A DNA stretch of 64,000 nucleotides from Kangiellaceae bacterium (GCA_965230525.1 OZ246008.1:903251-967250), one strand, 5' to 3'; counted from the stretch's first letter, positions 1 to 64,000 are shown. The notes: generated from the letters alone by a model not told the origin. Numbers and translations are program-made.

Positions 1-778
1 ACACGTTAAGCAAAATCTTAACCCTATGCAGGAGACTAATGCGCTCCTTGGGAATGCATCACAGCTACTTTCCGAAATGACTAAAATGGCCAGTTTAGTG
101 CAGATCCCTTGCTCTCCAGTTAATAAGGTACAACACATAGACTTTGTACCTTTATCTGGGAATCGCCTGTTAGTGGTGTTGGTGCTTGAAAATGATGAAA
201 TTCAAAATCGAGTCATTCAAGTTGACCGAAGTTATCAGCGAGATGAGCTGGAAAAAATGTCAAACTTTCTCAATCAGCAATTAGTCGGTAAAGATATCGC
301 GACCGTCAGAGAGGCACTCTTAGCTCAGCTAATTAAGGAAAAGCAGCAATTAGACCAACTAATGCAGCGAGCAATCGATTTTGCGGCGCAAGGGTTTCAG
401 CAAGGGGATAACTCTAATGGCGCTAATAATCAGCCATTTCACCTTTCTGGACAAACTAACTTAGTCTCCATGGCCTCACATGGTCAGTTAGAAAATATCG
501 AGCAAGTTTTTTCTGCATTTAAACAAAAGCAACAGATTATGGGACTTTTAGATCGCTCATTAGCTGCAGAAGGTGTCAAGATATTTATCGGAGAAGAGTC
601 TGGCTCGCAAGAGTTAAGTGGTTGCAGTATCGTTTCTGCGCCCTATAAGCAGAAAGGTAAATCAGTTGGCGTGCTGGCGGTTGTTGGCCCAACCCGAATG
701 CAATATGATAAAGTCATACCGATTGTCGATGTGACCGCTAAAATGCTTTCTTCTGCGCTTGACTACAAAGCCAGTTAA
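1..778 (+). CDS. hrcA: Heat-inducible transcription repressor HrcA, C-terminal ~255 aa (5' end outside window)
   Basis: The frame is open from nt 2 to the stop at 776-778. The translation (VQHIDFVPLSGNRLLVVLVLENDEIQNRVIQVD ... GVLAVVGPTRMQYDKVIPIVDVTAK) fits the conserved HrcA C-terminal region. Confidence 0.85.
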   Translation, partial: HVKQNLNPMQETNALLGNASQLLSEMTKMASLVQIPCSPVNKVQHIDFVPLSGNRLLVVLVLENDEIQNRVIQVDRSYQRDELEKMSNFLNQQLVGKDIATVREALLAQLIKEKQQLDQLMQRAIDFAAQGFQQGDNSNGANNQPFHLSGQTNLVSMASHGQLENIEQVFSAFKQKQQIMGLLDRSLAAEGVKIFIGEESGSQELSGCSIVSAPYKQKGKSVGVLAVVGPTRMQYDKVIPIVDVTAKMLSSALDYKAS

Positions 779-860
779 GCAAAGAACCTGGCTAGGCTTT
801 ACTTGAGTCTTGGCGCATTTCGATATTGCTATTACTCAAAATATTAAAAAAGGTAGCCTT

Positions 861-1304
861 ATGAAACACTGGTCTTTTCTTGCGGTATTACTCTTGGCAC
901 TTACTGGTTCAGCCAAAGCAAATCAAAGCGATCAACAGCAAATTATCGATAATATCCAGGCGATGTGGAAAGCGGTTGAGACTGACAATCTAAAAGCCTA
1001 TCTCAAATACATTCATCCAGATTACACTGTTTTTGGTGAAGGTGATGCCTACCTGCATAAAGGTAAAGAGATGGAAGCAATCGACTACGCTGACTACATG
1101 GGCCGCTCTGAAGGGGTAAGAACCTTCATGCATCAGCCAGAAGTCACGGTAAGAGGCGATACCGCATGGATTACTTATTATTGGAGCGATGCAGGATATA
1201 TTAGTGGTAAGCGGTTTACCTCCCGAGGTAAGTCGACTCGAATTTTTGTTCGTTCTAACGAGCAATGGCTGTGTATTCACTCACATTTCACCGAACTGCC
1301 CTAA
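861..1304 (+). CDS. Secreted NTF2-fold (SnoaL-like/DUF4440-like) protein
   Basis: ATG at 861 is preceded by AAGG. The N-terminus MKHWSFLAVLLLALTGSAKA looks like a signal peptide. The size and the pattern ...AWITYYWS...QWLCIHSHFT are typical of SnoaL/DUF4440 proteins. The TTG at 810 in the ORF track is less likely to be the start. Confidence 0.6.
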   Translation: MKHWSFLAVLLLALTGSAKANQSDQQQIIDNIQAMWKAVETDNLKAYLKYIHPDYTVFGEGDAYLHKGKEMEAIDYADYMGRSEGVRTFMHQPEVTVRGDTAWITYYWSDAGYISGKRFTSRGKSTRIFVRSNEQWLCIHSHFTELP

Positions 1305-1327
1305 CCTATCACTCAGTTAATTCATTA

Positions 1328-1352
1328 GCCAGCGAGGCTATCGCTGGCTTTT
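1328..1352 (+). terminator. Rho-independent terminator
   Basis: Hairpin GCCAGCGA-ggcta-TCGCTGGC followed by TTTT, 24 nt after the stop at 1304. Confidence 0.65.
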
Positions 1353-1526
1353 GTACGCAAGCCAGCCAGAGTTTGAGAGCTAGGTCTAATATTAACGGAA
1401 TATCCCGCTACTTTGGCAGAGATTAGGCTATTATTAAGGATACTCTAAACCAACCTGGTGATGGCTAAACCCCGCCGTATTCCAGATTTATTCCATTTAA
1501 GCACTGTAGTGACTGACTTATAATCG

Positions 1527-3794
1527 ATGATTAAAAATACCCTCAAACAATCTGGGTGGTTCTATTTGTGGGTCGTTTTATCGATTGTTAGTTTATGGAT
1601 CACTGCTAATAACCGTTTTGAATACTTCGAAAGTCACAATTTAAAGCTACTCAGTCAAATGCGGCAAAGTGAAACGCTAGATCCGCATATCATTCGTTTG
1701 GTAATTGAGCAACAGTCTTCTGATGATATTGCATTCTATCAATCGCTGAAAAAGCAATTTCCGGTCGCCACCGTGATTCTTGCTAATGATTTAGCTCAGC
1801 GCACTCAGTTGATGATAAACCATCAAGTTGATTTATCTGATCGTGTGATAGCGTTATCCAAAAATACAATAACTAGCGACCCACTGACACAAGCCGATCT
1901 TGTTAGTCAATTTTTACCGACTGCAAATTCGTCACTCAGTTGGTCTACTTTGGCAAACTTAGAACTCGCAGTGCAATCCGTTCCATCGCTAAACTCAACC
2001 AGCGCTGTTTTTCGAAAGGACGATAAAATTTATCCTGGTTTATTGGTTGCGGCGTTAATTAAGTACCACAACGGCAGTGCTAAACTTTCACAAAACCTCA
2101 CCCACTTAACGCTGCAATTCGATTCGCAACGAACACAATTGTCTCAGTTAAATTTAGGACTCACCGGCAGGTTAATTAGTTTTGAAAAAAATGCGCCTTT
2201 ATTTGGTATCGAGCAATTGCAAGCAGCGATTGACGCTAAGTTTGACGGTCTTTTAATTGTTGATGATCTTTCAAGCTCTGTTGGAAAAAATCTATACAAT
2301 GCATTGCAGGGAATCCAAGCAAATGACTATTTAGTTGACAACCTATTTTGTTACTTGCTTATGTTTTTGGCTTGGGTTGTGATGAGCTTGATTATCTTTA
2401 AGTTTAATGTTCTTACCGTGGCTAGAAAAATCTTGCTAGTTTTTGCTTCAATAATTTCATTGTTGTTAATACAAATAGTGCTAAGTAAGTTTTCTATTTG
2501 GTTACCAATGACTAGTATTCTATTGTTTTCGATTTGTTCGATCCCTTTAATTTTTGGCGTTAACAAAGAAATGCAACAGAAGCAAAATATACACTCAAAT
2601 ATTAATAGTGCTGTGATCGAATCGGCGCTCTATCTGTTAAGAAATCAAAAAGCAAAAACATTATTAGATTTATTATCGAATTGTATTCCGACCAAAGCGC
2701 TCATCGATGTTTTGGTCGAGACTGCTGTGGAAGCAGAAACGCAACGCAACACCGCAGTCGCCTGCCAGCTTTATGAGTGGATTCTAACTCACGACAAAAA
2801 TCATTCTATTAGTAAACAGCGGTTGGCAGAAATTAACGCTGCCGATGAGCCCGCTGAATTAGACCAAACATTAGTGATCGAAAATGGCCAACAGTCCGTT
2901 GCTAAACCGACCAATACTAATGGCATTTTAGCCATCAAAAATTTTGGGCGATACCAAGTAGAAGGAATCATCGGGAAAGGCGCTATGGGGATGGTTTTTC
3001 AAGGTGTGGATCCCAAAATCAATCGGCATGTTGCGATTAAAACTTTACAGCTTAATGATGAACTAGATGATGAATCACTAAATGAAAGAAAGCAGCGGTT
3101 TTTTAGAGAAGCAGAAACTGCGGGTAATCTAAGTCATGCCAATATTGTTACTATCTACGATGTCGGCGAGCAGAAACACCCAAACTCAAACCAATCGCTG
3201 GGCTACATCGCAATGGATTTACTCACTGGCGCGCCGCTTTCAGAGTTTATTAAGGCGGATAAACTCCTTCCACCCCCGCTAGTCTATCAATTGATGATTC
3301 AAATGACTGACGCACTTGATTATGCGCATCGACAAAAAGTGATTCATCGAGATATTAAGCCTGCTAATATTATATTCGATGATGATTTACAACGAGGTAC
3401 CTTGACTGATTTTGGTATCGCTTATATGTCAGATCACAGTAAGACCAAAACCGGAACCATCATGGGTAGTCCCTATTACATGTCGCCCGAACAGGTTATG
3501 GGGCAAACCGTAGATGGACGATCTGATATTTTTAGCCTAGGTGTTACCTTCTATCAGTTGCTAAGTGGCCATCTTCCATTTAATGGAGAATCGATAGCCA
3601 CGGTCGCTTTTCACATTACCAAAACTAAGCACGAGTCAGTTCGAAACATGAACAAAAAACTCTATGCAAGTTCAACTAGAATTACTAATAAAGCGATGCA
3701 AAAAGATCCGGTTAAACGATACCAATCGATGCAAGAATTTCGTCAAGCATTAGTGAATGCACTTAAGAGGGACTACAAAAAGTCACCGCTATAA
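1527..3794 (+). CDS. Membrane Ser/Thr protein kinase (Hanks type) with N-terminal CHASE2-like sensor topology
   Basis: The C-terminal kinase domain carries GKGAMGMVFQG (P-loop), VAIK, HRDIKPANI, DFGIA and SPYYMSPE. The N-terminus has one TM helix, about 250 aa of predicted periplasmic sequence, then three TM helices (aa ~275-345). This is the CHASE2 layout. Confidence 0.9.
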   Translation: MIKNTLKQSGWFYLWVVLSIVSLWITANNRFEYFESHNLKLLSQMRQSETLDPHIIRLVIEQQSSDDIAFYQSLKKQFPVATVILANDLAQRTQLMINHQVDLSDRVIALSKNTITSDPLTQADLVSQFLPTANSSLSWSTLANLELAVQSVPSLNSTSAVFRKDDKIYPGLLVAALIKYHNGSAKLSQNLTHLTLQFDSQRTQLSQLNLGLTGRLISFEKNAPLFGIEQLQAAIDAKFDGLLIVDDLSSSVGKNLYNALQGIQANDYLVDNLFCYLLMFLAWVVMSLIIFKFNVLTVARKILLVFASIISLLLIQIVLSKFSIWLPMTSILLFSICSIPLIFGVNKEMQQKQNIHSNINSAVIESALYLLRNQKAKTLLDLLSNCIPTKALIDVLVETAVEAETQRNTAVACQLYEWILTHDKNHSISKQRLAEINAADEPAELDQTLVIENGQQSVAKPTNTNGILAIKNFGRYQVEGIIGKGAMGMVFQGVDPKINRHVAIKTLQLNDELDDESLNERKQRFFREAETAGNLSHANIVTIYDVGEQKHPNSNQSLGYIAMDLLTGAPLSEFIKADKLLPPPLVYQLMIQMTDALDYAHRQKVIHRDIKPANIIFDDDLQRGTLTDFGIAYMSDHSKTKTGTIMGSPYYMSPEQVMGQTVDGRSDIFSLGVTFYQLLSGHLPFNGESIATVAFHITKTKHESVRNMNKKLYASSTRITNKAMQKDPVKRYQSMQEFRQALVNALKRDYKKSPL

Positions 3795-4543
3795 TGAAAA
3801 CTCAAATATTATCAATCACTGATCGAGGTGCCTTCCGTCCTAATAATGAGGACACTGTCAAGCATGGACAAGCTTTTGATAGCAAGCTGGTTTGGCTAGT
3901 GATTGCTGATGGTATGGGGGGTCATTTGGCGGGAGAGGTTGCCAGTAAAACGCTGGTTGATGAAATCGAAAAATCCATTCAAGCAATTAGTAATCCCGAT
4001 GAGGTTGATTGGCTGTGTTGGTTAGAAATTGAAATTAATCGAGCGAATAATAAAATCTTATCTGCCTCGCAAAAAAATATTGAACAACAAGGAATGGGGA
4101 CTACCGGCGTTGTTGTGATCTTGTATGCAGGAACTTGTTACCTTGGATGGGTAGGTGATTCTCGTTGTTATCATTATCAAGCGAATCAGAAAAACCTCAA
4201 TCAACTAACGGTAGACCATACCATGGTGCAAGCGCTATTAGACAAAGGTGCGATCAGCCAAAAAGAAGCTGATAATTCAAATAACAAAAACATGTTATCG
4301 AAAGCCATTGGTATTAGAAAAGGCGTAGATGTCGATGTTAAATCGTTACCACTTCACTGTTCCGATAGCTTGTTATTATCAACCGATGGATTACATGATA
4401 GTCTTAGTCAGCAAGAGTTGGTCGATTTTATTGAGCGTCTCGCCAAGGGTGATGATGTTAGTAAAAAGATGGTCACCAAAGCCATCGAAAATGGCAGCAA
4501 AGACAACATCACCTTTATTTGCCTAACTTTGCTAGATGAATAA
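3794..4543 (+). CDS. PP2C-family Ser/Thr phosphatase
   Basis: Contains ADGMGGHLAGEVAS, GDSRCY and STDGL...GSKDNIT motifs. Its start overlaps the kinase stop (TAATG, 1-nt overlap). Confidence 0.9.
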   Translation: MKTQILSITDRGAFRPNNEDTVKHGQAFDSKLVWLVIADGMGGHLAGEVASKTLVDEIEKSIQAISNPDEVDWLCWLEIEINRANNKILSASQKNIEQQGMGTTGVVVILYAGTCYLGWVGDSRCYHYQANQKNLNQLTVDHTMVQALLDKGAISQKEADNSNNKNMLSKAIGIRKGVDVDVKSLPLHCSDSLLLSTDGLHDSLSQQELVDFIERLAKGDDVSKKMVTKAIENGSKDNITFICLTLLDE

Positions 4544-4569
4544 ACTTAACTTAATAAATTGGAAGTAAA

Positions 4570-4917
4570 ATGGCTTATTTAGCTTTAATAGTAGAAGATG
4601 TAATTATTAATAAATGGGAACTTGTTGAAGAAGTAACCATTTTAGGCCGAGCGAAAGATTGCGATATACAAATTGATGATCAGTCTGTGAGCTCTAAGCA
4701 TGCAAGAATTGTTAGCGAACCTGATCCATTTTTAGATGGCAATCGGATTCTTTTTATTGAAGATCTTAAGAGCACCAACGGAACGAAATTAAATGGAAAA
4801 CCGGTTGCAAAGCAAAAACTGACTGATGGCGATGCGCTAACGATTGGGTTTACAGAATTTCAATATATTGAGAATGAAAATAACAATCTTGACGAAACCG
4901 CAGTCATTTTATCCTAA
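4570..4917 (+). CDS. Small FHA-domain protein
   Basis: Contains ILGRAKDCDIQIDDQSVSSKHARIV ... STNGTKLNGKPV, which are FHA core motifs. It lies 26 nt after the phosphatase gene. Confidence 0.85.
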   Translation: MAYLALIVEDVIINKWELVEEVTILGRAKDCDIQIDDQSVSSKHARIVSEPDPFLDGNRILFIEDLKSTNGTKLNGKPVAKQKLTDGDALTIGFTEFQYIENENNNLDETAVILS

Positions 4918-4946
4918 TGCCAAATTGGTAATTACCTTTAGTTATT

Positions 4947-4980
4947 GCAAAAATGCCGACATTTTGTCGGCATTTTCTTA
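4947..4980. terminator. Bidirectional rho-independent terminator between convergent genes
   Basis: Hairpin ATGCCGAC-atttt-GTCGGCAT, flanked by an A-run upstream and a T-run downstream. Confidence 0.65.
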
Positions 4981-5010
4981 TCCATTTTTTACCCAATCGG
5001 ATAAAGGTTT

Positions 5011-5487
5011 TTAGCCAACGGCTTTGACCTTAAACACCCCTACCTCGACCGATGAAACAACCACTCGTTCACCGGCATCAATTGAGCTTTTGACAGAACT
5101 TGGATCTAACTCAACTTTCCAAGTCACGCCGCTATAAGCAGTTTTACTATCAGTGGTTTCGCTTAGTGGGCTACTTAGCTCAAACTCATGGCCGACCAGA
5201 TCACTGCTGTTATCTTTTTCGGGCGCTTTGCTTCCCTGCAAACGCTTTAGTGGCTTCCAAAGTATCGCTACACTTAATCCACTGGCAATACCGGTACTCG
5301 CAATTCCGGCAATCCATGTTTCTGGAAGTATGCCGAACATCATCAATAGTCCACTAATGACCGCCCCGATACCGGCAAACAAAAACACTCCACTCACGAA
5401 TCCCGTAGAGACTTCAATGACTAAGAATAAAAAACCTAATACTATCCAAAATTCAGCTTGGTGATTGATAATATAGTCATTAATCAT
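5011..5487 (-). CDS. ybbJ: NfeD-family membrane protein (YbbJ-like)
   Basis: Hydrophobic N-terminal half plus a C-terminal OB-like region (GVTWKVELD...GERVVVSSVEVGVFKV). It lies directly downstream of an SPFH gene, as in E. coli qmcA-ybbJ. Confidence 0.75.
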   Translation of the reverse strand: MINDYIINHQAEFWIVLGFLFLVIEVSTGFVSGVFLFAGIGAVISGLLMMFGILPETWIAGIASTGIASGLSVAILWKPLKRLQGSKAPEKDNSSDLVGHEFELSSPLSETTDSKTAYSGVTWKVELDPSSVKSSIDAGERVVVSSVEVGVFKVKAVG

Positions 5488-5498
5488 AAATCTTTCTC

Positions 5499-6452
5499 CT
5501 AAGCAGTACCTTTGCCGGCGTTTAATTTATTGATGATGGTCATAGCCTCTGCAACTATGCTGGCTGCACCACTTTTTTCGTCTGGTAGCAACACAACTGT
5601 CGAATCTTTGGCAATCGCTTTTTTGGCGTCGATGGCTTCGCTGGCTAATTCCAGTTGGATGGCTTTTTGTCCTTCGCCGGTAATCGCGACTTCACCCACC
5701 GTTCTGATCGCTTCAGATTTTGCGTTGGCGACGGCAATAATTGCTTGCGCTTCACCTTCAGCTTTTAAGATTTGCTCGGCTTTTTCTGCTTCAGCCGAAA
5801 GTACTTGAGCACGCTTGGCGCCTTCTGCAACATTGATAGCAGATTGGCGGTGACCTTCTGACTCTAAAATAGTCGCACGTTTCTCACGTTCAGCTTTCAT
5901 TTGTTGTTCCATCGCGTCCAAAATCGTTTTTGGAGGCTCAATATCCTTAATTTCATATCGTAGAACTTGGATACCCCAGGGTTCCGCAGCCATATTGATG
6001 GCTTCAACAATATTAGCGTTGAGTGACTCTCTTTCTTCAAAAGTTTTGTCCAGATCGATTTTACCAATTTCACTCCGCATGGTGGTTTGCGCAAGCTGAG
6101 TAACCGCAAACACATAAGCATCAACGCCATAAGAAGCTTTGTAAGGATCGAGCACTTTAATATAGAGTACTCCATCCACTACCAACGAAATATTGTCTTT
6201 TGTAATGGCTGACTGACTCGGTACGTCAAAAGCATGCTCTTTTAATGATTGGTCATAAGCGACTTTGTCGATAATGGGAAACAGAACGTTGAGTCCTGCC
6301 ACCATGGTCTTGTGATATTTTCCAAACCGTTCCACCACAAATGCTCGGTTTTGAGGGACAAACTTGACCGAGAACTTAACCAGTACGATGACTAAAATGG
6401 CGAGTCCGGTCCAAAAGTTAAAAAGAATATTCATCATTTCTTCCGCGGCCAT
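5499..6452 (-). CDS. qmcA: SPFH/band-7 (stomatin-like) protein, QmcA-like
   Basis: Contains VPQNRAFVVERFGKYHKT...PSQSAITKDNISLVVDGVLY...WGIQVLRYEIKDIEPP...QMKAEREKRATILESEG, which resembles E. coli QmcA. Confidence 0.85.
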   Translation of the reverse strand: MAAEEMMNILFNFWTGLAILVIVLVKFSVKFVPQNRAFVVERFGKYHKTMVAGLNVLFPIIDKVAYDQSLKEHAFDVPSQSAITKDNISLVVDGVLYIKVLDPYKASYGVDAYVFAVTQLAQTTMRSEIGKIDLDKTFEERESLNANIVEAINMAAEPWGIQVLRYEIKDIEPPKTILDAMEQQMKAEREKRATILESEGHRQSAINVAEGAKRAQVLSAEAEKAEQILKAEGEAQAIIAVANAKSEAIRTVGEVAITGEGQKAIQLELASEAIDAKKAIAKDSTVVLLPDEKSGAASIVAEAMTIINKLNAGKGTA

Positions 6453-6672
6453 ATTGTTTTCCTTTAATGATTGATTGACTAGTTGCGCTCCAACTAGAAC
6501 GATTAAGTAAACTTGTTATTCCCTTTAGGATACATGAAAATGGTGCTAAAAGTAGCGAAACCGCAACTAAACCACTTGATTAGGATAAATTGTTATCAAG
6601 CGGTGTTTTTACTGAGATTTGAAAGGTTTAGTTGTATAATCCGCGAAATATTCACCATAAGTAGCCAAAAAG

Positions 6673-7590
6673 ATGCTTTCTAAAGTTTTGCCTAAATTTG
6701 TTGTAGGTTCTTTTTCATTCTTATTGCATGTGGTTAATACCTTGTTTTGGGTGGTTCCCATTTTGGTATTCGCACTACTCAAAGTCCTATTACCGGTTCC
6801 TATGCTTCGAAAGGGGCTCGACCAGCTACTCAACGGTTGTGCTAGTTTATGGATTGGTTGCAACGGAATAATTATGCAGTCAACCAAAGCGATTGATTGG
6901 GATGTAGAAATACCAAAAGGGCTCTCTACCAAAGACTGGTATTTGGTGATGGCTAATCATCAAAGTTGGGTTGATATTTTAGTGCTTCAAAAAGTCTTTA
7001 ACGGCCAAATTCCGTTTCTCAAGTTTTTCTTAAAACAGCAACTTATTTGGGTTCCAGTATTAGGCTTGGCCTGGTGGGCCTTAGATTTTCCGTTTATGCG
7101 TCGCTACTCTAAGTCGTATATTAAGAAAAACCCGCACAAAAAAGGCAAGGATTTTGAAACCACTAAAAAAGCCTGTGAAAAGTTTAAGTCTATACCCATT
7201 TCGATAATGAACTTTTCAGAGGGTACTCGCTTTACCGAAGAAAAACACCGGCGTCAAAACTCACCCTATCAACATTTGCTCAAGCCTAAGGCTGGCGGGA
7301 TTGGCTATGTATTGACTTTGATGGGCAATGAAATCACTAAAATACTAGATGTGACTATAGACTATCCTAATCATCACTCACCAAGCTTTTGGGATTTAAT
7401 GACCGGCACTTTAGACAAAGTCGTGGTGCAAGCAACTTTGTTAGATATTCCCAGCGAAGTTCAAGGTAGTTACATTGAGAGTGCTGAGCAACGTAAAAAA
7501 GTTCAACAATGGGTCAACCAGCTGTGGACTGCCAAGGATCAAAAACTGACTGAGATTCGCCGAAGCGAAACAGCCAGCACAACAAACTAA
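6673..7590 (+). CDS. yihG: Acyltransferase, YihG-like (lysophospholipid acyltransferase family)
   Basis: NHQSWVDI (HX4D motif), FLKQQLIWVPVLGLAWWALDFPFMRRYSKSY and NFSEGTRFT closely parallel E. coli YihG. Confidence 0.8.
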   Translation: MLSKVLPKFVVGSFSFLLHVVNTLFWVVPILVFALLKVLLPVPMLRKGLDQLLNGCASLWIGCNGIIMQSTKAIDWDVEIPKGLSTKDWYLVMANHQSWVDILVLQKVFNGQIPFLKFFLKQQLIWVPVLGLAWWALDFPFMRRYSKSYIKKNPHKKGKDFETTKKACEKFKSIPISIMNFSEGTRFTEEKHRRQNSPYQHLLKPKAGGIGYVLTLMGNEITKILDVTIDYPNHHSPSFWDLMTGTLDKVVVQATLLDIPSEVQGSYIESAEQRKKVQQWVNQLWTAKDQKLTEIRRSETASTTN

Positions 7591-7615
7591 TTGATTGCTA
7601 TCTGAATAAGTTCCG

Positions 7616-7993
7616 TTACCAATAAACGGGCTTTTGCAGCGCATGAAAAAAGATTAAACCCACTGACACGAGAGCAATCAGTAACGCAACTCTTCGAGTA
7701 GCGGCTGAATTGGCTGGTTTTAATGCTATGCTGCCAGCAATAACATACCCTATCAGGAAAATGACCTTAGCGCCTAACCAACCCTGTTGAAACGGATATA
7801 GCTGTGTAACCACTGATAAATAGATGGCCGCTGCAAGTAACAAAGTGTCGTTGATATGTGGCAAAACCTTCACAGCTTTATGCTGCAATAGAGGATCGTT
7901 TTTGGACAACCACCATGCACGCAAAATAAACCCCGCAACAGATATGATCGCGGTCAAGATGTGCAGCTTTTTTACGACTAAGTAATATTCCAT
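7616..7993 (-). CDS. SirB-family small membrane protein
   Basis: 125 aa with four hydrophobic helices. The MEYYLVVKKLHILTAIISVAGFILRAWW start is typical of the SirB2/YchQ family. It overlaps the yigZ stop by 16 nt. Confidence 0.6.
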   Translation of the reverse strand: MEYYLVVKKLHILTAIISVAGFILRAWWLSKNDPLLQHKAVKVLPHINDTLLLAAAIYLSVVTQLYPFQQGWLGAKVIFLIGYVIAGSIALKPANSAATRRVALLIALVSVGLIFFHALQKPVYW

Positions 7994-8592
7994 TCTATTT
8001 GTCCTTTAAATTGATTTGCGACTAAATGCTTAAATGATTCGGCTTGCTCGACGGCAATTTCGAAAGTTGCATGTACTTTGGTTTGATAATCGAGACGTAG
8101 CTCTTGATGGGTAAAATCTTTTAGCAGATGCTGAAAGTCGTCTAGCTGAGCATAATCTAATTCGCACGCTAAACCGCAATAATGAATTTTTTGTATGACG
8201 CTAAGGCTATCCAAAGCCAATTTGGTGCCACCACCGTAGGCTCGGGCTAGGCCTCCTGTGCCCAATTTAGTGCCACCAAAATAACGTGTGCAAACCACCA
8301 CAATATCGCCAATGTGAGCATGTTGAAGTACATGCAACATAGGTTTGCCTGCGGTACCGGATGGCTCGCCATCATCGCTGCAACCAATAAGCGTTGTGGA
8401 TTGTGGATTTCCCACAATATAGGCCCAGCAGTGATGTGATGCCTCAGGAAAACGCTGATTAACTGACTTTATAAATGCTTTAGCTTGCTCAGCGCTACCC
8501 ACATTACTCACTCGAGTAATAAATTGACTGCCTTTGATCACTTCCTCAACCTTAAGTGAACTCGCAGGGACTAAGTAAGAGGCTAAACTCAT
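7978..8592 (-). CDS. yigZ: IMPACT/YigZ family protein
   Basis: Contains HHCWAYIVG...DDGEPSGTAGKPML...VVCTRYFGGTKLGTGGL motifs. It lies downstream of pepQ, as in E. coli. Confidence 0.85.
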   Translation of the reverse strand: MSLASYLVPASSLKVEEVIKGSQFITRVSNVGSAEQAKAFIKSVNQRFPEASHHCWAYIVGNPQSTTLIGCSDDGEPSGTAGKPMLHVLQHAHIGDIVVVCTRYFGGTKLGTGGLARAYGGGTKLALDSLSVIQKIHYCGLACELDYAQLDDFQHLLKDFTHQELRLDYQTKVHATFEIAVEQAESFKHLVANQFKGQIEWNIT

Positions 8593-8612
8593 TATTGACG
8601 GGCGGGCTTTAA

Positions 8613-9938
8613 CTAGCTGAGTTCGGCGAAGGCGTTTCGAGTCAGGTTAAGCACTGCGTCATCTTGGAGCACGATATCATCTTCGATACGAATCCCGCCA
8701 AAGGGCTTGAAAGACTCAATTTTTTGCCAATTGAAATCTGAGTGATGTTTTCCATTGCGGTGTTGTTTGAGTAGCGATTCAATAAAGTACAAACCGGGTT
8801 CAATAGTGTACGCCATTCGCGATTCCATTTTTCGAGTGCTTCGTAAAAATGGATGTTGAGCTGGTGGCGGGTTCTGGGTTCCGCTTGGGTCGGCAAACTG
8901 ACCACCGACATCATGCACTTGTAAGCCAATTAAATGGCCTAACCCATGTGGAAAGAAGCTATTTGAAATGCCGGTTTCCACCATTGACTCGGGTGCTAAG
9001 TTTACAAAGCCGAATTGTTGAATGATTTTTGCAATTTCCAAATGAGCAGAACAGTGTAAATCCACATAGCTTTGACCAGTCTTAATCGAGTCGATGCATG
9101 CCAGTTGCATTTCATCCATTGCGTTAATTAACTCGGCAAATTCATTATCAGCAAAAGCATACGTTCGAGTGATATCCGAATGATAACCATGCGCGGTGAC
9201 ACCGGCATCAATTAAGAATGATTTGGGCTGCTCAGGTTTGGCCGACTGGCATTCCATATAATGCAAAATAGAGCAATGTTGATTAAGCGCAACAATATTG
9301 CCATAAGGCATTTGGTGCTCCATCAAGCCAGTTGCTTCCACATAAGCAAGGTGAATTTGTTGTTCGCTTTTACCTGATCTAAACGCTGCTTCGGCAGCTC
9401 TATGGGCAACTGCCGCTTTTTCATTGGCCAGTTTTAAGCATGCAATTTCATAATCACTTTTATATGCACGTTGCCAATAGATTGGATTGATTAATTGCGC
9501 CGGGTTTTGTTGCGCTTTAGTCAGTTTTTGAGTGAGTCGAGTGTGCTCACCAAGGATCGCGGTTTGTTGATTATTTTCTGGAAAAAAGCGGATTGCTTGT
9601 TCAAACTCGGTGATCACTTGAATATCAAATTCACTTGACCAAAAACCGTTTGGATCTTCTGCTGGCGTATGCCAAAAGTCGACTGGTTGATAGTAGACTA
9701 AAGTCGGTTTACCAGTGAGTCCAATAATTAAATAACTATCTGGCAGTTCGGTCAATGGAACATAGGTTCTAAATAGAAAGCTTGATTTAAACGGATAATC
9801 CATATCATCCTGATAGATTCTGATCGGCGCGCCCGATGGCACAAGTAGATACTCTAAATCGTTTTGCCGCATTAAATCACGGTGGCGAGTAATTAGCGCT
9901 TGAAAGTGATTTTGAAATATATTTGCCAGTGTAGACAT
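8613..9938 (-). CDS. pepQ: Xaa-Pro dipeptidase (prolidase) PepQ
   Basis: 441 aa. Shows M24B metal-ligand context (DAGVTAHGYHSDITRT, HGLGHLIGLQVHD, YTIEPGLYF, GGIRIEDD) and a pepQ-yigZ arrangement. Confidence 0.9.
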   Translation of the reverse strand: MSTLANIFQNHFQALITRHRDLMRQNDLEYLLVPSGAPIRIYQDDMDYPFKSSFLFRTYVPLTELPDSYLIIGLTGKPTLVYYQPVDFWHTPAEDPNGFWSSEFDIQVITEFEQAIRFFPENNQQTAILGEHTRLTQKLTKAQQNPAQLINPIYWQRAYKSDYEIACLKLANEKAAVAHRAAEAAFRSGKSEQQIHLAYVEATGLMEHQMPYGNIVALNQHCSILHYMECQSAKPEQPKSFLIDAGVTAHGYHSDITRTYAFADNEFAELINAMDEMQLACIDSIKTGQSYVDLHCSAHLEIAKIIQQFGFVNLAPESMVETGISNSFFPHGLGHLIGLQVHDVGGQFADPSGTQNPPPAQHPFLRSTRKMESRMAYTIEPGLYFIESLLKQHRNGKHHSDFNWQKIESFKPFGGIRIEDDIVLQDDAVLNLTRNAFAELS

Positions 9939-10090
9939 AGATAAACCGCAGTGAAAATATTAGGGCGGCTATTTTAGCATAGCTAGAGTCTGATGTTCTT
10001 TCATTATTAACCCTTGCAACGCTCTCTGTGCTAAGCAGGAGCAGCCTGATTCAAGTGGGATATTCAGCATATGTACAATGCTCAAAACTA

Positions 10091-10127
10091 AAAAACCCGT
10101 TAAAGACTAGGTCCTTAACGGGTTTTC
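10091..10127 (-). terminator. Rho-independent terminator of the TonB-dependent receptor gene
   Basis: 10-bp stem AACCCGTTAA / TTAACGGGTT. On the minus strand it is followed by TTTTTT. It lies 38 nt after the stop. Confidence 0.7.
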
Positions 10128-10164
10128 CCTTTGACGGGATTGGATTAGATAGGTTTAACTTAAA

Positions 10165-12813
10165 TTAGAAGCGGTAATTTGCGCTAACGTAAGTGAACCG
10201 ACCTTGACCACTGTGAGTTGAATTAACAAATCCCATAAAGTCGTGATGACTGAATGGTGGTTCTTCGTTAAACAAGTTAGTGGCACCAAAAGTAAGGGTT
10301 GTATTTTCAATGCCTAAGTAGCTGATTGAGAAATCAACCGTAGTCATTGAATCAACAGTTCTATTTTCGAAACCACCGTCAGCATCACCTTTAAACGAAT
10401 CGATAAAGTTGATAGCCGCACTAGCAGTTAATTCGTCTTTAGACCAGCTACTAGCAAGAGTCCAGCGCATTTCAGGCTGTTCGAAATCGCCTTCAACTTT
10501 GTTTACACGCTTGCCGCCTGCACCGTCTGGGCGAAGCTCTTCGTAATCAAGTACGTAGTTTAGAATGTACGAGAAGTCGAACTTACCCATTTCAGTATCC
10601 ATGCCGTACTGAACATCGATATCAAGTCCAGAAGTGTTCAAATCACCAATGTTTTGGAAAGAATCAAACACATTAGCAATTTCACCTGGGTCGCCAGGAA
10701 TAGTCGATGGTAGTCTATCAACAACGTTTGGATCTAATCCGAAAGTGTTAACAACAAACTGAGTATCGGAGTCGATCACATCTTCGATTTCATAGTTGTA
10801 ATAGTCAACACTCACACTCAAGTCATCAGTTATTTCATAGATAACACCAAAGTTATAACTGGTTGACTCCTCTGGACCTAAGTCAGGGTTACCTTCAAAT
10901 ACTGCAGTGTATTCCCACGGACCACAAGCAATATCTCGAGCGGTTTCCACTTCAACAGAGTTGCCTGCACCCGCTAAAGCCGCACAACGTAGGTTATCAA
11001 CCAGGCTAGGTGATTCATCAGTTCGGCCTAAACCAATTTGATGTAATGAAGGTGCTCTAAATGCCGTTCCGTAAGAACCACGCACAACCATGGTATCCAT
11101 CGGTGCCCAGCGGAATGCTACTTTTGGATTAGTGGTTGTTCCAAAGTCACTATAATCTTCGTAACGCATCGCTAGCTGAAGTTCAAATGTTTCTAACAGC
11201 GGAATTGCGATCTCAGCGAAAATCGATTTGTTATCACGAACGCCGTTTGCCTGAGTGGCTTCAGTACCAAAAACGTCACCACGCAAGAACTGGTCATCGG
11301 GGTTATCGCTAATCGTTTCTTCACGATACTCAGCACCAACCGCTAACAATAATTCACCGTGCTCCATTTCGGTGATAGCACCGGAGATTTTTCCGTCAAT
11401 AGAACGGTTTGTGGATTTACCGACACGGGTTGTATTGGTTTCCATAAAATCAAGCGCTTCTTGGGTATTGGTAGAAGGTTCAAACGGGTTCCATAAACCA
11501 CTATCAATCGCTTCTTGTACTCGACGAGAATTCGGGAAACCATTGACTCCGCGCTCGATTGAATGGCTACGAATGTAGTTTGCCGCGACTTCCCAATCCC
11601 ACTCGCCAAAAACACCATTTAAACCAACCACAGCACGGTAGTAGTTAGTATCAGCGATTTTTTCGCGATTACCGATTTCAACTAAACGACGACGCATTGT
11701 GAGATCTTCTTGATAGAAGGGATGGGTTGGATCCGTTGCGAAAGGATGATTAATATTATCACCGTCCATAAATAGCTCGTTAAAGCTTGGGCTCGCCGCA
11801 CCTTTGATGTTCGACTTAGCACTTTGACCGTTTAATTCAGTGAAAATACTCAGATCTTCATTGATTTTATGATCGCCCATATAGTTAAAGCTGAATCGTT
11901 CGGTCGATGGAACCATTGTCATTACCGGCGCGTAGTCGTAACGACAAAGTGTGCCTACGATGTCTTCAGCCGCACAGACGTCATTTCCAAACGTGTCTGG
12001 AAGACGGTTGGATGGATCAGAGGCGAGTGCGATTGTTCCTGGAATACCAGAGGAGCTTCTGAAATCACTCGCATCAGAATCGTTTGGTCGACGAGCTGCT
12101 TGGTTAGCTGATTTAGAGTAATCTCTGTCAGCGTATAAAATCTCGTCACGTTGGTAGTAATCAAGAATAAAAGTATGGCTTGTGGTGGCGTTGGAGCTGC
12201 CCCAAACCATGCTGAAGTTTTGCTCTTCACCACCGCCATCAGCTGTGGTGCCTACTTTTCCTGAAATTTCAACGCCATCAAAGCCTTTCTTAAGGATGAT
12301 GTTGATTACCCCAGCAATTGCATCCGAACCGTAAGTTGCTGATGCGCCATCTTTCAAAATATCAACTCGCTCAATTGCTGCAAGCGGAATATTGTTTAAA
12401 TCAACAAACGCCGTATCAATACCTTTAGCAAAAGGAGAAACCGATACTCGACGACCATTGATTAGAATCAGCGTTGAGTCAGCACCGAGTCCGCGAAGAG
12501 AAACACTGGAGCCACCGTTAGCAGTGTCATCACTCGAGTTACCTTGGGTTGAAAATGTTCCTTGTCCAGAAATCGGCAGTTTAGTGAACAGACCAATAAT
12601 ATCTGTTACACCGGTTTGTGCGATTTCTTCCGCAGAAATAGTACTAATGGGTGATGGTCCTTCCATATCAGAACGCTTGATATGTGAACCGGTTATGGTA
12701 ATTCGATTACCTTCGTCTTCCCCTTCTTCCTCTGCTACCGCTGTTAAAGGGATGGTTAGTGCACTGGCAAGTGCAACACGGAGAAGATGGTATTTAAATG
12801 GAGTTTTTGCCAT
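10165..12813 (-). CDS. TonB-dependent outer-membrane receptor
   Basis: Has a signal peptide, plug-domain motifs (ITITGSHIKRS, VDILKDGASATYGSDAIAGVINIILKK), a long beta-barrel and a C-terminal aromatic residue (...ANYRF). Confidence 0.9.
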   Translation of the reverse strand: MAKTPFKYHLLRVALASALTIPLTAVAEEEGEDEGNRITITGSHIKRSDMEGPSPISTISAEEIAQTGVTDIIGLFTKLPISGQGTFSTQGNSSDDTANGGSSVSLRGLGADSTLILINGRRVSVSPFAKGIDTAFVDLNNIPLAAIERVDILKDGASATYGSDAIAGVINIILKKGFDGVEISGKVGTTADGGGEEQNFSMVWGSSNATTSHTFILDYYQRDEILYADRDYSKSANQAARRPNDSDASDFRSSSGIPGTIALASDPSNRLPDTFGNDVCAAEDIVGTLCRYDYAPVMTMVPSTERFSFNYMGDHKINEDLSIFTELNGQSAKSNIKGAASPSFNELFMDGDNINHPFATDPTHPFYQEDLTMRRRLVEIGNREKIADTNYYRAVVGLNGVFGEWDWEVAANYIRSHSIERGVNGFPNSRRVQEAIDSGLWNPFEPSTNTQEALDFMETNTTRVGKSTNRSIDGKISGAITEMEHGELLLAVGAEYREETISDNPDDQFLRGDVFGTEATQANGVRDNKSIFAEIAIPLLETFELQLAMRYEDYSDFGTTTNPKVAFRWAPMDTMVVRGSYGTAFRAPSLHQIGLGRTDESPSLVDNLRCAALAGAGNSVEVETARDIACGPWEYTAVFEGNPDLGPEESTSYNFGVIYEITDDLSVSVDYYNYEIEDVIDSDTQFVVNTFGLDPNVVDRLPSTIPGDPGEIANVFDSFQNIGDLNTSGLDIDVQYGMDTEMGKFDFSYILNYVLDYEELRPDGAGGKRVNKVEGDFEQPEMRWTLASSWSKDELTASAAINFIDSFKGDADGGFENRTVDSMTTVDFSISYLGIENTTLTFGATNLFNEEPPFSHHDFMGFVNSTHSGQGRFTYVSANYRF

Positions 12814-13224
12814 CGTTTTATGTCCTGTTGGTTTATGTTGTCAGTTCCAGAAATACGACTTTATTGGTCTTAAACGCCATGTCGCTTATCTGGGATATTG
12901 TTATTTAATTATTTACCCGAATTATCAAATTCGGATTTGTCCCTTGTATCAATAAATTGGGCAGTAAAGCAAATATGTGAATATTCACAATTCACTAATT
13001 GGTTAATAAGGAGCGAATAAGTCTACCGATGCCGCTATTTTCTAGGTGATATTGAATTGTTGTTGAATATTAATGAGAACGGCAATTTTGCGATGCAGCA
13101 AAAGCGGTAAGGTTATCCTGTGAGCAAAATATCTCACAGCGAAATATAAAGTCGCTTAATCCCTTGCATTTAGTAGCCTAGCGAGATTTTCAGGACGTCG
13201 AGGTATGTCACCAATTAGATGAGT

Positions 13225-13764
13225 TTAGGCAAATTTGGATTTTTGCCTTTCAAAGGCTCGACGCTTTTCCACTGCCATAGGGGTAATTTCTTGCTCCAAT
13301 TTTTTTAGGCTGCCTAGCGCAAAAAACAATTCTGCCAGTAAGAACATAGGGCCGATCAGTAATTGATTGAAATCATCGACAAATGCCGGCTTGGCTTTTT
13401 CATAATGATGCCCGATAAACTGGATAATCCAAGCGACAACGAAAACCGCAACAGCAATCCATAGTGCGTTATCTAAGTGGGTGATCTGAATCGCGCTGTA
13501 GAGTACCGGCGACAGCAATAGCATGGCTGCCACCGCGAGTGTGAGGTGAAGAAAAAAGTAATAAGCCAGTACAATTACAAAAAACAACATTGAAGCGGTA
13601 ACTGGTTGTTCAGTCATTGGTAGCAATAGGGGTAATTGAATAAGGCTTAATAACACTAATAAAGACCAAATGATCAGGGGAACACCAATGATATGAGTCA
13701 TCACATTTTTCTTATTGAGGTGAACGCTTTTATAGGTAGATAGTTGTTCTTGAACAGACTTCAT
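13225..13764 (-). CDS. DUF962/Mpo1-like membrane protein
   Basis: 179 aa. Contains YKSVHLNKKNVMTHIIGVPLI and IQFIGHHYEKAKPAFVDD motifs typical of the DUF962 family. Confidence 0.6.
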   Translation of the reverse strand: MKSVQEQLSTYKSVHLNKKNVMTHIIGVPLIIWSLLVLLSLIQLPLLLPMTEQPVTASMLFFVIVLAYYFFLHLTLAVAAMLLLSPVLYSAIQITHLDNALWIAVAVFVVAWIIQFIGHHYEKAKPAFVDDFNQLLIGPMFLLAELFFALGSLKKLEQEITPMAVEKRRAFERQKSKFA

Positions 13765-13888
13765 CGAGGTTCTCCATGCTTTTTAGTCTGATTTAGAGTA
13801 CCCAATCGTGATAGATGCTGCAACACACTGCATTGGATCGAACGCAACTTTAGGCACAGTGACAGGATTGCTTGGCGAGCAAGAATTA

Positions 13889-13910
13889 AATTCAAACAAG
13901 TGTTTGAATT
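13889..13910. promoter_or_regulatory. PsrA-type operator candidate in the fadBA upstream region
   Basis: Perfect inverted repeat AATTCAAACA-ag-TGTTTGAATT. Its core CAAAC-N4-GTTTG fits the published PsrA half-site pattern. It lies 131 nt upstream of the fadB ATG. Confidence 0.5.
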
Positions 13911-14040
13911 ATTCCTCAAACTCGCTATACTCGGGAACATCAATTTCAATCATTCCCATTAAAATGCGCGTCAACGCTTGTTTTGGCAACGGCTAAAACG
14001 AGTTTTGTTATCGCGAACAATTAATTTACTGGAGCAAACC

Positions 14041-16185
14041 ATGATATATGAAGGTCAATCACTTCGTTGCGAAATGCTGGATAACGGCATCGCCGAAGTA
14101 ATATTTGATAGTCAATCCGGCTCGGTCAATAAATTTGACAAAGATACCTTGGCAGAACTTAAAGCGGTTATTGAAGCCCTTAACTCTGCTCAAAATGTTC
14201 GCGGGGCAATTGTAACTAGCCCAAAAAGCGTATTTATTGTGGGTGCCGATATCACAGAATTTCTTGGTATGTTCAAAGAGCCCCGCGAGCAAATGATCGC
14301 TTGGTGCGAACAAGCTAATGCGATTTTTAGTGGATTTGAAGACTTGCCTTTTCCGACAGCTGTCGCTTTAAATGGCTTTGCCCTTGGTGGCGGAATGGAA
14401 ATGGCTCTTGTCTGCGATTTCCGTATTGCTTCACCTGCAGCGCGGGTTGGTTTACCAGAAACACAGCTAGGGATTATTCCTGGTTTTGGTGGTACTACTC
14501 GCTTACCGAGGCTCATCGGTTTTGATAACGCGATAGAATGGATTGCTACCGCCAAGCCACAAAAACCCGAAGCGGCCTTAAAAGTCGGTGCCATCGATGC
14601 CGTAGTAGAAGCAGATTCACTAAAGCAAGTCGCGTTACAAATGGTGACTGATGCGGCTGATGGTAAGCTCGACTGGAAAGCGCGTCGCCTCATCAAACAA
14701 CAGCCACTTAAACTGAATAAGCTAGAAAGTACCATGGCATTTAATGTTGCTAAAGGCGTGGTTGGAGCAAAAGCATTACCTCACTACCCAGCACCAATGG
14801 AAGCCATACGTGTGGTTGAAGAAAGCGCACAAATGTCGCGCGACGAGGCGTTAAAAGTAGAGCACGATGGTTTTGTGAACGTTTGTCAAACTTCGCAAGC
14901 GCGCGCCATGGTTCAAATTTTCTTAAGTGACCAGCTACTTAAAGCCAAAGCCAAAAAAGCAGCCAAAACAGCCACCAAAGAAGTCAAGCAGGCGGCGGTA
15001 CTGGGGGCTGGTATTATGGGGGGCGGAATTGCCTACCAATCTGCAAGCAAAGGCATTCCAGTGGTAATGAAAGATATCAATCAACCAGCGCTTGAGCTGG
15101 GCATGAATGAGGCCATTAAAATACTCAATAAAGGCGTTAAACTGGGTAAATTGACTGCGGAAAAAATGGCCAAAGTGGTAGCCTCAATTACCCCTACTTT
15201 GGACTATGTCAATGTTAAAAACGCCGACCTAGTAGTAGAAGCGGTGGTTGAAAATCCAAAAGTAAAAGATAGCGTTTTACAAGAAGTCGAGTCCATTATT
15301 GCTGACGATGCCATCCTGACTTCGAATACTTCAACCATTTCGATTGATCTATTAGCCAAAAACCTAAAACGACCGGAACTCTTCTGCGGTATGCATTTCT
15401 TTAATCCCGTGCATAAGATGCCATTAGTTGAAGTGATTCGAGGCTCAAAAACATCTGACGAAACAGTGGCAGCAACCGTAGCTTACGCTAGCGCAATGGG
15501 TAAGTCGGCGGTTGTAGTAGAAGATTGCCCTGGGTTTTATGTTAACCGAGTGTTGTTTCCTTATTTCCGCGGATTCAGTTTATTAGTCAACGAAGGTGCT
15601 GACTTTAGACAAGTGGATAAAGTGATGACTAAATTCGGTTGGCCAATGGGACCTGCTTATTTGATGGACGTCGTCGGAATCGATACTGGTTATCATTGTG
15701 CTGGTGTTTTGGCAGAAGGATATCCTGATCGCATGTCGATGATTGAAGGTGACGTGATTGAAAAGCTTTATCAAGATAAGCAGTATGGTCAAAAAACGGG
15801 CTCAGGCTTTTACACTTATGGTGTCGACAAAAAAGGCAAACCGAAAAAAGAATTTGTCGAAGATGTATTTAAGTTAATTGGTACACCGGATAAACAATAC
15901 GATGACCAGGAAATTGTAGAGCGAATGATGTTACCGCTAATTTTTGAAGTCGCTCGCTGCTTAGATGAATGCATTGTGGCTACCGCAGAAGAAGCTGATA
16001 TGGCATTGCTTTATGGCATCGGATTCCCTCCCTTTAGAGGTGGTGCGCTTAAGTATGCAGACGAAGTTGGATTAGCCAATATTGTTGCTATGGCTGAAAA
16101 ATATCAGTCGCTTGGCAGCTGTTATGAAGTGCCAGCGAGTTTCAAAGCGATGGCAGAAAATAATCAAACTTTTTATAACGCTTAA
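14041..16185 (+). CDS. fadB: Fatty-acid oxidation complex alpha subunit FadB (enoyl-CoA hydratase / 3-hydroxyacyl-CoA dehydrogenase)
   Basis: Start MIYEGQSL with GGAG 7 nt upstream; the ORF-track start at 13978 is probably too early. Has the crotonase motif ALNGFALGGGMEMALVCDFRI and the NAD fold AAVLGAGIMGGGIA. Confidence 0.95.
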   Translation: MIYEGQSLRCEMLDNGIAEVIFDSQSGSVNKFDKDTLAELKAVIEALNSAQNVRGAIVTSPKSVFIVGADITEFLGMFKEPREQMIAWCEQANAIFSGFEDLPFPTAVALNGFALGGGMEMALVCDFRIASPAARVGLPETQLGIIPGFGGTTRLPRLIGFDNAIEWIATAKPQKPEAALKVGAIDAVVEADSLKQVALQMVTDAADGKLDWKARRLIKQQPLKLNKLESTMAFNVAKGVVGAKALPHYPAPMEAIRVVEESAQMSRDEALKVEHDGFVNVCQTSQARAMVQIFLSDQLLKAKAKKAAKTATKEVKQAAVLGAGIMGGGIAYQSASKGIPVVMKDINQPALELGMNEAIKILNKGVKLGKLTAEKMAKVVASITPTLDYVNVKNADLVVEAVVENPKVKDSVLQEVESIIADDAILTSNTSTISIDLLAKNLKRPELFCGMHFFNPVHKMPLVEVIRGSKTSDETVAATVAYASAMGKSAVVVEDCPGFYVNRVLFPYFRGFSLLVNEGADFRQVDKVMTKFGWPMGPAYLMDVVGIDTGYHCAGVLAEGYPDRMSMIEGDVIEKLYQDKQYGQKTGSGFYTYGVDKKGKPKKEFVEDVFKLIGTPDKQYDDQEIVERMMLPLIFEVARCLDECIVATAEEADMALLYGIGFPPFRGGALKYADEVGLANIVAMAEKYQSLGSCYEVPASFKAMAENNQTFYNA

Positions 16186-16189
16186 TTAG

Positions 16190-17368
<1,179 letters not shown>

Positions 17369-17392
17369 TTTAAACTTTCAGTAACTGGAAAA

Positions 17393-17420
17393 AGGCGACT
17401 ATCAGTCGCCTTTTTATTTT
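17393..17420 (+). terminator. Rho-independent terminator of fadBA
   Basis: Hairpin AGGCGACT-atc-AGTCGCCT followed by TTTTTATTTT. Confidence 0.8.
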
Positions 17421-17530
17421 AAGTGGTATTTTTTATTACCAATAATTGGCAGCTTAATTCTTAAGATTTGTAATCGTGCCGTTCGGAAGCTAGCAAAATT
17501 ATATTTTGGTAAAAGCGAAAACAGTTATTT

Positions 17531-18004
17531 CTATTCGAATAAGTCATCCGAATCCTCAACTGGATAAAGGCTGTCGGCATCATCGTCGTAATTAAACGCA
17601 CCCAATAAAGTTAAGTATTCGTCTGCATCAACCCCAGAAAGCTTTGCGCTGTATTCGTAATCAAACAACAAGACTATCCAAGTAATTTCGCTAATCTTTT
17701 TTTGTTTTGCTTTGCTGAGTAACGGCGCAATATAAGAGCTGGAGAAAGAGCATTGCCCTGCCGCTTTTTCAATCGCAACGGTGGCATCCATTGAACCGTT
17801 GGTTTCCATATCTTCAGGTCGAAAATATCGCATTTTAAAATTATCTGACCACCGATTGCGCGCGCGAGTATTATTTTTACTATAACTTTCTTCAAAATAT
17901 TCATCCGGGATCTCAGCATAGGGTACGCAAGAAACCCAAACAGATACCTTATTCTTTTTTGCGAAAAGGAGACCCTTGTCGGACGCTTTAACGACCTTTT
18001 TCAT
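17531..18004 (-). CDS. Imm22-like (polymorphic-toxin immunity 22 family) protein, isolated
   Basis: ATG at 18004 (MKKVVKAS...). Contains VSVWVSCVPYAEIPDEYFEESY ... ITWIVLLFDYEYSAKLSG ... LLGAFNYDDD and an acidic tail. This resembles my recollection of Imm22 family signatures. The longer track ORF (to 18148) is unlikely. Confidence 0.45.
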   Translation of the reverse strand: MKKVVKASDKGLLFAKKNKVSVWVSCVPYAEIPDEYFEESYSKNNTRARNRWSDNFKMRYFRPEDMETNGSMDATVAIEKAAGQCSFSSSYIAPLLSKAKQKKISEITWIVLLFDYEYSAKLSGVDADEYLTLLGAFNYDDDADSLYPVEDSDDLFE

Positions 18005-18243
18005 GCACTGTTGACTCCTGTAATAGGTCTGATTTAGTGATTTTATCGCTGACTTAAGGCAAGCAACTTGCAAACCTTGCCCGCGCAAACCACAGACACT
18101 CATCCGCAGTTTGTCTGAATGACATAGTAAGTGAACTGAAAATTCCACTTTCTACGACTCGAAATTAATGCGAAGTATGTTACTCTTTTGTACACAAAAA
18201 CCAATAAAATTAAGTGATCATACAAAAATAAATAATAAGGGGA

Positions 18244-19887
18244 GTGACTATTTTGAACGACTTGCTGCCATTGGCTCAATTTTCCGCAAAGGTTAAACAG
18301 CAGCCAGATGCTGATTATCTCCATCAACCCATTGATGGCGAATTAAGGGTATTCACTTGGAGTGAAGTAGACAGCCAAGCACGTTCGGTTGCATCCGCAT
18401 TATTAGCGCTCGGCGCAACACCGGGTGATCGAGTCGGTATTTTTTCTAAAAACTGCGCTGAATGGTTTATTGCTGACCTTGCAATAATGATGGCTGGTCT
18501 AATATCAGTGCCCATCTATCACACTGCCAATCGCGATACGATTCGGTATATTTTGGACGACAGTGAATGCAAAGCTGTATTTGTAGGGAAGCTGGACGGC
18601 ACTGAAGAAGCGGAAGCTGCTTTAGATGGTTCAATCCCTCGCATTATTTTCCCTTATCCCAGTTTAACCGGCGAGCACGCTTGGCCAGATCTACTCGCGC
18701 ATACGCCGCTCGACACCATTCATCAAGCCGAAGAGCAAGATATGATGAGTGTCGTCTATACTTCCGGCAGTACAGGTAACCCTAAAGGGGTGGTGTTGGA
18801 GCACCAAAATTTTAAAGCGGCTGCGATTTCCGCTGTTGAACAACTCGATGCAACCCCAGAAAAGCGACTCATGTCATATTTACCACTTGCTCACATTACT
18901 GAGCGAGCATTGATTGAAAATTTATCTTTCTATGCCGGTTGTAAAATTTATTTCGTCGAATCCATTGATAGTTTTATAACTGACGTAAAACGATGCGACC
19001 CGCATGCTTTTATTTCTGTACCGCGATTGTGGAATAAATTTCAGAGCGAAATTTTGGCAAAAATTCCTGATCGCAAACTCCAGTTTTTACTCCGCGTCCC
19101 AGTATTCGGCAATCTTATTGCTAAAAAAATTCGCGCCGGACTTGGGCTCAGTAGTACCACGCTGTTTGGTTCTGGAACGGCACCAATCTCGCCTAGCGTA
19201 TTGCGTTGGTATGAAAGACTCGGCATGCCGATTTCAGAAGGCTGGGGAATGACAGAAACAACAGGGATGTCATGCAGCAATCTGCCATTCAAAAGTGGCT
19301 CAGTGGGCACAATCGGACGGCCGCTCGACTGTGTGGAAATGAAAATTGGTGAAAACAATGAAATTATGATCCGGGGCGAAGCGGTATTTAAAGAGTACTA
19401 TAAAAATCCAGTAGCAACGGCCAAAAGCTTTACGAATGGTTGGTTCCACACCGGTGATATGGGCGAAATCACAGAAAGTGGTGACTACAAAATTATAGGC
19501 CGGGTCAAAGAGCAGTTTAAGAGTGCCAAAGGAAAATACGTTGCGCCAGCTCCAATCGAAAATTACTTAGGCCGTAATAATGATATTGAACAAGTGTGCG
19601 TAATGGGTGAAGGTCGTAAACAACCGATAGCGTTAGTAGTATTAGGTCAACAGAGTGTCCGAGGATCTACTGAAATCAACAATAGTCTTAGTAAGACGTT
19701 GCATATTGTTAATAAAAAGTTAGAAAAACATCAAAAAATTGATCACATCATTGTGCTCAAAGAAGAATGGACAGTTGAAAACAACCTTTTAACTCCAACG
19801 CTAAAAATTAAGCGATCAGATATAGAAGCGAAATTTAAGCACATTTTAGAAATGGACATTGCTACACCTATTTATTGGGAAGAATAG
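18244..19887 (+). CDS. Long-chain acyl-CoA synthetase (AMP-dependent ligase)
   Basis: Has the AMP-binding motif YTSGSTGNPKGV, GWGMTETTG and WFHTGDMG...GRVKEQFK. The start is GTG at 18244 or TTG at 18253, after AAGGGGAG. Confidence 0.85.
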   Translation: MTILNDLLPLAQFSAKVKQQPDADYLHQPIDGELRVFTWSEVDSQARSVASALLALGATPGDRVGIFSKNCAEWFIADLAIMMAGLISVPIYHTANRDTIRYILDDSECKAVFVGKLDGTEEAEAALDGSIPRIIFPYPSLTGEHAWPDLLAHTPLDTIHQAEEQDMMSVVYTSGSTGNPKGVVLEHQNFKAAAISAVEQLDATPEKRLMSYLPLAHITERALIENLSFYAGCKIYFVESIDSFITDVKRCDPHAFISVPRLWNKFQSEILAKIPDRKLQFLLRVPVFGNLIAKKIRAGLGLSSTTLFGSGTAPISPSVLRWYERLGMPISEGWGMTETTGMSCSNLPFKSGSVGTIGRPLDCVEMKIGENNEIMIRGEAVFKEYYKNPVATAKSFTNGWFHTGDMGEITESGDYKIIGRVKEQFKSAKGKYVAPAPIENYLGRNNDIEQVCVMGEGRKQPIALVVLGQQSVRGSTEINNSLSKTLHIVNKKLEKHQKIDHIIVLKEEWTVENNLLTPTLKIKRSDIEAKFKHILEMDIATPIYWEE

Positions 19888-19942
19888 CGCTATTCCTTAT
19901 TCTAAGTATTAATCAGCTTATCAACTTAAATACCGGTCTATG

Positions 19943-19970
19943 CTAAGCCCATTGTCAAAAATGGGCTTAG
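19943..19970 (+). terminator. Candidate terminator hairpin
   Basis: 10-bp stem CTAAGCCCAT / ATGGGCTTAG with an 8-nt loop. The T-tract is imperfect (aaatcGTTTTTATTT). Confidence 0.5.
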
Positions 19971-20093
19971 AAATCGTTTTTATTTGTTAATATTGCGGAA
20001 GACCCCAAGTTTTTACATTGACATCTTTTTCACAGCGAGTAGGGTTTATCCATTAACAAGAAACGGCCTCACAAAAACAAAAGGAAGGTTGAA

Positions 20094-22976
20094 ATGTCTC
20101 ACTCTATCAAACAAATTGCCACCCTATTTAGTATCGTTCCCCTACTTTTTGCTTGCGGTGAACAAGAGCAGTCAGCAAAAACTAATCAGTCTGAAACGAC
20201 TGCAAAAACACAAACTGTTAACAAGTCATCGACGGATTTTGATATTGATTATCAGCAATATCAACTCGCTAATGGACTAAAGGTCATTTTGCATCAAGAC
20301 AGCTCCGACCCGATTGTGGCAATGGCTACCGTTGTGCATGTGGGCTCTAATCGTGAAAAGCCGGGCCGAACGGGTTTTGCCCATTTTTTCGAGCACATGT
20401 CATTTAATGATTCCGAAAATGTGCCGAAAGGTGCTAACCGAAAAATGATTCCTGAGTTGGGCGGTACTCGCAATGGCGGAACGTGGAGTGACGGTACCAT
20501 TTATTACGAAGTGGTTCCAAAAGATGCCTTCGATAAGTTGCTATGGATTGATTCAGACCGACTTGGTTTTATGATTAATACGGTCGATCAAGGTACTTTG
20601 GAGCGTGAAAAACAAGTTGTAAAAAATGAAAAGCGACAGCGAGTTGATAATCGTCCCTACGGGCACACTGGTCATGTTATTAAAAAAGCCTTGTACCCTA
20701 AAGATCATCCTTACAACTGGACGGTGATTGGTGACTTAGAAGATTTACAAGCAGCAACCCTTGATGATGTTAGGGAGTTTTATGATCAATATTACGTGCC
20801 TGCGAATGCAACCTTAGTTATTGCCGGGGATATTGATATTGAACAAACCAAACAAAAAGTGGAACGTTGGTTTGGTGAAATAAAACCGGGCAAGCCAATT
20901 GATAGTATGAAGCCGCGTCCAGTGAAGTTGCAAAAAGACATCAAGCTTTATCACTTGGATAACTTTGCCAAACTGCCCGAGTTGCGGTTGACCTACCCGA
21001 GCATCGAGCAGTACCACAAAGATGCTTACGCTCTCAGCGCGCTAGCTCAAATTTTGTCACAAGGCAAAGAGGCAAGTTTATATAAGACAATTGTTGAAGA
21101 GCAAAAACTTGCTCCCGGTGTTGCAGCTTGGAATCGCTCAGAAGAAATTGCAGGCACGTTTACTATTAGAGTAAGAGCTAATGCAGGAACTGAGCTGGAT
21201 AAAGTTTATCAGGGAATTCAACAGGCACTTGCCAATTTTGAAAAGAATGGCTTTTCTGATGAGCAACTTACTAAAATTAAAGCCAAACAAGAAACCGACT
21301 TTTATTATGATATTGAAAGTGTTCTCGACAAAGCGTTACAAATGGGAATTTACAATGAATATGCTGGCTCTCCGGATTTTATTAAGCAGGATGTTAAAAA
21401 CATTATTGCAGTCACTCGTGAAGATGTCATGCGGGTTTATCATCAATACATAAAAGATAAGCCAGCGATAATCACCAGCTTTGTTCCCAAAGATGGCAAA
21501 CAACTGGCCATTTCAAATTCAACCAAAGCCGACGTAGTCGAAGAAGAAATTAAGCAAGGCGCAGAAACAAAATTTGTTGAAAATGATGCGATTGAATATC
21601 AAAAAACGGTCACTAAACACGATCGGAGTGAGCCCCCATTAACAGAGCTTCCCAAAATCCAGGTGCCATCCGTATGGCGAAGCGCTACGAGCAACGGGGT
21701 AAAGGTTTACGGCATTGAAAGCACAGAGTTGCCAGTTGTGAATTTTAGTTTACGAATCGATGGCGGACAGAGTTTAGACCAAACCTCTAAGTTAGGTACT
21801 GCCTATTTATTAGCGCAACTAATGAACGAAGGCACAAAAACCAAAACGCCACAAGAGTTAGAACAAGCGATTGGCTTGCTCGGTGCAACTTTGTCAATTG
21901 ATGTGGGTAAAGAAGCTATCATTATCCGCGGTCGGAGCTTAGCAAAAAATTTCCAAGCAACCGTTGAATTGCTTGCGGAAATGTTACTCGAGCCAAGGTT
22001 TGACGCCAAGGAGTTTGAACGGTTAAAAGCTGCGCGTCTAACAGGCATTGAACAGTCCAAAGGTAACGCTTCTCGAATTGCTATCAATGCGTTTATGAAG
22101 CTGATTTACGGAAGTCAGCATCTTCTCGGTTTACCTATGGGCGGAACAAAACAAACGGTTGAAGCTATTAACTTGGATGATTTAAAACAATATTACCAAG
22201 CGAACTTATCGCCAGCGAATGCAAGTTTTCATGTGGTGGGCTCGGTCGATCAGGCACAAGTAGAACAAGCACTCGCTTCGTTTAAAAGCTGGCAAGGTGA
22301 AGCGATCGCAATGCCTGAGCAGCCAACCGTTAAGCCAGTCTCTAAACCGGCTTTGTATTTTATTGACTTACCGAATGCCAAACAGTCAGTAATCTATGTT
22401 GGTAAGCCTGTGGTGAGTGGATTTGAAGAAGATTTTTACCCGATTCAATTTGCTAATAATCGTCTTGGTGGTGGCATGAGTGCGCGACTAGCACAAACAC
22501 TAAGGATTCAAAAAGGCTATACCTATGGTGCTTATTCTTTTATTCGACCCAGTTATTATCAGTCTCCCTTTGTTGCTAGTTCTCAGGTTAGAACTAATGT
22601 GACTTTAGAGTCATTGGAGATTTTCAAAGATTTAATCGGAAACTATCAAGCAACCTATTTGGATGAAGACTTAGCGGTTGCTAAAAATATGACCATTAAA
22701 GGTAACGCACGACGCTTTGAAACACTTTCTCAACGCTTGGACATGTTACAAAATATTAGCTTATTTCAGTTGCCCAATAATTATGTGGAGCAACGACAAG
22801 CTTACGTTTCCGATGTGACCTTAGAACAGGTGCATAGCGTTATTGGCCAATATCTTGATGAGCAACAAATGATTTACCTAGTGGTCGGAGATGCTAAAAC
22901 TCAACTACCAAGAATGAAAGGGTTGGGTTATGGTGAACCAATCGTTTTGGATATTGATGGTGAATTAATTCAATAA
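20094..22976 (+). CDS. Two-domain M16 (pitrilysin/insulinase) zinc peptidase, lipoprotein
   Basis: Has the lipobox LLFAC, the inverted zinc motif HFFEH and NEKRQR. At 960 aa it has the duplicated M16 architecture. Confidence 0.9.
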   Translation: MSHSIKQIATLFSIVPLLFACGEQEQSAKTNQSETTAKTQTVNKSSTDFDIDYQQYQLANGLKVILHQDSSDPIVAMATVVHVGSNREKPGRTGFAHFFEHMSFNDSENVPKGANRKMIPELGGTRNGGTWSDGTIYYEVVPKDAFDKLLWIDSDRLGFMINTVDQGTLEREKQVVKNEKRQRVDNRPYGHTGHVIKKALYPKDHPYNWTVIGDLEDLQAATLDDVREFYDQYYVPANATLVIAGDIDIEQTKQKVERWFGEIKPGKPIDSMKPRPVKLQKDIKLYHLDNFAKLPELRLTYPSIEQYHKDAYALSALAQILSQGKEASLYKTIVEEQKLAPGVAAWNRSEEIAGTFTIRVRANAGTELDKVYQGIQQALANFEKNGFSDEQLTKIKAKQETDFYYDIESVLDKALQMGIYNEYAGSPDFIKQDVKNIIAVTREDVMRVYHQYIKDKPAIITSFVPKDGKQLAISNSTKADVVEEEIKQGAETKFVENDAIEYQKTVTKHDRSEPPLTELPKIQVPSVWRSATSNGVKVYGIESTELPVVNFSLRIDGGQSLDQTSKLGTAYLLAQLMNEGTKTKTPQELEQAIGLLGATLSIDVGKEAIIIRGRSLAKNFQATVELLAEMLLEPRFDAKEFERLKAARLTGIEQSKGNASRIAINAFMKLIYGSQHLLGLPMGGTKQTVEAINLDDLKQYYQANLSPANASFHVVGSVDQAQVEQALASFKSWQGEAIAMPEQPTVKPVSKPALYFIDLPNAKQSVIYVGKPVVSGFEEDFYPIQFANNRLGGGMSARLAQTLRIQKGYTYGAYSFIRPSYYQSPFVASSQVRTNVTLESLEIFKDLIGNYQATYLDEDLAVAKNMTIKGNARRFETLSQRLDMLQNISLFQLPNNYVEQRQAYVSDVTLEQVHSVIGQYLDEQQMIYLVVGDAKTQLPRMKGLGYGEPIVLDIDGELIQ

Positions 22977-23059
22977 GTTATCGATTTGAACTAAGCTAAG
23001 TAGGTATGTAAAAATAGGTGTAGGCTAGCAAAAGCCTGCTACCGAGCATACCTATTAGC

Positions 23060-23542
23060 ATGGTAAGATATTGGTTGGCTGGTAGTATAATTAATTTAAG
23101 TTCAGATTTAACAGAAGTAGCTGATTTAAAAGTAGTAGTGCGTAACGGAGGATTTGTGAGTAATCGAGATAGAAAGTTTGTCACCCAAGAAATCCTCAGT
23201 GCGATTAGTTCGAGCTCTAAATCTGGTAAAACCACCCAAGTGGCTTTCGAGTTATCGGATGAAGGCTATAAGCAACTAAAAATCGAAGCGGCCATGGATG
23301 ACATAACACCGGCAGAAAAAGCCCGAGAAGCGCTTGGGCTAAGAGTAAGGACCAAAAAAGCTAAGGCGAAGTTAATTGTGCGACTATCAGAACGTGATTT
23401 CACCTTTTTAGGGCTCAGATATGGAGTCGATCCAGAAGATAAATTAACGATTCGTAATATCGCTGCCGAGCAGCTTGCAGAACTCTATTCGGGAGAGCAG
23501 GACGAGGAAGATTCTCGACCAGATTATCAGTGGCCTGAGTAA
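23060..23542 (+). CDS. Hypothetical protein (start uncertain)
   Basis: This is the only long ORF in this interval. I recognise no family. The C-terminus is acidic. Two segments look vaguely ribbon-helix-helix-like. Confidence 0.3.
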   Translation: MVRYWLAGSIINLSSDLTEVADLKVVVRNGGFVSNRDRKFVTQEILSAISSSSKSGKTTQVAFELSDEGYKQLKIEAAMDDITPAEKAREALGLRVRTKKAKAKLIVRLSERDFTFLGLRYGVDPEDKLTIRNIAAEQLAELYSGEQDEEDSRPDYQWPE

Positions 23543-23620
23543 TCTTGTTATGCCACAATCTTTAATCCCGCAACAGTTGTTTCAAGTTTAATTTCTCTCG
23601 CCTAATTCTTTCATGGCATA

Positions 23621-23992
23621 CTATTTAAAATAGCCTGAATTCTCACCGTACTTTGCTTTCAAAATGGCTTGTTGGGTTGCGGTCAATTGGTTTAATGTTT
23701 GAAACTCTTCGATTTCAGTATTTGCCATGGGAATTTGAAGATAGATGGTTTTACCCGATACGCCAGCAGCGCGGGTATGGTAATAACCTTTGTCAGGCTC
23801 CGAAGTAACCTTGCCATCAATCACTAGCCATACATTCATTCCGGAATAGCCGTTATGAGTGATCACATAGTCACCATCAAAATAAGAAACACCCAATCGC
23901 TTTGCTCTGTTCTCGGTATCTCCTGGTAGTGCGAAATAAATCAACACACCCAAAACAACAAGGCCTAATAAGATGGCTAAAAATTTTTTCAT
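23621..23992 (-). CDS. Hypothetical N-terminally anchored/secreted protein
   Basis: Has the signal/anchor MKKFLAILLGLVVLGVLIYFALPG. I recognise no family. Confidence 0.5.
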   Translation of the reverse strand: MKKFLAILLGLVVLGVLIYFALPGDTENRAKRLGVSYFDGDYVITHNGYSGMNVWLVIDGKVTSEPDKGYYHTRAAGVSGKTIYLQIPMANTEIEEFQTLNQLTATQQAILKAKYGENSGYFK

Positions 23993-24051
23993 GATTCTTT
24001 GGACCCCTAATTTGTCTTCTGCATTTAGATTATCACGCTTACTCTTTGTTT

Positions 24052-24074
24052 TGTAGGTCGGACTTTAGTCCGTC
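24052..24074. repeat. REP-like palindromic unit (family copy 1)
   Basis: TGTAGGTCGGACtttaGTCCGTC. The same unit recurs at about 37.95, 42.45 and 46.2 kb. Confidence 0.55.
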
Positions 24075-24188
24075 ACTGCGCTATGAGGAGGCGAAATGCT
24101 TCAAAAATAAAAACATTTCACCACTAAGACACAGAGAATGAATTTTAGAATATATGTCTTTATGGTGGGTTGCATTTCAAGTTGCCAC

Positions 24189-24653
24189 CTAAGGTAATTT
24201 AACTGGTAGCGAAATGGTATGTTTGACTTCTTGTAAGACAAACAAGGTTTGTGCATCTTTGATTTCTGGAAACGACCTTAGGGTTTTTAAAATGAAATGG
24301 GACATTTCTTTGTTGTCCCTTGCCACCACCTTCATAAGGTGATCATAAGGACCTGATAATGAATAACATTCTAAAATCAATGGATGATATTTTACCGCCA
24401 TTTTAAATTTATCAAAGGCTGCTTCATTGGTTTGGTTGATGCTTACTTGGATAAACGCCATCACAGCAAATCCAGCTTGTTCTGCATCCAAGGTGACGCC
24501 ATAGCCCTTGATCACGCCGCGCTCTTCGAGACTTTTAGTTCGACGTAAGCAAGTCGATTCCGACATGTTAGTTGCTTTGGCCAGTTCGACCATCGGCATT
24601 CGGCCATTGTTTTGCAATTGAATAAGGATATCTTGGTCTTGTTGACTGAGCAT
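24189..24653 (-). CDS. Lrp/AsnC-family transcriptional regulator
   Basis: Has an HTH (QDILIQLQNNGRMPMVELAKATNMSESTCLRRTKSLEERGVI) plus a RAM domain. I prefer the ATG at 24653 (MLSQQ...) over 24668. Confidence 0.9.
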   Translation of the reverse strand: MLSQQDQDILIQLQNNGRMPMVELAKATNMSESTCLRRTKSLEERGVIKGYGVTLDAEQAGFAVMAFIQVSINQTNEAAFDKFKMAVKYHPLILECYSLSGPYDHLMKVVARDNKEMSHFILKTLRSFPEIKDAQTLFVLQEVKHTISLPVKLP

Positions 24654-24792
24654 GGAGTTTATCACCATTTATTTGCACTTGAATGAAGAATACCACCATA
24701 TTCGTACAGATCGAAGGAGATTTTGGTGAGTTCCGTCAGTAGCAATAGGGTAAAATAAGGACGAATTAAATCGACTTAATTGGAGCAGTGTC

Positions 24793-25389
24793 ATGTCATC
24801 AGAAAAATTCTATCACGTCGGCGAGCTTAGCGCGGAGCAACCTGAAAAAACTCAATATGAGTCAACAAAATTCACCAAAGCACGCCACCCAGAACCTTAT
24901 CGGTTTGAAGTGAATTTAAGCGCGGAAGCTGGAACTAAGCAAAGTAAAACCGGTGTTGTGTCGGTGAATATTCCGGGATTTAGTCCAGTAAAGCTTTATT
25001 GTGATGAGCAACCACCGGTGGGTGAAGACACTGCCCCACCGCCTTTGGCATTCTTTTCGGCCGGCATCGGATTCTGTTTAATGACTCATTTGACCGATAT
25101 TTTGACCGCTCGAAAAATTCAGGTCGATAGTCTTAAATTGGAACAACGGATCGTGTTTAGAACTAATTTAGGTCATATGCGAGATCATGGCTATATGACC
25201 AATGGTGGATGCGATGTGGTCGAAACTCACGTGATCATTGAGAGTCCTGAACCAGAAGAAAGTATTAAAGACTTACTTGATGAGGCGGAAAATGGTTGCA
25301 TGGCTCACTATGCTTTGAGAAACCCCATTCCTTGGTCGACTCGGTTAATTTATAACGGTAAGGAAGCAATCAACCGCTCAGGAAACTAA
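24793..25389 (+). CDS. OsmC-family protein
   Basis: Has GGAG before the ATG. PPLAFFSAGIGFCLMTHL and GCMAHYAL fit the two conserved Cys regions of the OsmC/Ohr fold. It is divergent from the Lrp-type regulator. Confidence 0.7.
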   Translation: MSSEKFYHVGELSAEQPEKTQYESTKFTKARHPEPYRFEVNLSAEAGTKQSKTGVVSVNIPGFSPVKLYCDEQPPVGEDTAPPPLAFFSAGIGFCLMTHLTDILTARKIQVDSLKLEQRIVFRTNLGHMRDHGYMTNGGCDVVETHVIIESPEPEESIKDLLDEAENGCMAHYALRNPIPWSTRLIYNGKEAINRSGN

Positions 25390-25396
25390 GCGTTAA

Positions 25397-25423
25397 AACA
25401 GCCGACAGTTTAGGTCGGCTGTT
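25397..25423. terminator. Hairpin between convergent genes (candidate terminator)
   Basis: 10-bp stem AACAGCCGAC / GTCGGCTGTT. A T-run is present only on the minus-strand reading. Confidence 0.45.
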
Positions 25424-25540
25424 ACTTAGCTTTAAATTCGGATCTCGCCAAATTTAGAGCATTCATAATTAAGACTAATCTAAACGATGTCCGCCCTCAG
25501 ATAGTCTATTTTTAAAATCATCCTTTTTATAAAAAGCTTT

Positions 25541-26650
25541 CTAAAACGTGATGCCATTTCTTAGGGCTTTGGTTTGCAAGTTAGTCTCTTTAAGAAGATG
25601 AGCGGTTTTGATCAAAGTTTCTTCAGTGGTTTGCCAATCGATACACCCATCGGTAATGGATACCCCATATTGCAATTTGGATAAGTCATCTTGAATTTTT
25701 TGGTTACCGGCGTGCAAGTGGCTTTCTAACATAAAGCCGATAATTGATTGGTTGCCATCAACAACTTGTTCGATGACATTCTCAAGGACCACAGGTTGTC
25801 TTGCAGGATCTTTATTGCTGTTGCCATGACTACAATCAACCATAATATTGTTGGGCAATCCACTGGCTTTTAACTTGGCTTCGTAGTCGGCTATATCATT
25901 AGGGTGGTAATTCGGTTGAGTTCCTCCGCGCAAAATAACGTGCCCATGACGATTGCCAGTGGTATTCAATAAGGTCACTTGTCCTAAATTGTTGATCCCC
26001 ATAAAGCTATGCCCAGAGGCAGCGGCTTTCATCGCATTAAGTGCTGCACCGGATGAACCACTGGTGCCATTTTTGAAGCCAATAGGCATCGAGAGTCCGC
26101 TGGCCATTTCTCGATGGGTTTGTGATTCACTGGTACGAGCGCCTATAGCTGTCCAGGCAATTAACTCGGAAAGGTACTGCGGACTGATGGGATCGAGCAT
26201 TTCGGTGGCGACAGGAATTTCATTTTCGGCTAACCACAATAGCAAATCGCGGGCGATGGTAAGGCCCTCTTCTACGTCAAAACTATTGTTCAAGTGTGGG
26301 TCATTGATCAATCCTTTCCACCCCACTGTGGTTCTAGGCTTTTCAAAGTAGACGCGCATAACCAAGAAAATTTCGCTTTCAACTTCTTTGGCCAAGTGCT
26401 TGAGTTTAAGGGCATACTCTTTAGCCGATTTCACATCATGAATTGAACAAGGGCCCACAATGGCGAGCTGACGGGTATCTTTTCTGTCTAATATTGCTTC
26501 AATTTGTTGTCTAGACCGAGAAACAAAAGCGGCGCTAGAAGGTGGCAAGGGCAGCTTTTCTTTTAATTCTCTTGGGGTCATCAATACTTTTTCGGATTCA
26601 ATATTGACGTTATTTACTTTGTTTAGTTGTGCAAGCGTTTGATTAGTCAT
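25541..26650 (-). CDS. Class I 3-deoxy-7-phosphoheptulonate (DAHP) synthase
   Basis: Start MTNQTLAQL at 26650. Contains IVGPCSIHD, RVYFEKPRTTVGWKGLINDP, IGARTSESQTHRE and DCSHGNS motifs. The feedback isozyme (F/G/H) cannot be assigned. Confidence 0.92.
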   Translation of the reverse strand: MTNQTLAQLNKVNNVNIESEKVLMTPRELKEKLPLPPSSAAFVSRSRQQIEAILDRKDTRQLAIVGPCSIHDVKSAKEYALKLKHLAKEVESEIFLVMRVYFEKPRTTVGWKGLINDPHLNNSFDVEEGLTIARDLLLWLAENEIPVATEMLDPISPQYLSELIAWTAIGARTSESQTHREMASGLSMPIGFKNGTSGSSGAALNAMKAAASGHSFMGINNLGQVTLLNTTGNRHGHVILRGGTQPNYHPNDIADYEAKLKASGLPNNIMVDCSHGNSNKDPARQPVVLENVIEQVVDGNQSIIGFMLESHLHAGNQKIQDDLSKLQYGVSITDGCIDWQTTEETLIKTAHLLKETNLQTKALRNGITF

Positions 26651-27291
26651 GTCTTTACTCTGTATAAAATTAGTCGTCGAGAATGTGCTTCGCAATGAGC
26701 ATAAGTCTCGAATTAATCCATCAATTAGTGATGGCAATATAGGTGTGTTGGTTTGGGCTTCGGCAGCAAAGATCGAGCCTATTCAGCTAAATCGTATTTA
26801 AGCCAAAATGGGTTTAAAGTTTAGTGACTAAAATAATAATAGAGTTGTCGAGATGAGTGATAAGACCAGAAATTGGAGAAAGACGATAGAAAGTCAGTGG
26901 CGTTATTGAGAGTGAGTTTGATAGTTGTTAAGCTACTCGGCTGTTGAGCAACTACTTGGGAACGCATGAATTGCGGTTCCTGTACAAGGCCTTGTGTTTG
27001 TGACACTGTCTTCTCCATTAAGAGTATTTTTGGGTTAGTTTGTTTAAGTATCGAACAAATTGCTAGTCAGAGGGAAATAACTTTTTGTCATGTTGCTGAA
27101 TCGGATAAGATTTTAAGCGGCCGCAAAGCAATGTTTTAGAGAGTCTCGGAAAATATATGAGATTAACCCAGTAAATTTCTAGTATGGTAAATTGGTTGTT
27201 TAGCTATAAGACCTGACTTCTTATGCTTTTGCAGCTTGTTCTTTTTAGTCTTAAGCGCAACAGCTTTAACAATTGATTTAAGCCGATTAGC

Positions 27292-28203
27292 TCACTTTAT
27301 CTTTTCACTTAAATATTCCTCAGCTTTTTGATAGCCGAGTTTGATCATCTCATCCGCTCGGTTCAGTTCTAAAATCCCGCATGCATTGCGAGCGATTTCA
27401 ACGGAAAAATCAGGGGGGTATGTCGCTAATTTATGTCGAGCAATCGTACTTTGCATCGCGTCGAAGGCTTGGTTAGCAACATCGTAAACCCCCCAGTTAT
27501 TGTGCGTACCGTTATCAGAAGAGCCTTTAAGAGATTCGATAAATCCAGTTATCCGTTTTGTCAGTGCTGAGGACTTCCTATTGCGTTGCGACTTAGATTT
27601 TTTACTGTCAGTGGTTTCCGGATGGTGAGTGTCGTCCACCTCCACAGGGCCACCTAAATTTACCGCTATAGTAATATCATTACCATCACCGAAAGTTGGT
27701 GCTATTGGAACTGGATTGAGTACTCCACCATCGATAAGATCGACGCCGCGATAAGGAAAGGGTGTAAAGAATAACGGCAATGAGATTGAAGCCCTGATGG
27801 CATCGAACAGCTTACCCGAATTCATCCAAACTTCTTTTTCATTCAGAATATCCGATGCGACCGCAGTGAAGCGAATGGGTAATTCATCGATGGTGAGATC
27901 GCCTACTAACTCTTTAAGTGTGTTAATTACTTTTTCACCTTTGACTAAACCGCTTTTTCGCCAAGAGATATCAAGTAAAGTAATAATATCGAGCTTAGTG
28001 ATTGCCCTAACCCACTCCTCAAATTCATCGAGTTTACCTGCAGCATAGACTCCACCAACCATCGCGCCTACGGAGCTGCCAGAAATCGATTTTATTTCAA
28101 CATTATGCTCCTCCAACCAATGGATTACCCCGATATGGGCTAAACCTCTGGCGCCACCGCTACCAAGAACTAACGAAACGGACTTTTTATCTTGCTCTTG
28201 CAT
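27292..28203 (-). CDS. Patatin-like phospholipase (RssA-like)
   Basis: Contains GSGGARG (oxyanion), GSSVGA (GxSxG) and a DGG dyad. The ATG at 28203 (MQEQDKK) is preferred. Confidence 0.85.
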   Translation of the reverse strand: MQEQDKKSVSLVLGSGGARGLAHIGVIHWLEEHNVEIKSISGSSVGAMVGGVYAAGKLDEFEEWVRAITKLDIITLLDISWRKSGLVKGEKVINTLKELVGDLTIDELPIRFTAVASDILNEKEVWMNSGKLFDAIRASISLPLFFTPFPYRGVDLIDGGVLNPVPIAPTFGDGNDITIAVNLGGPVEVDDTHHPETTDSKKSKSQRNRKSSALTKRITGFIESLKGSSDNGTHNNWGVYDVANQAFDAMQSTIARHKLATYPPDFSVEIARNACGILELNRADEMIKLGYQKAEEYLSEKIK

Positions 28204-28332
28204 TTTTCTGTTTCCAAGCCATCGATTCAGACAGATTACCACTGTGACACATTTTCAATTTCGAGTTAGTCTATCGAAGCAAAAATCACTGTCAACTATA
28301 GCAATAAGATTGATGGCGGAAATGCGACTTAT

Positions 28333-28791
28333 TTAGTGGTCGTAGCTTACTACCCGAGTAATCGTCCATTGTTGGTCATGCAATTTCCAAATATGTACAA
28401 ATTTAAAAATGCCACAGTCCTTTTTTCCATTAGCTAGGTGGCAGAATTGATGACGTCCTTCCTGAATTGCGCCGTACTTATTGATTGGAAAAATTGCAGT
28501 AAACTCAGGTAACAGGGTTCTTGTTAATCCTAGTTTGGCTTTGCAGTTGTTTTCACTTGATGTCATGGTTTGAGAATGGTCAGTTAGACCACTCTTGTCA
28601 TGATAAAACTCCAAATCTTGGTCTAATATGTCACTCATTATGCCTAGGTCACAGGTGTTAAAGGCGTCAAACAGTCGTTTATCCATTGCCAAGATTTCAT
28701 TTTCCAAATCGTTTAAGGGCTTATCGGTGGCGCTTGCGCCAAGCGATATCGCGGCTAAGAGAGTGAATAAAGGCTTTTTTAGGTAGTCCAT
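28333..28791 (-). CDS. Secreted NTF2-fold (DUF4440-like) protein
   Basis: ATG at 28791. Has the signal peptide MDYLKKPLFTLLAAISLGASA. The size and the C-terminal pattern (WKLHDQQWTITRVVSYDH) suggest an NTF2-like fold. Confidence 0.5.
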   Translation of the reverse strand: MDYLKKPLFTLLAAISLGASATDKPLNDLENEILAMDKRLFDAFNTCDLGIMSDILDQDLEFYHDKSGLTDHSQTMTSSENNCKAKLGLTRTLLPEFTAIFPINKYGAIQEGRHQFCHLANGKKDCGIFKFVHIWKLHDQQWTITRVVSYDH

Positions 28792-29074
28792 TTGGTAACT
28801 CCAGCTAATGACATAAATTACTATGTTGAGCAAGAAATAGACCAAGTTTAGCAATACACAGCTCAAGGATAACTTTGTGTAAGATAGAAATGCCTTAGCG
28901 CTTGGTTGACAGATTGAATTAATTCACTTTTTCAGATAAGTGTTTTGTACAGCTTTCGGTAAATAGTCTAAGATCTAACTTAGTCTTAGGTTAGCTCCTG
29001 CTGAAGTAAGCAAGCGCGAATTTAAAGTTAGTCTGGGCGCGCATCAGATTAGGTTAGATTAAGGAAAATAGAAT

Positions 29075-30097
29075 TTGCTACAAATCAATAATCAAACACC
29101 GTTTAACGCTGAATTACACCCCTATGAAGACCTGCACGGTAGAGATTATGCAATTATCATCATTAAAGGCACCTTCAATCCCTGTGGTGACCATTTAGGA
29201 ATGACCCTTTGTGATGAGCAAGCGCCAATTCAACATGCTGATGAGTATTATGGTGAGCCGGGGCAATCCAGCATTAAATACCCCACAGATCTCGCTTTAG
29301 TTAAAAAATCCACCGATTTGATATTACTCGGGCACGGTTATGCTCCCGGTGGACGGGCCACCAATCAATTCGATGTTAGTTTATCGGCGGGTAATTTTCA
29401 GCATACCGTCAGAGTGTTTGGTAATCGCTTTTGGCAAAAAGAGGGTCTTACTTGGCAGCCTAGTCGGCCAGAAAGCCTACAAAAAATGCCGCTTACCTAT
29501 GAAAACGCCTTTGGAGGAAGTGATCCTCATGCTGATCCACAAGGCAGCGAAGCGTTCGAATATGATCCGTCTAATCCGATTGGCAAAGGTTTTATCCCTA
29601 AAAAAGCAAATCCTATCGAAGGATTGGCTTTGCCTAACCTCGAAAACCCAAATGATTTAATCGTCGATGAAGATAGCCAGCCAAAGCCCTTTGGGTTTGG
29701 AGCGATAGCTAGGGACTGGCAACCTCGGCTTACTTGGGCCGGAAGCTATGATGAAGCCTGGCAATCACAAAGAATGCCACTATTACCTTTGGACTTTGAC
29801 GCTCGTTTTTTCAATGCTGCCCATCCCAACTTATGCATCTCACCTGAACTTGTAGGTGATGAAGTGATGACGATCAAAAATGCTACTGAATCAGGCTTAC
29901 TTTCATTTCAGCTCCCTAATCAACAACTAATCGCCACCGCAAGTATGCGAGGACAACAAGCCGATTTTATAGCGAAACTCGATACGGTTGTCATTGAGCC
30001 CGACGAGAACCGAGTTATGTTGACCTGGAGAGCGGCTATCCCAATCAAACGCAAGTTTCTGTATTTAGACTCTGTCACCATTAAAAGGCGTCACTAA
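29075..30097 (+). CDS. DUF2169-domain protein (T6SS adaptor/chaperone family)
   Basis: Contains NNQTPFNAEL...DYAIIIIKGTF, DEYYGEPGQSSIKYPTDLALVK, MPLTYENAFGG, NPIGKGF, LPNLENP, PFGFGAI..W.PRLTWAGSYDEAWQSQRMPLLPLDFDARFFNAA. This is the conserved DUF2169 pattern. The start is TTG after AAGGA. Confidence 0.85.
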   Translation: MLQINNQTPFNAELHPYEDLHGRDYAIIIIKGTFNPCGDHLGMTLCDEQAPIQHADEYYGEPGQSSIKYPTDLALVKKSTDLILLGHGYAPGGRATNQFDVSLSAGNFQHTVRVFGNRFWQKEGLTWQPSRPESLQKMPLTYENAFGGSDPHADPQGSEAFEYDPSNPIGKGFIPKKANPIEGLALPNLENPNDLIVDEDSQPKPFGFGAIARDWQPRLTWAGSYDEAWQSQRMPLLPLDFDARFFNAAHPNLCISPELVGDEVMTIKNATESGLLSFQLPNQQLIATASMRGQQADFIAKLDTVVIEPDENRVMLTWRAAIPIKRKFLYLDSVTIKRRH

Positions 30098-30098
30098 A

Positions 30099-31187
30099 AT
30101 GACTCATGCTGAGACTGGAACAAATAACTCAATTGTGATTACCGCAATGGGAGCGGTTACGGCTGTGGGTGGCAATGTAGAGCAAAGTACAGCGGCAATC
30201 GCAGCTGGCATTACACCTTTTGTTGAGCACTGCTATTACCAATGTACCCCCGCGGACCCAGAATGGGACGAAGACTTACCCGCCTATGTTGCAGCTGCCC
30301 CGTTTGTTGAGTTTCATGTCGACAACCTAGAACGTTTTAATCAATTGATCATTCCCGCTTTAAAAGAGTTATTCGCACAAAGTCACATTAAAAGACAAGC
30401 GTTGTCTAAAACTGGGCTCTTGGTGGCGCTGCCAGAGGCTGAAAGTGGATTGCAAAAACTAGCACTTGACGATCTGTGGTTAACTGATGTTCGACGTCAC
30501 ATGGGGTTAGTTGGACTAAAAAATGCTCGCACTAATCGCGATGCTCATGTTGGTGTTTTTAGCGCGATAAACCAAGCCATGGAATCTTTAAAAAATGGGC
30601 AATTAGAGCAATGTATAGTGGGTGGCGTGGACAGTTACTTGCTGCAAAGTAGAATGGCCCATTTTGATAAGCTCTGGCGGTTAAAAAGTAGCCGAAATGT
30701 AGACGGGTTCATACCGGGCGAGGCCGCTACAATGTTAATGTTAGAGACCGAGCAGCATGCGCTTGCTCGAGGCGCTGAAATTTTAGCGGTAATTGGAAGT
30801 GTTGGCTTTGGTGTCGAACCTAATCACATTTACTCTGAGCGAGCGAGTAGCGGTAAAGGTTTGACTGACGCAATTCGACAAGCGCTTGCAGCCGATTCAA
30901 GTGATCAAAATTTTGCCATGATCGGCTGTGACCTTAACGGTGAGAGTTATGCAAGCCAAGAACTTGGGTTGATTGGTACACGATTAGGTGATCGGTTTGG
31001 CGCTGATACCGAAATTAGCCATCCCGCAGACAGTTGTGGTGATGTGGGTGCAGCTTCAGGCGGGTTATTGATCATCAATGCAATCGATCGAATTCAGCAA
31101 ACCGACACCAACAATCTATTATTGACCACTGCTAATGATGACGGTCGGCGCGGAGCGCTCATCATCAAAGCTCCTAGAAAGGCTTAA
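30099..31187 (+). CDS. Thiolase-fold, beta-ketoacyl-synthase-like protein lacking the Cys-His-His triad
   Basis: Colinear with KAS I/II: IVITAMGAVTAVGGNVEQSTAAIAAG, DGFIPGEAATMLMLETEQHALARGAEILAVI, DSCGDVGAASGGLL. The catalytic positions read ...RDAHVGVFSA... (no Cys), ...CDLNGES... and ...CGDVGAA... (no His). The ATG is 1 nt after the DUF2169 stop. Confidence 0.7.
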   Translation: MTHAETGTNNSIVITAMGAVTAVGGNVEQSTAAIAAGITPFVEHCYYQCTPADPEWDEDLPAYVAAAPFVEFHVDNLERFNQLIIPALKELFAQSHIKRQALSKTGLLVALPEAESGLQKLALDDLWLTDVRRHMGLVGLKNARTNRDAHVGVFSAINQAMESLKNGQLEQCIVGGVDSYLLQSRMAHFDKLWRLKSSRNVDGFIPGEAATMLMLETEQHALARGAEILAVIGSVGFGVEPNHIYSERASSGKGLTDAIRQALAADSSDQNFAMIGCDLNGESYASQELGLIGTRLGDRFGADTEISHPADSCGDVGAASGGLLIINAIDRIQQTDTNNLLLTTANDDGRRGALIIKAPRKA

Positions 31188-31234
31188 AAGTACTAAAAAA
31201 GCGTTGCGATAAAGTATAATTTAAAGGAAGTAAC

Positions 31235-31705
31235 ATGGCTGCAACTATTAATGTAAATAATCGAACTGTTGTTCATAAATCCAGTGATGGGATTGTCACT
31301 GTTTTCCCTGATGTTTGTAAAACTCCGACTCCTGGAGGGCCGGTTCCTATCCCCTATCCCAATATTGCGATGTCTTCAGATACTGCTAAGGGGAGTAAGT
31401 CGGTCAAAATGGACGGCAACCCAATAATGCTCAAGGGATCCAATTTTAAAACCAGTACCGGCGATGAGCCAGGCTCCTTGAAAGGCGTTGTTAGTAGCAA
31501 AATTAAGGGTAAAGCGGAATTTGTTAATTATTCTTTTGATGTCAAAGTGGAAGGAAAAAACGTTCCGCGTTTAGCCGATATGATGATTCAAAATAAAGGT
31601 GGCGTTGCCAATACTGCCCCTATTCCAGAGGTTCAGCCACCTATTGTTGTGCCTCCGCCACCAAGTCCAGAAGAAAACCAAATAACCAAAATTGAGATTA
31701 TCTAA
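31235..31705 (+). CDS. DUF4150 (PAAR-like) protein with proline-rich C-terminal tail
   Basis: Contains FPDVCKTPTPGGPVPIPYPNIAMSSD..GSKSVKMDGNPIM..GSNFKTSTGDEPGS.KGVVSS...VKVEGKNVPRLADMMIQN, the DUF4150 signature. The tail is PIPEVQPPIVVPPPPSPEE. Confidence 0.85.
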   Translation: MAATINVNNRTVVHKSSDGIVTVFPDVCKTPTPGGPVPIPYPNIAMSSDTAKGSKSVKMDGNPIMLKGSNFKTSTGDEPGSLKGVVSSKIKGKAEFVNYSFDVKVEGKNVPRLADMMIQNKGGVANTAPIPEVQPPIVVPPPPSPEENQITKIEII

Positions 31706-31716
31706 AGGAGTAGAAC

Positions 31717-33207
31717 ATGGCATTGGTGCAATGGGTTAATTTGGACAAGCATAGTGACTATGCGGCTGATTCTGATATTGGAAGTATCGATCGATGTGGC
31801 GCGCTAGAAATAAAAACCGCGTTTGCTTCGGGCAGTGTGCCCCTCTCTTACAAAGTTAAAGTGTCCCCTTCGGGTTCAGATAACGTCACCTACACGACGG
31901 CAGAATTAGGACGCAATAGTAATTTCAAAATGACCAAAGGAGCGGCAGATTTAGGAACCCAATCCGAAGTGGTTATGAGTGATACTGTTAAACTTCCGGC
32001 TGCCGGTGGGAATAAATATAAACTTGAAGCAAAGGATGCGAACGGAAAGGTTGTCTCCAGTCAGGAAATAGAGGCCAAGCGAAAACTTTATTATCAGTTT
32101 ATGCACATGGAGGATTCTAACGGCAAAGTCACGCCCTATGCGCTTACTCAAATGGAAGGTCATTGTGCGAAGTATCATATTGTTTTAAGTAAAGCGGGTA
32201 CGGATAAAAAAATTCCGTTTCGCAAGTGCATCAACTCTGGTCCCGGTGGTAGGTTTACTCATGTTGGTTTTGCCGCGGACGTAAATTCTCAATACGATTT
32301 AACCGCGCCGCAAAAAAAGGTTGGCTGTGTTACGGCACTATCAAATTATATTGCCTCGTTTAAAAGCACAACTAAAACGCTCACTCATTCAATAGGTGGT
32401 CCGGCTAATCCGAAAATATCGATCACACCAAGTGTGGCAGCAGGCGCTGCTACTGCGGCAGGTATACCCGGAAAAATTACCTTAGCCGTTTTATCGGGTT
32501 ACGAGTTTTTATGGTACGGATTGGACGATGATGATGACCTGGCTAAAGTTTGGTTTATTGATGGAGCTGTGAGCTTTACTCCAAATACTTCTAGTTCTTC
32601 ACCTTCTGCTATGGCCGGTCAATCAATTCAAATTAGTCGTTCGGATGTCAGTATAGGTGGAAGCAAAAAACGAACTCATGGCGGTTATCAAGAGATAGAA
32701 GTAACCATCAATCCAGGATCTACTTTAGATAATATGATTTCGCAAACGAGTGGTACGCTAGATTTTGCTTTTGAGTTGAATCGAGTAAAAGGCTTTAGTG
32801 GTGGTTTTAGTTGGGGTGGTGCTGGATTTGCTTTAACGACTTGTTGTACTAAAGCATGGTTTGAAGATAAACAGCCATCTGCTAGTGACGTAATATGGAA
32901 TCACGAAGTAGGACATAGAATGGGTATGGTGGCATTTGGTGATAAGCCCAACGCTACTTACCCTAATCCGAAACTGCCAGATGCGCCGCCGCATTTGTAC
33001 GGTGAGAAACGTGGGGTTAATGATAAGGGGCATCAAGGTCCTCATTGCGAAGAAGGGGCTGTCACTTACAATGCAACCACAAATAGCTGGAGCGGCACGC
33101 CAGGTTGCGTGCTTTTTGGTGCGACCGGTACTTCAGCAGCCAGCTCGCCGCTCGATTATTGTAGCGACTGTACTCCGGTAGTCAGAAAATTAGATCTTTC
33201 TTTCTAA
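31717..33207 (+). CDS. Candidate cargo/effector: 496-aa protein with a single HExxH (HEVGH) motif and Cys-rich C-terminus
   Basis: AGGAG lies 6 nt upstream of the ATG, which is 11 nt after the PAAR-like stop. It contains WNHEVGHRMGM and a C-terminal 90 aa with 5 Cys (..GPHCEEG..PGCVLFG..DYCSDCTP..). I do not recognise the N-terminal ~380 aa. Confidence 0.55.
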   Translation: MALVQWVNLDKHSDYAADSDIGSIDRCGALEIKTAFASGSVPLSYKVKVSPSGSDNVTYTTAELGRNSNFKMTKGAADLGTQSEVVMSDTVKLPAAGGNKYKLEAKDANGKVVSSQEIEAKRKLYYQFMHMEDSNGKVTPYALTQMEGHCAKYHIVLSKAGTDKKIPFRKCINSGPGGRFTHVGFAADVNSQYDLTAPQKKVGCVTALSNYIASFKSTTKTLTHSIGGPANPKISITPSVAAGAATAAGIPGKITLAVLSGYEFLWYGLDDDDDLAKVWFIDGAVSFTPNTSSSSPSAMAGQSIQISRSDVSIGGSKKRTHGGYQEIEVTINPGSTLDNMISQTSGTLDFAFELNRVKGFSGGFSWGGAGFALTTCCTKAWFEDKQPSASDVIWNHEVGHRMGMVAFGDKPNATYPNPKLPDAPPHLYGEKRGVNDKGHQGPHCEEGAVTYNATTNSWSGTPGCVLFGATGTSAASSPLDYCSDCTPVVRKLDLSF

Positions 33208-33867
33208 ATGGAATTTAAGAAACATTTACCGATCATACTTTTAGCTCACTTATGCGTTATATTAATTTCGTGCAAAGCTAATACTTCCAACAAAGGAGAA
33301 AGCCTAATGGCGGACCAACTTTACCAAATACCTAAAGATTGTGATTTTAGTAAAGTGCTAAATGGAGACACCCATTCCAACGAATGTACTCCGATTCTCG
33401 ATAATAAATTCTTTAGCAAGTTTTCGGGAATTTTAATTAATGGCCCGGAGCAAGTGGTTTGGCCTAAAGATGGAAACCCTGAAGACTATCCAGTAGGGCC
33501 GTGGGGAACTTCCGAGGGACCATTCCGATTAATGCTTGCAGGGTTAGTTAGGACAGAATATAAAACCCTTGGTTTAAAGGGTGAGGCTTCGGAAGAGGTC
33601 TTGTTAGTTGCGGTTAATCAAAAAACGGCAAAAAGTTATTCAGGAAAAATGCCAAAGCCTGACGTCGATACTGCACCCGATTTTGATATGGGTATGGAAG
33701 AAATCCCGCTATCAGAAGAAGAGCAGAATAAACTAATTACCAGTTACTTTAATTTTGATCTCGTGCAAGATTTAGGTTTGCCGATTGCTAATGCCAGCTA
33801 CAATGTTTATGCAACACTCGGAGAAATGAAATCCAATTCAATCATTATTCACACCAAAGTGGAATGA
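33208..33867 (+). CDS. Island family A, copy 1: predicted lipoprotein (candidate immunity protein)
   Basis: The ATG directly abuts the upstream stop (TAAATG). It has the signal peptide plus lipobox MEFKKHLPIILLAHLCVILISC. It shares a conserved core with 34351..34911 and 35356..35949 (IP..CDFS......(E/Q)C(T/S)P, GILIN, GP(F/L)R(L/I)M(L/V)AG, (V/I)NQ(K/E)T, (Y/V)YA(T/V)LGE/A.KSN). Confidence 0.65.
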   Translation: MEFKKHLPIILLAHLCVILISCKANTSNKGESLMADQLYQIPKDCDFSKVLNGDTHSNECTPILDNKFFSKFSGILINGPEQVVWPKDGNPEDYPVGPWGTSEGPFRLMLAGLVRTEYKTLGLKGEASEEVLLVAVNQKTAKSYSGKMPKPDVDTAPDFDMGMEEIPLSEEEQNKLITSYFNFDLVQDLGLPIANASYNVYATLGEMKSNSIIIHTKVE

Positions 33868-33925
33868 TTGAAATTAGAGTTCTTAAATTTTTCGCTCAAT
33901 TATATGCTAAAAGGAACTTCGAGCC

Positions 33926-34300
33926 TTGAAAGAACATCAACAAAGTTCAAACAAAATCATTATCGAAGCTATATCGGCGATTAAAGCTGACCCCAATAAA
34001 ATAGTGATTCATGGAAAGTTTGATATCGAATATGAAGCTAGCGGTCTGTTGACTCGCGGCTCTGAAATCTTAAATCACATCATTCTCGTGGTGACTCGCT
34101 CAGGAAATTATCAATCTGTCACACCCTTTCAAGATGTTATTGCTTTTGAAGATGATGTCCAAGAAAATGATTCGGGCTGTAGTGGTGTTTTCAATATTGA
34201 TCTATTCAAAAAAATTCTCTTCGATGGGCCGGGTGACTATTACATCCTCTGTTCCATTGGTTCTGTTACTTCAAATATCTTGCACGTTAAACACAATTGA
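33926..34300 (+). CDS. Island family B, copy 1 (small all-beta-looking protein, no signal peptide)
   Basis: TTG start; the frame opens only at 33911. Clear paralog of 34939..35298 (HIILVVT, PF.D.I.FEDD.Q..(D/G).(S/G)CSG.F, DYYI(L/M)CSIG..TS.I). Confidence 0.55.
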   Translation: MKEHQQSSNKIIIEAISAIKADPNKIVIHGKFDIEYEASGLLTRGSEILNHIILVVTRSGNYQSVTPFQDVIAFEDDVQENDSGCSGVFNIDLFKKILFDGPGDYYILCSIGSVTSNILHVKHN

Positions 34301-34350
34301 TATTCAAGCAAGAATTTCGATTTATGCTTTACTAAGAGTAGTCGAAAAAT

Positions 34351-34911
34351 ATGCATAGTCGCCTTTATGAAATTCCAGAACAATGTGATTTCTCTACAGT
34401 TTGGAATAATACTGCTAACGCTAACGAATGCTCTCCAAAACTTACACCAGAATTCTTTAACCCTTTTCAAGGAATCTTAATTAATACTCCAATCACAGTG
34501 GAGCTAGATGGTAACTTAGACCTCAAAGACTTCATAGTAACACCTGCGGGTCATCGAGAAGGACCACTAAGAATCATGTTGGCAGGTTCACTTCAAGTAC
34601 CAGTCGGCACATTAAATAAAGACTGTGGATTGAATGAAAAAGTGTTGATAGTTGCTATCAATCAAAAAACTGCAGAAACGTTTAGTGGTTATATGAGTCT
34701 TTTCGGATTTAAAGTCGACCCCATTGAAATTCCGTTACCTGAAGGCGAAACAGAGGAAGATATCGCTAAAGGTGATGTTCGAGAGTTATTTAATGTTGAT
34801 TTAATAGAAAACCTAAAACTCCCAATTATGACAGCGGATTATACTGTTTACGCAGTTCTAGGCGAGTATAAGTCGAATGTGAGAGAGGTCAAAGTGCGAG
34901 TAAAGAAGTAG
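34351..34911 (+). CDS. Island family A, copy 2 (no signal peptide)
   Basis: ATG at 34351, with an in-frame stop 12 nt upstream. It is colinear with A1 from residue ~34 onward and is the most divergent of the three copies. Confidence 0.6.
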   Translation: MHSRLYEIPEQCDFSTVWNNTANANECSPKLTPEFFNPFQGILINTPITVELDGNLDLKDFIVTPAGHREGPLRIMLAGSLQVPVGTLNKDCGLNEKVLIVAINQKTAETFSGYMSLFGFKVDPIEIPLPEGETEEDIAKGDVRELFNVDLIENLKLPIMTADYTVYAVLGEYKSNVREVKVRVKK

Positions 34912-34938
34912 CCTCTTTAGTTACTGAGTCTAATAGTT

Positions 34939-35298
34939 ATGATTAAGAATAATTACTTTATAGCAATTGAAAATCCTTCAAAGACAAACAGTAAAGAAAC
35001 TTTGATGATTCAAGGACAATTCAGAGTTCCTTATCATCAATCTGGTATTACTGTGCAAGGTGCTGATATGCTAAAACACATAATATTGGTTGTCACAATG
35101 GGTGGTGCTCGTGCAGTCGTTCGCCCATTTAAGGACTATGTGATTTTTGAAGATGACATTCAAGACGATGGACAAAGTTGTAGTGGCTATTTTAAATTCA
35201 ATGCGTTTGAAAAGATATCGTTTACCGAGGGTGATCACTATTACATAATGTGTTCGATAGGAACCTTCACTTCTGATATTGTTAAAGTCTCAGTTTAA
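34939..35298 (+). CDS. Island family B, copy 2
   Basis: ATG start. Roughly half of its positions are identical to B1 by eye. Confidence 0.6.
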   Translation: MIKNNYFIAIENPSKTNSKETLMIQGQFRVPYHQSGITVQGADMLKHIILVVTMGGARAVVRPFKDYVIFEDDIQDDGQSCSGYFKFNAFEKISFTEGDHYYIMCSIGTFTSDIVKVSV

Positions 35299-35355
35299 TA
35301 CCTTGTTGCTTTTACAATCAAAACTCTACAAATAAAAATATTTTTATTCTGCGCT

Positions 35356-35949
35356 TTGTTTGCGTCAAAGGCATCAGTAGAGAAGCCGATGAAAAATGAA
35401 CATTATAAAATTCCTGAAAACTGTGATTTTAGTAAAATTTACAATGCGAATTCAGAAGAAAATCAATGCTCACCAAAACTAAACGACAAGTTCTTTAGTG
35501 AATTTTCTGGAATTCTAATTAATGCACCCAAAATAGTAGAATGGCCAAAGAATGTTCATTTAAAGGATTATTATCCAAGGCCATCAGGCACATCTTATGG
35601 GCCGCTAAGATTGATGGTCGCAGGTTTGATCCGGACGCAATATAAAACTCTTGGTCTAAATGGTGATACTAGCGAAGCCGTAGCATTGGTGGCTATTAAC
35701 CAAGAGACCAAAGCTATACTCTCAGCAAGAATGCCTAGACCAGATTTTGATTTACCACCAGATTTTGAAAACGAAAGTCCTGAAAGAACTCGAAATGAAG
35801 CCGAATTAAACGCACTAATTACAAATCACTTTAATTTTGATTTAGTTCATGACTTAGGATTACCGATAGCGGAAGCTAATTATCAGGTTTATGCTACTCT
35901 TGGAGCAATGAAGTCAAATGTGGTGGAAGTTAAAACTGTTATCAAATAA
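35356..35949 (+). CDS. Island family A, copy 3 (start uncertain: TTG 35356 or ATG 35389)
   Basis: Closest paralog of A1 (e.g. FFS.FSGILIN.P..V.WPK, RTxYKTLGL.G..SE.V.LVA(V/I)NQ, FNFDLV.DLGLPIA.A.Y.VYATLG.MKSN). Confidence 0.6.
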   Translation: MFASKASVEKPMKNEHYKIPENCDFSKIYNANSEENQCSPKLNDKFFSEFSGILINAPKIVEWPKNVHLKDYYPRPSGTSYGPLRLMVAGLIRTQYKTLGLNGDTSEAVALVAINQETKAILSARMPRPDFDLPPDFENESPERTRNEAELNALITNHFNFDLVHDLGLPIAEANYQVYATLGAMKSNVVEVKTVIK

Positions 35950-35967
35950 CCTTTATTTGCGTCTTCT

Positions 35968-36486
35968 TTAGAACTTCTTTAACCTTATTTTCGAATCTTT
36001 CACATTGATACTATTCGAAGTGAACTCAAGATACTTTGCAGTTAATTCGATATTTCCAAGCACATCTTCCAGAGCATCTTTAAAATAAACATCATCTACA
36101 GCTATGCTAAATTTCTCGGTTACTATTTGATCACATGGCTTTTGAGAGTATTCATCATATACTTGATTACCATCCCAAGAAATAGACAAATGATTATCAA
36201 TTGATTCATACTCTTGTCCACTTTCAAGATTCTTAATAGTAAACATAATGGTTTCTGGAAATTGAGACCAAATGGCATATTGACTGCCGCAATTAACAAA
36301 AACTGAAAAACTTCCTTCAATCCTCAGTTTATTCTTATCATTTGCTGCATCATGGCTTAATTGAATTCTTAGTCCTTGAGTTTGGTTCATTCTTTCCTTT
36401 CCATTTACTTCACTAGTGTATGAGTATATTAGTGTCAGTAGAGCTAACGGTAGAACCAACGACGTTTTGTCTCTAAAATGATTCAT
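35968..36486 (-). CDS. Secreted small protein, possible divergent family-B relative (convergent with the array)
   Basis: ATG at 36486 gives the signal peptide MNHFRDKTSLVLPLALLTLIYSYT. There is weak colinearity with B1/B2 (LRIEGSFSV ~ IVIHGKFDI; GNIELTAKYLEFTSNSINVK ~ GDYYILCSIGSVTSNILHVK). Confidence 0.45.
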   Translation of the reverse strand: MNHFRDKTSLVLPLALLTLIYSYTSEVNGKERMNQTQGLRIQLSHDAANDKNKLRIEGSFSVFVNCGSQYAIWSQFPETIMFTIKNLESGQEYESIDNHLSISWDGNQVYDEYSQKPCDQIVTEKFSIAVDDVYFKDALEDVLGNIELTAKYLEFTSNSINVKDSKIRLKKF

Positions 36487-36594
36487 TGTTTCTGAATCCT
36501 CAAAACTCATTTATTAACCCATTAAGCGCTATGGCGACTTGATTTTCAATTATATGTCACAATTAAAGTTATCTCGACTTTAACGGGAACTTCT

Positions 36595-37413
36595 ATGTCT
36601 CCACTTATAATTATCGGCTTGGCCGTTGTGGGTTTGATTGGCTATATACTTTTTAAGCCAAGATGGATTGAATCTAAACGCAATCAAATCAAATCGCAGC
36701 CCTTTCCTAAAGAGTGGCGATCCATTCTTAAGCGAAACGTTCCCTTTTTCTATTCAATGCCCGCAGATTTGCAACTTCAACTTAAGCAACACGTTTTAGT
36801 GTTCTTGCAAGAAAAGACGTTCTACGGATTTGAAGGGATTGAAATAAACGATGAAATTAGAGTCACAATCGCAGCACAGGCCTGTTTGTTACTACTTAAT
36901 CGAAAAACTAATTATTACCCCAAGCTGAAATCGATTTACGTTTATCCTGCCGCGTTTATCACTCGACATGCCACTCATGATTCTGCTGGCGTGTTACAGA
37001 ATCAAGCAAGAGTTTTAAGTGGTGAGTCTTGGGAATTAGGTAAAGTGATACTTTCTTGGAAAGACAGCCAGCATGGTGCACAAGTTTTTAACGATGGGCA
37101 CAACGTGGTGATTCACGAATTTGCTCATCAGTTAGATCAAGAGACCGGGATCGCTAACGGCGCGCCCTTCTTGAAACATAAAAACAAACAGTGTTGGTCA
37201 CAGGTTCTATCGAAAGAGTTTGAAGAGTTACAGCGTAAGGCGCAACGAGGCGAGGATTCATTGCTTGATCATTATGGCGCAACAAACCCCGCAGAATTCT
37301 TCGCGGTTGCTAGTGAAGTGTTTTTTGAGCGGCCACAAGCCATGCAGCGACAGCATTCTGCGTTGTACCAGCAATTACAAGGGTTTTATCATATAAACCC
37401 TGCTATTTGGTAA
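36595..37413 (+). CDS. mtfA: M90 zinc metallopeptidase MtfA-like
   Basis: Has an N-terminal TM segment, a HEFAHQLD zinc motif and the ...NPAEFFAVASEVFFERP motif typical of MtfA/DUF980. Confidence 0.8.
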   Translation: MSPLIIIGLAVVGLIGYILFKPRWIESKRNQIKSQPFPKEWRSILKRNVPFFYSMPADLQLQLKQHVLVFLQEKTFYGFEGIEINDEIRVTIAAQACLLLLNRKTNYYPKLKSIYVYPAAFITRHATHDSAGVLQNQARVLSGESWELGKVILSWKDSQHGAQVFNDGHNVVIHEFAHQLDQETGIANGAPFLKHKNKQCWSQVLSKEFEELQRKAQRGEDSLLDHYGATNPAEFFAVASEVFFERPQAMQRQHSALYQQLQGFYHINPAIW

Positions 37414-37550
37414 CCCCTGTTAACATCCGTTCACATTCTGAAATGAATAAAGGTAGAGTTTGTGCGTTGCCTATCGGTAGACTAGTCATCATGCTACAAA
37501 AGATGCATTGACTATTTTTTAATAGCGACAAAGTTTAGAGGGGGCTTTAA

Positions 37551-37940
37551 ATGCAATCATTTTCCATTCCGGTCAAATTAGCGGACAGCTTAGAAGGGTT
37601 TGCGGAGTCTAAAGGGCTGCTAAGCGTAAAAAATGAGATTATCAAAATTCAATTTCAAACCGTCGACGCAATTTTAGGTGTTGTTAAATCGGGGCTTAAT
37701 GAGGTTGAAATTCCACTGTCTCACTTGTTGGAATTAAGTTACAAGAAAAGTCTTTTCGGTAACAAGCTGATCTTAAAAGTCGATGATTTACGCGTAATCG
37801 AAAAGCTTCCCGAATGTAATAATAATGAAGTGGTCCTATCTATCGCACGTAAAGATATTGATGATGCCATTGATTTTGTAAGAGCAATAAAGATGGATAT
37901 TTCTGAAAAGGAATATCAAGAAGCGCTTAAACAAGCTTAA
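37551..37940 (+). CDS. Hypothetical protein
   Basis: 129-aa ORF with GGGG upstream. I recognise no family. Confidence 0.45.
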   Translation: MQSFSIPVKLADSLEGFAESKGLLSVKNEIIKIQFQTVDAILGVVKSGLNEVEIPLSHLLELSYKKSLFGNKLILKVDDLRVIEKLPECNNNEVVLSIARKDIDDAIDFVRAIKMDISEKEYQEALKQA

Positions 37941-37945
37941 TTTCA

Positions 37946-38006
37946 ATCTAAAGACCGACCTTCATAAAGAAGCGAATTAGCTGAGGGTCGGACTGCGCTC
38001 CGCTAC
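37946..38006. repeat. Degenerate inverted pair of REP-like units (family copy 2)
   Basis: ATCTAAAGACCGACCTTCA ... GGGTCGGACTGCGCTCCGCTAC, related to the 46.2 kb pair. Confidence 0.45.
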
Positions 38007-38206
38007 TAATCCAGATCAACCCTGCTTGAGTGCGCTCGTTTTCTACGGAAAGCCATTCCTCATATCAATAAATTTCATCGGGTTTCAAAGACTTACGCAT
38101 AGAATTTAATACGATTATCCGTTACATTAAGCCAGCTAAAAGAATTTATAAGACTCTAGCAGCAGTATTGTCATAACCAATTAAAACGAATCAATGGAGC
38201 TCGCTA

Positions 38207-40171
38207 ATGAAACCGACACGTACATTGTTACTTACGGGGTCGCTACTGACCTTACTAGTCAGCGGCTGTAAGCCTTCGGAGCAAGATGCTTCGTCCGCAA
38301 CTGAAAAAGTCGCTGAAGTAGCCAAACAAGCTGTACCAACCCAAGAAAAGCAGGTGTCTGTACCGTTTAAAGAGTATTCGGCTGAAGATTTCTTTAAAAC
38401 TACCACGGTATTTGGCTCTTCAATAAACCATGATGCCACCGCAGTTCTGGTGACAAGCGACCAAACTGGGGTTTTTAATGCTTACAAATATCCACTTGAC
38501 GGAAGTCCTACAACGCAACTAACTGACTCAAAAACTGATGCAATATACGGCGTTAGTTGGTTCCCAAAAGATGAGCGAATTCTTTACACCTCAGACCAAG
38601 GCGGTAATGAATTAAATCACCTATTTGTTAGAGAAATCGATGGTACTACCAAAGATCTAACGCCTGGAGAGAATCTTAAGGCTAGTTTTTACGGCTGGTT
38701 AGAGGACGACAGCGGCTTTTTTGTCGCGACAAATGAAAGGGATCCCAAAGCCTTTGACCTTTACCGCTACTCAATTAAAGATTATCAACGAGAGATGGTT
38801 TATAAAAATACTGACAACCTCTCGCTTGATACGGTCAGCCCTAATGGTCAATGGTTAGTACTCAATCGAAACATAAGTAATGCAGATTCTAATCTATATT
38901 TGATAGATCTTTATAGTAAAGAAAAATCGCCAGAACTTATTACCGAGCACACTGGAAATGTAAGTCACAATGCTTACACTTTTACGCCAGATAGCCAGCA
39001 GCTGATTTATGCCACCAATGAATTTGGAGAGTTTAATCAAGCGTGGAGCTTAAAGCTTGCCGATAAGTCTAAATCAATGTTTTACCAAGCTAACTGGGAT
39101 GTATCCTTTGTTTATTTTTCTGATGATGGAAAATATAGGGTTGTTGGAATTAATGACGACGGGCAAACACGAATTGATATTGCGGAAGTTGCCACCGGTA
39201 AAAGTATTTCACTGCCTAAATTACCAGCCGGTGATCTAAGAGGGGTTAATTTTTCTGATGATAGTCAACGCATGGTTTTCTATATTAACTCTGATACATC
39301 GCCATCCAATCTTTATAGCTACCAAATTGGTTCAAACTCGGCAAAACGTTTGACCTCTTCTTTAAATCCAGAAATGGATGAGTCTCATCTAGTCGCTAGT
39401 GAAGTGAGACGTTTTAAAAGTTTTGATGGCTTGGAAATTCCCGGCATTTTGTATAAACCAAAACAAGCGAACGCGGACGCTAAAGTACCAGCATTAGTTT
39501 GGGTTCATGGTGGGCCTGGAGGACAATCTCGTAAAGGTTATCGCGCAGCTATTCAACACTTAGTCAATCAAGGTTACGCCATTTTTGCCGTCAATAATCG
39601 CGGTTCGTCGGGTTACGGTAAAACATTTTTTCATCTTGATGATAAAAAGCACGGTGAAGATGATTTGCAAGATATTGTCTATGGCAAAAAGTATCTACAA
39701 ACTTTAAATTGGGTTAATCCAGAAAAAATTGGCATTATCGGTGGTAGCTACGGCGGCTACATGACTATGGCGGGAATGGCGTTTACCGATGAGTTTGAAG
39801 TTGGTATTAATATATTTGGTGTTACTAACTGGAAAAGAACACTAGAAAGCATACCACCTTGGTGGGAAGCATTTAAAAAAGCCTTGTATGATGAAATGGG
39901 TGACCCCGCAACTGATTCCGATCGACATTATGCAATTTCTCCTTTATTTCATGCCGATAAAATAAAAAATCCGGTTTTAATCGTTCAAGGGGCTAACGAC
40001 CCACGGGTTCTTCAAGTCGAAAGCGACGAAATGGTTGAAGCAATCCGTAAAAATGGAGTCGAGGTAGAGTATGTTCTATTTCCAGATGAAGGCCATGGTT
40101 TCCGTAAGAAAGTTAATCGAATTACGGCCTCTAAAGCCTACGTTGAGTTTTTAGATAAGCATCTAAAATAG
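38207..40171 (+). CDS. S9-family serine peptidase (prolyl oligopeptidase/dipeptidyl peptidase type), lipoprotein
   Basis: Has the lipobox LLVSGC, an N-terminal beta-propeller-like region, and a C-terminal alpha/beta hydrolase with GGSYGGYM (GxSxG), GANDPRV and DEGHGF. Confidence 0.9.
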   Translation: MKPTRTLLLTGSLLTLLVSGCKPSEQDASSATEKVAEVAKQAVPTQEKQVSVPFKEYSAEDFFKTTTVFGSSINHDATAVLVTSDQTGVFNAYKYPLDGSPTTQLTDSKTDAIYGVSWFPKDERILYTSDQGGNELNHLFVREIDGTTKDLTPGENLKASFYGWLEDDSGFFVATNERDPKAFDLYRYSIKDYQREMVYKNTDNLSLDTVSPNGQWLVLNRNISNADSNLYLIDLYSKEKSPELITEHTGNVSHNAYTFTPDSQQLIYATNEFGEFNQAWSLKLADKSKSMFYQANWDVSFVYFSDDGKYRVVGINDDGQTRIDIAEVATGKSISLPKLPAGDLRGVNFSDDSQRMVFYINSDTSPSNLYSYQIGSNSAKRLTSSLNPEMDESHLVASEVRRFKSFDGLEIPGILYKPKQANADAKVPALVWVHGGPGGQSRKGYRAAIQHLVNQGYAIFAVNNRGSSGYGKTFFHLDDKKHGEDDLQDIVYGKKYLQTLNWVNPEKIGIIGGSYGGYMTMAGMAFTDEFEVGINIFGVTNWKRTLESIPPWWEAFKKALYDEMGDPATDSDRHYAISPLFHADKIKNPVLIVQGANDPRVLQVESDEMVEAIRKNGVEVEYVLFPDEGHGFRKKVNRITASKAYVEFLDKHLK

Positions 40172-40244
40172 TTCTTATGACTGCTAGCGCAATTTAAATG
40201 CGTTAGTAGTCAACTCCTCCTTAATCAATACAATAAAGGTTGCC

Positions 40245-41933
40245 ATGAATATCCTCACAAAAAGTTCCATAAAACAATCAATAAAACTTTTATTCACTTT
40301 AATCTTTCTGACGGGAGCCAATTACAGCTTAGCAATCTCCAATGATTATCAAGGCCTGACCGAATTGTTTAAGCAATGGCGTGCCTTTGAAGTGCCACCG
40401 CTTTATAAGGGTGCACCGGATTATCGTCAACAGACCTTTAACAAACGATACAAAGAGTTTGAGGCAATTCGCGCTAAACTTTTAGCAATTGATAAGAAAA
40501 GTTGGCCAATTAATCATAAAGTAGACTGGTTTATCTTGTGGGCCGAGCTAAATGGTTATGAGTTCAACCACAAAGTTTTAAAACCATGGCAACGAGACCC
40601 AGCGTTTTATAAATCAGTTTGGACTTATCGAAGTGATGTACCTGCACATGAAGGACCTACTCATCACGGCGTAACAGAACTATGGACCTACCAATTTCCA
40701 CTCTCGGCAAAAGAACAAAAGCGATTGATATCCGATTTAGAAAAAATCGCTCCTATTAACGAACAAGCCAAAACAAATTTGACAGGAAACGCGGCAGAGT
40801 TATGGCAAGCAGGCATTCGTGATATTCGAACTCAAGTTCAAGTTCTCAAACAACTTAAAAACAAAATTTCTAATTTGGATAACAAAAAGCTTCATAAGCT
40901 GGTGGATGACGCCACAAAATCGAGTGAAGACTTTGCTGCTTGGTTGAGCAAAGAGTCAGTTAACAAAACCGGTCCCTCGGGCATAGGACAGCAATATTAC
41001 ACTTGGTATATGAACAATGTTCATTTAGTACCTTTAAATTGGCAAGAAGAAGTCACCATACTAAAACGAGAGCTTGATCGCTCATGGTCAACACTTAAAC
41101 TGGAAGAGCATCGCAATCGAAAATTACCAGAGTTGATCCCTGCTGCTAATGAAGCTGAGTACAATGCGCTAGCTAAGCGCTCTGCAAAGAACTTTATCGC
41201 TTTTTTACGCGACCAAGAAATTGTCACAGTAGCTGATTACTTTGAGCCCGCTCTTAATGAACATTTAGGTCAGTTTGTACCAGCCAATAAGCGAAACTTT
41301 TTCTGGATTGGTGCACATCTCGACCCAACCCCACTCTATTCCCATTTTTACCATTGGTTTGAGTTGGCTCGCATGGATAATACCCCTCATAAAAGCCCAA
41401 TTCGACGCGAAGCATTACTCTATAACATTTTTGATAGTCGCAATGAAGGCACAGCAACCGCGGTAGAGGAAATGTTTATGCATGCTGGACTTTATGATGA
41501 CAATCCGCGAGTGAGAGAAATTGTTTGGATAATGATCGCACAACGCGCCGCGCGTGGGCTAGGTTCGTTATACGCTCACGCAAATCAAATGACCATGGAA
41601 CAAGCCGGTCAAATTCATGCTGACAATACACCCCGTGGCTGGATGAAAGTCGAGCAAGACCTGCTTATTTTTGAACAACACTTGTACATGAGACAGCCCG
41701 GTTATGGTACTAGCTATATCACCGGAAAATATCTACTTGAAAGAACAATGGCTGATTACGCTATCCAACTTGAAGCTCAAGGGAAAGAATTTCATTTAAG
41801 AGAATTTTTTGACCGGTTGAATTCAATAGGCAGTATTCCCATTGCCCTAGGTCGCTGGGAAATGACTGGGCTAGACGATGAAATAAAATCAATTGTGGAG
41901 CGTTATAAGAAATTGGACAGTTTGATCAAGTAA
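40245..41933 (+). CDS. Secreted DUF885-like protein
   Basis: Has a signal peptide. The C-terminal region [16 protein letters not shown]...[23 protein letters not shown] resembles the DUF885 C-terminus. Confidence 0.5.
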
Positions 41934-42017
41934 AATAATCTTCAATAAAACAGCTTGAATCAAGACAGTCTTTCATTGCAAATGCTTAAACAAAAATTAT
42001 TATTTAGGGAAAAAAAT

Positions 42018-42413
42018 ATGATAAAAAAAATTTCGTCTCACACAGTAGGATTATTTTTAATCGGATCTATCATAGCATGTAACAGCCACGAAGGTGAGTT
42101 AGATGGTGTGTGGGTATCGAGTAAGAGCCATACTCTTGAAAATGTTTCTAAGAGTATGACTCTTAGCGATAAACATAAAGCCATCCTTGGAAATCTAGTT
42201 GGTAAAATGACGCATAGAATAAAGGGGAATGTTTGGACTTCAACCTATGATGGTATTCAATCAGATTCCACTTTTACTATAACCTCTAAAAATGAAAACT
42301 GCTATGAATTGCTAATTGAAAGTAACAAAACCGTTCAAGCGTGTTTGTACGATGACCAACTGCACCTTCCTTCGGGAATAGCAAACGTTCAAGAGGTTTT
42401 CATAAAGCAATAA
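42018..42413 (+). CDS. Hypothetical lipoprotein
   Basis: The ATG at 42018 gives MIKKISSHTVGLFLIGSIIAC (lipobox). Confidence 0.5.
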   Translation: MIKKISSHTVGLFLIGSIIACNSHEGELDGVWVSSKSHTLENVSKSMTLSDKHKAILGNLVGKMTHRIKGNVWTSTYDGIQSDSTFTITSKNENCYELLIESNKTVQACLYDDQLHLPSGIANVQEVFIKQ

Positions 42414-42437
42414 TCAAAGACGCGTTAATTTTTAAAG

Positions 42438-42523
42438 TAGATCGGACTTCAGCACGTCGATGAGCTCTGGGGCTTCCCGGAAATATCGATTTTCGAAATT
42501 GAGTCCAGTGTCGGTCTAAAGGG
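42438..42523. repeat. REP/MITE-like element (family copy 3)
   Basis: GTAGATCGGACTTCAGCACGTCG..TGGGGCTTCCCGGAAAT ... TCGGTCTAAAGGG, lying between convergent genes. Confidence 0.5.
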
Positions 42524-42533
42524 TTTGATTTTC

Positions 42534-44021
42534 CTACCTTATATTTGACCCATTATTTCTCAAAAAATCCACAATAATCGCTAAACCCTGTTGCATTTGT
42601 TTTGTCTCCATTGCCGCAAACCCTAACCGCACAAAGCGATTTTGACTTTTTTCTTTATCTAAATGAAATTGATGTTCAGTTTGTAAATAGATGTCATTGG
42701 CTAAGCAATATTTTTCAAGCGCTGTCGCATTATTTTTAATGTCCAACCAAATTGCCATGCCGCCCGCTGGAAGTTGGTAATTGAGTTCAATACCTTCATC
42801 AATATATTGATCCAAGGCATTCACCAGTGCTGCCCTTCGTTGTTGGTAAGTTTTTGTCATTCTCCTTAAATGTCTTTCGAATGCGCCATCTTTCATCCAT
42901 AGTGCGATTGATTCTTGAACTAAATTATTGGGTTTGTGATTGATCACTGCTCGATAATTTAATAACGCAGGCACTAACGAAGGGTCGACAGCCATACAAC
43001 CGATACGGCTCCCCGGAAACATAATTTTTGAAAAGGAAGCCAGATAAATCACTTGTCCGTTCGGGTCACTTGCAGCCATAGGTGCCAACGGCTGACTGTC
43101 GTAATGGAACTCATGGTCATAATCGTCCTCTACAATAATCACACCAAACTCTGTTGCTAGATTATAAATAGCCATTCGTTCTTCGATTGGCAGGGTGATG
43201 GTGGTTGGATATTGATGAAGTGGGGTCAAATATATAAGCTTTACTTTTTTGCGGACAATGAGCTTTCTTAAATGCTCGACATCGATTCCTGTTGGGTGCT
43301 GCTTGATGGCAACCAACTCGGCACCGGCACTTTTAAATGCATTCCAAGCTGGTCGATAACCAAGTGGTTCAACCGCTACGCGATCACCAGTGTTAAGTAG
43401 TAGTTGCGCAACCAGAAAGAGAGCTTCTTGCGTGCCGTTTACCGCTATAATTTCTTTATCCGTGATTGAGCGAATTCTTCTAAGGTAAGTTTCTAGTTGT
43501 TGAATAAATGACTCTGACCCCTGATTATTACCATAGCCTAAGGAATCAATATTTGGCCGCAGTAAACTTTGATTCATATAATATTTAAATTCCTTGAATG
43601 AAAATAAATTCAAGTCTGGCATGCCACCCGCAAAATTATACCGAAACGCGCTCGTTGGTTTGTTGATTAACAGGGTTTCGAATGCCTTTTTAGTGGGCCA
43701 ATTAAACCGAGTTTGGGGTTTATCTTTGACTGCGCTTGCTTGGCTTGAATCAATTGGCAAAAAAGATACGACGCGGTAATGCTTTCGTTCAATAGATTCT
43801 AGCCAACCTTGGGCGATAAGTTCTTGATAGGCAGACATTACAGTATGGCGATTGATGTCCAAAGTTCTAGCCAGCTCGCGAGCTGAGGGTAAAGGCTCCT
43901 TAGGTTTAAGTTGTCCAGTTTTAATGGCGGTACGTATCGCTGAGGCGATTTTTAAATAGAGCGAAGCAATGCTGTGGTCGAGCTCCAATATTAACCGACT
44001 CATAACGCTGGTATAGTCCAA
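42534..44021 (-). CDS. MocR-family regulator (GntR wHTH fused to fold-type I aminotransferase-like domain)
   Basis: The N-terminus has LPSARELARTLDINRHTVMSAYQELIAQGW. The C-terminus is a PLP-aminotransferase-like domain (SFSKIMFPGSRIG). The start is TTG at 44021 or ATG at 44003. Confidence 0.85.
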   Translation of the reverse strand: MDYTSVMSRLILELDHSIASLYLKIASAIRTAIKTGQLKPKEPLPSARELARTLDINRHTVMSAYQELIAQGWLESIERKHYRVVSFLPIDSSQASAVKDKPQTRFNWPTKKAFETLLINKPTSAFRYNFAGGMPDLNLFSFKEFKYYMNQSLLRPNIDSLGYGNNQGSESFIQQLETYLRRIRSITDKEIIAVNGTQEALFLVAQLLLNTGDRVAVEPLGYRPAWNAFKSAGAELVAIKQHPTGIDVEHLRKLIVRKKVKLIYLTPLHQYPTTITLPIEERMAIYNLATEFGVIIVEDDYDHEFHYDSQPLAPMAASDPNGQVIYLASFSKIMFPGSRIGCMAVDPSLVPALLNYRAVINHKPNNLVQESIALWMKDGAFERHLRRMTKTYQQRRAALVNALDQYIDEGIELNYQLPAGGMAIWLDIKNNATALEKYCLANDIYLQTEHQFHLDKEKSQNRFVRLGFAAMETKQMQQGLAIIVDFLRNNGSNIR

Positions 44022-44156
44022 TAGTTTAATCTGGTTGTTTCAATTATACCAAAAAGCTGGAGAATAGGCATTTCTATCACCATAAAGCGGCCATTCTCAA
44101 ACAATAGCGAGAGTTTAGTGACTCTTCTTGAGAAGGATTTGAGTAGGAGTTGACTT

Positions 44157-44768
44157 ATGCTATCGCGACCAAGCTTTAACCCCCAGCCAATCGAGCTATC
44201 TACCAACAAAGTGAAACTCAGGCCGCTGACAATTGACGATACAGAGGCTTTTTATCACGCAGGCAATGACCCTCAACTTTGGTTATGGGTAGTGCCAAAT
44301 CACTGCTTATCTAAAGAGTCGGCGAAACGTTGGATCCAAGAATCACTCGACCAACAGCAACAAGGAAATCATGTACCGTTTGTTATTATTGATCAATTAT
44401 CTGGTGAACTGGTTGGTTCAACTCGCTATTGCTCAATTCGCAAACAAGACAGAGGACTAGAAATAGGCTTTACTTTCATTGCTCCAAGCCATCAGCGAAC
44501 TCATGTGAATACCCATGCAAAATTCCTATTACTTGAGCACGCATTTGAAGCGCTTGGTGCGGTAAGAGTAGAGTTTAAAACGCATGAAAAGAACCAAAAA
44601 TCGAGAAATGCAATTCAACGAATTGGCGCAACTTTTGAAGGGATCTTAAGAAACTTAAGAATCTTACCTGATGGTAGTTTAAGAAATACGGCGATTTTTA
44701 GTATAACCGAACAGCAATGGCCAAGAATAAAAAGAACTTTGCAAAACCAAATCACCACCCGAGACTAG
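44157..44768 (+). CDS. GNAT-family N-acetyltransferase (RimJ/RimL-like)
   Basis: AGGAG precedes the ATG. It has the typical layout LRPLTIDD...LEIGFTF..PSHQRT..N....LLLEHAFE.LGA.RVEFKT...N..S..A..R.GA..EG. Confidence 0.8.
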   Translation: MLSRPSFNPQPIELSTNKVKLRPLTIDDTEAFYHAGNDPQLWLWVVPNHCLSKESAKRWIQESLDQQQQGNHVPFVIIDQLSGELVGSTRYCSIRKQDRGLEIGFTFIAPSHQRTHVNTHAKFLLLEHAFEALGAVRVEFKTHEKNQKSRNAIQRIGATFEGILRNLRILPDGSLRNTAIFSITEQQWPRIKRTLQNQITTRD

Positions 44769-44779
44769 GAGCAAATCGT

Positions 44780-45412
44780 ATGTATGTACCAAACAGTCTA
44801 AGAATGGAACCAGCTAGCCAAATCGAGCAATTTATTCATGCTCACGGATTTGGCATTGTGGTTTCGCAATCCCTTCAAGCCAGTCATTTGCCCTTTTTGT
44901 TTGACTCTCAGGTTGGCAAGCACGGAGAGCTTTATAGCCATCTAGCAAAAGCTAATCCCCAATCGCAACAACTTGATGGTCAACCAGTTTTGATCATCTT
45001 TAATGGGCCTCACAGTTATATTTCGCCAACTTGGTATGAAAGTGGTCCTGCGGTTCCTACGTGGAATTATGCAGCGGTTCATATTTACGGAAAAATTGAA
45101 ATTCTCGACGATAGTCATACATTACATATCGTTCAAGAAACAGTGAAAAAGTATGAAGCAGAATTGTTAAATGACCAAAGTGTTATGCCTGTCGATTATC
45201 AACAAAAACTCTGCAAGGCTATCACCTCCTTCAAAGTGACAATATCACGCATTGAAGCAAAACATAAACTTGGTCAGCAGCGAAGAATAGCAGATCAAAT
45301 GGGTGTTTACATTGCCCTAAAGAATTCATCCGATCTTGATGCCAAGCAATTGGCAGATTATATGCTTCAAACTGGCGTTGGGTGTGGTAAGAATGAAGGG
45401 AACAGTGATTGA
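44780..45412 (+). CDS. PaiB-family FMN-binding protein
   Basis: The ATG at 44780 follows AGGAG. Contains GPHSYISPTWY...VPTWNYAAVH..G and AKHKLGQ motifs. Confidence 0.75.
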   Translation: MYVPNSLRMEPASQIEQFIHAHGFGIVVSQSLQASHLPFLFDSQVGKHGELYSHLAKANPQSQQLDGQPVLIIFNGPHSYISPTWYESGPAVPTWNYAAVHIYGKIEILDDSHTLHIVQETVKKYEAELLNDQSVMPVDYQQKLCKAITSFKVTISRIEAKHKLGQQRRIADQMGVYIALKNSSDLDAKQLADYMLQTGVGCGKNEGNSD

Positions 45413-45442
45413 AAATAAATTTCAAAATATGGGAGAAATATT

Positions 45443-46120
45443 TTGCTAGATAATTCAATTTTAGCTTTTATTATTATGGTTTCCTTAATGGTGATGTCGC
45501 CCGGTCCAAATGGCGCATTAATCTTAAAGAATGTATCCACAGCTGGTAAACAACATGGTTATGTCAATGTACTAGGAATTGTTGTCGCTTTTTATTTGCA
45601 TGGGCTTTTGTCGGCATTAGGCGTTTCCGCCATTATCGTTTCTTCAGCAGAATTATTCTTGGTTATTAAAATTCTAGGCGCAATTTATCTTGCTTACCTA
45701 GGTGGAAAGGCAATTTTGAATGCGATAAATAGCATGGCCACTGGACATTCGGTTGATGAAAACCTCGAGCGAAAAGTCCATGATTTGAATAGTCAGCACC
45801 GAGTAAACTTATTATCGCCACGAAGATATAGGACCAGTTTTTTCGAGGGTCTATTAACCAACCTATTAAACCCTAAAGTTTCAATATTTTATCTTGCGGC
45901 ATTTCCACAATTTATGGAGACAAAACAGGACGCATTGTTGAGCGCGGCTGGATTAGTTACAATTCACGCCTTAATTGCACTGTTATGGTTTAGTATGATG
46001 GTCAAATTCATCGCCAAGTCTAAACAAGCGATTGCCAACCAAACTTTGCAAAGAATTTTACAAACCGCCGTTGGTGGCTTTTTACTTTGGTTTAGCTATA
46101 GGGTTGCGACTTCAAAATAG
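45443..46120 (+). CDS. LysE/RhtB-family amino-acid exporter
   Basis: Has an N-terminal ...MSPGPNG... motif and a 6-TM profile. It is the last gene of the unit divergent from the MocR regulator. Confidence 0.75.
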   Translation: MLDNSILAFIIMVSLMVMSPGPNGALILKNVSTAGKQHGYVNVLGIVVAFYLHGLLSALGVSAIIVSSAELFLVIKILGAIYLAYLGGKAILNAINSMATGHSVDENLERKVHDLNSQHRVNLLSPRRYRTSFFEGLLTNLLNPKVSIFYLAAFPQFMETKQDALLSAAGLVTIHALIALLWFSMMVKFIAKSKQAIANQTLQRILQTAVGGFLLWFSYRVATSK

Positions 46121-46159
46121 TCCAATTAGTCGTGGTAGATTCTAGTTCAGTCTTTTATT

Positions 46160-46296
46160 GAGTCTAGGGGCTTTCCCAAACATCGCGTTTAAGGTTAGTT
46201 CCATTATCGGTCTAAAGACCGACCTACAAAGATAGAATTCACCCCTTTAGGTCGGACTTCAGTCCGTCGCTGAAGGTTGGGGCTTCCCTGAAATCC
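46160..46296. repeat. REP/MITE-like element with inverted unit pair (family copy 4, best preserved)
   Basis: GGGGCTTTCCCAAACATCG ... CGGTCTAAAGACCGACCTACA ... TAGGTCGGACTTCAGTCCGTC..GGGGCTTCCCTGAAAT, lying between convergent genes. Confidence 0.6.
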
Positions 46297-46336
46297 TGTG
46301 TCATTAAAACGTTAATTAATTTAAAACCAACGGCAA

Positions 46337-47023
46337 CTAAATCTTGCTTGATTGTTCCTCTACAGCGTGAACCAATTCATCGGGAATTTGTAATCCTCTT
46401 GCTAACAAATTGAGGTAGGCTCTGCCGTTATCTAGCTCGCTGTCTATGGCAAAATGTGAAGCGGTATAAACTTCTAATGCGAGTTGAGGGCAATCGCATT
46501 GTTCAATCACTTGTTCCAGTTTCATTGGAGAAGACATTTCTGATAACAGCATATTTTTTTCTTCTAGGGACAAGCCAATTTGGTCAGCTTTGCTCAATAT
46601 TTTTTGATACTCTGTGGCGTCCACATGACCATCGGCCATGGCGGCTGCGACCATTGTTTTAAGTACAAATTGTGCTTGCTGCTCGGCTTGGTCGCCACCT
46701 TCTAAATTTCTAAAATTGCTCGCTTGAAGTCCCTGCCAACTCGGGGTTTGCGTTAATTTTTTGGTTAAGTCTGATTGGCTAGAGCTTTGCTGATTAGTTT
46801 GTTGGGTGTTAGTGGCATATTGCTTGTAAGCTTTCCAAGCAATCGCTCCGACTGCTGCAACGCCACCATACTTTAATAATTTCGCAGCACCCTTACGCCC
46901 TTTTTTACTTGTCAGTAAATTGGTTGTGGCACCGCCAGCGACGCCACCCAAAAATCCCTTAGCAGCGGAGCTAGAAGTCAAATTTCTTAAAACATTATTT
47001 ACATCAATCATATTAAAGTCCAA
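46337..47023 (-). CDS. DUF533 / TerB-like (YebE-like) membrane protein
   Basis: Has a Gly-rich N-terminus with a TM segment (GGVAAVGAIAWKAY), a Q-rich linker and a C-terminal TerB-like domain (MVAAAMADGHVD..E). Confidence 0.65.
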   Translation of the reverse strand: MDFNMIDVNNVLRNLTSSSAAKGFLGGVAGGATTNLLTSKKGRKGAAKLLKYGGVAAVGAIAWKAYKQYATNTQQTNQQSSSQSDLTKKLTQTPSWQGLQASNFRNLEGGDQAEQQAQFVLKTMVAAAMADGHVDATEYQKILSKADQIGLSLEEKNMLLSEMSSPMKLEQVIEQCDCPQLALEVYTASHFAIDSELDNGRAYLNLLARGLQIPDELVHAVEEQSSKI

Positions 47024-47092
47024 GCGTTGATAGACAGTCTAATTCATTCCATTTTGAACGGATTAAGTATTCGCTAACTAAACATTTAGTGA

Positions 47093-48328
47093 CTAGGCCG
47101 TTGCTTTTGAATCCGACTGCACAGTTTTAATTGAGTCGTCTTTGTCTTTGTTTTTCAAATAGCTTTTATTCACTCTGGCAATCACTAGAGCACCTAGCGC
47201 TGCTGAGAATAGTGACCCGACTAACACGCCTACTTTCACGCTTTCTTGTAAAAATAAACCGTTATGTTCGAAAGCCAAGGTACCGATAAATAAGCTCATG
47301 GTGAAACCGATTCCGCAAAGTAAACATACACCGTAAAGTTGCGACCAATTGGTGCCCTCGGGTAATCGAGTTAGCTTCAATTGCACTGCCAACCAGCAAG
47401 CGCCAAATATACCAACTTGTTTACCAACGAATAATCCAAGAGCAATACCAATGGTCACCGGGTTGAGTAAAGTCTCCATGCTCGCACCAGTTAAATTAAC
47501 ACCCGCATTGGCAAACGCGAATACGGGTAAAATAAAGAAAGTAACCCAAGGGTGAAGTGAGTGTTCAATGCTTTCCAGCATCGAGTCTTCATCGGAATCA
47601 GACTTAGACATTAGCGGAATAAACCAGGCTACCGCAAAACCGGCCAAGGTTGCATGCACCCCTGATTTTAAAACTGCCGCCCAAACGACTAAACCAATTA
47701 GAATGTAGGCAGCTTTAATATGGAGATTAAAAAAGTTTAGAACAAACAAACCGACTATACCGATGGAGGCCACCAAGATCGAAATCATTGAAAGGTCTTC
47801 AGAATAAAACAAGGCGATTATGACTACCGCCGCAATGTCATCGAAGATTGCAACCGATAATAAAAACAGCTTTAAAGAAAGTGGAAGGTGCTTTCCAAAA
47901 ATAACAAACACACCCAATGCAAAAGCGATATCCGTGGCGGAAGGGATTGCCCAGCCGTTAGCTGCAATGGGATCCTCCGCATTGAAAAACATGTAGATTA
48001 ATGCTGGCGCAACAATTCCAGCAACGGCTGCAATCAGTGGCAAAACCAGTTGCTTTGCATCTGAAAGTTGACCATTGAGTACTTCGCGCTTTATCTCCAG
48101 TCCAACTAAAAAGAAGAAGAGTGCCATTAAGCCATCGTTAACCCAAAGTAGCAAACCCTTATCAATTACAAATGTACCAATGCTAAACACCACTGGAATG
48201 TCTAACAATGACTTATACCAATCTTGCGCAGGTGAGTTTGCGATAATCATTGCAAGCACTGCGGCCACGACTAAGAAAATGCCGCCAGACGCCTCGCTTC
48301 GAAATAGATATTTAACTTTATTAACCAC
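47093..48328 (-). CDS. nhaA: Na+/H+ antiporter NhaA
   Basis: Contains FFFLVGLEIKRE, IPSATDIAFALGV and LLSVAIFDDI(A)AV, which are hallmark NhaA motifs. Confidence 0.92.
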   Translation of the reverse strand: MVNKVKYLFRSEASGGIFLVVAAVLAMIIANSPAQDWYKSLLDIPVVFSIGTFVIDKGLLLWVNDGLMALFFFLVGLEIKREVLNGQLSDAKQLVLPLIAAVAGIVAPALIYMFFNAEDPIAANGWAIPSATDIAFALGVFVIFGKHLPLSLKLFLLSVAIFDDIAAVVIIALFYSEDLSMISILVASIGIVGLFVLNFFNLHIKAAYILIGLVVWAAVLKSGVHATLAGFAVAWFIPLMSKSDSDEDSMLESIEHSLHPWVTFFILPVFAFANAGVNLTGASMETLLNPVTIGIALGLFVGKQVGIFGACWLAVQLKLTRLPEGTNWSQLYGVCLLCGIGFTMSLFIGTLAFEHNGLFLQESVKVGVLVGSLFSAALGALVIARVNKSYLKNKDKDDSIKTVQSDSKATA

Positions 48329-48459
48329 GACAATATTTCCTTCTAATAGTTGTTGGTGAGCCTAGAGACTCACCATTCCTGAGTTAAAGCAAAAACACAG
48401 CTCTGATATCAAGGTGCCACCGAGTGAGCTGCAAATTTTGAACTGAACTAATATATACG

Positions 48460-48927
48460 CTAACTCGTGCTACATGGATACTTTTGTTGCAAAACTTCTT
48501 GCATCGCAGTTAAGGCACTTTGATCTTGGTATCTGGAAGCATCAATATTAGTAGCCACAGTTTTGATCACATCTGCAATGGTGACTGGATGGCCCAAACA
48601 GAACTGGCCGTTTGACTCATCACCTAAAGTTAAGTGAGGTACGCGAGCACCAATGCGGTTTTGGATCGCTCTTTCCTTAAATGATGATAACGGGCGATCG
48701 GCCTGTTGTTGGCTTTTGGCAATGTCTGCGTCCGCTGCGATAGCGCCATCAATAAATCCCTTTATGTAACGAGCACACTCCATACTTTCAGTGATTTGTG
48801 GCTGACTTTCGTAGTTTGCACAAAGTTGGCTCAATTGATCAGACGATAAAGGCTGAACCGCGTCGGCACGCATTGCGAGCAATGCCAGTGGAACTAATAT
48901 TAGAAGTGAAAAATATTTATTGAACAT
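48460..48927 (-). CDS. Secreted Rap1a/Tai-like (T6SS amidase-effector immunity family) protein, isolated
   Basis: Has a signal peptide. Contains LSQLC...ECARYIKGFIDGA ... GQFCLGHPVTIADVIKTV ... ALTAMQEVLQQKYPC. The spacing of 4 Cys and the C..Y..G..DG / FC..P...vt / ..(F/Y)PC pattern match my recollection of the Rap1a/Tai family. Confidence 0.45.
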   Translation of the reverse strand: MFNKYFSLLILVPLALLAMRADAVQPLSSDQLSQLCANYESQPQITESMECARYIKGFIDGAIAADADIAKSQQQADRPLSSFKERAIQNRIGARVPHLTLGDESNGQFCLGHPVTIADVIKTVATNIDASRYQDQSALTAMQEVLQQKYPCSTS

Positions 48928-49070
48928 AACTTACTCCTTAGTAAATTGATCTGTCTCTATTTAAAAACACGTACATTGACATTACGGTTGTATTAATGGG
49001 TCCAGTGGTTAGCCTGAGTAACCATTATGCGGCTTAATTTATATTTATAAAAATATATTTAAATTAAGGA

Positions 49071-49100
49071 TACTATTTATTATTATAAATGTATTAAGTC
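49071..49100 (+). promoter_or_regulatory. AT-rich block shared with 50223..50251 (candidate LysR operator/promoter)
   Basis: TACTATTTATTATTATAAATGTATTAAGTC shares the CTATTT.TTAT and ATGTATTA(A)GTC sub-motifs with the second block. It ends 24 nt before the LysR ATG. Confidence 0.35.
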
Positions 49101-49124
49101 CTAAGATTTGGGAGTTATAACCTT

Positions 49125-50096
49125 ATGCCACTGCCCCATTCCAGATTTCATGCGCGCTTAGGCACTTTTAGACAACTCGAAATTTTCGTTAAGTTTGCTG
49201 AAACCGGCAGTATTAGTCAGACCGCTCAAGAGCTTCATTTAGCTCAACCTTCGGTGTCAATCCAATTGAAAAAGCTGTCGGATAATTTAAATGTGGCGCT
49301 GCTAGAGCAAATAGGTCGCAAGCTCTATTTAACTGATGCGGGGCGAGAGCTTTACGCCAGCTCAATGGAAATATTCGATGCCGTCGGCCGATTAGAAAGT
49401 CGGCTTGGCAGTCTCTCTGGATTGCAAGCCGGTCTCCTTAAACTTTCGGTTGTGACAACCGCTAAGTATTTCTTTCCGCATTTGCTGGGGCCATTTTGTC
49501 GGCTATATCCGAATATTGAAGTGACTTTTAACATCGGCAATCGAGGCTCCATGATCCAGCGTTTAAGAGAAAACAAAGATGATTTTTATGTGTTTAGCCA
49601 TCCGCCGGAAGACATTGATATTGAAACGCTGGAGTTTGTAAAAAACCCACTTGTGGTGGTGGCTCCAGCCGATCATCCGCTTGCCAATAAGAAAAATATT
49701 GATTTCGCAGCACTAGCGGATGAGCCCTTCATAATGCGGGAACCAGGATCAGGAACGCGTCATTCAGTAGAGAAATATTTGCTGGATTCTGGGCACAGCA
49801 TCAACGAAAAGATGACCATTGAAAGTAATGAAGCGATTAAACACTCGGTAATGTCGGGACTTGGTTTGTCGATTCTTTCAGTTCACACATTGGCCCAAGA
49901 AAGCAATAAGGATATTTCGATATTGGATATCAAAGAGTTTCCAATGCAATTTAAGTGGTACTTAGTCTATCTTAGAAACAAACAGCTCTCGGACATTGCA
50001 ACCACTTTTCTCAATTTCTTGAAAAGTGATGGCAGTGAAATTGCCGCCGAACTCTTGCAAAACTCACCGGCAAAAGACTATATCGACACTCTATAA
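49125..50096 (+). CDS. LysR-family transcriptional regulator
   Basis: Has the N-terminal HTH FRQLEIFVKFAETGSISQTAQELHLAQPSVSIQLKKL plus a LysR substrate-binding domain. Confidence 0.9.
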   Translation: MPLPHSRFHARLGTFRQLEIFVKFAETGSISQTAQELHLAQPSVSIQLKKLSDNLNVALLEQIGRKLYLTDAGRELYASSMEIFDAVGRLESRLGSLSGLQAGLLKLSVVTTAKYFFPHLLGPFCRLYPNIEVTFNIGNRGSMIQRLRENKDDFYVFSHPPEDIDIETLEFVKNPLVVVAPADHPLANKKNIDFAALADEPFIMREPGSGTRHSVEKYLLDSGHSINEKMTIESNEAIKHSVMSGLGLSILSVHTLAQESNKDISILDIKEFPMQFKWYLVYLRNKQLSDIATTFLNFLKSDGSEIAAELLQNSPAKDYIDTL

Positions 50097-50222
50097 TTAC
50101 TTTTTTCAGATCCGCTCATTAACTTAGCCAAGCTAATTAAAAACAATGAACCCCTTAAAACCTTAGCTCTCACCTCTGCAATATCCAATATATAGATTTA
50201 TATAAATATTAATAGCAAATAG

Positions 50223-50251
50223 ATTCTATTTTTATCTATGTATTAGTCGTG
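50223..50251 (+). promoter_or_regulatory. Second copy of the AT-rich block, upstream of the sbtA-like/purEK unit
   Basis: ATTCTATTTTTATCTATGTATTAGTCGTG. Confidence 0.35.
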
Positions 50252-50298
50252 AAAGAATATCCTCATTGAATCCACTGACTGAGGAATATGAGGCTCTC

Positions 50299-50505
50299 AT
50301 GACCAATTCTCAATTTATCTTTTGTTTTTTCGCCGGCAGCCTATTGCTCGCCATTGGTTTGTTGACAACAACGCTGTTATCGACCAATTGGTTTTTCGTG
50401 GCAATAGGCGGCTGCTTATGTTTGCTCAGCCTGTTGCAATTTAAGCGTGCACAACCAAAACGCTTGTTGGCTAGGACACCTAAGTCACTCCCTCAACAAA
50501 AGTGA
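50299..50505 (+). CDS. Small two-TM membrane protein (uncertain)
   Basis: The ATG at 50299 follows GAGG. It has two hydrophobic helices and a basic tail. I recognise no family. Confidence 0.35.
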   Translation: MTNSQFIFCFFAGSLLLAIGLLTTTLLSTNWFFVAIGGCLCLLSLLQFKRAQPKRLLARTPKSLPQQK

Positions 50506-50540
50506 GTTGTCACTTTATACCTGACTAGAGGAAAAAAGAA

Positions 50541-51482
50541 GTGCAACTCGACATAATGATACTGTTTTTCATGCTCGGCGTAGCAGCGCGCTTAATCGGC
50601 TCTGAGTTAAAGTTACCAAAAGGTTTATATCAAGCAATAAGCCTGTTCTTGATGTTGGCAATAGGCTTAAAAGGCGGTATGGCGCTAGCGGAGCACCTGT
50701 CATTTGAATTGATTACTCAGTCTTTAACCATCATGTTGCTGGGACTAATTTTTCCACTCATCGCGTTTCCAATTTTGAATAGAGTCGGCGCATTTTCCAA
50801 GAATGATTCAGCCGCCATTGCAGCGCATTTTGGCTCGGTGAGCATTGGAACCTTTGCAGTGGCAATTGCATTGTTAGAGTCGCGCAATATCCCTTATGAA
50901 ACTTATTTTCCATTGTTTGTTGTGTTGCTGGAATTTCCCGCCATTATTGTCGGATTTTTACTCGCTAAGGACAAAAACTCCAATGTGTCGATGTCGGAGT
51001 GGGGAAAAGAAATCATTAGTAACCAGAGTATGATTTTGCTCTTCGGCGGCTTGCTCATCGGTTTGATTGCGGGTGACCAAGCGACCAAAGTGATGCCACT
51101 GTTTAATGATTTATTCTACGGGGTGTTAGCGCTATTTCTTCTTGAAATGGGCATCGTGGCTGCAGAACGAATCAAAGATCTAAAACAAAACGGACTCTTC
51201 TTAACAGCTTTTTCAATGGTAATGCCAATTATTAATGGTGTAATCGGAGGAGCGGTTGGCGCGCTGCTTGGCTTCACCGCGGGAGGTATTTTCCTAACCA
51301 TTGTTTTGAGTGCGAGTGTTTCTTACATCGCCGTTCCTGTTGCAATGAAAAGTCTACTGCCGAGTGCAAATCACTCACTGGGTTTGACCGCATCGCTCGG
51401 TGTCGCCTTCCCATTTAACATTGTTATTGGCTTACCTTTGTACTGGCTAATGGCAAGCTGGTTGTTTAGTTTTGTTTCGTAA
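50541..51482 (+). CDS. SbtA-like sodium-dependent bicarbonate transporter family permease
   Basis: GTG start after GAGGAAAAAAG. Colinear with cyanobacterial SbtA (LMLAIGLKGGMAL; AAHFGSVSIGTFAVAIALLE; LPSANHSLGLTASLGVAFPFNIVIGLPLY). It lacks the long cytoplasmic loop. Confidence 0.7.
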   Translation: MQLDIMILFFMLGVAARLIGSELKLPKGLYQAISLFLMLAIGLKGGMALAEHLSFELITQSLTIMLLGLIFPLIAFPILNRVGAFSKNDSAAIAAHFGSVSIGTFAVAIALLESRNIPYETYFPLFVVLLEFPAIIVGFLLAKDKNSNVSMSEWGKEIISNQSMILLFGGLLIGLIAGDQATKVMPLFNDLFYGVLALFLLEMGIVAAERIKDLKQNGLFLTAFSMVMPIINGVIGGAVGALLGFTAGGIFLTIVLSASVSYIAVPVAMKSLLPSANHSLGLTASLGVAFPFNIVIGLPLYWLMASWLFSFVS

Positions 51483-51497
51483 TTTGGAGTTAATAAA

Positions 51498-51980
51498 ATG
51501 TCTAAACCATTAGTCAGTATCATCATGGGTTCGCAATCCGATTGGAGCACCATGCAAGAAGCAACAAACTTGCTGGATGCAATGCAAATCGCTTACGAAA
51601 CAAAAGTGGTGTCGGCGCATAGAACACCACAACGATTGTATGAGTTTGCTCAATCCGCCCAACAGCGCGGAGTTCAAGTAATTATCGCCGGTGCTGGTGG
51701 CGCGGCGCATCTTCCAGGAATGACGGCCGCTATGACTATCTTGCCGGTCATTGCGGTACCGGTGCAAAGTAAAGCACTTAATGGCATGGATAGTTTGCTC
51801 TCAATAGCACAGATGCCACGGGGCGTATGCGTCGCGACTCAAGCGATTGGTGGAGCTGGTGCATTTAATGCGGGTTTAATGGCAACTCAAATAATCGCCT
51901 TAAGTGATCAAAAAATTTCCGAAAAACTTAGCCTTTGGCGTGAACAACAAACCAGCGATGTCGCTGAGGAGGTAGCATAA
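51498..51980 (+). CDS. purE: N5-carboxyaminoimidazole ribonucleotide mutase PurE
   Basis: Contains [17 protein letters not shown] and [13 protein letters not shown] motifs. GGAG lies upstream, 15 nt after the transporter stop. Confidence 0.95.
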
Positions 51981-53188
51981 TGCATGTTGCAATTATTGGT
52001 TGTGGTCAACTCGCGAGATTACTCGCACAAGCTGGCAAAACATTAGGGATTAAAACTTCTTTCATAGCACTTGAAAATGAAGCAACTCAATGTGTTGAAG
52101 GTTTAGGGAGAATAATTCACTGGCATCGTCCCATGAGTATACAAGGTCTGCTCGACGCCCTGGATTATCCGGATGTAGTAACCGTAGAACGCGAAAATGT
52201 AGATATCCGGCTCATGCTCGAATTGTCGATGCATGTCAAAGTTTACCCATCCCCTGAAAGTGTGGCGACTTGTAAAAATCAATTGAAAGAAAAATTGGCA
52301 TTAGGGAAATTAAACATAGCGGCGACACCTTGGTTGTCGGCCACTGATGCAGATTCTGCCAAAAAAGCGGTGGATACCTTTGGATTGCCGGTACTGATCA
52401 AGGCGGCGGAAGAAGGCTACGATGGTAAAAATCAGTGGCATATAAAAACTCGTAAGCAGCTTCATAACCTGCTCAATCAAACGCCACAAATTAATTGGAT
52501 TATTGAGCCTAAAATAGATTTCATAAAAGAAGTTTCTCTGATCGGTACGCGTTCTGCCAATGGCGAATGTAAGTTTTATCCTCTAACCGAAAACCGCCAT
52601 CAACATGGAATTTTACGTTCCTCGATTGCTCCCGACCGGTCGGTGGATGAGTCGCTTGTTCAATCAATTGAAGCCGATCTAACAAAGCTTTTTGAGCACT
52701 GGCAATATGTGGGTGTTATGGCAATGGAATTGTTCTTGGTTCATGACGGATATTATGTCAATGAACTTGCGCCCAGAGTGCACAACAGTGGCCATTGGAC
52801 CGCCAATCAAGTGATTACCAGCCAATTTGAAAATCATTTACGAGCAATACTCGGTTTACCACTTGGACCAACTCACTTTAATCGCTTTGCGGGCATGGTT
52901 AATATTTTAGGGCAAACTGAAGTTAACCAATCTCAATTAGCTAACGACCCAGCAATCCTTGCCAAAGCCGATCGCGCTAGCCGAAAAGTTAAAAACAAGT
53001 TATCCGCAGGTGAAGTGTTTATTTACAACAAAACGCCCAGACCTAATCGTAAACTTGGGCACGTGAATTTGTTAGATGATGATCATCAAAGTTTGCTCAG
53101 AAAAATGGAGCAAACTGAAGCGGGTATCAACGGGTCAAATTTATTTGTAGCAAATAAAACAACTACTGTTAATGTGAGCACTTCCTAA
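51980..53188 (+). CDS. purK: N5-carboxyaminoimidazole ribonucleotide synthase PurK
   Basis: Has an ATP-grasp fold: IIGCGQLARLL, GYDGKNQW, ELAPRVHNSGHWT, RKLGHVNL. The start overlaps the purE stop (TAATG). Confidence 0.93.
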   Translation: MHVAIIGCGQLARLLAQAGKTLGIKTSFIALENEATQCVEGLGRIIHWHRPMSIQGLLDALDYPDVVTVERENVDIRLMLELSMHVKVYPSPESVATCKNQLKEKLALGKLNIAATPWLSATDADSAKKAVDTFGLPVLIKAAEEGYDGKNQWHIKTRKQLHNLLNQTPQINWIIEPKIDFIKEVSLIGTRSANGECKFYPLTENRHQHGILRSSIAPDRSVDESLVQSIEADLTKLFEHWQYVGVMAMELFLVHDGYYVNELAPRVHNSGHWTANQVITSQFENHLRAILGLPLGPTHFNRFAGMVNILGQTEVNQSQLANDPAILAKADRASRKVKNKLSAGEVFIYNKTPRPNRKLGHVNLLDDDHQSLLRKMEQTEAGINGSNLFVANKTTTVNVSTS

Positions 53189-53195
53189 CGCCAGA

Positions 53196-53858
53196 TTAAC
53201 CAATAGGATCAAATGCGCTGAGGAACTGTTTTAGCGCATTTGCTTCGTTAGGGTTTATTAGAACTTTATCTGAACTAACGCTTGCCAGTTCTGTAATTCC
53301 TTTTTGCCAGTGGACATCCACTGCCGGCGCTGGCTTGTCAAAATGAATGGTTAATTGTTCACTCTGAATAACGACCCATGCCTGCGCCACGGCTTTTTTC
53401 AGGTCGATTTGATCAGCTTGGTTATGCTTCATTTCACCCTGCAAATCGAATGCAACACAAAGTGTTAACCCTTGGCTTTTAGTTGGATTAAACAATGACT
53501 TTAAAGCGAGCAAATCCCACTCGGGTCGGTGCAAATAGTTTTCATCAGACAGCGAATCACTAAATTGCAAGCCCCATCGAATCAATCCTAAAACAGCTGG
53601 TTCGAGTGCTTTGCCGGTCGAAGTGAGTTGATAGTAGCTTTGTTGCTTTTCAATAATTTGCAACTCACTAAGCTCTTTCAGCCGTGTAGCTAGCAAATTA
53701 GTCCCCATCCCAAGCAAATTATTTAATAGCTCGCCATATCGACGGGGTTTGAGCAGTAGCTCCCGCACAATCAGCAAAGTCCAGCGTTCACTCAATATAT
53801 CAGCTGCAAAGGCTAGCGAGCAGTTTTGTTTATGGCTTCGTTTAATCATTGGACTCAA
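53196..53858 (-). CDS. HxlR-type winged-helix regulator with C-terminal extension
   Basis: Contains CSLAFAADILSERWTLLIVRELLLKPRRYGEL, the HxlR signature, plus about 110 extra C-terminal residues. Confidence 0.8.
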   Translation of the reverse strand: MSPMIKRSHKQNCSLAFAADILSERWTLLIVRELLLKPRRYGELLNNLLGMGTNLLATRLKELSELQIIEKQQSYYQLTSTGKALEPAVLGLIRWGLQFSDSLSDENYLHRPEWDLLALKSLFNPTKSQGLTLCVAFDLQGEMKHNQADQIDLKKAVAQAWVVIQSEQLTIHFDKPAPAVDVHWQKGITELASVSSDKVLINPNEANALKQFLSAFDPIG

Positions 53859-54004
53859 TTTAACATTCTACTATAGATTTTTAAAGTAAAATGCTCTATG
53901 ATTTAATATACTATATGTTTTTAAAGTATTTATTTCCAAATGGAATTATTTAAAGTGCGTATTCTTAAAGCATCTATACCAATTTTTAGCCATAAATCTA
54001 TGGA

Positions 54005-54424
54005 GTGTCGCGAATGTCAGTAAACCCTAAACTTAAATTAGCCTTTCGATTTAACGCTCTATTTTCTGCATCTTGTGCAACGGTCTTGCTTCTCACTGCA
54101 AATTGGTGGGCTAATCAGTTTGGTCTGGATGAAGTCATTTGGATATATCTTGCTGCGCTAGGCTTACTTTTGTTTGCAAGCTACTTAGTTTGGCTTTCCA
54201 CTACCCAACGTCAGCCAAAAGAGGCGGTTGTTAGCATTATTATTTCCGACTGGGCTTACGTTTTTGCTGCCCTGCTTGGTGTGGTAATCGGGTGGACGGT
54301 GATCAGTGCAATGGGGGTTGGTTTCTTAGTCATAACCTCAGTGGTGGTGGCTATTGCTGCCGAATGGCAACGGCGAGCGGCGTTTAATCTATCAATCACA
54401 AACAAGATTTCAAAGAATTCTTGA
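54005..54424 (+). CDS. Hypothetical 4-TM membrane protein
   Basis: Has a hydrophobic profile and is divergent from the HxlR regulator. The start may be ATG at 54014. Confidence 0.5.
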   Translation: MSRMSVNPKLKLAFRFNALFSASCATVLLLTANWWANQFGLDEVIWIYLAALGLLLFASYLVWLSTTQRQPKEAVVSIIISDWAYVFAALLGVVIGWTVISAMGVGFLVITSVVVAIAAEWQRRAAFNLSITNKISKNS

Positions 54425-54500
54425 GCAGCGATAGAAGAAATTTATTTCATTTTCAGTTATGGTGTTATCTCCCAAAATATCTTGGATTTAGAGGAACACC

Positions 54501-56339
54501 ATGCCACATTTGTTACCTGTTAAAGCGATCAAGCAATCTTTTCGTAAGTTTCTAATTTTTTTGTTTGCACTGGTATTAATCAGTTGTGGACAACAGCAGC
54601 AGCCAGAAGAGCAAACAGATGCAAAGTCTAAGGTTGAAACCAAACCAATGGCGCAGCTGGTGTTAAAAAATGCCAAAGTGTATAGCCTACGTTGGCCCGA
54701 CCCAAATCCAGATGGTACTCCCGCGGCCACAGCGCCTTATGATGGTGGCTGGCATCCCGATGCAACCGCAGTGGCAATAAGAGATGGCAAAATTATTTAT
54801 GTAGGTGATGATACTAAGCTCGGTGATTTTGTTGATGAAGCCACACAACAAATGGATATGCAGGGCGCAACCGTCATTCCTGGATTGATTGATTCGCATG
54901 TCCATGTTGAAGAACTTGGTGAAATGTTAAGACGCGTCAATTTGGTGGACGTTAAGTCACCACAAGAAGCCATTCAGCGAGCCAAAGTTTTCGAAAAGAA
55001 CTTGAGCGCAGATGAATGGTTGATTGGTCAAGGCTGGGATGAAGGGGCATGGGCAACTAATTATCCCAATCGACAGATCTTAGACCAAGCCTTCCCGACT
55101 CGTCCGGTAGTTTTTAAAAGCCTGCATGGCTTTGCGATTTGGGCAAATTCTAAAGCCCTTGAATTGATTGGCATTAATGACAAAACGCAAGCGCCCGTGG
55201 GTGGTGAAATTGTTCGTGATGAGAAATTTCAACCAACTGGAATTTTTCTTAACAACGCAACCAACTTAATTAAAGACGGGATCCCAAAGCCTACTGAATC
55301 AGAATTTAAACAATTTGTTTATGACGGCTTAGCCCAGCTAGCAAAAGATGGTTATGTTGCGGTTCATCAAGCAGGCGCAGCAACAGAGCATATGAACGCA
55401 TTTGAAAGTTTGCGGGCGGAAAATAATTTACCTATTCGAGTTTATGCGATGCTGTCGGCAAGAGATAAAGCACTCTCAAAAAAGTGGATCGAAAAAGGCC
55501 CATACACCGACCCCAAAGGTTGGTTAGATATTCGGTCGGTAAAAGCCTATTACGATGGAGCTTTAGGTAGCCGAGGCGCTAGACTACTAGAGCCCTATTC
55601 GGATTTGCCCGATCATAAAGGGGTTAGTGGTGACGGGTATGGCTTTGATGGTGATATTGTTAGAGATTTACTCAAAGCAGGTTTTCAGGTTGGGATTCAT
55701 GCAATCGGCGATGCCGGAAATCGTGAAACGTTAGATTACTTGGCGGCTATTTATAAAGATAACCCGCGAGTCAAAAATCAAAGAAATCGAATTGAACATG
55801 CACAAGTGCTCAGTGATCAAGATATTCCTCGCTTAGCAAAAATGTCGATTATTGCATCAATGGAACCACCGCATGCGGTAGAAGATAAGACTTGGGCTGA
55901 AGATCGTTTGGGTAGCAAAAGGATAAAAGGTGCTTACGCTTGGCGAAGCTTGCGCGAAGCCAATGTGCTGTTAACGTTTAATTCCGACTTACCGGGTTCT
56001 GATCATGATATTTTTTACGGGCTGCATTCGGCAATCACCCGTCAAGATAAACAATTTCAACCAGAAAATGGTTGGTATCCAGAGCAATCCATGACCGCAG
56101 AAGAAGCATTGCGAGGTTATACAGTATGGGCTGCATTCTCTGCATTTAGAGAAGAGCAAACCGGGGTACTCGATGTTGGTCGATGGGCTGATATTACCGT
56201 GCTGGATATTGACCCTATGCAGCTTGGAGAAACAGAGCCAAGCAAGTTGTTTCAGGGTAATGTGTTGATGACCATAGTAAACGGCAAAATTGTTTATCAG
56301 AATCAAGCTGCGAAAATGCCGGGTAATCAACAAAATTAG
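54501..56339 (+). CDS. Amidohydrolase-family (amidohydrolase 3 / YtcJ-like) metal hydrolase, lipoprotein
   Basis: GAGGA precedes the ATG. Has the lipobox LVLISC, PGLIDSHVHV (HxH), the IHAIGD motif, and a C-terminal ...GRWADITVLD. Confidence 0.85.
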   Translation: MPHLLPVKAIKQSFRKFLIFLFALVLISCGQQQQPEEQTDAKSKVETKPMAQLVLKNAKVYSLRWPDPNPDGTPAATAPYDGGWHPDATAVAIRDGKIIYVGDDTKLGDFVDEATQQMDMQGATVIPGLIDSHVHVEELGEMLRRVNLVDVKSPQEAIQRAKVFEKNLSADEWLIGQGWDEGAWATNYPNRQILDQAFPTRPVVFKSLHGFAIWANSKALELIGINDKTQAPVGGEIVRDEKFQPTGIFLNNATNLIKDGIPKPTESEFKQFVYDGLAQLAKDGYVAVHQAGAATEHMNAFESLRAENNLPIRVYAMLSARDKALSKKWIEKGPYTDPKGWLDIRSVKAYYDGALGSRGARLLEPYSDLPDHKGVSGDGYGFDGDIVRDLLKAGFQVGIHAIGDAGNRETLDYLAAIYKDNPRVKNQRNRIEHAQVLSDQDIPRLAKMSIIASMEPPHAVEDKTWAEDRLGSKRIKGAYAWRSLREANVLLTFNSDLPGSDHDIFYGLHSAITRQDKQFQPENGWYPEQSMTAEEALRGYTVWAAFSAFREEQTGVLDVGRWADITVLDIDPMQLGETEPSKLFQGNVLMTIVNGKIVYQNQAAKMPGNQQN

Positions 56340-56371
56340 TTTGACCAAACCAATTAGCGAGCGTCATCACA

Positions 56372-56749
56372 GTGGATCATAAACAAGCGAGAAAATATTT
56401 ACTGGACAAGCCTTTCTCTGAAGAAACTTTCCCATTCGGGCCAGACGTTTCAGTATTTAAAGTGAAAGGCAAAATGTTTGCAACGCTTGCCATCGGAAAA
56501 ATGGGTAACGGTGATGACCAAGGTAATCTGGATTGGTGGATGAACTTAAAATGTGACCCCGATGAAGCGTCTGCATTGAGGGATATTTTTAAATCGGTAA
56601 TCCCTGGTTACCATATGAATAAACGACTTTGGAACACCATCATTTTAGATGGCACGATTCCTAGTGGTGAAATTGAGCGAATGATTGATAATTCGTTTCA
56701 ATTAGTAGTGGACAAATTGCCGAAGAAGCAGCGACTAGGATTGCTGTAG
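56372..56749 (+). CDS. MmcQ/YjbR-family protein
   Basis: 125 aa. Contains ...FPFGPDVSVFKVKGKMFA ... PGYHMNKRLWNTI, typical of the YjbR fold family. GTG start. Confidence 0.65.
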   Translation: MDHKQARKYLLDKPFSEETFPFGPDVSVFKVKGKMFATLAIGKMGNGDDQGNLDWWMNLKCDPDEASALRDIFKSVIPGYHMNKRLWNTIILDGTIPSGEIERMIDNSFQLVVDKLPKKQRLGLL

Positions 56750-56764
56750 ATGCAATTTAGTGGA

Positions 56765-57208
56765 TTAACTTTTGGGTGAAGTGTGAGAGCATTTTTTGCC
56801 ATCGCAATTTGTGGGCTCAATTTTTAGCCTATTGCCTAGCAGAGTCGAAATCGGATGACGATATTTAGCAATTAATAAGTAAAACCAATGACAGACTGTT
56901 ATTAGAACGGGCCAATTTAACGGGGCTACCCACAGCCCTTTACCGACTAATGTCCAAGCCCTATGGGTAACTTCGAGCCCCAATAAAAGCTTACCTTGAT
57001 AATATCCATGCAAGATCTTCATTGCTTCAGAAAAATTAATTTCAGAATATTCTTTTGCTAGTTGCGGATTGTGCAAGTCGAATAAAATGATTCTATTATT
57101 TGTGTCTTGTCGTTTCAAACTGCGCATCTCTGCGCTGCAAAGCGGACATTTACCATCATAAAAAATAGTTAAACTATTTGAATTCGTACTCTCGGGCTGG
57201 TAACTCAT
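56765..57208 (-). CDS. DCC-family thiol-disulfide oxidoreductase (DUF393)
   Basis: Has the FYDGKCPLC motif. The ATG at 57208 forms an ATGA overlap with the upstream gene's stop. Confidence 0.8.
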   Translation of the reverse strand: MSYQPESTNSNSLTIFYDGKCPLCSAEMRSLKRQDTNNRIILFDLHNPQLAKEYSEINFSEAMKILHGYYQGKLLLGLEVTHRAWTLVGKGLWVAPLNWPVLITVCHWFYLLIAKYRHPISTLLGNRLKIEPTNCDGKKCSHTSPKS

Positions 57209-57618
57209 AGCATTGTCCAAAAATATAAAGCTACTGCATGTAGCAATACCACGGCGACTGTTAAGTGAAAACGCATTTTTAAGTAATGATTTAAGTCATG
57301 CGTGTTCGATAAAAATTTTTCATAATAAAATAACCACAGATAGCCAACTGCCAAAATGACTAAGGACAGTGAAGTTTCAACTAGTAATGCAAGGAAAGCG
57401 ATTAAACAGAACATATTGCTAATAATTTGTCGTTTAACACTACTTTCTTTGGTATTAACTTGCCAGAGCGAACCCGCCAAAAAACTTAAAATTATCGCGC
57501 TGTAAGAGATAAAAACTTGCAACCCTTTCAAGCGCCATTCTTGTACCAGAAAGCTAGCCGATAAAGCGCCTAAAAACGGTAATAACCCTAAGTAGCCGAG
57601 TGTCCGCCAAGTTTTCAT
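57205..57618 (-). CDS. DUF3429 membrane protein
   Basis: The ATG at 57618 gives MKTWRTLGYLGLLPFLG, the family's N-terminal signature. It has 4 TM helices. Confidence 0.65.
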   Translation of the reverse strand: MKTWRTLGYLGLLPFLGALSASFLVQEWRLKGLQVFISYSAIILSFLAGSLWQVNTKESSVKRQIISNMFCLIAFLALLVETSLSLVILAVGYLWLFYYEKFLSNTHDLNHYLKMRFHLTVAVVLLHAVALYFWTML

Positions 57619-57690
57619 TGGAAAAAACTTCTCGGTTGACAGGTTAGCGAATATAAGCCTAAACACAAAAGTAAATGGATACCTTTCATG

Positions 57691-58335
57691 TTACTTTAGC
57701 TCTTCTTTTATTCGAGTGGATTTATTTGGTTCGGCATAACTTAACCGAGAAATCCGCTTGGTAAGGTGGTAGCTATCGAGTCCAGAGTTAGTAACGGTGC
57801 CCAGTGATTCAATATCAATATAGCCATCTTCACAAATTGCAGATGCGTCACATAACAAATCAGTTATCTCACCGACAACGAGTTGCGTCCCGTTGCTGAC
57901 AATGGGCAAAATTTCGCAAAGCTCAACCGCGTATTTCAATCGACTTTCCTTTACAAATGGCGCTTTGATGTTTTCAAAGAATAACTTTGTTAGACCTGTT
58001 TGCTGAAATTCACACTGTTGCTTGGAATATTTGGCAGAAGTCTGATGAGCAGCTTTGAAAAAATCGCGATTTACTTGGTTAATCGTAAATTGTTTTGTCT
58101 GTTGAATATTATCGAAAGTATGTCGCTCGACGATGTCTGGCCTCATTACAAATCCAACTAACGCTGGGTTAGCTCCTAGATGTACGACAGAACTGAAAAT
58201 GGCCAGATTAGTTTGCCCGTGCCGATCTATGCTGCCTATGAGGTTCGTACTTTTGAACCCTGATAAGCTATTGATCAATCTCGCCCGGTAGCGTGATTGC
58301 ATTTGGCTAAAGCTGTTTGTATCAAAATGCTGCAA
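57691..58335 (-). CDS. Flavin reductase-like (FMN-binding split-barrel) protein
   Basis: The LSGFKSTNLIGSIDRHGQTNLAIFSSVVHLGANPALVGFVMRP pattern is typical of flavin-reductase-domain proteins. Confidence 0.65.
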   Translation of the reverse strand: MQHFDTNSFSQMQSRYRARLINSLSGFKSTNLIGSIDRHGQTNLAIFSSVVHLGANPALVGFVMRPDIVERHTFDNIQQTKQFTINQVNRDFFKAAHQTSAKYSKQQCEFQQTGLTKLFFENIKAPFVKESRLKYAVELCEILPIVSNGTQLVVGEITDLLCDASAICEDGYIDIESLGTVTNSGLDSYHLTKRISRLSYAEPNKSTRIKEELK

Positions 58336-58502
58336 TTTAGTTTAGAACGTTGAATTGGTTAGAGCTATAGTTACGTTCAAAACCTCATTTGAGATCAGTT
58401 TGATCTGCGCTATAGCACGCATTCAATGTAATAAAATTTTTACCGCCAAATGAGGATAAAATGCCAACGATCTATGTGTAGCTCGACCAGAGGTTTAATT
58501 GA

Positions 58503-59366
58503 TTAGAATTTTTCCAACCAATCAATTACATGCTGCCATAAAACTTGCGAACGCTTGCTAAAGAACTTCATATGACCAATTTCTTTTAGTTGATAGGTTT
58601 TTGGATCAAGAGTTAAGGTCTCATAATCAATATTTGAATACACCGAAATCATATCCTGAACATTCTTATTATTGGCAATGGGATCATCAACCGAATTGAT
58701 CCACAATGATGGCAGGGTCAACTCATCGTAAAAGTGAGTATTAATGGTTTTACCAAATTCAGTTTTAACGTAGCCAGTGCCATTGCACCAGATTCGCCAT
58801 TGTTGAGCGACACGCTTAGGCAAAGGCTCACCCATACCGACAAGCTCGCTTCGGGTATGCCCAAACAACAAGTTGCTGAGCGGAATAAAAACGTTCATAA
58901 AAAAGTGAGCTTGAAACCAAAACGGCATATTCATATTCCGTAAACTACCCGAGGAACAAGCCACATTAAATACCGAGGTAAACTCATGGGCATTAGGCAT
59001 CAACCCGACTAACTGACCGCCTGCACTATGCCCGATTAAGTGATATTGAGTGTTAGGGAAATGCGCTTTTAGTGATTCAAATGCTGCGGGCATATCTTGC
59101 TCGCCCCAACTAATGATACTGGCAGGGCTGTTCTTAACCGAACCAGTTAAGGAATCACCAATTCCGCGGTTATCAAAGGTTAATACCGCATAACCTTGCG
59201 CGCATAAAAACTTAGCAAAGCTTGCATAAAATTGTCGCCTGATGCCAGTGGCAGGGCCAATTAATAATGCGCCTTTGAGTTGTCCAGCTGGAGCATAAGT
59301 TGAGCCGACTATATTTACCCTATCGTTGCAGGTGATGGTGATAGTTTGTGGCTGATTATCCGTCAT
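58503..59366 (-). CDS. Alpha/beta-fold hydrolase
   Basis: Has the nucleophile elbow GHSAGG and an HGF/NRGIG-type oxyanion region (FDNRGIGDS). Confidence 0.8.
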   Translation of the reverse strand: MTDNQPQTITITCNDRVNIVGSTYAPAGQLKGALLIGPATGIRRQFYASFAKFLCAQGYAVLTFDNRGIGDSLTGSVKNSPASIISWGEQDMPAAFESLKAHFPNTQYHLIGHSAGGQLVGLMPNAHEFTSVFNVACSSGSLRNMNMPFWFQAHFFMNVFIPLSNLLFGHTRSELVGMGEPLPKRVAQQWRIWCNGTGYVKTEFGKTINTHFYDELTLPSLWINSVDDPIANNKNVQDMISVYSNIDYETLTLDPKTYQLKEIGHMKFFSKRSQVLWQHVIDWLEKF

Positions 59367-59547
59367 AAAGTGAACCCTAGATGAGTTTGACTAATAACAT
59401 ACAGGTGGTCATACCAGTATGCAAGTGATAATTCGTGCGATCGTGTACGTTCACCAGTTGCGTTTAGTAAGCGTTGTCATTTCGATCTAAAAGTCCCCAT
59501 GACACGTAAAACTTATCTAAGCACTCAGCTAAATAAGAGATACTGAA

Positions 59548-60177
59548 TTGAAATCACTCAACCAAATTAAAGACATTCGATTTCAATTTAAACTTCTGCT
59601 TGGAGGTTTTTTGTTCATGGCGTTTTTAGGCAACTGGTTATTCGGTAAATTGGCGATGAGCGGGGAATTAGAGTCCGTTAATCGGCAAAATTTGGTTATC
59701 GATTTAGCGCATTCTAACGAGCCGAAGCGTTGGTACATTATCAATGATGGCGTAATGGGAGGTCGCTCTTACGGCGAGTTCCAATCTTTTCAGCAAACCG
59801 CAAAATTTAGCGGTGAAATTTCACTAGAAAACAATGGCGGCTTTAGCTCTGTTTATCGACCGATTAACAACTTTAATCAGGCGTATACTAAAGTCACCAT
59901 TGATATCGTTGGTGATGGCCAAACTTACCAGCTGAGAACAACCAGCAACATTCAGGGCTATCGGGTGGCGTATAAACACGAATTTAAAACTCAGTCGGGA
60001 GAAAGACAAACAATTCAATTTCGACTCGATCACTTTGATGCAACCTTTAGAGGGCGAGCTATTCCAAATGCTCCGCTACTGACCGAGACTGAAATTAGGG
60101 AAGTTGGTTTTCTAATGACTAAAAAACAACCTGGTCGATTTGCACTGCAAGTCAATCAAATTACTTTTTCAAAGTAA
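59548..60177 (+). CDS. CIA30-family protein
   Basis: Contains W.IINDGVMGGRSYGEF ... GGFSSV ... EIREVGFLM, motifs of the complex-I intermediate-associated protein 30 family. TTG start is uncertain. Confidence 0.7.
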   Translation: MKSLNQIKDIRFQFKLLLGGFLFMAFLGNWLFGKLAMSGELESVNRQNLVIDLAHSNEPKRWYIINDGVMGGRSYGEFQSFQQTAKFSGEISLENNGGFSSVYRPINNFNQAYTKVTIDIVGDGQTYQLRTTSNIQGYRVAYKHEFKTQSGERQTIQFRLDHFDATFRGRAIPNAPLLTETEIREVGFLMTKKQPGRFALQVNQITFSK

Positions 60178-60204
60178 AGTTTAGTCAACCAAGCTATCAA
60201 AATC

Positions 60205-60423
60205 ATGATGAATCAGTTTCACCCTAAAGCACTATTAAATAGTAAATGGACTAAGGTTGAAGTGGCTAACAAAGAAAAGCATTTTACTGTCACCAAATTA
60301 GAGTTTGATGAACAGCAAAAGGTCATTGAATGTGTGTTAGAGGCTGTGATTAATTGTGCAGAATACTCAATCGATTGGAGGGAATTAAGAGACTCAAATC
60401 GGTGGAAAATTGGTTGGCAGTAA
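60205..60423 (+). CDS. Trp-rich small protein (TIGR02450-like)
   Basis: 72 aa. Contains LLNSKWTKVE...EKHFTVTKLEFDE ... W(R/K)..L.D...W..GW. Confidence 0.65.
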   Translation: MMNQFHPKALLNSKWTKVEVANKEKHFTVTKLEFDEQQKVIECVLEAVINCAEYSIDWRELRDSNRWKIGWQ

Positions 60424-60594
60424 ATATCTAATCAATCGAAATCTATTCTACCAAAGCCAACCATCCACATTGGAGCATCTAATAATTAAAATAACGGTAA
60501 ATGACATCCTCAATTAACAAGGCTTTTGTTCGTAGATAGCTTGCATAGTGTTATGGTAGGAGCTCTTAGTGGCTTCCCTTCCCAAGTACGTGAT

Positions 60595-61491
60595 TTAGTA
60601 TTTGGGTCTGAGACTTTCAATCACCTGAGTGTCCACCCAATATTTCTTCCCAACATAATCACGACTTCCATCTTTTTTTACTTTCCATTCTCCTCTAGTA
60701 AAAAATAGAAATTTTCCATCATGTGTCAGCTGCGGCCCTCCTTCCGGCATTTCGGTGTTTATTGTTGGGCCCATATTGATTGCCGGTAACCAAGACCCAT
60801 CTTCCTGCTTAAAGCTAATATACAAGTCTGTATCCCCATACCCATCTTTTCGATCCATATACCAGATTAAATATGATTCGTCTGGGGCAATAGTAGAGCC
60901 GCCGACATATTTTGCTGAACTAATACCCAGACCAATGATTTTCACTGACGGTTCGTACTTTCCATCTATAAGGCGAGAATAATGGATAGAGCCATTTTCA
61001 CTATGTTCTCCCTTTTTATAGACAGTAATATAATAAGTTCCTTTTGCCGATATTGACATCCCATGTGCCATATCGTTAATAAAGTCTCCTGGGCTTTTGG
61101 GTTCCGACCAACCAGTATCAGTTCGTTCTCTATACTTTTTTCCCGTATACATGATATTACCGTCAGCGGAAAATTGCGGCCACCTTATATCAGTCTCAGA
61201 TTCCTGACCCCAACGATCATTTTCATATCGAATAACAAAAAATGCACGCTTTTTATATTTTCCATGTTTTCTAGTGAAGTAGAACTCCTTCATATCTGGT
61301 GTAAACGAACCATGGTCAAACCTTCCATCAGGAGAGATTATTTTAGGATCAAAAAGTTTAGGTATCAGCCCAGGTGGTTTTTCTCCGAAATAATGGCTTT
61401 CTTCTGCTTGTGATTTATTTTTACCCTGACTATGGCCGCTCAAAGCTATAATTGAAAACAATAGACCAATTGAAATACTGATATGGTTCAT
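60595..61491 (-). CDS. Secreted PD40/TolB-like beta-propeller repeat protein
   Basis: The ATG at 61491 gives the signal peptide MNHISISIGLLFSIIALSG. It has repeated ...DG..(L/M)(Y/F)F(T/S)R... and DTDLYISF...GSW..A.NMGPTINT motifs. Confidence 0.6.
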   Translation of the reverse strand: MNHISISIGLLFSIIALSGHSQGKNKSQAEESHYFGEKPPGLIPKLFDPKIISPDGRFDHGSFTPDMKEFYFTRKHGKYKKRAFFVIRYENDRWGQESETDIRWPQFSADGNIMYTGKKYRERTDTGWSEPKSPGDFINDMAHGMSISAKGTYYITVYKKGEHSENGSIHYSRLIDGKYEPSVKIIGLGISSAKYVGGSTIAPDESYLIWYMDRKDGYGDTDLYISFKQEDGSWLPAINMGPTINTEMPEGGPQLTHDGKFLFFTRGEWKVKKDGSRDYVGKKYWVDTQVIESLRPKY

Positions 61492-62218
61492 AGTTTGCCT
61501 CTCCTTTGAATTCAAAGAACTTCCACATTGAAGTCCCTTTCTATTGATATATTGAATAATTGTGACATTTCGATTAGTTGTAATTGAACCGACGGTCAGA
61601 ATAGTCAATCCGTTGTCAAATAACCTGACGTCCTTATGACTTCTAGCTGATATTGTTCTGACGACGATAAGTACCTTACTAGGTACATATAAAAATAACT
61701 ATCATCGGTCGGGCCTCGCCAACTGATTGATAAAGATAAACAAAGTGCTAATACAACGGGTAAATAAGCGCTTAAAACCGCTTTTATGAAATACTTTTCA
61801 GTGCTTCAAAAAAAGCAAATAACTCTCGCAAATCGTCATAATAGGACAGGCAATATTTGCCACTTAGTTCATAGATGTCGTAAAAGTAATTTTTGACCAA
61901 GTTTAAACGAGATCTCAATCGGTTAAAGCATTGGTCATTAGAAGCCTAAAAACAGAAAAGATTAAGTTGATAGATGATAAATGTATTGTGAACAGACCAG
62001 CTGTCACTTTCACTATATCTTTTTATGGTAAAAAGGCTAGTTCAAGCGAATAAGTGGCTGTATATTGAGTTCGAACTTCAATGATGACAATTAATTACTG
62101 CGGTCCTACCTGGAGAGCTAGTATTAAAGTAGGAATTTTTTTACTGAGAATGGTGTGTTACTCTCAACAAACAACATACAAAAAGCGTTAAAAGAAAGAG
62201 CTAACTTGGGGAGAAAAA

Positions 62219-62752
62219 GTGAAAAACAGTTTGATAAAGGGATGTAGCTTATTTACAACAATCGTATTATTGCTGACAAGTTTTAGCCTAATGTCAGAAG
62301 AATCTGCTGGTGAATGGCAACTAGGAAAATACATTACAGTCGCACCAAAGGGGTTGGATGTTACTTTTCAACTACTTGAAGAGTACGACCCAAATCAAAA
62401 GCTAGTGATGGGTTGGAACGGTGAAGATTCACTCTTTACTATGGTGGTCGACGAGCAGCCAGGAGGAGAAAAAGTAGAACTCTATTGGAAAGGCATTCTT
62501 CAAGAAATGAAAAAAGCATCTGCCATTGACGTTGCTCATGAAGGAAGTTTTAAAAGTAATTCCGGCTTAGAGATAACATTTAAGGTAATTGCACTAAATA
62601 TCGACGGACAACCTGCATTGCAGATTTATTATCTAGTAAAAAACGACAAGATTGCTTATTGGGCAATTGCCAATGTTTCAGATTTAAAAACGGTGAACGA
62701 AGCCTACCAGCAAAGCGCGCGGGTTTTAAAAACCGTTCAATTGACAAAGTAA
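62219..62752 (+). CDS. Hypothetical secreted protein
   Basis: GTG follows GGGGAG. It has a signal-like N-terminus, LFTTIVLLLTSFSLMS. I recognise no family. Confidence 0.45.
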   Translation: MKNSLIKGCSLFTTIVLLLTSFSLMSEESAGEWQLGKYITVAPKGLDVTFQLLEEYDPNQKLVMGWNGEDSLFTMVVDEQPGGEKVELYWKGILQEMKKASAIDVAHEGSFKSNSGLEITFKVIALNIDGQPALQIYYLVKNDKIAYWAIANVSDLKTVNEAYQQSARVLKTVQLTK

Positions 62753-62879
62753 GTTAATGGTGGACCAGTATTTAGGTTTATCGAAATTCTTAAGTCAGAG
62801 TACAGTGCTGCGAAGTCGTACCAGGCCGTTAAATTCATGTTCGAATTATTAAATTCCGTAGATACCATCTACCTTTCTT

Positions 62880-64000
62880 CTAATAATTAAAATACCGATA
62901 AACAACATCCTCAATCAACAACGCACTGGTTAGCCAAAAATTAGGATGTTCCTTGGCTGACTCTTTCAATTTATCAAGTTGCTCCCTTGCAACCCACTGC
63001 CCGTTTTTAATCACCGCGTTAGGCGTTTTTAAATGTCCAATATCATCACTGGGATCTTCCAAAGTTATTACCAAATCGGCAACCTTGCCTACTCTAATAC
63101 TGCCATACTGTTCAGCAATTTTTAGAGCTTTTGCCGGATTAATCGTTGCGGCTTTAATGACTTCAAAATCACTTAAGCCAGATTGCTTTAGTAATGCCAT
63201 CTCTCGGTGTGTCGACACTCCAGCTGCCATGTACATCATGCCAGAATCTGAACCGACTAAAAGATCGACTTGTTGCCGGTGTAATTCCTTAACGATTTGT
63301 TTTAAGAACTCGCCCTTTTCAATGTGAAACGCACTTTGTTCCGGGGTATCAGCTAGCCACCTTGCGATAGCATGTTCTTCTTCTAGACTGACTCTCACTG
63401 GGTTTAGGTAAGCTAAATCAAGTGTATCTATATAGCTTTGTTTGCCATTACTTAAATTTGTAAGATGATCAAAAACTGCCAGTGTGGGCGTCACCGGAAC
63501 ACCCGTATTTTTAATCTTATTGACAACCCCTTTAAGTCTCACATGATCAAATTGATAATCTAACGGACCTTGGTAAATATCTTCAACATGTTCCAATGAC
63601 TGTAAGCCGTTAAGGTATTGCCAATCAGAACATTTTGCGGGGTGAGGGCCGTGTTTTGCAACGGCGATATCTAACTGATTCGCTCGCTCAATAATCGCTT
63701 CGAATTGCGCCGCATCTTGGTAGCCGTATAATTTAATCATATCGAAACCGTCAGCTTTGGCCTCCTCTACCAATTTATAGGCATGTTGCGGTGAAGTTAC
63801 GGCTTGATTGAGTGCATGACTATTTGGGCTGGCCATGACCGGTGAGCTTAAGTATAGGTTACTACCAAGCCATTCATTTTGATCGAGTTCCTCTCGCCAA
63901 AGCAAATGCATCCGATAGCCGCGCATCATTCTAACCGAGGTCACGCCATGAGCTAAACTCAAGGCCAATGCTTTACGTTCTAAATGATGCACATGCATAT
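62880..64000 (-). CDS. Amidohydrolase-family protein (N-terminus outside window)
   Basis: The frame is open to the window edge. The window edge falls at the metal-binding M-H-V-H motif. The C-terminal ...GSIRVGKVADLVI... is typical of amidohydrolases. Confidence 0.75.
   Translation of the reverse strand, partial: MHVHHLERKALALSLAHGVTSVRMMRGYRMHLLWREELDQNEWLGSNLYLSSPVMASPNSHALNQAVTSPQHAYKLVEEAKADGFDMIKLYGYQDAAQFEAIIERANQLDIAVAKHGPHPAKCSDWQYLNGLQSLEHVEDIYQGPLDYQFDHVRLKGVVNKIKNTGVPVTPTLAVFDHLTNLSNGKQSYIDTLDLAYLNPVRVSLEEEHAIARWLADTPEQSAFHIEKGEFLKQIVKELHRQQVDLLVGSDSGMMYMAAGVSTHREMALLKQSGLSDFEVIKAATINPAKALKIAEQYGSIRVGKVADLVITLEDPSDDIGHLKTPNAVIKNGQWVAREQLDKLKESAKEHPNFWLTSALLIEDVVYRYFNY

Follow-up and report, generated by a model that had tools for sequence, protein, structure and literature searches.

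What function is served by two kinds of small protein encoded alternately on one strand directly behind a candidate T6SS effector, and how did several copies of each come to lie there? T6SS loci of the textbook type carry one effector and one immunity protein. The window (the whole stretch of 64,000 nucleotides from a Kangiellaceae bacterium that was analysed) contained five ORFs in an A-B-A-B-A array that repeats about every 1.04 kb.

Gene inventory of the array

The array was located on the plus strand and consisted of A1 (33208-33867, 219 aa), B1 (33926-34300, 124 aa), A2 (34351-34911, 186 aa), B2 (34939-35298, 119 aa) and A3 (35356-35949), the last being 197 aa long from a TTG or 186 aa long from the ATG at 35389. 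A2, B2 and A3 are orphan copies of their families. A sixth and more distant relative, gene C (35968-36510, minus strand, 180 aa with a hydrophobic N-terminus), followed directly after A3. The DNA repeat finder placed the three A copies in register, with spacings of 1044 and 1038 nt. Identity among the A copies was 41-54% (41% for A2 and 54% for A3 when compared with A1) and B1 was 41% identical to B2. Against their family HMMs, the copies scored E-values between 1e-76 and 1e-94 (A) and between 1e-51 and 1e-55 (B), and the similarity among the array copies is far above chance.

The first-pass annotation had described the same five alternating reading frames, and all were found at the positions it gave, together with all of its motifs for family A (such as GILIN and NQ(K/E)T) and those common to B1 and B2 (HIILVVT, FEDD, CSG.F and YYI(L/M)CSIG). 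It had also called both families unrecognised, which agrees with zero matches for either in Pfam and NCBIfam; PDB sequence-profile searches with A and B returned no relative of solved structure. Promoter and terminator scans from 28.8 to 36.7 kb found as many candidates as expected from shuffled sequence, and the Rfam scan of the window detected no RNA families. Ten larger ORFs of the window were housekeeping genes on the Pfam scan.

Effector module upstream of the array

Upstream of the array and on the same strand, a DUF2169 (TvpA-type) accessory protein (29075-30097; PF09937, E 1e-92), which precedes the effector in related loci too, was followed by a thiolase-like/pseudo-ketoacyl-synthase accessory protein (30099-31187; PF00109, E 8e-10; NF004798, E 3e-67, under its cut-off), a stand-alone PAAR-like (DUF4150/PIPY) spike-tip protein (31235-31705; PF13665 Tox-PAAR-like, E 1.6e-42) and a cargo effector of 496 aa whose C-terminal domain carries HExxH (31717-33207). 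The order DUF2169, thiolase-like, DUF4150 (PIPY) is that of DUF2169 'synteny type A', which is defined by the thiolase-like gene (PMC11883445), and of the Tvp clusters (PMC11883445; PMC13373197). Unlike in the Tvp clusters, VgrG, DUF6484 and armadillo-like (ARM) genes do not adjoin the module in the window, where the effector is linked to T6SS spike/adaptor genes by DUF2169 and the PAAR-like gene. Hcp, VgrG and DUF6484 were found upstream of the module genes in L002, L005, L006, L008 and L022, and an ARM/HEAT-like gene too sits upstream in related loci. DUF4440-like and patatin genes lie upstream of the window module, in synteny with L001. The PIPY part belongs to the effector itself in P. aeruginosa Tse7 and P. 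mirabilis PefE, whereas the window encodes it as a protein of its own (156 aa), followed by a separate cargo effector.

Searches of Pfam and NCBIfam with the effector produced zero matches at E<=1. H396, E397, H400, G403 and M404 are followed by GH.GPHC, CVMFG and CxxC; H396, E397 and H400 were invariant in 36 diverse homologues, and the motif was kept in distant lineages as well. The family comprised 89 unnamed sequence clusters at 90% identity, distributed from marine gammaproteobacteria to myxobacteria. Around HExxHxxGM, the PDB profile search matched the effector weakly to the metzincins adamalysin and myroilysin (E 0.006-0.17). The extended metzincin motif HExxHxxGxxH/D was not present, as the effector reads HExxHxxGMxxxG(D/N), with neither His nor Asp at +11. 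The protein is zinc-peptidase-like and is referred to as a putative metallopeptidase. Its four invariant Cys may pair as disulfides in the periplasm or hold a structural zinc.

Features and homology of families A and B

The A1 gene is co-oriented with the effector gene, and its ATG abuts the TAA stop codon of the latter. A1 opens with a lipoprotein signal (lipobox LISC, Cys22), to which a Cys-pair module and a beta-sandwich are joined in this order (AF2 pLDDT 88.9). In Foldseek against the PDB, the A model matched Ig V-set domains weakly and with low TM, and no informative neighbour was found. The majority of A homologues carried a signal peptide or lipobox, and A is often a lipoprotein; A1 was the sole A copy in the window to retain the N-terminal lipoprotein signal. 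The A profile scan, seeded by the three window copies, recovered 2 loci in genome contigs, and the metagenome scan recovered 11 loci. The only named homologues came from Colwellia echini and Gilvimarinus.

B1 is a signal-less beta-sandwich of 124 aa (AF2 pLDDT 83), and its called start is the first start codon past an in-frame stop according to the ORF lister. A signal peptide was absent from all of the more than 50 B homologues inspected. The possibility that B is a mis-called exported protein was rejected on the A1-B1 gap of just 58 nt and a hydrophobic N-terminus in zero homologues. Foldseek against the PDB with the B model returned generic low-TM Ig-like sandwiches and no informative structural neighbour.

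The two families had at first been taken as independent, a view that was overturned by the profile comparison: hhalign aligned B with the C-terminal beta-sandwich of A over 128 columns (97.2%, E 2.9e-11; 83% in the other run). The AF2 models of A and B, predicted separately, agreed with this alignment in the order and register of strands and helices, and HMM cross-matches between A and B occurred in fusion proteins. A and B are one superfamily, with B an ancient paralogue of the A core. Given this homology between B and the C-terminal part of A, the array represents one ancient fold that was split into exported and signal-less forms.

Conservation of the A-B pair across effector loci

In each of the 17 distinct effector loci examined, a co-oriented A gene came directly after the effector and B came behind A, either as its own gene or fused to it; B adjoined or was fused to A in about 13 of the 17. 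In L005, L010, L015 and L024, B came after extra or fragmented A copies. A was multiplied without B in L005, L010 and L015, with patterns including A-A-B; L005 carried five A copies and then one B. The A gene of L016 had no B and stood beside ankyrin-repeat and Sel1-repeat genes. The proposal that A and B form a two-gene unit beside HExxH proteins was thus upheld for the tie to the effector (17/17 loci) and failed for strict pairing, given the A-A-B, five-A/one-B and A-alone arrangements.

The identity matrices of A and B were correlated across loci (r=0.74). Divergence of A correlated with that of the effector C-terminal domain at r=0.89 and, with the N-terminal part controlled for, at partial r=0.55; the values for B were r=0.62 and partial r=0.10. 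These mirror-tree correlations were drawn from 16 non-independent loci. A tracks the toxin domain, and B tracks the toxin weakly. Two A-B fusions were found, one in L026 (signal-A-B) and one in L027/L028 (A-core-B), where it comes right behind a PAAR-like gene and a distant homologue of the effector. They arose independently, and two independent fusions are classic evidence of joint action. The suggestion of the first-pass annotation that the two proteins act together is supported by the correlation of identities, by the fusions and by the co-orthology of A2-B2 with a pair in L006. A and B probably constitute a two-part antidote, as they travel as a pair almost everywhere the toxin occurs.

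From the established synteny, homology, localisation signals, fusions and insertion, the reading to which we give an even chance is that exported A serves as the specific immunity protein in the periplasm, that its cytoplasmic paralogue B acts on the same effector, and that A2-B2-A3 are inserted orphan cassettes. The region would be the immunity side of an auxiliary T6SS effector module made up of DUF2169, the thiolase-like protein, the PAAR-like (PIPY) protein, the HExxH cargo, A and B, with A1-B1 as the cognate pair. Effector binding, neutralisation and a division of labour between compartments are what we infer in this scheme: A (A1 as a lipoprotein) would neutralise the zinc-peptidase-like C-terminal domain of the effector in the periplasm, and signal-less B would target that effector from the cytoplasmic side. 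B may hold the new effector inactive or export-competent until loading; alternatively, it may be a second, less specific immunity protein. The orphan cassettes would have entered between B1 and C from effector-A-B modules that lost the effector, and A2 and A3, which are without export signals, may be decaying or functional solely in the cytoplasm. Tli with its cytosolic pool and the dual immunity of Tde5 and Tle1-AH are precedents for this reading; A3 without a B, the single B behind five A copies in L005 and fusions that put both domains into one compartment weigh against it.

Extra block A2-B2-A3 and gene C

L011, L001 and L025, which are collinear with the window here, lack the A2-B2-A3 block (34305-35966, plus strand, 1.66 kb); blastn collinearity ended at 34304 and restarted at 35967. 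The G+C content of the block was about 36% as against about 41%. The array copies shared about 65% DNA identity and each was nearer to genes of other genomes than to its neighbours, and on these two grounds a recent tandem duplication was ruled out. The local amplification of a cassette that had been proposed for this array was not supported; A2-B2-A3 is an insertion relative to close relatives, and the paralogues are ancient. dS was saturated or undefined in every paralogue and orthologue pair; the block is called ancient for this reason, and dN/dS consequently assesses neither positive selection nor the arms race that had been read into the copies. A2 and A3 lost the export signal, and this fits decay no less well than diversification.

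The nearest relative of A2 was the second A of L006 (69%), and that of B2, among loci with DNA context, was the second B of L006 (52-53%), with P0126 nearer at 59%. A2-B2 is co-orthologous to the second A-B pair of L006. No B gene follows A3. A search for effector remnants in the B1-A2 (50 nt) and B2-A3 (57 nt) gaps found none.

The extra copies are probably an inserted, partly decayed spare set. How far the decay has gone bears on a rather unlikely alternative, in which A2, B2 and A3 are non-functional relics, A1 (perhaps with B1) alone matters and the alternation is a footprint of module turnover. A2 has no signal peptide and has in-frame stop codons upstream, and the stretch 35302-35355 before A3 encodes, in frame, a degenerate signal peptide that has no start codon and in which Ser stands in place of the lipobox Cys. 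Such losses are consistent with relics, as are the weak ribosome-binding sequences before A2 and B2, the absence of the block from close relatives and the frameshifted or truncated A and B copies in L002, L005, L006, L008, L009 and L024. However, read from the conserved Met, A2, B2 and A3 are all full-length ORFs that keep every family-invariant residue, and the comparison of A2 with its L006 orthologue (dN 0.20, dS saturated) gave no appearance of long-term relaxed constraint.

Gene C, beyond the block, matched A in hhalign (73%, E 3e-5) and B weakly, and is a probable distant member of the A/B fold family. It was linked to the module in L001, L011, L008 and L024.

Possible internal start of family A

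If A is periplasmic and B cytoplasmic, an A-B complex is impossible unless a cytosolic form of A is made as well. A1 has a conserved internal ATG at 33307, and ATG, GTG or TTG was present at this position in 32/32 distinct A genes; the Val codons there were GTG in 4/4 cases, from three independent lineages. Among the extended A homologues, 71/78 had Met or Val at the position and 7/78 had neither. Shine-Dalgarno-like sequence was enriched before the internal start relative to the gene body (p=4e-9), an enrichment that vanished under the synonymous-recoding control (p=0.64). The signal is explained by Gly/Glu/Lys-rich amino acids and was discounted as evidence for an internal ribosome-binding site. 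The NCBI annotation gives all three window A copies as the 186-aa form. These sequence features speak partly for and partly against a cytosolic A isoform.

Such an isoform is central to a second alternative, which we regard as unlikely, namely that A and B are an obligate two-domain inhibitor. The two homologous beta-sandwiches would form a heterodimer in a single compartment, with a cytosolic 186-aa A made from the internal start and the periplasmic A lipoprotein as a second pool. The two independent fusions, which join both domains in one polypeptide, argue that the domains share a compartment, predicted to be periplasmic for L026 and cytoplasmic for L027. The homology of A with B, the start-capable codon in every A gene with GTG as its only Val codon, the 186-aa annotation and the A2 and A3 ORFs that stay intact from the internal Met despite signal loss all suit an obligate inhibitor, for which Tli, and Tli1 and Tli2 jointly required, are precedents. 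The recoding control, which offers no nucleotide-level support for a ribosome-binding site, counts against it, as do the 7/78 homologues with neither residue, the multiplication of A without B, the solitary A of L016 and the weak covariation of B with the toxin domain.

Predicted role of family B

Within the FEDD(V/I) motif of B, F74 and D77 were conserved in at least 90% of 84 diverse B sequences and are predicted to lie in a loop or turn. A second FxxD (FNxDL) was present in A and in B. The B model matched the AsaP1 pro-enzyme in Foldseek at a level that was not significant (TMq 0.52, E 0.06). The prosegment of astacins carries FXGDI as an aspartate switch (PMC9848320), a motif whose Asp caps the catalytic zinc and to which the near-invariant F-x-x-D-(V/I) loop of B is alike in four residues.

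A more specific proposal, which is speculative and which we hold to be quite unlikely, is compartment-split immunity from one duplicated Ig-like domain, with lipoprotein A guarding the periplasm and B as a trans-acting prodomain capping the effector zinc. B might cap the zinc site through the invariant FxxD loop and may work jointly with a cytosolic A isoform from the conserved internal start, and the effector would be latent until loaded on the PIPY-VgrG spike.

That B is not immunity at all and is an effector-handling chaperone, activator or trans-acting prodomain needed solely by the producer, keeping the metzincin-like effector latent and loadable and hitch-hiking in the orphan cassettes, is improbable: the consistently cytoplasmic prediction for B, its weak covariation with the toxin domain, the one B per five A in L005, the astacin-like spacing of F74/D77, the AsaP1 match and the cytosolic Tli precedent are consistent with it, but B2 is intact with all family invariants in an effector-less cassette, the L026 fusion would route B to the periplasm behind the A lipoprotein signal, the FxxD likeness is short and recurs within A and B, and the structural match is not significant.

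Comparison with known systems

The array resembles T6SS orphan-immunity arrays (Tle/Tli, Tae/Tai, PldB/Tli5b; Rhs, CDI) in that an immunity gene lies directly 3' of the effector and co-oriented with it, extra immunity copies come next, and VgrG, PAAR-like and adaptor genes are linked. The orphan cassettes of L005 and L006 retain 3' effector fragments, as in those arrays. It differs in that the repeat unit is a set of two diverged paralogues with differing localisation signals and in that the effector, A and B are all undescribed families. Unlike in Rhs/CDI-style orphan modules, the window copies have no 3' toxin fragments between them.

Enterobacter cloacae Tli is a periplasmic lipoprotein immunity protein of which a cytosolic pool is required for Tle activity or export (bioRxiv 10.1101/2023.03.28.534661). 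A1, the putative periplasmic lipoprotein here, has a lipobox with a start-capable codon in frame downstream of it, and a cytosolic form of A may exist as well. The cases differ in that the cytosolic role here may fall to B, to the internal A start or to both, and in that the effector is a putative metallopeptidase here and a phospholipase there. No sequence relationship of A or B to Tli was detected in Pfam, NCBIfam or the PDB.

Two immunity genes after one effector are also found in Tde5, with Tdi5a/Tdi5b (PMC13392607), and in Tle1-AH, where Tli1 and Tli2 are homologous and both required (PMC7245790). Both immunity proteins of Tde5 are presumably in the cytoplasm, the site of its DNA target, and Tli1 and Tli2 are DUF2931 proteins, a superfamily with some members annotated as outer-membrane lipoproteins. 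In contrast to both systems, one partner here carries an export signal and the other does not, and the pairing is family-wide and sometimes fused.

Small beta-rich proteins or segments encoded with a zinc peptidase, and blocking it, are known among metzincin inhibitors and prodomains, and A and B are likewise small, beta-rich and encoded with a putative zinc peptidase. AprI/Inh, for example, are periplasmic inhibitors of serralysins. No homology of A or B to metzincin inhibitors or prosegments was detected by Foldseek or PDB profiles.

Significance

To our knowledge, double immunity, and a cytosolic function of a periplasmic immunity protein, were described just recently and in a single strain each. 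Here a whole uncharacterised effector family has a conserved paralogue pair that bears opposite localisation signals and is fused in two lineages, and three unannotated protein families (the effector, A and B) were defined. The pair is suited to asking why immunity that protects the periplasm might need a cytoplasmic counterpart, how zinc-peptidase effectors stay harmless before export and how immunity cassettes turn over. If the proposal of compartment-split immunity were true, self-protection of the producer and maturation of the effector would be hard-wired in one conserved and sometimes fused two-gene unit.

Array of A and B genes and its delivery module

Five plus-strand, co-oriented ORFs were present in the ORF list downstream of the gene for a 496-aa HExxH protein: A1 (33208-33867, 219 aa), B1 (33926-34300, 124 aa), A2 (34351-34911, 186 aa), B2 (34939-35298, 119 aa) and A3 (35356-35949). 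The alternating five-gene array described in the first-pass annotation was thus confirmed, and all of the motifs that it named were found. A2 and A3 showed 41% and 54% identity to A1, respectively, while B1 and B2 were 41% identical; the DNA of the A copies was in register, with spacings of 1044 and 1038 nt. The family HMMs detected the array copies with E values of 1e-51 to 1e-94. Both families were unrecognised, as had been proposed: no Pfam or NCBIfam model matched A or B at E<=1, barring one chance-level Pfam match on A3 (E 0.035, well below the model cut-off).

The 496-aa gene lies immediately upstream of A1. Directly upstream of the array module are genes for a DUF2169 protein (PF09937, E 1e-92) with a thiolase/ketoacyl-synthase-like protein, and for a stand-alone PAAR-like DUF4150 protein (PF13665, E 2e-42). 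This arrangement is the same as the published DUF2169 "synteny type A" or Tvp cluster, which loads DUF4150 (PIPY) proteins onto VgrG (PMC11883445; PMC13373197). Genes for Hcp, VgrG, DUF6484 and an ARM/HEAT-like protein precede the DUF2169, thiolase, PAAR and effector genes in related contigs; the window copy has none of the four and is surrounded by housekeeping genes, and is therefore an auxiliary module. Elsewhere in the window, a 755-aa protein (1527-3794) unrelated to the array ends in a Ser/Thr protein kinase domain of eukaryotic type (PF00069, E 4e-48), and its N-terminal ~470 aa matched nothing in Pfam at E<=1e-5.

The family of the 496-aa protein comprises 89 sequence clusters, all unnamed, and no Pfam domain was found in it. 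Its invariant residues are H396, E397, H400, G403, M404, H439, H443 and four cysteines, and its profile weakly resembles the adamalysin and myroilysin metzincins near HExxHxxGM (E 0.006-0.17). It is a putative zinc-peptidase cargo effector. The N-terminal two-thirds (residues 1-340, window 31717-32740) are conserved, with Q5, N8, L9, Y59, E63, R66, N67, G97 and G98 among the invariant residues. This part matched no known T6SS delivery domain and may represent a new trafficking domain that binds PIPY or VgrG.

Conservation of A and B across related loci

A total of 28 related loci were gathered and their ORFs classed by HMMs. In all 17 distinct loci with a full-length effector (EFF), A was the next gene after the effector and B was downstream of A, either separate or fused. 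The order EFF-A-B was found in L001, L011, L013, L014, L019, L020, L022 and L025. Further A-B pairs occurred in L008 (EFF-A-B-A-B, second B truncated), L006 (EFF-A-B-A-B-...-A(frameshifted)-B) and L003 (EFF-A-B-PAAR-EFF-A-B-A-B), while A was multiplied without a matching B in L010 and L015 (EFF-A-A-B) and in L005 (EFF-A-A-A-A-A-B), and L024 had EFF-A-(A fragments)-B. The A-A and B-B identity matrices were correlated (r=0.74, 19 adjacent pairs), and among the pairs compared A2 and B2 both had their best match in the second pair of L006 (69% and 53%, respectively).

An exhaustive search with the B-profile HMM gave 138 representative clusters, nearly all of them stand-alone proteins of 110-150 aa, and two natural fusions were found. 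The first, P0245 (L026 40-1062), joins a lipoprotein signal, A and B. The second, P0360 (L027 3402-4340; L028 3409-4347; on three contigs), joins the A core to B without a signal and without the Cys-pair module of A; its host is GC-rich, and its gene lies directly 3' of genes for a PAAR-like protein and a remote homologue of the effector. The view that A and B would act together draws support from the conserved gene order, from co-inheritance and from the two fusions, which are independent of each other. The proposal of a two-gene A+B cassette working as one unit stood on these points but not in full, as A also multiplies or persists without B. Joint action could take the form of an obligate heterodimer of short A and B in a single compartment, an explanation that the natural fusions would favour.

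Some related loci showed other arrangements. L016 (8383-13282) has a lone A homologue whose lipobox is intact, with no effector and no B; next to it are genes for one ankyrin-repeat and one Sel1-repeat protein and for several small uncharacterised proteins, and the stretch resembles an orphan-immunity islet. The A of L009 is a truncated pseudogene. In L003 (7391-14626; also in L002 and L004) the whole PAAR-like/effector/A/B unit is in tandem duplicate, followed by a third A-B pair without an effector, and the second effector of L002 is truncated to 245 aa. These tandem modules look like snapshots of module turnover.

Homology, localisation and covariation of A and B

The first-pass annotation had described A and B as two families; the profile comparison related them to each other. 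With hhalign, A matched an 18-sequence B profile at 83% probability and an 84-sequence B profile at 97.2% (E 2.9e-11, 128 columns). When placed on this alignment, the strands and helices of independent AlphaFold models of A (pLDDT 88.9) and B (pLDDT 83.1) agreed in order and register. Judged by profiles and predicted models, A and B are homologous, and A consists of a signal peptide, a short Cys45/Cys60 module and a B-like beta-sandwich. The cysteine pair of the short module is invariant. The N-terminus is hydrophobic in most A homologues and generally includes a lipobox (LISC in A1), while none of the B homologues inspected had a signal peptide.

In 16 EFF-A-B triples, divergence of A correlated with that of the C-terminal domain of the effector (r=0.89, and partial r=0.55 once the N-terminal part was controlled for), compared with r=0.62 (partial r=0.10) for B, which suggests that the toxin domain is tracked by A and weakly by B. 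We give an even chance to a reading in two compartments. A would be an exported, specific candidate immunity protein for the effector, and B a cytoplasmic, signal-less paralogue acting on the same effector, either in neutralisation or handling before export or by serving as an additional immunity protein of a generic kind; the cognate pair would be A1-B1, and A2-B2-A3 would be orphan cassettes with export partly lost. Alternatively, B could be a pure chaperone or trans-prodomain, for which its weak covariation with the toxin domain and the nearly invariant F74 and D77 of its FEDD(V/I) loop speak. The motif has the same spacing as the astacin aspartate switch FXGDI (PMC9848320), a likeness taken as a lead only.

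Possible cytosolic form of A

All 32 distinct A genes have a start-capable codon (ATG 27, GTG 4, TTG 1) about 7 codons before IPxxCDF, after the signal and linker, and 71 of the 78 homologues with an N-terminal extension have Met or Val at this position. A1 carries AAAGGAGA seven bases upstream of the internal ATG at 33307. SD-like enrichment at the internal start over the gene body (p=4e-9) disappeared under synonymous codon resampling (Fisher p=0.64), and reflects the Gly/Glu/Lys-rich linker and not nucleotide-level selection. A cytosolic A isoform from the internal start is possible. Such an isoform would matter because activation of the effector in E. cloacae requires a cytosolic form of its lipoprotein immunity protein Tli, which is presumably translated from start codons further downstream (bioRxiv 10.1101/2023.03.28.534661).

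Origin of the A2-B2-A3 block and gene C

Collinearity of the window with L011, L001 and L025 extends to 34304, four bases beyond B1, and is regained at gene C from 35967, which makes A2-B2-A3 a 1.66 kb insertion. G+C falls to 35.5-36.7% in window 34000-37000, compared with about 41-42% for the whole window, and the dip spans A2-B2-A3 and gene C. Identity between the array copies is only about 65% at the DNA level, and every copy is more closely related to genes from other genomes than to the rest of the array. A dN/dS comparison across the paralogs was run, and dS was saturated or undefined throughout. Effector 3' fragments still precede the orphan cassettes of L005 and L006. The likeliest history from the sequences is that whole EFF-A-B modules turned over and lost the effector, rather than the amplification of a local cassette that had been suggested.

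A2 has no signal peptide because of in-frame stop codons upstream, and the stretch upstream of A3 aligns with homologous signal peptides but has no start codon and Ser for the lipobox Cys. A2, B2 and A3 could be relics; the A2 and A3 ORFs are intact from the conserved Met. The B2-A3 spacer holds a perfect 18-bp AT-rich palindrome, AATAAAAATATTTTTATT (35331-35348), within the signal-peptide remnant of A3; the palindrome may have arisen by chance in AT-rich sequence.

Gene C (35968-36510, minus strand, 180 aa) is convergent with A3, 18 nt apart, and encodes a hydrophobic N-terminus followed directly by a Met, as in A. It matched A in hhalign (73%, E 3e-5), and the A/B fold family probably includes it as a third and more remote member. 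Linkage of gene C to the module was seen in L001, L011, L008 and L024. Of the module genes it evolves fastest (dN 0.37 against L011); a weak NCBIfam match, at E 0.004, was to a c-type lysozyme inhibitor and fell far below cut-off. A second HExxH protein just beyond the array (36595-37413) is MtfA/Peptidase_M90-like (NF011939, E 3e-39, below cut-off); its gene lies in chromosomal flanking sequence that is conserved in L001 and L011, and it is therefore probably unrelated to the T6SS module.

Comparison with known systems

Dual immunity has been described as rare, as in Tde5 with Tdi5a and Tdi5b (PMC13392607) and Tle1-AH with Tli1 and Tli2 (PMC7245790). Judged by its genes, the locus has the features of a T6SS effector-immunity module with orphan immunity genes. 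It differs from known modules in that the putative effector, A and B come from undescribed families, and in that the candidate immunity side would consist of two diverged paralogues that are conserved as a pair, have opposite signals for localisation and are fused in some lineages.
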